Shown piece by piece: positions 1 through 64,000 of a stretch of 64,000 nucleotides of DNA. The notes under the pieces are model-generated. The model did not search any database and had not been told where the DNA came from. It saw only the letters and a program-made list of their open reading frames with translations. The stretch is from Zygnema circumcarinatum SAG 698-1b (Eukaryota > Plantae > Zygnematophyceae): NCBI GenBank assembly GCA_037447605.1, contig CM074804.1, positions 2,170,001 to 2,234,000 on the forward strand. Reading direction: 5' to 3'. Positions within the stretch are counted from its first letter, which is position 1. Each line of letters begins with the position of its first letter. The translations under genes and the position numbers were made by a program.

Positions 1-209
1 GGCTTCACAGAGGCGCTCCTCCTCCCTGCCGACTCCTCGTCATCGGCTCTCGCTGCGCGAGGAGAGGGAGTGCTGCGCAGGCGCCTCCTCGTGCTCAGCG
101 CAAACCAGCTCGGCAGAGAGAGGGGGAGCGAGGTGGCAGAGCGAGGGGAAGTGGAGAAGGAAGGGGAGGAGCAGGGCCGCCACCGTGCGGAGCACACGAG
201 GGCAGCCAT
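1..209 (-). CDS. 5' end of an unidentified gene running off the window; probable chloroplast transit peptide
   Basis: Minus-strand ATG at 209 opens MAALVCSARWRPCSSPSFSTSPRSATSLPLSLPSWFALSTRRRLRSTPSPRAARADDEES..., which stays open to the window edge. It is Ser/Arg/Pro-rich with no acidic residue for about 55 aa. Confidence 0.6.
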   Translation of the reverse strand, partial: MAALVCSARWRPCSSPSFSTSPRSATSLPLSLPSWFALSTRRRLRSTPSPRAARADDEESAGRRSASVK

Positions 210-349
210 GGCCGCCGGTCTCTCGAAATAAGCAGCGAATGGCGCACGCCTTCGTGTAGCGACCCGCCAATTTTTCTTCGAACTCGGGATGCCGCAGCGA
301 TAGAGAGCGCAGGTGGCGAAGGAGGAGAAAGGAAGGAGCGCGGAGCGCC

Positions 350-3191
350 ATGGCTGCCGCGCGTGTCCTGCGGCTGCTCCTGGCGGCCATGGCTCTGGCC
401 CTGGCTCCCGTTCCTGTCTCGCTGCAGCGCTCAGCCGCTGCGGGGGAGCTCTCGGCCCTGTGTGAGAGCCTCGTGGCGGCAAGGGGCTACCACTGCGAGG
501 ACCGACGGGTGGGCTTGCTCGTCTGCCTGTGTCCCTCTGCTCAATTTACAACTTGCAATCTGCCCCTTCTCCTGTCTTCCTCCCCTGCTCCTCTTCTCGC
601 TCCGCCTCTTGGTTTCAACTCCTCTGTCCTTTCTCTGCTTCGTCCTTTTGCCACTTTCGCTGTTCCCCCTTTTCCTCTTGCCTTTTAGAGCTCTCGGGCA
701 GCGTGGCCGCCACAGGCCCTCTCATAGCCATCGTTTGTGCAGACGACCACTGCCGACGGCTACGTCCTCGCCTTGCAGCGCATATCTTCCTCGTCTGCGG
801 AGCTGCACGGCGGAGAGCTTCGCCCCCCTGTGCTGCTTCTGCACGGCCTAATGATGGTATCAGAATGCTTATTTTCTGCAATAGAATCTGCGGGTGTCAA
901 CAGTGGCATTTACTGTAATTATAAATAAATTTGCACAGCATTAGCTATAGCATCAAGAGCAATGTTCTCTAACAACAAAAACATTTATTATAGAAAGAAC
1001 AAAACAAGAAAAAATACAGAATTGGGTAAACTTGCTGTGGACTTGCAGCAATGCACAATTTGTGTTTATAGAAAAAAATCTCCTACTTGCACAAGACATA
1101 CTAGAATTCCGCACTAGGTGCAGCAGCAAAACTTCCTCTTAGAGCAAAACAAGCTCAGCCTTCCACACCGTCCCTTCCCACCACCACCTCCTGTTCTCGG
1201 CTTTGTGCCGGATACGCAAACTACTCTGCCTTTGTTTCGGAACAGTTGTGACCTTTCAGACTACGGACTCCTAGTGCAGTATGTGAACCCATTTTGGGAA
1301 ATAAGCAATGGGGCCGAGGGGAGATCAGGACGGGCCAGGGCGCAGAGACGTGGCTCCTGAACTCCCCCGCCCAGGCCCTTGCGCTCGTGCTCGCCGATGC
1401 GCCCTTCGATGTGTGGCTGGGCAATACTCGGGGCAGCCGTTGGAGTCACGGGCACATCACCCTGCCGCGTTCCGGCAAGGTATGTGCTCCTGCGTCTCAG
1501 CTATGTGCTGAGGGAGAAGACGCGTTGACTGCCGGGGAACCGCTGACAGTGCCCCCTTCCTGGGAACAGAAATACTGGGATTGGACTTGGGACGAGATTG
1601 CGAAATACGATCTTCCAGCCCTGCTGCTGCATGTCTCTGAAGCGAGCAAGCAGTCTCGAGTACTTTTTGTTGGCCACTCTCAGGTCCGTTCTCACCTTTG
1701 CCCCTAGAGGTGTTGCCATGTTGCATTAATGGTTGAGAGCTTGACGGGGCTATCTGCACCAGTCGTAAGGCGTGTTTTGCTTCACTATTACGAATGGTTT
1801 GATTTAAATTAAATGAATTAAATTTCAGTTCCTCCTACTGTACTGTGGCCTGTGAGCCAGCCTGCCAACGGTCAACGCGGTAGTGACTGGTGTGCAGGGC
1901 ACCATGGTAGCTCTGGCAGGAGCTATACAGCAGCCGTTAGTTGCTCACAGTGTGGCAGCTGCTGTCCTTCTCGCCCCCATAGCACACCTCGCACATGTCC
2001 GCTCTTCATTTGCGCATGCAGCATCAGAAGTTTTCCTAGACAAGGTGCACTTCGCAGCTCTTCGCGCCCCGGCGAGCGATATTTGAAATGTTAGAAGCAC
2101 CGGTATTTTCGCTGCACGAATTGATTGTCTCTTGAGCAGCGTTAGTTAGACCGGCTTATAATAAGCTACTTTGTCGGCAACATATGCAGGTGGCTCGCTC
2201 GGTAGGCCTGCAAGAATTCAACGTGCGCAAGTAGGCCTCAGTTCCTGCCGACAACCGAATTCTGTGGAATTTCTGCGTTCTTTGTACTTATTCGCAGGTT
2301 TTTCTTAAGTTTTATTTTTTTGCAGTGAATGTAGTGATTTTGCCAAAGGTCACATCCTACACCTCTCATAGATGCAGACGTCACTATTGCGTGCCACTCA
2401 CAGGCCCAGCTGCTTGTTTTTTGATGCAGTAAGCTTGGCCAAGCCGTAGTGGCGGCTGTATGTGTGAGAAGTACTGTGGATTGTTCGCATATGCTGGCTG
2501 CAATCACTGGTGAGCTTGCAGTATGGCTTTTTGTATGGAGCTTCACTGCTAAACAGACGGGCTGATGTCTCACTACACTGGACCAAGGCATACGCTTTTA
2601 AGCTGAACGGGAAAAAAAGGACGGATGTCTGCAGGAGATAACTGCTGTCTCAACCTTTCAAACGTACGTGAGTTCATGCCGTGGTTGCCATCATCCACGT
2701 CTGTCCGCAACATGGCGCACTACGCTCAGAGTAATGCCATTCTTTTGATCCCGGGTCAGAACGGGTTTTTTATGCTGTAGTCATTTGAGGAGGCATGGCC
2801 TACGCGGTTTTGCAGCTGTGGGAGGCAGGGCCTCGACTCTGACTGAATGCTTCTCTGTTTGGCAGTGATCCGCAGCGGGCAGTGGCGAAAGTATGACTAC
2901 GGTCCGCTGCTCAACCTGCTTCACTACGGCGCTGTAGTGCCCCCTCTTTACAACGCCTCACTCATTAGCAGGAGGTTCCCAGTCCTCGTGGCGTATGGAG
3001 GCCAAGACGAGCTGTCGGTCCCGGAGGATGTGGAGCAGCTCATGGCGGAGATGCAGGTGGAGTCAGAGGCGCTCTACCTGCCTGAATACGGCCATGTGGA
3101 CTTCGTTCTCAGCACGTCTGCCCGCCAAGACGTCTATCGCCGGGTTGTGGCGTTTCTTGTCAAGAGCTCGGAGGTTGTAGGCACAGCTTGA
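350..3191 (+). CDS. Triacylglycerol lipase, LIP1/LIP2 (lysosomal acid lipase-like, alpha/beta hydrolase), spliced
   Basis: Hydrophobic signal peptide followed by exons TADGYVLALQRI, PVLLLHGLMM, DVWLGNTRG, YWDWTWDEIAKYDLP, nucleophile motif GHSQ|G (split by an intron at about 1684), DNCCLN, KYDYG and YGGQDELS...YGHVDFV (Asp and His of the triad). TGA at 3189-3191. Confidence 0.92.
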
Positions 3192-3719
3192 TGTCGAGAG
3201 AAGGTTTTAGAGGCCCAAATGTTACACTGGCTGGGTGGGTCGATTGGGAGGTTGAGACTTTCGATAGCAAGAGGCAAGGCCTGGCAATCAGGGGCAACCA
3301 CCATTCAAACGTTTGTACGCCATTGGTGTGGGCAGAATGTCAACTTCGGCGAGGCCAACAGAAAATATGTCGGGATTCAGGAAGTCATCTCTCAGACAAG
3401 GGGCCATCGCATGCTGGAAAGCTTTCCTTAGATTACATGGACGTTTCTCTTACCATACTGCATAGATGAAAATCAGTATAGCTGTGAATGGCACCATTCC
3501 GGACTGGGTAGCTACGAATTGGGGTGCTTCAGTATATTCCCCCTTGTTTTGCCAACTACATTTTGTCTATAAACAATCAAAACATTGCCATCGTAGCCAA
3601 ACCGCATGCCCATGTGGCATCCACGAGCCATCCAGCTTCCATTTTCTGTGCGTCAGATGGTAAAAGGAAGGGATAAAGAGCACCTATGCTTAGTCAGGAA
3701 AGCGCCGAGGGCGACTTAC

Positions 3720-6700
3720 TTATCCCTGTGCCTCCGCTAGGACCTGAATGAGCCCACGAACTTGAAGGTACGGGTTTTCCAACAACTTCTCATTATTGCT
3801 CTGCATAACCGCACCAAAATAAATGGCCATCTCTCAAATTATACAATTCAAAATCAGCTGAGCACGAGTTTGAACTCATCATCCTCACACAACTCTAAAT
3901 TTGTCAGAGGACGATTGCTAAGACGCTCTTCTACTTTGGAATGAAAAAGCAGCATTTAACACCTTCAGAGATTCCAAACTTCTCAAGTTTTATTTAGTTC
4001 CTACCTTCACGCGATAAGTGTGATAATAATATTACGGAATGGGCTGGGTCTCACCTGCTGTGCTGTGAATACAAGTCGATGCAACGCTCTCTCATATTCA
4101 TCTGCCAGCTCGTTCATCATTTTCTGACAAAAGACGATTGTTTGACAAGCAAATTGTTGGAGTGCTCGAGTGTGTCCACTTCAAGGTAACGGATTTTTCT
4201 AAGGTTCTTTGTACTTGCTGAAACTGACGTACAATCCATCACATGGACTGTGGCTGGACAAAATCAAATCGAAGAATCTGGTAGACACTGTGTATCATAC
4301 ATTTTGATTTTGCAGGTCCAAGGCACACCATAAAGCAGCAATTATGTGATGCGCAAAGATATGATGCCGCTGTATTCCTTGGTGTACGCCCAAGACAGGA
4401 CGATCAGCAGTCTCTCAAAATGCAATGTGGTGACAAAAATGGGGAGTCCATACCTGAAGCAGAAAAGTACTACTGAAGTAAGCTATGCGCGCATCAGCAT
4501 CGTCCAGAAGAGACCTGTGAGGCACGTTTAACCAATAAAACCTAAGTCCAGCAAGTAAAGACTAATTTGCAATCGAAATTCAATATTCGAGAGTTTTTAG
4601 AAATTGAAGGTCTGGGAAAGGAAGCAGCTCGCACCAACAGGCCAATCTTGTTAGCACAAAAGAGTGAGGGGACAACACGATAACAGGGTAAAGCTTGCAT
4701 CAGCTTAAGAGAGTCCAAACATTTCAAGAGAAAAGAGACTGATTCTCTAATACTACAAACAAGCACACCTCGAGGAAGTACATAGTCCTAGACCAAGCAG
4801 GTTGCATTACGGGGACGTTTAATACCTGAAAAACTGAAGTCCTCCGAGCTCTGTAAGCACAGCCGGACTGTCTGTACACTTACCCACCAGCAGCAGCAGC
4901 ATTGCTGCTCGCACGTCTGCAGCACCACCAAACCCTCCTGCTCCATGGCTACCCACAGCAGTAGCCAGCAGCAATGGATCCCTCGGGTCCGGAGCCAATT
5001 GCACGAGGGGCCAACAGAGCAGTGCGGCAGGAATGTTTGCAAGGGCACGGCGAGAGGCCACCCATCGTCCAAGCAAGAAAAGACGAGCCACCGACGCATA
5101 CTCCTCCACTGCATGAGCTGCTCGGAGCTGCTCTGCCTCACGCAGACTACGGCTCTGCGAGAAGCGAGTTGGCCCCGGGCTAACAATCGGGCTCGCCAAG
5201 GCAACCACTTCTGCCGTTGGGAGTGCTCCAGGGACGCAAAGTTGAGAAAGAATCAGGCTGCATATCTGCCAGCATATCACCCAAAGCTATATTGTCAGGC
5301 CTGCTGTGCAGCATGTACACTTCTCAAGCGTTAGATATCTCATCAGCTCCGGTCCAGCTGAGCATAGCAAAGTATCCGTGCAGAAGCTAAAAGACTTGAG
5401 CAGTAATACACTGTTCAATCAAGAGCGTATTCAGGCAGTCAAGTAAAGGAGGTCAACAAGCCAAACGCTGCGAACTTATGGGAAAAAAAAAAATATCAGA
5501 CGCTTTCCAGTTAGCAGAACCAGATGCCAATGGGACTAACGCATAGAACAGGGCAGAATTTGGCCAGACCCAAACCTGCAGAACATTGATGCCTGCTGTC
5601 TCCTTGGCCATGAGAAGCTGCCAAAGTGATGAGCTTAGCAAGTTAATAAGCGAGTCCGCCCGTTCCTGTCGTGCCAATGGGCTCAAAGTTGGTCCCACTT
5701 CACCACAACGCAGCAGAAGAAGTCCTTCCAATACCACCAGATACCCCCGACGCACTACAGACGATCTTGAGCTGAGCAGGCCAATGGTTAACTGAACTGC
5801 TCGTGATGGTGGCTTGCCGCCCACATCGCTTCGTTCTATACCCGAACTACTATTACTACTTTCCCAAAACCCAACCCTTCCTACATCTGACACAGCTTGA
5901 CTTGAGTTTGCCGATGTGAGTCGTGGAGGTACGCCACTATCCAGCAGAGGAACAGAAGATGGTGGCATCGACAGCTCCGGCAGCTCAAGAGCAAGCAGTC
6001 GAAGAAGCCATGCATGCCCTATTTGACGATCCTCAGCTCGAGCAGAATGTAACAGGGCGTTCAGCAGCCCCCAGGCCGCTTCATCCTGCTGCTGTTCTCT
6101 TGATAGGGCGGAGGAGGCCATTGTAGCCGCCATGAAGGGCTCAAGTTCTGCCGGCACTCGAGTGTGCTCATCAGCAAGATGATCAAGGACCTCCATCACT
6201 TTATTGAAAAGCTGCCACCCATGCCAACCAACTCCCTCAAAGTAAGGCCACGTTTGTCCTTTAAAGGGAATACGAGACAGTAGCTACATGTAAGAGAAAC
6301 TGCGGAAGCACATGCATCACCTCCTCGGACCCCGTTGCTGCAGCGAAGGCATTGACCGAGGCTATAACATAGGAAAGTAGCCATCAATACTGCAAGGCGG
6401 TTGTTAATTGAGGAAAACAAGAGCAAAAGGTCTCTCATACACGTCGAATAACAGACTTGTGACTCAACTTTAACGAAACAAAAACGACCATGACCGCCAT
6501 AGTAGAACGTTCCCCTATGAGGGTTCGCGCCCTCGACAGAGGATGACCCACTGCTATTCTAATACGTCCCTCAGTTAGAGAAGACACTCCCAGCAGGACA
6601 AAGAATTTTCAAAGTTCCACACCAGAGTGGCCTTCAACCAATCAGCCACCAGGTGCACAAGCGAAATCTCGTCACAAATACCCAGTTAAAATCAGGGTAG

Positions 6701-9700
6701 TCCTATCTTGCACTCATGAATCACGGAGGCTGTTTCAAGTCATGTCATCTTCATACTCCGAGCATCATAGCAACCATATGCCAAAACAATGGTTCGTTTC
6801 TGCTTTCCATCTACCTTCAACCGAGGGTAAAAAGGCGCAACCATTCCACTTTCTTACCCGCTATGGCGCATCTCCTGAAAATGAAGTATAAATCAAATCT
6901 TGTTCTCAACTCATCATCTCCTCTCCTCACATGGCATTCATCATCTCATCGTTCACAACCCACAACTGTTTATTGGATCAATGACAGGACAGCTGACCTC
7001 ACGTATATGTAACTGAGCCACTTGGATGCAGAAGAAGAAAAAAAGAACACAGAAGAAACAACAGAAGACGAAGTGATCAGACTACTGCTCGCAAAGCTCA
7101 TACCTCCATCTGCACTCGGTCCCGCAAATGTCGTGAAGGGGCCCTCGTGATCTCTGCTGCCAAGCCGGCTCCCATTGGCCGAACGGGCAGGTCAGAAACC
7201 TTGAACGCAGTTACCAACAATTCCTGCGCATCTATCGAGGCCAATGCGGCTCCAACACAGGCTAAATCATCATCCTGCATGCCCCATCATAATCTCTGTG
7301 AGTGTTTTGCAACCAAAACGACTTCTTTGTCTGCTTCTATGAATTTGGATGTAGAATGGGTAGGTAGACTCAGTAAGCATGTGAAAAGGCATCACCACAT
7401 GTGCCATCGTAAACAATGCAGCATCTGCAGCCATGCGAATGTCGCACTTTGCGGTACTTGCTCTGATTGCTATAGAAGGAAAACGTCCAGCTCAAGACAT
7501 GTTTATGCCAAGGAACACAATCAACCTTGCAAAATCAGCAAAGAATTCACTCACTGCAGGTGGCGACGTCCCAGCTTTGAGTGCAGACAGCCGCAGCTGC
7601 TCTATGGCATAGTCGAGAAGTACAGCAAACAAATTCCGCCTTGCCTCTCCACTTGAGGAAGCAGCAAACTGCACAACAGACAAGGCAGAAAGAGCAAAAT
7701 AAAAAGTTAAAGCTCATAGCAAACAAGCTAATGCAAGTCAAATCGCATGCTTATTTTTCACATGTTTACTTCAGAGAGGGATGCTGTCCCTAAAGTCCCA
7801 AGAATACTCATCAGCAAATCAGGGATACTTGCTTGTAGAACTATGCTAATCCAGCTTACATTCCACCAGAAAGATATTTTTTCCCAAGTATAACTGCGGA
7901 CTTTAGAAGAGACAAACGAAAGAAAAGTCCAGAAGAAAAAACATCTCGAAGTTGATCATCTAATTTCTCACCGTCTACATGAGAGAAGTTGCAATAGGTC
8001 AGTGACTCTATAGGTCAACCAGAAAGAAAAATGCCATCAGAACTGCCGAGTCTGCTGGCTGATCACTTAAAACCAACCCAAGTCATCTGGAAGAACACCA
8101 TTGAAGAGTTCTGAGAGGGCCTATGATAGGCTGCTGGTAGAAGACAGGAAGAAAAGGACCCCATTCCTTCAGCACACCTTTCAACTAAAAAGTTCAGGCC
8201 AAGCAGCCCTTGGGTCTCTAAACAGTTGAATCCACCCGCTTTTATCAGTTTAAAGTTGCCGCCCCTGAGGGCTACCACATGGCTCTTTAAATGATGGAAA
8301 AATCGGCACTTGCAGAAAGCCAGTCGAAGGCAATGGAGTACAGATTGAACATTTGTTCAGCATGAAGTACTAAAGGAGATATGAACATCAAAAGCCATTT
8401 GACGCAAAAATCAACAAAAGCGAATTTAACCCTGATTCTCATGATATGAAAAAATTGTCATCATCTAAATGTGAGCAAAGAGCTGGTGTCTACACGCAAT
8501 AAACTCTACAAATTCTGAGTGAGTGAGAAGGCAAACTTCCAGTTGATGCACCTGTGCACAAATATAATGGACACCTCCAAGCCTCTCCAGCTGCCGAAGG
8601 TCGATCTCTCCTCTTGGATAGGCACTGCTGGTCGGTCCGGAATACAGCGAGGAGGTCAGCAGCCGAGTAAGGTGTGTCTGTAGCCCCTCCGCCCACCCGT
8701 GCTGCACTCCCACTGCCAGCAGGGCTTCAATCACCTGTCAACAAACGTTGGGCCCACAACACAGTCACTACCTCCCAATTAGTCGTTTTTGAAGATAAGA
8801 CTGCTGCTCTTCCCAATGGAAAAGGAAAAGCTCCCCTTTCCTAACCTTTCCAAGAAGAGTGCAAGATTAGGACCTACCTTAAGCATGATCCGGGCGATTT
8901 TCTAAAATGCAAACAGCTTCTAATCCAGTGCTTGCAGGTTGAGGAAAACAAGAAGTGTTCTGCCGCACCCGGATGTCAAGCTGCATAAGATGAGCTCGAA
9001 GTACTCGACCGTGGTCACAAGTGAAGTATAACAGACTGCTTAATGCTGCCGACCACACCTGCTCCGATTTTTCTTCAATCTGGCATGCACTCACAAACGC
9101 GATGCCTAACGTCACTATTATAATAAAAGTCCATTCCGGTCAACAACAAAAGTACAATGAAAACATCCAGTCACAAACCGGCGCTTTGAATATTCCAAAG
9201 CAAACGAGAGTTTAAGACTATTTGTAAAAATATGCCTGTTCCAGAGCTTTGTTCGTTCCTGTGACTTTCTGGGTTGGGAAGTGAATGCTTCATCGACAAA
9301 TGGGTTATCTGATTGCTAGAATATATTCACTTGCATGCAATAGACTCCACGTCTTACGCACGCCAGGAATCACAGACACAAGTGTGGGCCGTACCGGCCA
9401 CACCCGTTATGACAACCCCAAAATCCAAAGACCAATAGCCCCACCCATAAGCCCAAAATGCCCGACCTGCAATAGAAAGAGCAGCATCTCGCAGACAATG
9501 CCCCGCAGCCACTCTTCAAACGCTCTGTGTGCGGGCGCCATGTCCGAGCCGAGTCCTGCCCCGTCCTGCTGGTCGTGCTTGCCCCCACCCCCGAGGCTGT
9601 GAAATGAGAGGGCCTCGTCCGCAGTGACGGGCTCCAATAGATGCGCATGCACTCCAAGGTTGAGCACAAGGTCAAACGCTCGGACTCGCACAGCGGTGGT

Positions 9701-12700
9701 GTTGCATTCGAGCAGGCTCTGCACATAGGAGCCAAGTTTCACCGTTTCAAAGAGGCATCCCCGTCATTTAACTTTCCAAATGAGAAGCCGGATAAGCGTT
9801 AGTTAAGTGATTTTCAGGTGACGATGGAGGTAAGAGTGGAGGCCGCTAGATGACGTCTGCATGAGGGGATCAACCATACGCTGCCACTGCAAGAGACGAG
9901 GAGCGAGAATGTCCCCAGAAAACCACAGGAAAAGGAAGACTGATGGCATCCATACGAATAGGAGGGCCAGAGAAGAAAGCACCTGCAAAAGAGAGAATGC
10001 CAATGGTGTGGCAGAAACTGGGTCCGCCAAATACCTGCAGAATACAGGTCGCCTTTATGAGGACCATGTTCAATGCAATGTTCAAGAAAGCGAATGAAAA
10101 GTAGATGAATCAGTACAACAAAAGATCTTTATAATTCGAAACAAGAAGTGGAACATTTGGAAAAATCCAAAATCGATTGAATACATCAAGTTAAACGCTA
10201 TAAAGGCAATAGCGAACAGTTTCTGGTAGTCTGTGCAAATTGTTCTATACAGTGTGCTTTGTGTTTCTCATGGTCTTACTGCAAGCTCACTCAAACTGTT
10301 CATGTTTCCCTTAATTATCCCACGGCCCGCTCTGAATTTTTTTTCGGCTGTCTTTCGACAGACCCAACTCGAGCGGTTACTGTAGATCCGAACAGCAAAG
10401 GTTCGTGTACAGAACATTGCGCACTACTGCTGACAGTAAACAAACCCGTGTTGAAGTTGGCTCCTGTGACCTCTACTATATGTTCTGAACAATTACGGCA
10501 CAATCTCGTTTATCAAAAGAGAAGAAATGAACACGCTAAAAAGGTAAAAGAATTACCTACATATCAACAAGCAGCTTGATTAAAACGCTTGCCGCTATGT
10601 CCCCAGGATCAGGCTGCATTGTGGGATGGCCCGCGGTGTGCCCGTGAGGCCATGGCCCGCGCCCTTGGGCAGCGCTTTGGGCCGAGACATCGCCGACCAT
10701 CGGACTGCTCTCCATGCTGCATACGGCTGCCACCAGCTCCTTCATATCCGCTTCACTCAGTCTCAGGGGCTGCTGTTCGCTGAAAACAGACCATACGAGT
10801 GTATCAACAACACCTATCGACACGCTATTCAAATTTTGACTCCTACTGGCAGAGTGGATTCGGTTCTGGAGCAGTTCTTTCAGGTTATTCGATTAATTTT
10901 ACTTCTACCATGCATATACTATAATTTCAAACGAGATCAGTTGCGACCGCCGCTTACAAAGTCAGTTGGATCCTCAAACAGCCACCTCCTGCTAGGCGTG
11001 TTCTTTGTTTAGTGTGAAACACTTGTTTTGCTAAAAGACAGTGCTAGTGCAGAGCATGCCGAAAGTTCCTTAACAGAAGAGCATCATCGGCAAAGATTTG
11101 ACTGACAGTCAAATGCACGTTCAGCCTCAGCTGTTTGCACCGTAAACCAATATCTATGTCATACCCGTTTCTAGGCTAAAATATACTCCACCATTTGCAA
11201 ACACGCCAAGGTTCAATTCCTCTGTGGCTCTTCCTACACATTCCCTGAAATAGGAAAAAAAATTGCCCTGTTCAACAAAGTAGACCACAACACCTATTAC
11301 ACCATGCGTTTGCTACTTCGTCCTATCCAGCAATGCCGAGTCCACTTGCTTTTGATATTGCTTTTGCCTGTCGTCACACCGCAGGTCGTAGAAACATACC
11401 GATAGTAGCGATACTGAAAAAGCGGACGCTGCATTCGCCTTCGAAGTGTGTTCTGACCCGCTTCCCCATCCCTGCAACAACAAACGTTCCTTCGCCGATT
11501 CTGTTGGCACAAAAGCTTCCACTTGAGTGCGTAACGCCAATACCACCAATTGAAATCTTGTACTATCTTAGCACTGCTGGTAATCCGAGAGATAACAAAT
11601 CGCAGACACAACTTAAAAATAAGCTCATGGTAAAAAAATGGTACATTTTTATATCAACTAAGGAAAAAAGGGAGATCCATGAAAATGCATAGTTGTCATG
11701 AAAATGTGGAGCATACAGTCTAGGGATTAAGACTGACCTCCACGAGAACACATCATTCCGAGTCCGTTTGCTTGCTGCAATGTTCCGTAAATGGCTACGG
11801 GCAAGTACAACGTCGGTCACGCCAGTAACACTATCACAATGTAGCACTTGCCCAGCTTGCTCCTGCAGGCGTGCAGGCACGCCAAGGAGCAATGAGGCAG
11901 CGCTACAATATCCAGGTGTGAACTTTGAAAGGTTTGAGCGATTACTGCTTCGGCTGCGAGCATTATCCATCAGAACCCAATCATGAACCATTAGTTCACG
12001 AAAATTAGAAGCTCTTGGATATGTCCAACAAACCTCAGCCATTACCTGACCTCAGCGACTTCAGCAACGAATGAATTTTGCAAGTTAAAAGTTTCCATTG
12101 TTTTTCACCTGTCCAACAAGCGGGAATCGGGAGCCCAAGTTTGGAGTCCAGCAAGCCAACGTGCTTTCAGAAGGTCTGGCAATACATAGCTGTCGGGGTT
12201 ATCTGGAAGCTGAATAAGCCGGGCCATTGCATGGGTGGTGGCATGCACATCCTCCCAGTCGGCAGCGTGACTTCCCGGACTTCCCCTTTTCAATGCCCAG
12301 GCAGAAGTGTTCCCATCTGCAGCACTCCGTGGAGAATCACGTGGCAGAACAGCAATTGCGTGATCCGTCGGTAACGGCAAAGCATCTGCGGGGAGGTGAC
12401 GTGCCACTACTGCACGCACATACTGAAGGGATTTGAGCAAAGATGCCGAAGCCTCTGCTGAAGGTCCAGCTCCAGGCAATGTGCGCATATTGCCTGCGGG
12501 AGGTAGACTCCAAGGCCTGGAAACAGCCGCCTTATGCTCTGCAATAAACTCTATGCAGAAAGCATCGATCTGCTGCAGCATTCCGACACTCGGATAATAT
12601 CTGTGAAGGCAAGGTCGTTACAAAATCCCCATGACACATACACGATCAGTTAGTGACACCTTATCCATATGGTCGTCTATAAATCGACCAGACGGTTGCG

Positions 12701-13811
12701 TACATACAATACGTCCATGCTTTTAAAGCTAAACAAGGAGGGGTGCCAACCGAAGCCTTCCATCCAATTATCCATTTCAATGCCTTTTGTGCCTCCAAGA
12801 CCTACCTATATTACGACAAAATCATTTGAAAACACCAACGATCTTTCAAAAGAAGTAAGAACATACCTGAAAAGATATTTTTTCAATAGAGCGACACTCT
12901 TTACAAGCACAGGCGGACTGCAATACCCCAGGGATGACACATAAAGGCCATTAGTGCGTGTTTCTTCAAGACAACATAATATAACGTGCATAAACGCAAA
13001 AATGCAAACTCAATGAACAATGCAGTAATGAAATCGATGGCGTTTACATGACTGATAGCATATTTCTGAACGACTCGATGGAATGTACCGTCACATGAGA
13101 ATGAACGTAAAGAATCAAGAACTCTGCAATTGAAACGAAAGTCATGATAATGCCTACGTCAAAAGCAATTGGAAAAAATCCAGCATCCTGGAGAGCGGGA
13201 AAAACAGACGACAGAACGCATCTATTCCATGCGCCTCTGGACACGAAACAACGTGCAGGACATGTAGCAGAAGGAGCAGGAATCCATGAAAAGAGGAGCG
13301 GCACCTGCGGGCCTGCTCAGCTCGGGCATGATCCAGCAACAAGCTGTAAGCCAAATCTATAGTTGTTTCATTCCCCAAATAGTCCTACAAATGCAAGGGA
13401 ACAAACAGTTACAACCAGTGAGCGTCCAAGCAAAGGTTTCGCTCGTTACCAATTAATGGACTCTCCATGAAATTCACCAGATAGGATTGATATGCAGACT
13501 TAGACAGGTCAGTGACTTATAACACTAATTGCTCGTATTAGAGCAACGAAGTCTGTCATGCAAAAAACGACAGGCAATCATCGGCAACGACTCAAAACAT
13601 CTTAATTGCTGTAACAAGGAGGCACCTCTAGCGTCCGTGACGGGTCGCAAACAAGGTTGCTAATCTGAACGTGTGGCTGCGTGCACTCGGCGATGGCCCT
13701 TCGCAGAGGCTCTGGTCCTTTGCCTTTGCCCCTTTGATCCCTTCTCTCAACTGTTGAGCCTCGAAGCATGCCCTTTGCTTGTTTGCCCTTCCTCGAGCCT
13801 GCTTCGGCCAT
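3720..13811 (-). CDS. Large conserved uncharacterised plant protein (Arabidopsis AT3G12590-like), many exons
   Basis: Exon peptides match that family as I recall it: GPEPLRRAIAEC, IDLAYSLLLDH, VALLKKYLFRY, ARSHLRNIAASKRTR, RPLFQYRYY|SEQQPLRL, VRVRAFDLVLNLGVHAHLL, LLDDADARIAYFSSTFLL, and terminal SNNEKLLENPYLQVRGLIQVLAEAQG* (TAA 3722-3720). The start at 13811 is inferred; not every internal exon boundary was traced. Confidence 0.85.
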
Positions 13812-14020
13812 GCTGGCAGAAGCGAGAATGCGAAATCTCACTACGGTTTTCAACTGCTGCTCCTCCACACGCTCTGTACCGGCCCTTGACCGCTGTAAGA
13901 CCGTTCTCCCATTCGTCACGGTTTCTCATCCGCCATCACTGCCCTCTGCAAGCCCGCTCAGCAGTTCCAGCAATGGCGCCATGGCTGATGGCTGTGTGTG
14001 TGCGAGGGCGGACGATAGAG

Positions 14021-14092
14021 CTAGGGTGAGCATTAGGGTTAGGGTTAGGATGAGAATTAGGGTTAGGGTTAGGGTTAGAATTAGGGTTTGGG
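14021..14092 (+). repeat. Degenerate interstitial telomere-like array (TTAGGG)n, including one telo-box (TAGGGTTT)
   Basis: 12 hexamers in register, 6 of them perfect TTAGGG, the rest CTAGGG/TGAGCA/TTAGGA/TGAGAA/TTAGAA/TTTGGG. TAGGGTTT at 14082-14089. Confidence 0.9.
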
Positions 14093-14297
14093 TACTTCGC
14101 GAGGCGGGCCGTGGCGAAGTACAAAGGCGCGGCGCAAATTTGCGGAGGCTCTTTCCTTTCGCCGCCTGCTCGCGAGGTGAGCCGCCGCCTCCACTCTCTG
14201 CCGCCGCCGCAGCGTGGGCTGAGGGAGGCCGCGCGACTGAAGGGGCTGGGTTGGGCTGCTGCTGCGGGCGGGCTGGGAGGGCAGACAGGAGGCCGCC

Positions 14298-15756
<1,459 letters not shown>

Positions 15757-17550
15757 GCGGGTGCCCGATGGCGTGCGAAGGCTTTTCTGTTGGAGGACAC
15801 AGTGGCAGGCTCTGGTTTCTTCATGTGGCTACGAGCTTACGTTGTATTCAATTCCAAGTGACAATGAATGAATGAATGGGATGTGGCGAGGGAGTGGTCA
15901 TTGTCCATGGCGTTTGACTGCAAGTCGCTCGGGCCTGGTTTGCAATAAGCTGATGTTGGATGCCAGCATTAGCCTGATTGCCTTTCTGCATTTGGATATG
16001 AGTACTGAACACAATCGTTATTGCTACTGTTTGAATTTTGCACTGTTGAGTGTGCCTTCCATGATTGTTTGCAATGATGCTTGAAAAGCTGTACGGGCCT
16101 GGTTACGCCTCTCCAAGGGAATCGGATCTCGAGTTTACAGGATGTCCTTATAGTCCGACGTCTCTGTTCCAACACAATTGACGGAATGCACTGGGGGCTC
16201 AACACTGCGAAACACGTCGGACTTAGAGGAGCTGCCTCTCATGCTTTGAAGTTCATCATTTCAGTACACACCCGGTTTGTAACCTCGAGGAGTTTACTTT
16301 GTTTCCTTTTTAATTATGAGTAGAAATGGCGATGGTAAGCCAACAAGGCAACGGTACGCTCAGTATAGCTGTGGATGGTAACCGCACGGTACTACACTTA
16401 GGTTTCAGTTATGGGCATCAGCCGGTTCACTCAACTCGCGGAGTGGATTAGGGCCGACAGCGTAACCACGCTAGAATTGCTGCTTTGCGAAGCAAAACGG
16501 CAAATACGAGACGTTCCGCGAGTGGGCAGTGACGCCGTGGAACATTCTTTAATGCTGCCCGTATCCTGACATGTGCTGGTCACCCTTCTACGCTGCTCCT
16601 TCATGCTGGTTGATTTAATGTTCGTTGGATGATATCGCCGTCATAAGATTGACGCCAATCCGTTCCCTGACCATGCCCAAATCGCGTTGGGAAAAGTTCC
16701 ACGCTCGACAATAGCTGTAGCCCCTCCTGTTCGTCCATCTCTTCCTCTACAGTGCCTCACATGACTGTTTACGCTCACTTGAGCCTTACAAGCCTGATCA
16801 GGTTAGTAATTTCTACAACTTTGTTGATGTAATCCAAATGGAGGCAAATACGTTCAGGGATTATCTATATGGCACTCAGCTAGATTTTCTTCGATCTTAA
16901 GTGCAATTCCATCATTGTTCTCCCACATATTTGTTTGGTTCGATGTATGCAATGTGAAAAATTCGAACTCCAGGAGGACTCGTCTGTCAATGTGATGCTC
17001 TGCTGTCCAAGAAAACTTAAAGGAATGGAAGCAAACTCTACGATTGAGAAACACATGTAAGAAATTGGTGTGTAACACGCCTAACATGAGAGGTTCCCCA
17101 GTGCCATCTACATAGGCGATAAGACCGCAGACGAGTTCTCCGAGTGCAGGGCACACAGCTACAGTTTTAGCTACCCTCCCTCGCCTCCGGTCAATTTAAA
17201 CTGCTTTCCGAGTTCCACGCCTTCATGGGACTAAACATATGGTTCACAAGGCCAACTACAAACGATGGCAGAAGGAAAAGCAAAAGCCCAAAACGCATTT
17301 GCAAAGCACGAACTAAATGCGTGCTCCAAATGCAATGCCTCCTAGGCTAATGGCTCCCTTTCCTACGAGCTTCAATATGTGAAAAAAAAAATTGTAGGGT
17401 TTATCTCCTTCAAGCTCAGTGAATCGAGAAAAAAATTGAGTTGAATACTGGAATTAGCCCAAATGCACCTGAGAATGCGGCATATCTTCCCAAAAAAAGC
17501 TTAGCCTGTCAAAAACGATTGCGTCCCGTGAAGGTCGCCTTCCGCCTTCC

Positions 17551-20500
17551 TTACGAGCCTTTGTGGAAATAACTAGAAAGGAGGGGGTGGAGTTGCTTAC
17601 GCGACACCGCGACAGCTCCTTGCATAAACGTTCGCAGAGAAGACGCCACGCCTGCAACAAGCACGCAACAGTGTCCCTTGTCTCATTGCCATTGTGAAAA
17701 AAAAAAAATAGATGTAGGGCACGCCCTATGGATCTGACGGGACAGGTGGCGCAGCCAAACGATCCGAGATTCCCACCTCTTATCACAATGGGCCGCAGCT
17801 TCAAGCCCTGCTTCTCATTCTGAAGCCAGTAGGAGAGCCCTGAGACCAGCGAAGGGTATTCTGACAGGAGAGCCAACTCCCTCTGCTCCCAAGTACCGAT
17901 AACAGAAAGGATTGTCAGCCATCTCCTGCCCCTCGGGAAAAGTGACAGGCAGGGTCGACGGCAAGAGGCTAACCTTGGACTTCTTGGAGCCGGGCGTGAG
18001 GTACATGGCCATGACTACCAGCACATGTAGCCCGTGTGAAACTGTCATGAAGCCACGACAACATGTAAGACTTGCTTCGCCCTCTCACTTCAGACACGCG
18101 AATCTTTGACTGCAAACGAAAGGAGAGAGAAGGAAAAGGACGGAGACGACAGAACGGACGAGCAACGAAGACGAGACGAACAATCTTTGGTGGCAATGAT
18201 GAGGAAGAAATCGGAATCGACGAAAGAAAGTCAAGCAAGGAGGCGGAGGATTCCGACAGAGTGGAAAGGGCGAGTAACACTTAAGATACAGAGAAACTGA
18301 GAGAGAAAGGGCGAAGCAAAACCAAAATTTAGCGAGCAGACAAAGCCATGCTTATAAACACCCACCTGCAAATGCCTTTGCTGTTTCACTGAAGTGAGGG
18401 TCCTTTCCTACCATCTCTGCCAGCGAGAGGCCCACGACAGAAATGCCCACATGGACAACCTCTCCTTTCTGTCCGACAGTGCCTGTTGCACCAGCGGCCA
18501 AGTCCTCATTACAACCATGTCAGAATAGTCGAGTACAGAGGTGGTAGTCTACATGCCCAAAAAAGCCAATGCCTAAAGACGGCAGCTTGTAGCCCTGATA
18601 CCTGGACGACGGGTTTAACCCACCTGGACCAAGCTCTGATTGCTTGTAGTCAAGCCGCAGCAGCTCGCTTGTGCTCAACTCCAGTTGATCAAATTTCTTG
18701 TCTCGAACTGTCCCGCCGCCCCTCTCCACACCCATGTTTTAGCTGCTAACGACCACTACTCGTCATGCGCCCCCCCACCTCGCCTTCATTTCCCTGCACT
18801 ACATCAGCAATGGTGCCGGGCAACGCCACTCACGCTGCTCGGCAAAGCGCCTCCTCCCCAGTGTGCCTGCCCCGCAGACGAGCAGCCCTGCCATGATCTC
18901 GTCTCTGATGTCCACATGGGCCGTTGTCGGGTCAAAGTTGTCTGTACCTGACACGATGGCTGCCAGCTGCACAAGGGGCATATGAACCCCTTCTGAATCT
19001 TTACATGGATAGCTGACTGTGGCTGCAGGATTAGGGCGAGGGTTGCATGTGGGTGGGGTGAGGTTGTATGGCGAGCGGGTCTGCAGGGCCTTGGTAAATG
19101 GGTGCACAACGTGGGTTTTCTGAGGGCAAAAAGCCGTAAAAGGCAGGCATGCCAGGCATGCAGCCATGTGCATGAACGTTCAAGAGTACCGAGACAACTA
19201 ATTTATTTTCGGAAAACAATATGCAGTCGTCGTTTTGTTTCGCGCGGAATTGCATGCTTATGCACTTCGAAGAGCGAGGTTGGTGAGTCAGTGCGAGCGT
19301 GCATGGGAAAAGCGACAGATGGGCGGGAGTCACCAAGAAAGTGCAATTTGCTCGACTGTCACCATCACAGCTGGTGGATGATTTAGCTGTGAAACTTTCT
19401 AATCAATTTTGGGCAAACGCCAACCTAGTGAGCAGTATACATCAAAAATTTCTCAGAGAAATTTTATCAACAGTTCCTTCATGAACATTGAAATTGTGCA
19501 TTACAGAACCTCAAAATTTTCACTTAATGCAGCAACCTTTACAGGCACAAGGGTCTGCTCAGAATTCCAGGCGAGCCCCACAGCTTTTTGCGCTTGTGAA
19601 CAGGGTTTATTGAAAAACACCAAGACTTGAGTTGAGGTAGGAAGCATACCAAGAGGCGGCACAAAGCACGATTGCCAAGGAGCTCCGATGACGTATCCGA
19701 AATTTTCTCAGCCACCAAAGTAGTACAGCTGCCAACCTGCCTCGCCACAACGTCAGTGGTGTTCACATATACCAAAGATCTGCCCGCAAGTGGGTCCGCA
19801 GCCTTACCTCCTGCATGGTAGTATTGGTCACCCAGGGGTACCGCACCTCCGCCTGCACTCATTATGGCCCTTATAAACACCTTTCCATGACGAAAGCAAA
19901 GCGGCTCGCTTAATTGTAAAGGGAAGCCAAATTACAAGCAGACAGGCAGCTCACTGGGCGATTGTCGATGATCTCCACAATCACATTCTGCAATGCCTGC
20001 AAAGCGAATCAAGAGAACTCGATCAGAATGGGAACGGACGAATGAGTTCATCAACAACAGTGAGTCAACAAAGGAACAGAAAAACGATGCAGTAAAGAGC
20101 CAGGCTGTTTGGAATGAGCAATTGCATAGGCAAGGGCAGCATGTCCACAAGGCCAAATAGCAAAGGTACGATACCAAGGGGAGTGACCCCGAGGCTTGGG
20201 ATACCAAAAATGAAAGCATACCAAAGGAATAAAGAAGGAAAAATGTGCAGGCAAATTCAGCTATAAAAAGCGACAAGAAGGAAGCACAGTCGGTTTATAA
20301 TAGTGTTCCCAAAAAAGAAGGGCCAAGGTTATTAAGCGCTTTGCGGCCGCTGGTAGAATGCCAGGGCAGGAAGTCATGAGCTTGAGCATGACTACTGCAT
20401 TTGAAATGTCTCTCCTGGAGGAGTGTACAAAGAGTTTTACAAAGTACCAGAGAAGAAAATGAAACTGCGAATACTTGGATTGAAAATGCAAACTGAAAGG

Positions 20501-21292
20501 AAGCTATTTAATAGAGTCAGAGAAACTGCAAGATGTCTGGTAACTATCAGTGAGCACCTCCCCCGAGGGGAAAGAAAATCTGCAACTACCTGACAACAGA
20601 GTGCAGTAACGACCATGAACAGCTGCACACACATTTGATGGAAAGCCTGGTCGCAAAGAGAGTGTCACATATTAAAAATGCAAAGAGTCTTACCTGGTAA
20701 GCAGGCGTAAGCAAGGACTGGGCCACCAACACCAGCTGCAGGCGGTTTCGGGCATATAGGTCCAACAAATTTATCTGCCTCCACCCCTTGCCGCGTGAGC
20801 CACTGGGCACGCCTTCCCTCCCCCTCCCCCAATCACTCCTACTCTTCCCGTGCTGACCAAAAGAGAAGGCTGACCTCATCTGCAAAGACGACGGCGTGGA
20901 TATCTACGCCAGTGGTCTGCAGCAGCCACGCGGCGTCTGTTCGCAGGTGGAAGTCGCTCCGCGGAATGGCAATAAAAGGCACGTGGCACAGCTCCGCCTC
21001 TGGCGGGCGAACTGTCTCCAGCAGGTAGGCATATGCTATTGCAGAAGCCATGGAGTCGAGATCTGTCCTGCCGCATTCCTCCCCCGCACTCCAAAGCAGC
21101 AACATCAGACCCCTCCAATGCGCTCTAAGAGCAGAGGAGGCCTCAAGAGAGCGAGTGCGCACCGGCAGCCTCGTTCCCCATCACTACGCAGAAGGTGCAA
21201 CTGCTACTTGCTTCCGCCAACTTCTGCCGACAGTTGCGAAGGAATGCGTTGATCTCCGCCACCCCTTCCCACTGCTCGCCTGCCTCAAGCAT
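17551..21292 (-). CDS. PRUNE/PPX1-like DHH + DHHA2 family protein with degenerate catalytic motifs
   Basis: Spliced exons: CVVMGNEAA|DLDSMASAIAYAY...IPRSDFHLRTDAAWLL; LQLVLVAQSLL; IVEIIDNRP; QVGSCTTLVAE; LAAIVSGTDNFDP; KFDQLELSTSELLRLDYKQ; GLHVLVVMAMY; RELALL; terminal AVSRKQLHPLLSSYFHKGS* (TAA 17553-17551). Motif order parallels human PRUNE1 and yeast Ppx1. The start codon is uncertain. Confidence 0.82.
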
Positions 21293-21585
21293 CCTTCCGC
21301 CGTAGAAAAGAGCAGCGGATTCTGTATGTTTCTTCGATTTTTTCACGCTTTCGTCCACCTGCGCAGGAAAGTTGGTCCTGAGCGTCAGCGGCCTCCGCTG
21401 GCCTTCCTGTGCCCTGCAGTGTGTGGAAGAAGCAATGAGAGCGCAGCACCTGCGCGAAGGAGTGAGCGAAGAAGGCCTGCGCGCCTCCTCCTCCCCGCAA
21501 GGGATCGTATAAAGCGGAGGCGGGGGCGGAGGAGTCGTCCGGCGTTGCACCCCGCGAGGCCAGCCACGTGAACATGGCGGGCCGA

Positions 21586-21588
<3 letters not shown>

Positions 21589-21621
<33 letters not shown>

Positions 21622-21945
21622 AGGAGGGAGGGAGGGAGGGAGGGAGGAAGGGAGGGAGGNNNNNNNNNNGAGGGAGGGAGGGAGGGAGGGAGGGAGGGAG
21701 GGAGCAGATGGCGACGCAGCACCACCCTGCCACTGCCAGGAAGGCGCCGGGAGAGGGAGAGGGAGAGGGAGAGGGAGGGGGAGGGGGAGGTGCCCGTCCC
21801 CTCCCGGCCCGGCCCGGCCCGGCCACGCGCGCGTACCGTACAGCCATCCATGCGGCCATGCACGCATGCCTGCATTCTTGCGAGCGCCACGCGACCGACC
21901 GACCGACTGAAAGACTGACTGACTTTCTGACTGACTGACTGACTG
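21589..21945. repeat. Microsatellite cluster (GGCA)n, (GGGA)n, (GGGAGA)n, (GACC/GACT)n in the divergent promoter, with a 10-N gap at 21660-21669
   Basis: Directly visible; the assembly gap lies inside the (GGGA)n tract. Confidence 0.92.
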
Positions 21946-22135
21946 ACCGCCGCCCCCGCCAGCCTTCAAGCGCGGCGAGTCGAGTCGACCGACCAATTCT
22001 GCAAGTGATTTATTAGTCGCGTTAAGTGTGTGTTTCAGCCACGGCAGGAGGGAGAGCGGGAGTGGGAGGGAGGAGTGGAGAGGGAGGGGGAAGAAAAAAG
22101 GAAGTGAAGGGAAGGGGGAGTGGGAGGGGGGCCCA

Positions 22136-24634
22136 ATGGCGTGCTGTGGCTGCCGTGCTCTGAAAGGGGCGGCGGCCCGTCTTCGTAATGTGGACGCCAT
22201 CTCCCCCGCCGCCCCTCCCCCTCCCTTTCCGTCTCCCATTCTCTCTCCCTCTCCCCGCCGACCTCCGACATCCCTGAAGCTGTCGGGCGGGCCTCTGCTT
22301 CGCCGCCAAGCTCTCCCGCAGCTATGGGTTCGTGTTCCTCCTTCCTCCCGCGAGCTGCCTTGGGTAACCGCGGTGCTTCCCACTCAGAGCGAAGCGCCTG
22401 AGGAGCTTCCGGACGAGGCAGGCAGGGGCTTGGTCGGTGAGGATGCGGCAAATTTTGATTGGAGAGAGGAGAAGACGTCATCCTGGGTGGCGTTCACTGC
22501 AGTGCTGCTTGTAGTGCTGGCTGCGCTGTACGTTGTCTGGCTCGACCCGAGCTCAGGATATGGTAGCCCCTACGTGGATGCGCTGGCCACTCTGTCGGGC
22601 GGCAATTTGGAGGTGAGCTTGGCTTCCTCGTGCAGCTCGTCTGGTTGGGATTCTCATCTTGATGGTCTGCATTAGGGAGGGGAAGTGGAGTGCAATCTTC
22701 AGCTTCTATTTCTGCTAAGTGCGGCAGCTGCGTATACTCCTAGGCTAATTGGAGCCCGCCTTGACAGTTTTTAATCGTATTCCGCCTTTTTGATGGACTT
22801 TAAGAGTTTTTCAACCTCCAACAACCGATTTTGTCCCTTTGCATTTCAATAAGCAGAAAAGCTTTGAATCGCTCCCGCTGTTTCGCGTCCATCCCTGTGT
22901 AGAAGTTTAGCCTTCAGTGTCCGTCCGTGAGGGGTTTATTTGAAAGAGACTTTCCGCTTTTTCGCTGAGCAATTGTCGTCAAAGCCCATCCCTTTGCCCA
23001 CTGTCAAGTGGTTCTTTACATGTCATACCATCACTAGCTTTGCCAGCATACGAGCCAATTCTGTCAGTCGTCCGCACTTGGATCTTAGAGGAACATGCTG
23101 GAATCTGTCGCCTCTCCTTTTGGATGGCAGAACCCTGTTCGCGAACGTGGCTCGCTCATATTGCAGTGACGTTTGGAATCGTTTTGTAGCTCCTTTGTCG
23201 CTGCGCGGTTTATTGGAATCTCAGGTTCAGATACCGGTTTCCCAGTCAAAACAGACGGCCTTCACTCCCTTATGATATCCTGTGCTATATTCAATTGAGA
23301 TGCATTCCCCGTTTGCATCGTTGTTACCAGAGGCGACTTCGAAAATACAAAGCCGGAGATGGAGATCGTATGCCTCGGGAGTGGCCTCCAAATTCACACT
23401 GGACCTCCGTCTGTGGTCAAACTGGGGTCACGCTTGGGGTTTTCCGTTGGCCACGCTTTCCTTATCTACACCGTCATGGCAGCGTTGTGTGTGCAGGTGG
23501 AGATGGTGCTTCTGCTTACCATCTTTGCCATTGTGCACAGTGGCGGTGCAGCTCTGCGCTCTTCTGCAGAGAAAGTGATTGGTGAGCGTGCATATCGTGT
23601 GCTGTTTGCCGGCTTATCGTTACCTTTGGCGGTTTCCGCTGTGGTGAGCCTTCTCCTCGTGCTCAGCGACATAGCAGACCGTTCAATTTCCATGTTTATT
23701 GGGCTGTGTTTTTTGTTTCCTCAGTTGAATTATGTGATCGTCAATGAAAATGATCGTCCATTTGGGGTGCAGGTGTTCTTCATCAACCATCGGTACGGTG
23801 GCACGCAGCTGTGGCAGCTCCGCACTGTGCCGGGTGTGCACGAGCTTGTGTGGCTGTTGTCCTTCATCTCCTTCTTCTTCCTCTACCCTTCCACATTTAA
23901 CCTGCTTGAAGTAGCTGCTGTCGACAAGCCCAAGGTGCATATGTGGGAGACGGGCATCATGCGCATAACCCGCCACCCACAGGTAAAGGAGGGGGCCTTC
24001 AAAGATCCATGCCTCTAAGAGAGGAGTCAGAACGTTTGCGGCTTGTTGACAGTTTGGCATTTGTAGGGAAAAATGTGCGCGACTTTCCCTCCTACCGTTG
24101 TAGCAATGCTTGGCGTTAGTTTAGCATGGAAGTCTTGTTTGCGCATCGCTAATGGGTCAGAGGAGGTGATGAACCTATCGTTGGTCTGTTGTTTCGTTTA
24201 CCGTGATTGAAATGCCGATCAGTAAATAGGTGAGGCTATGTTTGTCACACTGATGGCAGCCGACTGGGCACTCCTGGTGACCTGCCTGTTCGATGCAGAT
24301 GGCGGGACAGGTCATCTGGTGTGTGGCGCACATGCTGTGGATCGGGAACTCCTTCACTCTCACCACCTCCTTGGCGCTGTGCGCCCACCACGCCTTTGGC
24401 GTATGGCATGGCGATCAGCGCCTCGCCCGTCGCTACGGGGCGGCCTTCGAGGAGGTGAAGGAGCGCACCAGCATCGTCCCTTTCGCTGCCATCGTGGACG
24501 GCCGGCAGCAGCTTCCTCAAGGATACTACCGAGAGTTTTTGAGGGTGCCGTACTTTGTCATCGTGGGAGTGACTGTGGGGGCATACCTCAGCCATCCACT
24601 GATGCAGCAGGCGAGCCGCTGGCTTCACTGGTAG
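22136..24634 (+). CDS. Z-ISO: 15-cis-zeta-carotene isomerase (NnrU family), plastid-targeted (4 exons)
   Basis: Transit peptide then LVGEDAANFDW..., FAIVHSGGAALR..IGERAYRVLFAGLSLPLAV, FINHRY, YPSTFNLLEVAAVDKPK..WETGIMRITRHPQ|MAGQVIWCVAH, HHAFGVWHGDQRL..RTSIVPFAAI.DGRQ.LP, PLMQQASRWLHW*. Confidence 0.96.
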
Positions 24635-25244
24635 ACCATTCTCACAGGCACGGCCGCGCCTTCAGCTACTTGGGGTGAAATTTTCCTGGCAGACAGCTGA
24701 TTTTCTAGGGTGCTGGTTTCTCAATTCCAGTGCTTCTTTCCGCTCCATTGTGTCTCCAATTATTCAGTTACCATCACACCGCATACAGTACATGGAAATA
24801 AGCAGTAAGTCAATACTCTACTTTATTGGTGTCAAGTATTCCTGTTGTGTGTTGCAGTATAAGGTCTGTGATGTGCGGGTGGTCCCCTTATGTCGCCTGT
24901 GTCCATCTATTGGCACTTGTACCTTCACTCTTAAGCCCCGCTGGAAGAAGTGCTGGTTGGACCCAATGGTCCTCTCATCTCGAAAAACACGTGATGCCGT
25001 CCAGAATTCCTGCTAATCCAGCTTTGTTTACGAACACGAACAAGTGGCGACTCACATAGGACTGTGACTGAAGCGACAATGTGCACACTTGGTTTCAGAA
25101 TGCACACCGTTCTCCATCGGCTTTCCAGATACAATATTTCAAAGAGTCCATCCATTAGCTTTCCCGTGCGTTGCTTCCAAAAGGGCGGACAGTGCACTGG
25201 CTCTGCCAGCAAGCGCCTCGAATCGCACCTTGTGCGTGGAGGCG

Positions 25245-29944
<4,700 letters not shown>

Positions 29945-30071
29945 GCTTTCCTCCTGCACACCGTCCTTCCAGAGCATTACAGTAACTCCAGACGACCGCC
30001 CCCTCCCTCGGTCCCCTTCGTTGCGGACGGCGCGCGGGCGCTCGCGTAGCTCTCCGAAGTGCGTCGCGGCC

Positions 30072-33000
30072 ATGGCGGTGGAAGCAGAGACTGCAGCGGC
30101 GCCTTCCGAGGTCCAAGCGGCCGCTGGAGTGGAGGGGGGCAGCAGCAGCGACAGGCTCTTTTCTGGGAAGGAGGATGCGGCTGCAGAGGTAAAGGCAGAG
30201 GGTCGGCTGGATACCGAGGATCGACCGGAAGCAGCAGGGGGAGCTCTGGCAACTGAGGGTCCCTACTTCAAAACCAGCCTCTGCGTTTACTGGCGGAAAG
30301 GCTCCTGCCGGAGGCCGGACTCCTGTAGGTATGCGCATGGAGAGGACGAGCTTCGCCAGAAGCCTGATGGCACCTGGGATCCTTCCTCAGAGCAGGGGAA
30401 AGCTAAAGCTGCCAAACCTAAAGCTGCGGTGGGTGCCAGCATCTCTGGTGGCAAAGAGGAGGTGAAGCTGTGCGTGCTTAATTGTCCGCTCAACTGGCAG
30501 TCAGCTGACATCAACAACCTTCTGCACTCGCTGGTGGCGCATCTCAACCTCTCACATGATCGTGGCGGCTGCTCCATGTTGGCATTCCTTTACTGATCTG
30601 CTTTGCTTCGAGGATCGACCAAGCATCTGCTTTGTCATCCCGACTGAGCAATGGAGCAGGAGAAGTTCCGAGGGCAAAGGGGACTTCTTGGGTTTGCTCG
30701 CAGGGCCTGAGCTGCGGAGCTGTAAAGAAACGGCGAGGATTGTCGAATGCTTTCCTGACTTTTGACTCCAAAGCATCTGCGGAACCAGTCGAGCAGGTCA
30801 GACCGGAGTTTTTCATCCTCAATCCTTTCAAGTATTGTTTCGGTATAGCATTGCTGTTTCGATACAATCGCGCACCTATTGTCAGCTGAATTGCAGGTCA
30901 CAGACGGGTCCTGCAGGCTCTAGAAGGCTATCACGTTCAGGGTGAAAAGAGTCGGCAGCTCCATGTGGCACCAGCACTCCCGAGACAGTGGGAGCGGTCA
31001 GGGTTGGAGAAGTCCGAGGAGGAGCCTGTCAGCAGTGACGATAGCGACAAGGGCGATGAAGCGGAACCAGTACAACCTGCTGGTCGCGAAATCTGGGAGG
31101 CAGTGACACCTCTGGCGAACTTGCCATACTCGCAGCAGCTTGAACAAAAGAAAGGAGAAACTGTTCGACTCCTCAGGACCATGGTTTGTGCTCCATGCAT
31201 TCACCATTCTTGGTATTTGGAGGCAGTATAAGTGTTAGGATAATGGGTTTTTGGAAGTGATTTTTCGTCTTATTATTGCGTTGTGATTGAACGGGGTTGC
31301 AAGATAAATGGCACAACTTCCTGCGTTGCCAGACTTTGTCCTGCATTCCTTCAGAACTGCAGGATCATGTGGTGGCAGGCTATACGTCCTTTGAGCTGCG
31401 CTAGCGGATTGACGGATGTGGTCGTCATAGAGGGAGGCTTGCATGTTTACCATTGTGCATTTGGGCCGGCTTTCTAACAGGTGCGTAAAACTCGAAAATG
31501 CTGCCCGCGAGGCCAGCCTCTGCCAGAATGGGTGGCTTCAGCTCGTGAACATGGTAAGTCTTCGGAAGCTCCTTGGCCAGGGAGGCAGAAGATAACGTAC
31601 ATGGTTTGTGTAGTTTTTTTATTCGCGTCTCTATTTTTGTGAAGGCAGACAAAAAGCTGAGAGATAATTGTTTGAAGAGCAATAGCCACGGAGTCGTTGA
31701 GCTCAGCACTGTGGGTTGTCCTGCAGGTAACCTTCCATGTGAGTTTCTGGGGGTAGTGCCATCCCCACAGGAGAATGGGTACCGTAACAAGTGTGAGTTC
31801 AGTATTGGGCTGTCAGCGCAGGGTGAACGCACTGTTGGTTTCCAGCTTGGCATGTATAGGTGAGTTTCCATGACTTCTTTTCAATCCTTTTAGTTGGCAT
31901 GAAATTTAGTTTCCTTTGCAATAGTTCCGCACAATGCAGCATGCATTTCAAGTCTGGGTTGACTGGTTGACTTGCAGGGAAGGAGTCACAGCTATAGCCG
32001 AACCACGGGATTGCAAGAATGTGTCGTTTGTGGCTGCTGAGTATGCCGCAATGCTGCAACGGGTGGTTTGCAACTCTCCGCTGCCAGTTTGGGACAAAAA
32101 AACCAACTCTGGCTTCTGGCGTATGCTCACTGTATGAATTTTAGTCCCTTCACCTACATGTCGTTGCGTCCCTCATATTGGCTTCGGACTGAGCACTGCG
32201 TACCCAGTCGTGTATGAACGGGATGAGAGGAAGTGTGATGCAGGTGCGAGAAGGGAGGCCAGAACGAATTAGCGAAGGTGATGGCGGTCCAGCAATTCCA
32301 GCAGAAGTGATGCTGATTGTCCAGGTATGCACGGACCTATTTCCACTCCCAAAGGAACTGAGGCTGATGGATCATTCTTTTTCCCTCTGTTGCAGTGAGC
32401 CCCTTTGAGAGGTTGACTGGGGAAATGATTCTTGTGGTCGCAGGTCAATCCGGAAGGTGTGCTGCCTGCTGACGTGACAGCAGAAATAGAGCGCATGGCG
32501 GCTGCTCTCACCAGCGAATCGCAAGCCGCACGTCCTTCACTGCCCCTTACAGTGATGTTGCTGCAGGTATGCAAGTTTCTCTCTCACGGGGCAAACTCTT
32601 TATCGCCAATCTTCTGGCGGAGTTGGCTCATGTTTCAAGTTCAATGATGCATGTTCAGAATCTAACGGCCCCAGTTTGACATGTCGCTCAGGTTTCAAAA
32701 CGAGCATACCTGTTGGAACCCGAAAAAGAAAATTGGTTATTAATGTAATGTCGAAAAATATATTTCTCTCTTCTCAGTACGATGAATTCGTCATAATTTG
32801 AGGAGGGAAAAAGGGTGCAGGAGCACACCGGTGTCTCCAACGCGGCCCCTGCTGACTGTCCCCTCCGCCTCATACCACTACCCACAGGGGTTGCAAGTCA
32901 GGACCCAGTTGCCAAAGATGAGACCATGTGCATCCATGAACACTTAGGAGGCCTCAAATTCCAGATCTCTCCAACAGCGTTTTTCCAGGTACGGTCATGG

Positions 33001-34208
33001 CCGGCTCCTCCTTACAGCCTCCTCACCTATTTTTTGTTCTGTTGCACCTCTTTTGACTGTGCAGTACGTTGGCGTTGGAATGACAGGTAAATACGCTTGC
33101 AGCGGAGAAGCTCTATGCATTGGCCGGAGATTGGGCCGAATTGGGACCGGACACATTGCTATTTGATGTCTGTTGCGGAACTGGCACTATTGGCCTTTCA
33201 TTAGCCCACCGAGTGGCCAAGGTAGGTGTGGGAAACTGTGGATTCAGTTATGGTTGGAGAAAGCAGTTTTTTTTTCTGTTTCTATTCTCAGGTTACAGCT
33301 CTGTCTGGTGTATTTACATACTGGGAATTGTTGTAGGTGGTTGGCATTGAGATGAACGAGTCTGCAGTTGAGGATGCCCGAAAGAATGCGCGTATCAACA
33401 ACATCACGAATTGCGATTTTGTCGCAGCCAAGGTGCTTATTTCCGACACTTGTCCTCTTGCTCTTAGGCGAGGAATAGTTGCTCAGCCTTACAGCTGACG
33501 CGTGGACCAAGTGGAATTGAACCAGGCAGAGGATGTGATGGCACGCCTTCTCGAGGAGTACTCGGCGGAGGATGCTGTTGCCAGCGACACGCCTGAAATG
33601 GAGGGGCCTGCTACGAAGAAGCTTCGCGTGGCGGATGTGGAGCCGGCTGAGGAGTGCTGCTCGTCTACGATCAGCAAGCCTGAGTCCAAGCCCTCTGCTT
33701 GCAAGTTCTCAAATGTAGTCGCCATTGTCGACCCGCCCCGTTCTGGGCTACATCCAACTGTACGGCTCACTACCTGCAACCTTCTGCTCTTTCATTGATA
33801 CTCAGCGATTCTGCAGTAATGAACTTCAACATTCCCGGGCTCTCCGTGGTAGCTATTTTCTGTGTGGCCACCTCTGAATGCTCGCTCGTGATCTATTGGG
33901 TGATGCAGGTGGTCCGCACACTGCGCGCGCACGCGCAGCTAAGGCGGCTCGTCTACGTGTCCTGCAACGGGGCGACCATGGTCGCAAACGCGCTTGAGCT
34001 GTGCGCTCCGCTGCCTGAGGGCGCAGCAGAAGGGGGGCAGCATCGACCTGGGAGGCGCAGGGGGGGGGGGCATCCAGGAGTCTCGCAGGCCAAACAGCGC
34101 TTGCAGGGCATGGCGTTCTCAGCTCCATTCCGCCCCATGAAGGCAGTGGCGGTGGACATGTTTCCGCACACTGCGCATTGCGAAGTGGTGATGCTTTTTG
34201 AACGTTAG
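30072..34208 (+). CDS. CCCH zinc-finger tRNA (uracil-5)-methyltransferase, TRM2/TRMT2A family
   Basis: CVYWRKGSCRRPDSCRYAH (C-x7-C-x5-C-x3-H), GYRNKCEFSIG, GFWRMLT, LKFQISPTAFFQ|VNT, DVCCGTGTIG, AIVDPPRSGLH, LVYVSCN, AVDMFPHTAHCEVVMLFER* (catalytic Cys and Glu present). Confidence 0.94.
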
Positions 34209-34843
34209 CATGGTCTGCAGGCAGCTGCATTGTGTCTTAACTTTGTTGCTCTTCGCGCTGCTCGTCATGTGTGAGCCCAAGCAAGAATTGTCGGTGTTGA
34301 AAGCTGATGATGAGTGAACGTCGTGCCTTCGTGGCCATGGCAGTGCTGCATGTGCGTGTCAGGTTGTCTGCGTATATCAGGCATCCTCCACGAAACCAGT
34401 TTCCTATAGGAACTCGTAGTCTCGTCTTCGCATTGTGCGCACGAGCACAGCAGAGAGAACAGCAAGATACGTGCGACTGCCAGACCAAAGAGGGCTGATT
34501 TGATGGGGCCTACGGGCGAGACAGGTACCACGTGGAGACAGGCCGTGGCAAAGAATGTATATCAACTTATAAGCATGGACGCTACAAAGCGCAACAGAGC
34601 CGCTGATGAGGTGACCAAATTGCAGAGACGTCGCAGGCTAATAAGCAAATGCTTATGTCTACCTGAAAATCTCACTTAATGTAGGGGGGCTTCGGGGACT
34701 TCGACAGACTGCGATTTATCGCCGGCGTGACCACAAAACCATACGACTGCGCAACTCCAGGTGCTCCACCTTTCACTCGTCTGTTGGTAGGTGCCAACGC
34801 AAGGATCACAACATAGCTGTGGTTTGATGGATGTCGAAAACAG

Positions 34844-43593
<8,750 letters not shown>

Positions 43594-43756
43594 AGTCCGT
43601 CCCCTCCCTCGCCCTCCCTCCCTCGACCGCCTGCACGCCCGCCAGGGCCATGGCGGCCGCACGTGCCGCCGCGCCGCGCTGAGTACCGCTTCCGCGCGCC
43701 TCGCGGCGGAGTACCGTTTCGTCGTCCGCTCCACGCTTGCCGCGCGTCCCCGCGCC

Positions 43757-43810
43757 ACACGTGGCAGCGCCTCGCGGGCCATTGGCGGTCGCCGGATCGC
43801 GCTGACGTCA
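43757..43810. promoter_or_regulatory. ABRE/G-box (ACACGTGGC, 43757-43765) and palindromic TGACGTCA (43803-43810) upstream of PGIC
   Basis: Exact bZIP-site consensus matches about 165-215 bp upstream of the putative first ATG, with a CCAAT (reverse ATTGG) between them. Function is untested. Confidence 0.4.
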
Positions 43811-44007
43811 ATGGTGGCGTTCGTACCGTACGGCCGCCTCGGCTTCTCGCGAAACCGCCGGCCCGGCCCGGGCGGGCGGGAGGGACAGGTCACATGTGAC
43901 CGCCCCCCAAACTGCGTTCCGTGCGGGAAAACTGCCGTGACGCTGGGCTGGACTGCGTGAGAAGCGCACGTTTTTTTTGCGGGCGGGCGATTTGGGCCTC
44001 TCACGAC

Positions 44008-44392
44008 TAGGGATGGCCCGCGTTATAAATTCCGAATATATTATATACTTTACAACGGGTTTAAAATTAGTAATATATTACAAAGTAAAACACTTTATTA
44101 CATATATTATACCCACTCGCTTTGAACAATTAACGACCGTATGACCGTATTCGTACGGTCGTACGGTCGTACCATACCAAAATTAGGTCGTTTTGGCGTT
44201 GGCGTTGCGAAATGCGTTCGTCTGGTTTTCTCTGTCTGCTCGTGCTCGGGCCGCATAATACCGTACAATCGTACGACCATACGACCGTACAAGTTGTAAA
44301 GGCGTTGTAAATTAATATATATCAGCCGTTATCTAGTCGTCACAGTTGTATAATATAATATATATTATATAGTCGTAACTAATCCATCCCTA
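44008..44392. mobile_element. Non-autonomous hAT-superfamily element (Ds-like MITE), 385 bp
   Basis: 9-bp terminal inverted repeats TAGGGATGG/CCATCCCTA, resembling the Ac/Ds TIR (C/T)AGGGATGAAA. Flanked by 8-bp direct repeats CTCACGAC (44000-44007) and CTCAAGAC (44393-44400), a 7/8 match. AT-rich interior with clustered (A)CGACCGT/ACGGTCGT motifs at 44133-44172 and 44259-44290. Confidence 0.85.
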
Positions 44393-44713
44393 CTCAAGAC
44401 CGGCTCAAGACCGGTTTTTTTTTTTTTTTTTTGACTGGCGCACATGGAGAGCGGAGGCTGCTGGCTGCGTCGCGAGCTTCCTCTCAAGCTTCCGCTTCAT
44501 AAAAGGAGCGTAATTTAAGCGGCTTTGGAAATTCTTAAACGCTATGAAAAGTGCAAGCGGGCAAGGAAGGCAGCGATCGTGATAACGAGAAGGGGTTTCA
44601 GGAGATTGAAGCCATATCTCCGCTCTACGATAGGCAAAGAGGCTGAATAAAATATTTACATTATACGGAGCGAGTCAGTACAGAGTACAGGAATCGAGAA
44701 ACGGACTCTTCTA

Positions 44714-47700
44714 TCACAGCGAGGTTGAGGTCAAGCGCAGCAGGGGGCCTGCCGGGGTGGACACGGCTTCCAGCAGCCCCAGGCCCTGCAGGTCTCTTAT
44801 GTGAAATTGCATCCCGAGCTTGGAGTACCGCAGCTGCCGCTTGGTCAGCTGCGCCTGCAGCATCTCCTTGAACTTCTGACGGGAGAGCAGGCCCGCCAAC
44901 TCTCTCCTTCCCTGCCAACCACTCCACCGGCAACCATTGGTTACGGCCAGCAATTCCAGAGCAAAGTGTTCATTTTCGGGACAAGCTATGCACAGCTGTG
45001 GCAAGCAATCCTATAGAATTCACGTGCCACACCTACTGTATGCGGAATAGCGGCACCACTGCTAGCCTCCAGGCCTCAGAGTGAGGTGGGCCGCACCTGC
45101 ACCAGGCTCTTAAGCAGCAGGCCAATGTCCGGCATAGCAAACCAATACGCCATGCCGTCGGCGAGCTGCCGCACCTGCACCACAGGCCACCAGCGGACTG
45201 AAGAGCGCCGCGAAACCCAGACTGCAATAACATGTAATAGTGGACGGCAAGCAGCCTTCAAACCACTTTGATCTCTGCCGTTAAAATGACTGCTCGTAAA
45301 ACTCCTTCGGTTGTTCTGACAGAACGCAAACTATGACCATTGAAAAATTAAGAAGGATGTTATTGTACAATTGGGAATGATATGAAAAAAATTTACCAGT
45401 AGTCCCCCTTGGATAAGGACAGAAATATGCTTGTCTTCCACCACCCCCCCCGCAGCCAACAGCCCAACCTGCACCAGCACTGTCCGTCATTCCTTGTCTG
45501 GCGATCGTGTAGTTATAAAAAGTCTACCACGTCCTTTGTTAACTTCAGCTAATCAGCCAACCAAAAGAAATTCGCTTGACACTGAAGGATGGCTAGCCGT
45601 TGTTAATTGGAAGTTTTTTTCATTGAACAGACAAGTAGCTTAGAGCAGGCTAGTGATCAATACAGCAGTCTCTACCGCACAGAGAGATCTGGGAAAACAT
45701 GGGAGTAGGTGTGGATCCGAAGACCTAGATGACCTCAACCTGCGAAGTAGATAGCAAGCAGAGCATGTTGAAAACGAAACATAAACTTACCAGCTCGGAA
45801 TGCGTGATGCCAGCGCTGAGGCAGACAGGGAGCACATGGGCCTTGAACCAATCGAACGCCAGCAGCCAATGGGGTTCAGCCTTGTTTTCCATCCTTCTCT
45901 TGCTAGATGTCACCTGTTCAATCGTCCGTTAACCAACCTATTAGTAGTGGACACCTTTGCCCTCAAGAATTTTACAAGTTTTCATGCATAAAAATACACA
46001 TTTTGTCGCTGCGCAAATTCAGGTGCCACTCTCCATAATGTAGAATTCAACACCACCTAAGAGACGAAATAATCACTGCAGGCAGTTCTTATATTGTTGA
46101 TACTTCAGACAAAGGTTCAGGTGTAGGGACCTCAAAATAAATCAAAACAACGACTAACCTGCTCAAGATAATCCTCTGTCAACATGATGGCATGGTCATC
46201 TTTCGCAGTTATCAGTTTAAACACGCGAACCTGCCTCCGCTGCTTCAGTGCCTGCATAACCGAAGGAAACAGTTTGATCAGGCCCAGAATGCAGTGACAA
46301 AATTTACTTTGTAATCTACGAAGCCCCTCCAGTTTGCCTTTGGGAAGTTGGTCTGCTACTATGCAGTTGAACTCCCTAAATGAACACAAATGCTTGGACA
46401 TGCCACATGGGCCGTCCACGTACCATGCGATCCCGCAGAGAAAATGCATTTCTACAGTTCAGCTAAGTGACAATGGAACTCTGAACTATACTTAAAGGAG
46501 ACTTATTTCCTCATATTCAAAAACAAATACCTCCTGCCCAGCTTGACAGCCGTACACTCATCACCCCTTTGCCGCCGGATAACTTACTGCTCCGCACCTC
46601 CAACTGACGGTCCACGACTGTGCGATCGGCCACGCTGCTATAAAGTTGCGAACGGAGCACAAAAGGCCGCGCTACACTCTGCATTCCCCCACGCGGACAT
46701 GACTCATGAAGCCGTGGCTGACATACACAAGCTCCCAAGCCCATAGAGGCCTGATGACATAATATAGCTGAATTCAAAAGAGGTATGCAGCTTGTCACAG
46801 CTTCCAGGAGCGAAATCGTTTGGACGGGAGTGACTACTATCGTGAACACAGCTGAGGTGTCTTGAATGCAGTCATTCTGTACTCTTCGAGAATTGTCACG
46901 GGCCGTTTTCTGAGAACAGAGCTAAATAGAAAGGACTCAGATTATCCACCTTCTCGACCACAGGGAACTGCTTCAACATAAGTTTGATGGCAACCATGGT
47001 GTCAGAGGGCAAGGTCTCAACATCTGCAATATACATGCCAAGATGAATTGTCTGAGCTTTTCCGCCTAGCAGTCAATACTGCAAATTTAATTGTCAAGAC
47101 TTTGCCCACGCACTGTCAGTTTGTGAGCGAGAGAAAGCTCTTGAGTAAAGAAGCTACATACAACAACGTACAGGCCAAAAGGTGAAAGAGGTTTCTTCAC
47201 AATTCACATGACATCTGCGAGATTCCCTAGGGATACAGGAAAAGTGTGAAATACGCTGCTTACTTCAAAGTATAAAAATGCCAAATGTTAACAAAACAAT
47301 TTATTGAAAGTCACAATTTGCTTGTTTTTTGGACGTGAAATGTGGGCATTTATTAGGGTTATCTAGATGCTCGACGAAAGCCCCTAATAGCCTTGTTTGC
47401 TGGTGTGTTTTATTTTCGTGTTAACCCTGACTACCAGTTGAATGCTCAACTGATAGTTGCATGATTATCGACGTTAACGGTCATGTGCTTCTGGAAATAT
47501 TTCCCTCTGCTTGTCTGCCCGACGAACATGCATCAAATTCCTCAAAAGACAAAAAAAAAAAAACGGGGACAATACATTTCCCATCCATTCCAGGTCTAAC
47601 CATCACCCTTAACACCAAGGGCAGAGCAGAAGGCTCGTATCACAAACCAGACACCATAAGTCATTTTAGAATAGCAAACTTAGCCGCAGCAGTTCCAAAC

Positions 47701-47989
47701 GCTTACCAATGCCAATATCGCCATCATCCTCAAGTGCATCTTCATCGCCACTGCGTTCAGCACATCCCTCGTCACTGGCAGGTGGTTTAGAATCCGAAAG
47801 ACTCTCCTTGCAATCATATTCTCTTGCTAAGGGCTTGGCCGACTTTGAATCCGAGAGCTTGAGCATATTAAAGGGGCCCTTTTTCAACTTTCTCATGGCG
47901 TTTTTTTCCCAGAAATTGCCAGAAGCTGCAGCCTTGCGTTTATGAGAAATGATCCCATGAGTTCTTCCCGGCTCTTCCTCGCCCGCCAT
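44714..47989 (-). CDS. STK19: STK19 homologue (tandem winged-helix protein, historically annotated as Ser/Thr kinase 19)
   Basis: SDTMVAIKLMLKQFP, PFVLRSQLYSSVADRTVVDRQLE, VRVFKLITAKDDHAIMLTEDY, YWFAMPDIGLLLKSL, GRRELAGLLSRQKFKEML...MQFHIRDLQGLGLLEAVSTPAGPLLRL. Confidence 0.85.
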
Positions 47990-48426
47990 GCTGCTCCTCA
48001 GAGAAATCGAAAGCGTGTGGTCGTCCCGCGGATTTCCTTTCTGCAAGCAGATTCTCACGCCAACTGGGCGTTCGGACGACTGAAAGGAAGCGCTAAAGAC
48101 AGTCGACTGCCACTGGCAAGGCAAGGATCCCGTTGTCCCGACGGTGTTGCCCACCCTGTTCGCCACTCTTCTACTGCGTCCTCTAAGAACATTCAATCAA
48201 ATTAGAGAGAGAGGGGAGTGAGAATAAATGAAGAGGCAGGCAAAGCGGAAGCAGCCTTGTTCCATTTGGGTATTCCAGCGCGGGCTTGTGGCAGGCGGAG
48301 GAGAATGCTGGCTGGGCCGAGCAGAGCGGGCGGCCTTCCTTCTCCTCCGCCTCAAGAACCCTCCCTCCCTCCATCCCTCGCGCTCTCGCAGGCAGGCGCG
48401 AATTCATTCCTTCACGCCTCCCCAAG

Positions 48427-48463
48427 CGTCACGACGCGTCACGACGCGTCACGAGCCGTCACG
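48427..48463. repeat. Four CGTCACG units at 10-bp period (TGACG on the minus strand) in the STK19/TKI1 divergent promoter
   Basis: cgtcacgacg cgtcacgacg cgtcacgagc cgtcacg. Confidence 0.8.
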
Positions 48464-49688
48464 GGGCGGGGCGGGGCGCGTGCGCGGGCGCGCAAAAAAG
48501 GGAGGGCGTTGCCCACCTGCCCGCCCGCCTGCCTGCGTTCAAACTTGGCGGGAGGGAGGGAGAGGCTTGCTTGCTCCTTGCCGTCCCGGTTCCGCTGCAC
48601 GCTGGCTGGGCTCGGGCGCTTTTGCTCGTCCCTCTCCTTTCGTCTGCCGGGAGGACGCACTGCGCTGCGCTGGTCAGTCTCCGACTCTCTGCACTCCGCT
48701 CTTTTGGCCATACTAGCCCCGCTTTACATTGCTCTTCGTCGACCGTTTCTGTTCTTTTTCTCCTTGAGGCCATCTCGCAATTTCAGACATTTTATCATGC
48801 CTTACTCTGTTCTTGAAAGTTTGCTCGTCTCTTCGGTACCCCTCGGGTACTTGAAAGTGCTTTGGTTTTCAAGGGTAAGGAAAAATGTAACTTAAGGACT
48901 AAGGTTGATTAAGAAATAATACTGTTGGTGCTTGACCCTGACATCTGCCTGCCATCTGACAGCGTCATGTATCAAGATATATTGCGAAGTTCGTATTGTG
49001 AATATCGATCTCGCTTTTTTTCTCGACCCTTTTTTTTATTGCCATCGCGTGGTCAATGCCACATACTCCCTTTTTAACTTATAGGTCAACAGCTTGTGAC
49101 CGGTAAATACAGCGTCATCATGACCCTGACATCTGTCTTGCAAAGTATGGTCATATAAATCAAGAAGTGACGGGGCATGTTAGTGATTTAATCGACGAGA
49201 GTAAGGAAATGTACCTGAAGAGACGTTTGTACACTGGGTTAAAGGGGAAGCTGTAACGGTGTTATTGCCCAGTATCTACACGTTAGAATGTCCAAAGAAT
49301 GAAGTATGAATCACGACATGCAGACGTATTCGCAACTGTTGTAAACTTCCCCTCAAATCGCTTACGGTAATATCAGAAGTCTAAAAACAAACAGAAACGC
49401 CTTGAATGGCAGGTTTGAGGGCAAATTCTTAATAATCTCCGTGTGCCTATAACCTGCGTTATTTCATCCTTAAACTTTGTAAGCTGCTTGACTATGTCGG
49501 GACCCTTTAATCTTCAAGATTCACGTTTGGGCCGCTGTGTTATGCGAATGGTTGTTAGACCTGGTGTGTTATTCTAATCATCAGTATATAGAAAATGAAA
49601 TGCAAGTTGACCACCTTCGTTAGGTGGGAAGTCAATTGCCGGAGCCGTTGATTGATATCATGTTTTGGACGACTGGTCAGGTGCGGTC

Positions 49689-52600
49689 ATGGAACGTCGG
49701 CGTTGGGATCCCTGGAGCCATGATGAGGAGCAGGCCTTTTTCTCTGCTCTAAAGGCAGTCGGAAAGGTAAGAATCCTTCATCTTGTCGCATAGCCCATCA
49801 ATTCACCAGAGGTGTCGTTCTGTTGTGCTGGTTTGCCTAAATCTTGGTGAGGACCTAAACAACGCAGTTTAATTGCCGATTTGCAGGACTTTCCACAAAT
49901 TTCAAGAGAAGTGGGGAGTAAGACTAAAGAGCAGGTAGGGTCATTTCTTCTCCGCAGAGAAGCAGCAGAAAGCCCATGTCTGATTGCAAGTTTACCTATA
50001 TACCATCATGAAAGTAAATGTTATGAGTCATAAATGCAAGTATTTTTTCAACTTCAGTATTTCCGGTCATGGATATCCATAGAACTCCAAACGTGAGACA
50101 TGGGGAACACGGACTGGCTGCACAGGTGCGTCACTATTTCTATCGCACAGTGAAGCGCCTGAAGGAGCTACTAGGTCCTGGCTTTTCCGAGTCCCTCAGC
50201 CAAAGCAGGGAAACGTGTGCAGCGCTTTTGTCCTGGTAAACGTTTCTTCCCTTTCTAAAGGCGACCGCCAGATGTATCCATTCGTTTGCAACTTTGATAG
50301 TCATGTTTGCTGTCCATTTGCGTCCAATACCTTTGAGTAGACCTCTGACGGAAGGCATATGTGTTTTGGGAAATAGGTGGAGTTTACTGCAGGAGCACAA
50401 ATGCGCGCCACAAAGGCACAGGATGTCCTCGGATAGCCTGCGACAACTTGCAAAGAGGCTAGTAGGTACCAGTAGCTTTCTGCTGTATTTCTGGCCTTAA
50501 ATCAGGACATATCTTTTTAGGGGGTTGAGTTGTGAAAACGGTTTGGTCATTGTATTGATCGTCGTTGAGTAGAGTAGACCTTTAAGTGCAGTACACCTGC
50601 TTCAAGCCTGAATTCTGGGAAGAGATGCCGTACTAAAATGACTCTTCTTTGTTTGAGTTTCCGTGTGCAGGGTCATCAGATGCTTATGGACAGAGAATCG
50701 AATGACAACACACCTTTTGAGGCTACAACTGGAAAGGCTGATGATGGCTCTGAAGAAGGCGCGGCGAAAATTGCGTACAGTAATGCTGTGGTCAATCCGC
50801 TAAGAAGCAATCGCAGGCTGGATGCGCGCTCTGTTCAGGCCACCTGCGGAACGCCTTCTCCCTTGCATCTTCAAGGTGTCAGTGATGGAAGGAAGGATAC
50901 TGCGGAACCAGATTGGCTGCAGAGTCAGAACTGTCGCAAAATGATTGTTTCATCACCATCACGTCAGTCCGTTTGCACAAAGCAAGCAGCGGTAACAAAG
51001 AGGGTCTTTGTCGTTTCCTCACCTCCTGATGTTGCAGGCAGTAAAAGGAACATTTGGAACCGTAAGTTTTACCAGTTCTGACTATTTCCCCCCGACTTCC
51101 AGCTCAATAGTAGAGGTTAAATTTTGTGCTACTAGGCTCTTTATTTCTTTCTTTCGTATTTCCGTTTTCAGGCTTACAGAATTGGTTAAATTCGAGGTCT
51201 GATAAGTACTCTGCTATTGTCTGTAGATTGTGGCGTCTTTAATGTTGCTAAAGTCAATCCTCTCGACGCACTTCTCAAGGCTCGGCTCACGAGCTCATTT
51301 GGAGTTGTTCAGTTTGATAGCAAGCTTCTTCGTAGTTTTCTTCGCAGAGGCCATTACCATTTTCCACAGCTGAGCTTCTGTTGACAAGCAGCATTTCTCC
51401 TTTATTGTGTTAAGCTCCTAATTTCTCTCTATCTACCTCTGCTTGTATTATGCTGTACCAGACGCATTCAATCCTGGCCTTCCAGGTGATGTCGAGGTTC
51501 ACAAGCCTGAGGGAGACAGTATCAATGAAATGCAGATTCAGGGTTTGGAGCGACAAGGTATGAGCTCAGACAGAGAGAAGATCCACGACACCGAGAGGGA
51601 CATGCTTGACTTCCATTCTGGCAAGCATCAGTCGGCTGAACTTCCGACTAGAAGAGAACAGGCGCTTGGAGCAGCCAAAATAAAATTGCAACTTTATCCG
51701 ATGGATCGCGTCACCAACCTCAGCCTGCAAAAGGCAAGTGGTTTATGTTTCAATTTTTGACTTCCTAACTCATGGCATGTTTTCTATGGAAGCAAATTGA
51801 AATGCCAATACATTCTGAGGGATGCGCAGGATGGTTTCAATCCTCATGTGGAACTCGTGCTGAAGGCAAACAAGTCTGCAGCAGCTGTTGCGGAACGGCT
51901 TGCTGCAAAGTGGGAGAACGCTTCAGCGTCCAAAGGGAAGCTGCGCCTACTGCCCTACGAAGGGACGTTAGGCTCTGACCGTGCAAGCTGGGGAGACGAG
52001 TCTGTTAACGTCACCGTGGGGGAGATCTGGGCCAGTCTTGGCGGAAACGTGTTTCGGCTCAGGTGCTGCTCTTTGAATGAATACTTCGCTATTTGTAGCA
52101 AGATAGGGCAAGCAGAGAATGCTGCATCAGAGAGTGTTCCCCTTCAATCAGACACGTATTGAGAAGTTTCATTGTTTTGCTATTATGATATGGAGATGAG
52201 CACCTTCATACATCGGTGACGCAGCAAACTTTCAAATATTTATTAATGCAGTTAGGTCTCTCTTTCTCGACGCGCGTAATTTTTCACAACATAAACAGAG
52301 CCATTTCTTCACTCAGGGCTTGGTTTGACGTACTCTAATTTGGAATACTCACTCTACAAAAGATTATTGAAGTTGCCAAACATCAATATTGCAGCTAGCC
52401 GCTGATACAGACAAGAACATTTGACTACATTGCAGATACGGTTGGGCTGGTGCAAATGCTGAAGATCAGCTTCAACACACGCCGGCTATGACTGTGGAAG
52501 ACGGAGAGGATGGTGCGCAAGCACTTTGTTCAAACTTGGAGGATGCACGCCCAAGGCAGCACCCAGAAGTTTGTAGTTCTGGAAGGATACGCTCGGAAGG

Positions 52601-54530
52601 GAGGAGTCCTTTTCAGGATGAGACAGAATTGATGGTGTCATTTGCAAGAGCAAATCCGTCCAAAAGACCGAAAACAGCTGACCATGATGAATCGCTTTCA
52701 AGGACAAGGGAAGCTCACTTTTCAACTTTTTCAGATGCATCAGAAGAGATGCGAGCTATCGAGGCACGCACTTCCTTTCGGGGCTTTATCGAGCGAGGAA
52801 GCATTCCAGGGACAGCTGGCCCTGCTGCGTCCTCTCTCCCACCAGCCAGTATACTGCCAGTGGCAGAGGAGACTCTTCCATTCAAGTCGTCACATGAAGG
52901 CGTTGCCTGCTCTGACTGGCATGCTAAGTTTCCACAAAAAGCGACTTCAAAAGTCTTCTTTGGCGGAACCAATAGTTTTCTTCATGATCTCAGTCGGGAT
53001 GGCTTTGGCTGCAAGGCCTGGGGCGCTCATGTGAGTCATGAATCATTTCCCTGTACAAATTTGGGAACTACCTTATCAGCCTTCTTCGTTGCAACTGCAT
53101 GTTCTGTTCAGCAATGCCCTGCACATCATATTAGCTGTATTGCATTATTGCAGTTAGCAGGAAGCATGATGAGACATCATTGTCCTTGCTAGGTATCGAA
53201 TCTATACTTTTTTTCGTGTTGTTGAAGTCTGCGAAGCGTTGGTAAGTAGTGGCCACGTCACCTTGTAGGACCAGTTGTCTAATTTTGACTTTGGAGGCTT
53301 GGGAGGAACAACAGGACTCACTTCTTAAGAACGACAATTTGCTGGAGATGCCGACCTTAGGTGGCAACAATGACTCAGCCCTTTTGGAGGAAGGCCTCAG
53401 CATAGGGAGCAAACCTCTGCGGAGCAGCAGTCTCCTAATGCCTTCTGATCTGCCAAGTCCTCTGGGAGACAGTCGCAACTTGCAGGAGGTCCTCATGACT
53501 GATCTTTGGGGTCATGAGGATACGAGAGATGGGTTTGGAGTTATCCGGACGGAAGCTGCAGAGCAGGGATATCCAGAGCAGCTGCCTAAGATCGGAGAGT
53601 TGCGCTCACTGGTGAGACTCTGGACTATTGCCTGACCATCCCATTGTAGAGTCAACTGGAGTATGGAAGTTGAGATGAATTCCGCAAATTGGGCAACTGT
53701 TGATTGGCGACATTCTGGGCAGCTTGTCCAATGCCACTCGTTTGGGCTGATGTGCTTTGAACCTTAAAACTGTATTCGAGACTTGGCTTAACTTTCCCTC
53801 CCAAGAAAGTCAAAGATAAGTGTCGTCTTTCCCATGTCACACCTTCCTATATGCACTTGGTAGTTGCGTAGTTATTAGAATCTTATCACCTGCAAGCTCC
53901 TTGGAGGTCTCGTGCATTTCGCGCCTAATGCCTCGGCACTCTAACCCCTAATATAATCAAGTCGTGTCTATACATCTGAGCTGTTGACTTTACGACTCAA
54001 ATTTTTTGAGCTTTGAATTCTGGGAATATGTGTGCTCTACATTCCATGTCTGTTCCGTCATGGGGCTGACTTTGCTAGAAGGTTTGGAAGTTCAGACAAG
54101 CATTGGTGGGGTTGGGGCAACCGCCTGTGCGTTCTTTCATTAGGATGGCCATTCCTCTGTACCGTCAATGGAGCTCTCAGATCACCTCTCCACGGGGATC
54201 CTTGCCGGGCTAGCCCAGCCCAGAAGTGCTGAGACATCACAAACTAGCGTTGCATTTGATCTTCTCTGGGTGATTTCTCAAACCTATTTCTGCTTGCTGG
54301 TCATTTTGCGTTTATCCTTCCAAACAAGTCGGGGAGTCGGGGACTATTTTTTACGCTTTATACACAATTCTACCTTGCGGTGCACATTATGCTTTAGAAT
54401 TTCTGGGCGACATGGATTACTGACTGCGCTGTTGGTTAATCTTTCTTATCATGGCGGTGGTGGATGCAGGCAGACTCGTTGGGCTCCATCGGCATTGTTC
54501 TGCCAAACAGCAACTGAGTCAGGACTACTC
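49689..54530 (+). CDS. TKI1: TSL-kinase interacting protein 1-like (SANT/Myb, CRAMP1-related); 3' end uncertain
   Basis: RRWDPWSHDEEQAFFSALKAVGK|DFPQISREVGSKTKEQ|VRHYFYRTVKRLKELLGP, AALLSW|WSLLQEHKC, KIKLQLYPMD...LQK|DGFNPHVELVL...KW...LRLLPY...VFRLR, followed by a low-complexity C-terminal half. The terminal exon could not be fixed. Confidence 0.85.
51734..51829 (+). other. GC-AG intron in TKI1
   Basis: CAAAAG|GCAAGT...GCGCAG|GAT GGT TTC AAT CCT CAT restores SLQK|DGFNPH, matching the family motif. Confidence 0.85.
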
Positions 54531-55900
54531 GCAACGCAGATTCCTATCGTGTCCTGCCTTTCAGAACTTTCTAGAGAGCGTACATTGGGAAGCCGAATGG
54601 CAGCTGTTTTGTGAACGAACTATGAGGCAGGATGAGAAGGGTGAGTTTACTTGCCCATTTCCGTTCACTTCCATGGGTCAATGTTTGGAATGAATGATGG
54701 TTTTTCTGTAGAACCTGTGTGCTATTTGGTTGTTCTCGGCATTACGAGGACTGGTTGGCAGGTCGCCTCAGCGAAATGGATATTGTTCAATTGGGATTTG
54801 AGGTTTGTGGTCTTCCGGGTGATGTGCAGTGTGGAGCCATGCTGTTACTCATACGGGCAGAGGCCTGTCGGAGCGGCTATTGTGAGACACTGCCTTAAGC
54901 CGTGCATCATCGCTGCCATGGTACGCTGTTCTGTTCTGTTTTGTTCTGTTCGGTTCTGACAGTCTGCCATGGTCTGGAAATCTGCCAAATTTTAGCATTA
55001 GTAGTCAACAGTTGGCTTTTCTCAACAGAGCGGGTGGAGCTTCACATTCACTTAAAAGTGCCTTTGTTTTTTTGCACGTTCATTCATTGGGGGCAACTGT
55101 ACGGTGCAGGTGCCGCTGCTCATTCACAAGCAGCCCGCAGGGAAGGCGGCATTCGTATGACGAGCACTGAGACAGTCACAAACGTAGTGCGAGATGATCA
55201 GAGGCGGTTAATTGAGTCGTTGGATGTTGCGGGGAGAGGGAGTCCAGCATTGGTGGAGGGGTAGGCGGAGTTGGTATTCTATTGTTGCTCTCGTCAATTG
55301 AAAGTTGGGATGGCAGAATCTCATGTTGGCCACGCACTTGCTTTGTTGCAATTGTTGTTAGAGATGGGCGGGAGGATATATAAAATCAGTGAGAATGACT
55401 CAATAAGGCATCATGAGTGCATTCGTTTTCTCTTTATCATTGTCAAGTCTTTAGTCCATGTTCATTTGAGAAGGAAAGGATGGGACGATGTTCATTGGCC
55501 GAAATTACATGGCAAACATACCATTCGTGATACATTCAAATTGGGAAGCAAAAAGGATACAAAGATGGTCTTTCGGCCAAATTGAATGGCGAACATCCCA
55601 GTATGAGCTTTCACACGTCCAAGTTGGAAAGGAGAGCCTGACGATGAAGGAGCTTTTTCGCAAACAATTATGCATGGCAGATTCAACAAAAGCCAATGGT
55701 CCGTCCTGTGGATCCGCCTCGCCAGGTCGAGGGAATGACGCAGGCCCAAGGGCGCCGCAGCTCCATGCGCCGCAGTTCGCAGCTCCGTGCGGCGCAACGG
55801 GCTCGCAACAGCGACAGCGACACGCGACCCGCCGCTGCGCTGCCCTGCACTGCTTGAAAGGGGCGAGGGCCCCCTCCTCTCGTCTCTCTTGAGGTTGGAC

Positions 55901-58900
55901 ATGGCGGCCGCGGCCATGGCTGGCACGCGGCGGCTGGGTGCCTGGGGGCTGGCTTCCTTTGTGGCAGTGGCGCTGCTTCTGGGGGGGCGTGGCGTCCAGG
56001 GCCAGGAGGCGGTGGAGCAGGAGGCGGCGGAGCAGAACGCGGGCTATGAGCTGGCCAAACAGTGGGAGACCTACGCGGGCGACCTCTCTGAGGCTCTCAA
56101 AGCCGAGCAGAGTCGCTCGCAGGAACTGGGAAAAGGTGTGGAGAGTCTCAAACTGCGCGTCGCCACACTGGGTGAGTCTTCTGCCGGGGTTCTTCCTGGT
56201 TTTTGGCTTTCCCTTTGAAGGAATTGACGGAGAAACAAAGCGAGCTGCAGCAAGGTGCATCTTCCATGTGAATATGGAAGATTGCCTAACGTATTCGTGC
56301 GCAACTGAAAACGATCGAGTTTCTCAATCTGCGAGATCTTGACCTGCTCCATTGTTGTCGTGAATTGGAGAATTTGCAATCAAATTATCTGGCCACTCTC
56401 TATCGTGTTCCATAGCAGCTATGCACAAGTAGAACTGAGGAATTTCAGGGCTTCAGATTCCATGACCCTGTACTTGAGATATTTAAACTGCGACTCTAGG
56501 ATGATAAATGGCGTAGCATGGGATGATTTATGTAAACAGCAGGATTAAGGCAGATTTATAATCATTGATTGGTATGTTTCTTCACTTGCGTCGTTGCATA
56601 TGGTCATGACGAGTTTTAGGGAGCAATTAATTTTCAAGTTCTGTTCTGAAGCTCGCAGCAACTGATGAGAATTAAAGATACGTATCAATTGGATGCTATT
56701 CAAATTAGACACTAACCGAAGTACGTGGATGGATGCAGAGGCCTTGTTGAAGGAGAAAGAGGATTCTGTTAATTCAATGGCAAGGGAGAGCGCTAAAGTT
56801 TCGGTGAGTCTCCAGCCGTAATTCTCTTGCAAGAGTATTAGTTGTTCCAATTTAATTTTAGAAAAAGAATCGTTTCTCGCTCGTGCAGCAGCCTAAACAA
56901 TGTGGTCCAAATGTAATCACTGGACTATCAGTGTTCCCATAATGATTGATAGATTGTCAGGAGGCTGTAAAAGTTTACAAGATTGGGGCACGTTGAATGT
57001 GGTTGAGATCATGCAAGAGTTGCTGTGAACATGCAGTCGACGTCGGTGGAGGAATTACAGAAGCAGTTGAAGGAGGCGCAGGAGAAGGCTGACGTGGCTC
57101 GGGAGGCTCTGGTATGCCATGCCTATACAGCATTTACATGTATTAGTTGTTGTCATCTGTAAGGATTCTTGGCGAACTTGATGGACAAAATCTACTTCAT
57201 GCGAGGCATATACGCAGTTGCGGTACATAATAAAAATTGCTAAAATCAATTCTCTTTGCGTGGGAATAGTAGTAGTAATTCTCTATCCGGTGCTTTTCTT
57301 TGGCATAGTAAGCAATGCGCGCACGCTTTACTTTGCACGCTAGTGTTAACGAGCTGAAGCAGCACATGTGAATAACGAATATCAATCAGATCAGACCCCA
57401 CGTCGAGAAACCTGCGATAATATTATCCGTCTGGTCGGATATGAAATTGTCGAAACCGTTTATAGGATATGGAAATGGCAAATATCTACTTACAGTCCAT
57501 CCGACGACATAGTTCATATACTGATTCCTCTTGTCGATTGCAAAACCCACAGAAGCATTCGGGTGTACTTTATGCTTGCAGGAGGAGAAAGTAAAAGATT
57601 TGCAAACCAGGCAGACCAGCTTGAAAGAACGAGCAGAAGAAGCTGAGAAGGTATAGCATGTCTCCTTAAGGCCAGGTCTCTTTGTTTGCGGGTCAATGCT
57701 TTTTTTTCTCAGAAAAAGCACCCAGTCTCCAGGCCTGCCGGTTGGCAGTTCTTCGCAAGTTGGTCCATGTTCATTCCTGTACCAAGTTGATGCGGCTACA
57801 GAGTGTAGGACTGCTGGCGGTTGGACATCGTAAAGGTCATCAAAAGGTATTCATTTTGACACTATTTCATACTTTCTGCAGATTGCCAGTGAAGTAAAGG
57901 AACTGAAGGAGAAATTGGCGGATGAAACCGTTCTGAAGAACGGCAAGGTTGGTGTTTTGTCTGGTCCCATGTGTGCACTTTTGCCATGAGAATTGAGTTG
58001 AACCTCAGCCAATTTTAGGGATGTGTTATTGCATGCGAAAAACGTTGACATGGCAGTGATTCATCTAGGATAGGGCAGCTTGAATATGCTTGGTAATCAA
58101 GTGGCAAAACTTGTAATATGGGAGCGTCATTCTTAGCAAGGCAATGGTTCCTTTGCCAGGTTGTGGAGGTGAAGCAGCTGCAGGCCCAGATTGTGAAGCT
58201 ACAAGAAGGTACCAAGAAGGTGAGTCATCGCGTTATGAAGAGGGGCAAGTCAAGGCAATTCATCCTTCAGCTGGCAAGCTCTTTTCTGCATGCTCTCTGA
58301 TGTTGTGGAGTCCGTTCCTATCATTGGTCCTTTCCAGGCAGAAGCAGAAGCTGAGGAGTACAAGCGGAAGCTGGAGGTGACAGAAATAGCTCTCGCCTTC
58401 GCCCGTGTGAGTTGCCCCAATTATTCCTCCGCAGGGTCTCACCTTATGTAGATTTCTGCCGCTACTTCGTCCCGTTCCAGCATCCATCTACGTGCGCTTG
58501 CAGTGCTGACAGTCGCGTTTTGGTTATTGGCTTCCTTCTGCTCTTTGCTTTTTGTTCCTGGATTTAGCCACCATTCTTCGCGTTTTTTTGAAGAAAGCGC
58601 ATTGTATGATATCCTTGAGCACTGAAGTGCAAAGCAAGCTGTATAATAAACGTAGTTGAATATTTGCAGCCAATGCAGAGAGACCGATCTGGATTGCAGA
58701 CTGGGCATAGAATGTGGCAGAAACTGAATGACGACTGGAAAACATGCAAGATCTACGAGGAGACTCCTCCTCTTACATTATTGTGTGGCTTTGTTTTGGG
58801 TGCAGGAATCAGCGCTCGTTGCAGAAAAGGACGCTGCAGCCAAAGCTGTAGAGCTTCAGAAGGCATGTCCTCATCCCCTTCTGGCATTGTTCGGTGATCT

Positions 58901-61527
58901 CTCCTTCATGGTTGTCTATTCTTACTTGATGCATTGTCAACGTTTGAAGGTTGCATGAGTACAGGAAACCTATGTCCTTGCATGTGGACTAGCAAAGATC
59001 TTCCTGGGCATCATCAGCTGTTCTATGCAGTGTTTGCAGCATAACCTATGCGCTGCCAGCTGCTGTACCTTTGAAGTTAGCAGGGCTATTGCGATTGCTG
59101 GTTTTCTCCTTTCCCGCTTGCTATCCTTTCTTGCCCTGATATGGGGTCGCGGATGTTGTTCATGTAGGTGGCCGGCAGCGTGCTGCCCCCATGGGCGGTG
59201 GCGAGAATTGCGGCGCTGCAGGTGAGGGCTGCAGACTGCCTGAGGTGCCTCACCTGTCTGCGTCCGAACATGACTTGTAAATGGGCTGATGTTCTGCACA
59301 AGCTGTAGGCAGACCTGTCGGGAAACTTAACTTGTTGACAGTGCATTCAATCCAGGAAGGGGAATGACGAAATCATCCGATGATGGGCTGATTAGCAGTT
59401 TTTTCAAATGATGTGTTTGAGATTTCTATGGCAAAAACTGGCACAAACTGATTGCAGAGGTTTCTGTTGAAGCAGAGCCGCACAGCTCGTCAGTGGAGGA
59501 CTCACGGGGAGCCTGCTGTCAATTTCGCGCTGAAGGAGGTGAGAGAGCTTCAGTCCTTTGTTGCTTGGACGCAGTCATTCGTAGGCAATACAATCAAGCG
59601 TGACATATGCGTAAAAGGTCCATCCTTCACTGTAATTTTTCCTTCTTGTTAGCTTTTATGAGACAGACCCGGAAGTTGCTTGTATTTCTCATTTATCTCG
59701 CGTTGTGAAAGCTATATTCCCTTGCACTAGCTCAATAGAAACGAGCACTCGACCTTTGAAAAAATTCTGGTTAGTTCAAATGACTCAGTGTACGTTTGGA
59801 AAATGGTGGTAGGCTGCTCGCGGTGGCGCGGCAGTGCAGAAATGGGCGGATCCCTACATCTCTGCCATGCGAGCGGTGCGGTTACAAACCTTTCTCCTCC
59901 CGCAACTAGCAGCTGTCATGCTGCAGGCGGCCAAACGAGTACTGAAACTTGCGTTTGAAATGTCTTTTATCTCAACTTAGGTCACGCCTGTGTGCTTGTG
60001 CAATGGTTTTGGAAACTATTATATTATATGGTCCCATGTCTCATACTAGTCTATTTTCCAGGCTCTATTTCAGTGGCAAGGAAACCCGATGATTGGAGGC
60101 AGAGCAATTTCGTGCTAACCGGGATGAGAGGTCGTATGACTTCTGGCAGGCCGCCGGGCAATCAATTCAAGCAGCGGCAGATTTCCTTCAGCCTGCCAAG
60201 CAGGCCCTGCAGCAGGTAGGACCCATCCATCTATGCGCAATGCTCAGATTGTGGCGTGCCCTATTTACAATAAGGCCATCCCAAGGCAGTCAGGCCGCTT
60301 TGTGTGAGGGTGACAAGCATCCATTGCACTTCATAGCACGAGGATATTTCTGTTTGCCGACTATGCTCCTAGGTGGCTGCCTGCGTCTGCAGAAGGTGGC
60401 TCCCGTGCTGCAGAAGAGCTGGAATAAGACGGCCACTGTGCTGAGGCCGCATGTGGAGGCTGCCCATGGGCATGCGCTGCGCGGCTATCAGGCGGCTGCA
60501 GACTTCATCACTCCGCACGCCATAAAGCTAGCAAAGATGAGCGAGCCGTATGTGCAGGTGTGTTTCTTGACTGCAAGAGAGCCAGGGGCTCTGCGGAAAT
60601 GATCCGTAGAAGTTGGATTTTCACAAACACCACTAGTTCCCCACGTTGTATATAGAATATGGACGACTCTCCTTTCCCAGTCGTTTTCAGTTACTGTCGG
60701 ACTGGAGCTCTCAATGATGGCCTCAGGATGCAGTGAAGTGTCGTGACTGACCTCCAGTTAAAGTACATGCACAGGTGGTCGGCGAAAGGGTGGGTCCCCA
60801 TGCGGCAAGGGTAAAAAGCGCCCTAGGGCCCCATGTGGAGGCTGCGCGGGGGGTGGCCTCGGCCTACCACGAGCATCTCCAGGAGCGCGTGAGGACGGTG
60901 GTGCAGGAGCATGGCGGCGCTATCAGTCCCTCGCTCGTCTGGCATGCGGTGAGGCGTTGTGAGAATCTCGCATTGACCTCTTTGGTTTAGCGCTCTTAAA
61001 GAGCCCGCAAACCTCACACAGGCTTGGGGGGGAGGGGGAGGGGGTGGCAGGCGACTGTCCTGCTTGTGCTGCCGTTGTTTCTTGTCATTATCATCAGCTG
61101 GCCCGTTTTGAGGTGAGTGTACCTGCTCTCTCTTTGCTGGGAAGGAGAGCGATTTCTGGTCTGGGGTTCATTTGTGGTTTTTAGGGTGGAGCTAGAATTC
61201 CATGCACAATTCACCGTCGTGCCGCTGCATATACTACTAGATATCTACTCAGACGGACCAAGAAAATAAGGGATTTCTGTGAGGCGAGAAGAGGAGCAGC
61301 TGGGCAACTAATGCATGCTTGCGCACACAGCTTTTGGAAGCGCATAGTGTAGGGCAAAAGTGATACCGTAGGGGACAAAGCCGCTGGCGTGAAGATGCAA
61401 GGGTACCCGCTGACACGCCATGGCGAGGTTGCTCTTGTGCAGAGGTCTGCGGAAGGAGGGCGAGAAGGCAGCAAAGCGCACTCACACCGTTGCCCACAAG
61501 AAGCACCGGCGACCTCGCCGCGAGTAG
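55901..61527 (+). CDS. Signal-peptide, long coiled-coil, C-terminal TM protein (At2g24420/At4g31340 myosin heavy chain-related family)
   Basis: N-terminal signal FVAVALLLGGRGVQG, many short E/K/A-rich exons, VAGSVLPPW, QWRTHGEPAV, QKWADPY, TM segment ATVLLVLPLFLVIIISWPVL and basic tail THTVAHKKHRRPRRE* (TAG 61525-61527). Confidence 0.75.
58863..59167 (+). other. GC-AG intron in the coiled-coil gene
   Basis: CAGAAG|GCATGT...TGTAG|GTG GCC gives KAVELQK|VAGSVLPPW in phase 0; the nearby GT donor is out of phase. Confidence 0.65.
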
Positions 61528-61790
61528 AAGGCCAAGGAAAATTGAATGCTTTGAATGTTTTGCAGAACTCTCACACCATTTCTTGAAGGCATCTTCTTAA
61601 TGCTGTGTAAATTCCTATTCTGTATTGCAGTACAACCCATTAACCTGAACTGGAGCAATGCTGTTGCGTCCTTTCCTAATGTTCAAAATGATGAAAAAGT
61701 GACAGAAATGCTACTCGAATTCAGACCAATGGTCCTAAATGAGCAACTGAAGGCCATCCACTAAAAATTAATAACCGTTGCTAGCAGCGG

Positions 61791-63791
61791 CTACACCCCA
61801 GGACTAAGCGTCTCGCTCCCTACGCGCCCGATGGTGTGGTCGGTGTTCCCCACCCTCACCCCGCGGAGGGCTGCATCGCGTCGAACGCGGGTTCCGTCCT
61901 CCGTGGGCGGCGAGGGCGGAGGTGCAGAGTACGGCTTGAGGGCGCTGAGACGGCCGTGCGTCATCTGCAGGGCCTTGGTCGTGGGGCTGAGCAGGATGAG
62001 GTCCTCGAACTCGCGGTCCCAGAACACGTCCCCGTCGTGGACGCTGTACAGCGCGTGCCCGAACACGGGCTGCATGGACGACCGCTCGAAGGCGTTCACC
62101 GTGAGGCTGAATGATGCATCCTCGGCCAGCAGCGTCTGCCCCCTCCCCCGCCCCCGACAATTGCTGCAATATGGTCACTCGTGTCACTTAAAATGGATCC
62201 ACTCTTTAAACGTGAGAACAAGGTGAGCCCCTGCCAGAAATTTCGGCCGACGATACTCTTCCCCAATTTCGAAGAGAAAGTAAGGACGTTCATTAGGACA
62301 TCAAAGAAACCCCAAAAGCCAGGCATACCTCTTGATCGCATCGCCCATACAGCGGGCTGCTTTCATCGATGATGTGTCGTAGCAGCATGCCGTAGCGCAG
62401 ATATGACGCCTCCGCACGCACTAGAGGCAGCTTAGCATGCATCGCAAAGTGGGAATCCTGGCCGGGCACTTTCACAAAGCGGCGCATGGAGAGGTCGAAC
62501 TTGGCGTCAATCAAACAGTGTGGACTCGGACCAACCAGCACACAGCGAGCCAAGAACGCCCTGCACCCACCTGCCCCCACCCTCCTCTCACAGTGACTTC
62601 CTGGCTCCCACCATTCACTCTGCCTGAAGCCGCCTGCACAAGGGAAAATGAGGTCGATACAGCCGGTACGCCTTTGTTGGCCTATGCTATTGTTTGCATT
62701 GTACATTGGAATGGGGACAAATGCCACAGAGCAAGCCACGGAAAGTGCTGCAGCAAGAAGGATCGAGTATGGGTCATGGCTTGCCCTCCACGCACTTTGG
62801 CTTGGGTCCACTCCCTTCATCGCTGAATGCATTAGCTAAAGTGTCCTGCGCAATCAGGGCCACCTTCGAGAAGCGAACTGGTGGAACAGGTTGTGCAAGT
62901 CGCTGAAACACTGGATAGCCCATACACACAAAGCCCAATAAGCTGGAGAAAATACATAAGGCTGAATGAGAATAGACGGGCAAGAGTAAGGGTCTAAGTG
63001 CATCTCAGTCATACGAGAGAATATCCAGACGCCCCAGGACTGGATAAAGATAGACAAAAGGAAACGGGGAGAGGAGGGAGGAGGGAGGAAGAGCTAGCTT
63101 CAATAGCTTGCCATGCTGGCGGTAAGAAGCAAACTTGAAAAAAGGAACTTTTCTTTTTTTGTTTGTAAGTTTTCAAAAAAAAAAGAAATTGCCCTAAAAG
63201 ACGCAGCTTTACTAATTTTATAAGGTAACTCAGATTTCAGTCGGCAATTTAAGTTCGACAAAGGATGAATAGAAAAATATGTCAAAGAGCGAGGTTTCTA
63301 ATCTTTTTCTTTCTTTTTCTACTTGCTCATCAATTTTTTTCTTTTATCTTTTCTGAAAGCTTGTTCTCGTGGTATAAATAATTTGCTTTTCCTGATAAAG
63401 CTTTTGCAAATGGAAAAATTGCCCGGTCTGTAATTGATTGACGTGATGAGAGATGTGATGATGTGAAAGGTGACGACAAACCTGCTCCGCTGAGAAAGAC
63501 AAAGAGGAGCTGTGCACAGAGGGTGTTCAGATTTGCGATAAGGACTGCATAGGGTGACTGCACTTCCACTGCGCCGCCTCCTAAAGTGGTAGACAGTGAG
63601 AGACTGTAGAAGAAGACGTGAAGCCGTGTCTCGCCCACCACATCTACTATGGCTCGCGTCCACCCACTTGGCTGATAGCCTCCATAAGCAATGCGCAGAC
63701 CTTCAGGATCGAGAAGATACAGGCCAGTGAAAACGAGGCTCAGAAGCGGAGCCCCCGAAAGTAAACAGAGGAAGAACGTGGGTAAAGACAT
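61791..63791 (-). CDS. Inward-rectifier (Kir/IRK-type) potassium channel homologue, 5'-partial
   Basis: M1 MSLPTFFLCLLSGAPLLSLVFTGLYLL; pore FFYSLSLSTTLGGG; M2 YAVLIANLNTLCAQLLFVFLSGA|VFQRLAQP...VRFSKVALI; cytoplasmic domain CLIDAKFDL, LLRHIIDESSPLYG and FWDREFEDLI, matching the Kir HxIDExSPLY and IxWGHRFxDI motifs. TAG at 61793-61791. The N-terminal exon(s) probably lie beyond the window. Confidence 0.85.
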
Positions 63792-64000
63792 CTGCAAAAA
63801 CAGAACAGAAAGAACCATTCCAAGTTCAATAGCACGCCCAGCACGGGTGCAAAAAGGAACAGTCTCTCTCCACAGTTCGCCTACAGCTGCATACATTCCA
63901 CGATCACAGAAAAGAGCAGCTCTGCGCCCCACACGTCCGCAACACGCCGCCAATTCCCCCCCACAAAAGCAGCCCTAACATTCGCAGTTTCCGCCTGAGG

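What the first reader, a model, noticed from the sequence alone, without database searches (positions are those of the whole stretch)
63482..63791. Kir-type channel with a non-canonical selectivity filter (TTLGGG instead of TTIGYG)
Seen: the pore exon reads FFYSLSLSTTLGGGAVEVQSPY, with codons ACC ACT TTA GGA GGC GGC at 63590-63573 inside an intact frame that has M1, M2 and a Kir cytoplasmic domain. Established: K+ selectivity in Kir and KirBac channels depends on TxG(Y/F)G, and the pore helix normally has a Glu (ETQTTIGYG) pairing with a post-filter Arg in eukaryotic Kir. Here the Tyr is Gly, the Glu is absent and no Arg follows the filter. Inference: this may be a non-selective or differently selective channel, or a regulatory subunit. 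To my knowledge true IRK-domain channels are not part of the angiosperm repertoire, so it may mark a lineage-restricted channel clade.
Basis: partly seen in the sequence, partly recalled or inferred. Interest (0 to 1): 0.75.

Follow-up and report, generated by a model that had tools for sequence, protein, structure and literature searches.

The report
Algal Kir-like channel, odd pore filter
This is a real, expressed gene of a streptophyte alga for a protein built like a Kir/KirBac potassium channel but with the filter TTLGGG in place of the potassium-selecting signature; none of its relatives examined, from basal green algae to Ginkgo, has that signature, and the ion they pass has never been measured.

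Summary
Observation confirmed. The minus-strand exon 63791-63482 reads exactly as described, with ACC ACT TTA GGA GGC GGC at 63590-63573. RNA-type contigs from four studies carry this exon without a single difference and show GT..AG splicing.

The gene is a divergent member of the Kir/KirBac superfamily. No Pfam model hits any single exon. A profile of 28 relatives matches KirBac1.1/3.1 at about E 5e-22, and predicted structures match KirBac. That profile alignment places T-L-G-G-G on T-V-G-Y-G and a Ser on the pore-helix Glu.

The odd filter is a family trait. None of about 90 relatives examined has GYG or GFG. Most have TTFGG; one subfamily has STGLQPE. Named members run from Chlorokybus, Klebsormidium and zygnematophytes to mosses, liverworts, lycophytes, ferns and Ginkgo. 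No named member is an angiosperm. [quoted passage not shown]

It is under purifying selection: 27 of 28 invariant positions kept, dN 0.34, synonymous sites saturated. Relaxed K+ selectivity is inferred, not tested. One alternative acceptor, 10 nt upstream, gives a premature stop.

The scan also noted two other Kir-type genes elsewhere in this genome; neither has been followed up.

The parts
63792..64000 (-). 3' part of the upstream intron. The exon(s) for the N-terminus and slide helix lie beyond the window end.
   Evidence: table 7: all four runs have contigs that continue past 63791 with letters that lie nowhere in 63792-64000. Their reverse complement reads LYHLYTHMLR, which matches LFHLYVLTLR just before the M1 exon in the orthologue P0070.
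63482..63791 (-). Exon encoding M1, turret, pore helix, filter and M2 (103 codons plus 1 base, phase 1 at its 3' end).
   Evidence: exact 310-nt RNA contig pieces, 0 differences. It scores 115 bits on positions 25-130 of the family profile. AF2 gives pLDDT 80.9. Foldseek top hits are Kir/KirBac transmembrane domains, TM-score 0.70.
63573..63590 (-). Filter-equivalent codons: ACC ACT TTA GGA GGC GGC = T T L G G G.
   Evidence: The family profile to KirBac1.1 alignment places T-(F/L)-G-G-x on T-V-G-Y-G. No variant appears in RNA contigs.
62911..63481 (-). Intron (GT..AG), retained in one assembled contig (X15).
   Evidence: joint 62910|63482 in X7, X9 and X18. X15 record 1 is contiguous across 62793-63791.
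62796..62910 (-). Exon for the end of M2, the gate Phe and the KirBac-like short C-linker (V-FQRLAQPVPPVRFSK...).
   Evidence: It scores 27 bits on profile positions 132-160.
62561..62795 (-). Intron of the productive isoform. A second acceptor 10 nt upstream (exon start 62570) shifts the frame and leads to a stop after 20 codons.
   Evidence: joint 62560|62796 in X7; joint 62570|62796 in X18 and X15; the 62570 form reads K-WVQGVLGSLCAGWSESTLFD-stop. The 62560 form reads K-AFLARCVLVGP, matching FPKAFLVRCVLAGP of P0070.
62329..62560 (-). Exon for the first half of the Kir-type cytoplasmic domain, including RHIIDESSPLYG.
   Evidence: It scores 99 bits on profile positions 171-242. The best PDB hits of this ORF are KirBac1.1 at E 0.05, on the same motif.
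62136..62328 (-). Intron (GT..AG, phase 0).
   Evidence: joint 62135|62329 in all four runs.
61791..62135 (-). Last coding exon: the second half of the cytoplasmic domain plus a low-complexity tail. Stop codon at 61793-61791. The 3' UTR continues to lower coordinates.
   Evidence: It scores 83 bits on profile positions 246-313. RNA contigs are continuous over 61441-62135.

Best explanation
The locus is a transcribed, spliced, selectively constrained gene for a subunit with the Kir/KirBac architecture. The parts in order are: a slide helix (outside the window), M1, pore helix, filter loop, M2 with the conserved bundle-crossing Phe, a short KirBac-type linker, and a beta-rich IRK_C-type cytoplasmic domain.

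It belongs to a family found so far only in streptophytes. The first cloned members are the moss calmodulin-binding 'transporter-like' proteins MCamb1/2. No member examined has the K+ signature T-x-G-Y/F-G. This gene and its closest orthologue carry T-L-G-G-G; most relatives carry T-F-G-G-(S/A/T).

Shown here: identity, expression, splicing, fold, the filter alignment and conservation.

Inferred: four subunits form a gated cation pore. Its filter lacks the aromatic side chain and the pore-helix Glu that brace a canonical K+ filter. It is therefore probably less K+-selective and passes monovalent cations more generally. Precedents are the NirBac Kir homologues and NaK/CNG/HCN-type pores. With Phe rather than an acidic residue at the M2 'rectification controller' position, strong polyamine rectification is not expected.

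I put identity at about 0.9. The relaxed-selectivity channel reading, to which the confidence value refers, is at about 0.5.
For: - Sequence and codons.
- RNA: exon 63482-63791 without differences in four studies, and GT..AG joints 63482|62910, 62796|62560 (or 62570) and 62329|62135.
- Family size: only 68 relatives at E<=1e-3 among 1.84 billion representatives, the best 54-64% identical.
- Collinearity: the four exons map in order on the family profile at 115, 27, 99 and 83 bits.
- Kir homology: the family profile matches KirBac1.1/3.1 at E 5e-22 to 1e-19 over nearly full length, and eukaryotic Kir at 1e-9 to 1e-5.
- Pfam: IRK_C passes its cut-off in 4 of 10 relatives.
- Fold: AF2 of the orthologue core has pLDDT 88.4, and Foldseek's top hit is KirBac3.1 at E 2.7e-23. 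The window's own pore exon folds as M1-P-M2, and its top 20 structural hits are all Kir/KirBac. Protein-language-model neighbours are IRK transmembrane-domain clusters (0.88, 181 shared features).
- Filter: the KirBac alignment gives S-L-S-T-T-(F/L)-G-G-x against E-T-L-A-T-V-G-Y-G. No GYG or GFG occurs in about 90 family sequences.
- Constraint: 27 of 28 invariant and 32 of 34 near-invariant family positions are kept, including the G-A-V-F-x-R-x-x-x-P gate and linker. Against the orthologue's CDS, dN is 0.34 with synonymous sites saturated (pS 0.84).
- Precedents: NirBac channels are non-selective (PMC4607889).
Against: - No electrophysiology or flux data exist for any member in the literature I could search.
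- No Pfam model hits any single exon of the window, even at E<=1.
- A profile of the transmembrane/pore region alone has no significant match to any solved channel. The filter alignment therefore rests on continuity with M2, the linker and the cytoplasmic domain, and on predicted structure.
- TbIRK, a Kir homologue without the signature, is still about 8-fold K+-selective (PMC5429665). Loss of GYG therefore does not by itself prove loss of selectivity.
- In two of the four RNA runs the assembled junction uses the acceptor at 62570, which gives a premature stop. The productive junction was seen in only one run.
- The N-terminus is outside the window.
- The tetramer was not modelled.
Confidence: 0.5

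Rival explanations
1. It is a K+-selective channel despite the odd filter. Stacked backbone carbonyls of T-L-G-G-G would still form enough K+ sites, so the protein works as an ordinary, weakly rectifying K+ leak or uptake channel.
For: TbIRK (filter GGYVG) keeps a K+/Na+ selectivity of about 8 (PMC5429665). This gene and its orthologue keep the Thr and both Gly positions of T-x-G-x-G; nearly all other relatives have lost the last Gly (one transcript fragment reads TAMGGG). The P-loop is predicted as a pore helix followed by an extended loop, as in K+ channels.
Against: The aromatic residue and the pore-helix Glu that stabilise a canonical filter are both missing. Other Kir-fold proteins with altered P-loops (NirBac) are non-selective (PMC4607889). 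The family as a whole tolerates filters with no Gly pair at all, such as STGLQPE. That is hard to reconcile with a conserved need for K+ selectivity.
Confidence: 0.25
2. It does not conduct on its own. It is either a modulatory subunit that co-assembles with paralogues (the same genome is noted to hold a TTFGG-type and another Kir-type gene), or a Kir-fold protein with a non-channel role such as a membrane-anchored sensor or scaffold.
For: The scan's notes list two further Kir-type genes in this genome (unchecked). The moss members were found as calmodulin binders, not through transport activity (PMC4532166). The filter varies strongly between subfamilies.
Against: The M2 helix, the bundle-crossing Phe and the linker are invariant or nearly so across the family. 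Within each subfamily the P-loop is itself strongly conserved: SLSTTFGG in one, SLSTGLQPE in another. This is the pattern expected of a working, gated pore, not of a relic.
Confidence: 0.15
3. The locus is decaying or mainly unproductive. Transcripts are mostly mis-spliced (premature-stop isoform, retained intron) and no full-length protein is made.
For: The 62570 acceptor, which leads to a premature stop, is the assembled form in X18 and X15. X15 also retains intron 62911-63481.
Against: All four in-window exons are open. 27 of 28 invariant family positions are kept. dN is far below the saturated synonymous divergence. The in-frame junction exists in RNA (X7) and reproduces the orthologue's sequence across the junction. 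Contigs cannot rank isoform abundance (header).
Confidence: 0.07

Closest known systems
KirBac1.1 / KirBac3.1 (prokaryotic inward rectifiers; PDB 1p7b, 7swj, 1xl4 and others)
   Same: The order of parts is the same: slide helix, M1, pore helix, filter, M2, short linker and beta-rich cytoplasmic domain. The family profile matches at E 5e-22 over nearly full length. Foldseek gives E 2.7e-23 and a target-normalised TM-score up to 0.86. The motifs G-x-V-F-A-R-x-x-x-P and H-V-I-D-E-S-S-P-L-x-G are shared.
   Different: The filter is T-L-G-G-G, not T-V-G-Y-G. The pore-helix Glu is Ser. M1 and the P-loop are so diverged that a profile of the transmembrane region alone finds no solved channel. There is a longer turret with an extra helix. 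The gene is eukaryotic, nuclear and contains introns.
[quoted passage not shown]
   Same: It belongs to the same protein family. Its cluster representative matches the window's pore exon at E 1.4e-10. The S-L-S-T-T-x-G-G P-loop, M2, linker and cytoplasmic domain are the same.
   Different: The moss proteins have T-T-F-G-G-S-P and a long N-terminal extension with a basic R-W-R-R-L type motif. The closest orthologue of the window gene has only a short N-terminus without that motif. The window's own N-terminus is not in the window. They fall in different subfamilies on the tree. I could not read the 2004 paper.
NirBac channels (Zubcevic et al. 2015, PMC4607889)
   Same: Both have Kir/KirBac architecture with a non-canonical P-loop. 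NirBac is the experimental precedent that such proteins can be functional, non-selective cation channels.
   Different: NirBac proteins are bacterial, and their P-loops are described as unrelated to any known filter. Here the loop still resembles T-x-G-x-G. No relationship beyond the shared superfamily was shown.
TbIRK of Trypanosoma brucei (PMC5429665)
   Same: It is a eukaryotic Kir homologue without the K+ signature sequence.
   Different: Its filter is GGYVG. It sits in acidocalcisomes and has a measured K+/Na+ selectivity of about 8. It was not among the sequence hits of the window gene.
Animal Kir1-7 channels
   Same: Same superfamily and fold.
   Different: The match is much weaker than to KirBac (E 1e-9 to 1e-5). 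There is no T-I-G-Y/F-G, no E...R pore salt-bridge pair, no P-K-K-R type PIP2 linker and no acidic M2 rectification residue (Phe instead). The last three points come from my own reading of the alignment against textbook Kir2.1 positions.

Membership tests
Kir/KirBac superfamily (TC 1.A.2, IRK-C) | Two transmembrane helices flanking a pore helix and filter loop | tested here: met
   The AF2 model of window exon A shows helices at 3-26, 54-68 and 80-102 with a loop at 69-74. Its top structural hits are all Kir/KirBac transmembrane domains, TM-score 0.70 and rmsd 3.0-3.1 Å.
Kir/KirBac superfamily (TC 1.A.2, IRK-C) | Kir-type beta-rich cytoplasmic domain (Pfam IRK_C, PF17655) directly after M2 | tested here: met
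   The family profile matches KirBac at E 5e-22 through the whole domain. IRK_C is above its cut-off in 4 of 10 relatives at 24.9-33.8 bits. Window exons score 99 and 83 bits on that part of the profile. The window ORF's best PDB hit is KirBac1.1 at E 0.05. Single exons do not reach Pfam's threshold.
Kir/KirBac superfamily (TC 1.A.2, IRK-C) | K+ signature T-x-G-Y/F-G in the P-loop | tested here: not met
   The window has T-L-G-G-G. No family sequence has GYG or GFG.
Kir/KirBac superfamily (TC 1.A.2, IRK-C) | Pfam IRK transmembrane model (PF01007) at its gathering score | tested here: not met
   No hit for the window exon. The best relatives reach 11.7-13.8 bits against a cut-off of 22.7.
Kir/KirBac superfamily (TC 1.A.2, IRK-C) | Tetrameric assembly, K+ conduction and inward rectification | not testable with these tools
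   No multimer modelling or electrophysiology was available.
Streptophyte MCamb / Kir-like family (IRK_C-domain 'hypothetical proteins' of algae, bryophytes, lycophytes, ferns and Ginkgo) | Full-length collinear sequence similarity to the family profile | tested here: met
   The four exons map to profile positions 25-130, 132-160, 171-242 and 246-313 at 115, 27, 99 and 83 bits. They are 61.5% identical to P0070 over 301 aligned residues.
Streptophyte MCamb / Kir-like family (IRK_C-domain 'hypothetical proteins' of algae, bryophytes, lycophytes, ferns and Ginkgo) | Conserved P-loop S-L-S-T-T-(F/L)-G-G and M2/linker A-N-x-N-x-L ... F-V-F-L-S-G-A-V-F-x-R-x-x-Q-P | tested here: met
   The window differs only in having L for F and a third Gly, a combination it shares with its orthologue P0070.
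Streptophyte MCamb / Kir-like family (IRK_C-domain 'hypothetical proteins' of algae, bryophytes, lycophytes, ferns and Ginkgo) | Calmodulin binding (the property by which MCamb1/2 were isolated) | not testable with these tools
   The N-terminus is outside the window. The orthologue P0070 lacks the basic R-W-R-R-L type motif seen in land-plant and Chlorokybus members. That this motif is the calmodulin-binding site is my inference.
NirBac | Bacterial KirBac homologue with a P-loop unrelated to any K+ filter; non-selective flux | tested here: not met
   The gene is eukaryotic and its P-loop is still alignable to T-x-G-x-G. No NirBac-like bacterial proteins appeared among the hits. NirBac serves as a functional analogy only.

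The most novel reading that the evidence does not exclude
The whole streptophyte family (three ancient subfamilies with P-loops TT(F/L)GG or STGLQPE) is a eukaryotic counterpart of NirBac. These would be Kir-fold, gated, non-selective and possibly divalent-permeable cation channels. In the long-N-terminus subfamily they would be wired to Ca2+/calmodulin and to ABA, cold and osmotic stress. The family appears to have been lost before or within the angiosperm lineage. In this reading the TTLGGG pair in zygnematophyte-type algae is a partial step back towards a K+-type filter, and the 10-nt alternative acceptor sets how much full-length subunit is made.
Probability: 0.3. Interest if true: 0.7.

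Novelty: new member of a known kind. Interest (0 to 1): 0.5.

Why it matters
Plant K+ channel inventories are built around Shaker, TPK/KCO and related types. A Kir-fold family that runs from the deepest streptophyte algae to gymnosperms is almost absent from that literature. None of its members examined has the K+ signature, and its only cloned members were isolated as stress-induced calmodulin binders. Measuring what these pores conduct would show how a K+ filter can be remodelled inside an otherwise conserved Kir scaffold. It could also assign a gene family to some of the non-selective cation conductances of early-diverging plants. The TTLGGG versus TTFGGS contrast offers a natural pair for swap experiments.

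Tried and rejected
- Pfam on each exon or ORF piece gave no hit even at E<=1.
- phmmer of the pore exon against PDB gave only a spurious phage-protein hit at E 0.29. The last exon gave only chance hits.
- A profile of the transmembrane/pore region alone against PDB gave nothing below E 1.6. Sequence alone therefore cannot tie the pore module to solved K+ channels.
- Several of my own sequence-based guesses were overturned by the RNA joints:
  - acceptors at 62961 or 62942 (the real one is 62910);
  - a small extra exon around 62571-62630 (it does not exist);
  - an upstream exon inside 63882-64000 (the real one lies beyond the window).
- dN/dS as a ratio could not be computed. Synonymous sites are saturated (pS 0.84), so only dN and a bound from exon A (about 0.1) are given.
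- Literature searches for a description of the family as channels (Kir or Kir-like with streptophyte, Selaginella or Klebsormidium; the Pfam accessions) found nothing on it. Only the MCamb name led to citations, and the original 2004 paper is not held.
- The search of earlier findings by words returned nothing useful.
- The organism is coded in the run table. I infer only 'streptophyte alga, zygnematophyte-like' from the tree and earlier notes.
Full report
**1. The observation**

On the minus strand an exon runs from 63791 to 63482. It follows a polypyrimidine tract and an AG, and it ends before GTTTGT. It is open throughout and reads M1, turret, pore helix, then S-L-S-L-S-T-T-L-G-G-G-A-V-E-V-Q-S-P-Y and M2.

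Contigs of four public runs from four studies (X7, X9, X18, X15) were laid on 60001-64000. Three of them (X18, X7, X9) hold the exon as an exact 310-nt piece. X15 covers it inside one longer contig that retains the downstream intron. No run shows any differing letter. These runs behave as RNA, because their contigs skip GT..AG introns. The Gly codon at the 'Tyr' position is therefore real and transcribed.

**2. Gene model**

The RNA joints give, on the minus strand:
- exon 63791-63482;
- intron 63481-62911;
- exon 62910-62796;
- an intron ending at either of two acceptors (next exon starts at 62570 or 62560);
- exon to 62329;
- intron 62328-62136;
- last exon from 62135, with the stop at 61793-61791.

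Only the 62560 acceptor keeps the frame. It reads K-AFLARCVLVGP, which reproduces FPKAFLVRCVLAGP of the closest orthologue. The 62570 acceptor adds 10 nt and runs into a stop after 20 codons. The 62570 form is the assembled junction in X18 and X15. The 62560 form was seen in X7. X15 also retains the 571-nt intron. Contigs cannot rank isoforms, so their ratio is open.

The exon upstream of 63791 is not in the window. In all four runs the contigs continue with letters that fit nowhere in 63792-64000. Their reverse complement reads LYHLYTHMLR, the counterpart of LFHLYVLTLR in the orthologue. My own earlier guesses for splice sites from sequence alone were wrong and are listed under Tried and rejected.

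**3. What it is**

Single exons are too diverged for curated models. Pfam gives nothing at E<=1. The pore exon has no meaningful PDB match. The ORF holding the third exon hits KirBac1.1 only at E 0.05, on H-I-I-D-E-S-S-P-L-Y-G.

An exhaustive HMMER search of 1.84 billion representatives with the pore exon found just 68 proteins at E<=1e-3, the best 54-64% identical, and no canonical Kir. So this is a small, separate family. The four exons map collinearly on a profile of 28 full-length members (A1) at 115, 27, 99 and 83 bits.

That profile matches KirBac1.1 and KirBac3.1 at E 5e-22 to 1e-19 over almost the whole length. It matches animal Kir channels at 1e-9 to 1e-5. Pfam IRK_C passes its cut-off in 4 of 10 members. 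The IRK transmembrane model never does; the best score is 13.8 bits against a cut-off of 22.7.

The AlphaFold model of the orthologue core (pLDDT 88.4) matches KirBac3.1 at Foldseek E 2.7e-23. The model of the window's own pore exon (pLDDT 80.9) has Kir/KirBac transmembrane domains as all of its top 20 hits, with TM-score 0.70 and rmsd about 3 Å, although Foldseek E is only 5e-3. Protein-language-model neighbours are IRK transmembrane clusters.

One caveat applies. A profile of the transmembrane/pore part alone finds no solved channel. The residue-level filter alignment therefore depends on the continuous alignment through M2 and the linker, and on the predicted structure.

**4. The filter**

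In the profile to KirBac1.1 alignment, family S-L-S-L-S-T-T-(F/L)-G-G-x lies on S-V-E-T-L-A-T-V-G-Y-G. In the window protein T69-L70-G71-G72-G73 therefore corresponds to T-V-G-Y-G. The pore-helix Glu is Ser65. No Arg follows the filter.

They are not peculiar to this gene, however. Among about 90 family sequences tabulated none has GYG or GFG.
- Most have T-T-F-G-G-(S/A/T).
- A well-supported subfamily has S-T-G-L-(Q/E)-P-(E/D), one residue shorter.
- Rarer forms are TTFNGT, TMYGGS, TSYGGS, TTFAGS and TTLGCE.
- TTLGGG occurs only in the window gene and its orthologue cluster (P0070/P0006).

**5. Who has it**

Named members come from:
- streptophyte algae: Chlorokybus, Klebsormidium, Mesotaenium, Spirogloea, Closterium;
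- bryophytes: Physcomitrium, Ceratodon, Marchantia paleacea, Riccia, Calypogeia, Nothoceros;
- lycophytes: Selaginella, Diphasiastrum;
- ferns: Ceratopteris, Adiantum;
- a gymnosperm: Ginkgo.

A conifer transcript named after the moss protein is mentioned in PMC4519895. No named member is an angiosperm or a chlorophyte. Many clusters are anonymous transcript fragments, so absence is not proven. The next-best hit of the profile in the word-indexed search is a bacterial (Chitinophagaceae) channel with T-T-V-G-Y-G at E 1.9e-9.

On a tree of the pore-exon region (34 rows; fragments with fewer than 85 filled columns were left out), the window groups as follows:
- with P0070, support 97/86;
- then with two transcriptome sequences, 96/90;
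- then with Mesotaenium, 89/73.

This fits earlier notes that the genome is a zygnematophyte-like streptophyte alga.

**6. Prior knowledge**

[quoted passage not shown] Reviews cite it as MCamb1/2, calmodulin-binding membrane transporter-like proteins induced by cold, osmotic stress and ABA (Takezawa & Minami 2004; PMC4532166, PMC8655846). I could not read the original paper. UniProt labels several members automatically as IRK_C-domain proteins. I found no paper that treats the family as channels or discusses its filter.

The family is therefore known but barely characterised. The window gene is a new member of its short-N-terminus algal branch.

**7. Is it functional?**

All in-window exons are open. 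27 of 28 invariant and 32 of 34 near-invariant family positions are kept. The one miss is a Pro displaced by one residue in M1. Against the orthologue's coding sequence (L001), dN is 0.34 while synonymous sites are saturated (pS 0.84). Exon A alone gives a ratio of about 0.1. Together with the correctly spliced RNA, this argues against a decaying pseudogene. The frequent premature-stop junction leaves room for regulated or noisy unproductive splicing.

**8. Mechanism**

Shown here: Kir/KirBac fold; a conserved M2; the Phe that aligns with the KirBac bundle-crossing gate in G-A-V-F-x-R; a short KirBac-type linker; and a conserved cytoplasmic domain.

Inferred:
- It forms a tetrameric gated cation pore.
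- The filter lacks the aromatic side chain and the pore-helix Glu that hold a canonical K+ filter rigid. Relaxed selectivity among monovalent cations is therefore the most likely outcome, as measured for NirBac (PMC4607889).
- TbIRK shows that moderate K+ selectivity can survive without the signature (PMC5429665), so that rival stays alive.
- Reading the alignment against textbook Kir2.1 positions (my own knowledge), the M2 'rectification controller' is Phe, so strong polyamine block is not expected.

**10. Verdict**

The structural interpretation is largely correct. The functional interpretation is plausible but untested. The feature characterises an old streptophyte family, not a single gene. 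Interest is moderate (0.5).

Noticed in passing
window 62560-62570 (minus strand): There are two AG acceptors 10 nt apart. The upstream one (exon start 62570) is the assembled junction in runs X18 and X15 and causes a frameshift with a stop after 20 codons. The downstream one (62560), seen in X7, keeps the conserved frame. This may be regulated unproductive splicing. X7 and X9 also have a contig end at 62783 joined to 62541-62557, which fits no canonical splice site.
   Followed up: partly
window 60149-61800 (plus strand): A convergent, apparently highly covered gene has GT..AG introns at 60212-60388, 60555-60771, 60948-61049 and 61111-61440. Its exons encode repeated A-A-A-D-F-(L/I)-x-P and H-V-E-A-A type helical segments and one hydrophobic helix. 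Its 3' end overlaps that of the Kir-like gene, so single assembled contigs (for example X15, 3522 nt) run through both genes.
   Followed up: partly
relatives P0001, P0002, P0010, P0011, P0016, P0025, P0036: Many database 'proteins' of the family from transcriptomes end in F-V-F-L-S-G-A-G followed by unrelated residues. This is read-through into an intron at the same phase-1 position as the window's 63482 donor. The intron position is therefore conserved across the family, and its retention is common.
   Followed up: no
relatives P0110, P0077, P0094, P0017, P0019, P0023: The long-N-terminus subfamily (Chlorokybus to Ginkgo) shares a basic R-x-R-W-(K/R/H)-(R/K)-L motif and a G-R-K-G-M-E-G-L-L-V-(R/K)-Q box before the slide helix. 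A second subfamily shares an acidic S-D-D-E-F-E-x-Y-x-T-S-D-L-P-E-F-(R/K)-G box. These are candidate regulatory sites; the first may bind calmodulin.
   Followed up: no
relative P0018 (Adiantum): This gene model fuses the first two thirds of a family member to retrotransposon integrase and chromodomain-like sequence. It is probably a transposon insertion or an annotation artefact.
   Followed up: no
window 21660-21669: A run of 10 N marks an assembly gap. It is the only one in the window.
   Followed up: no
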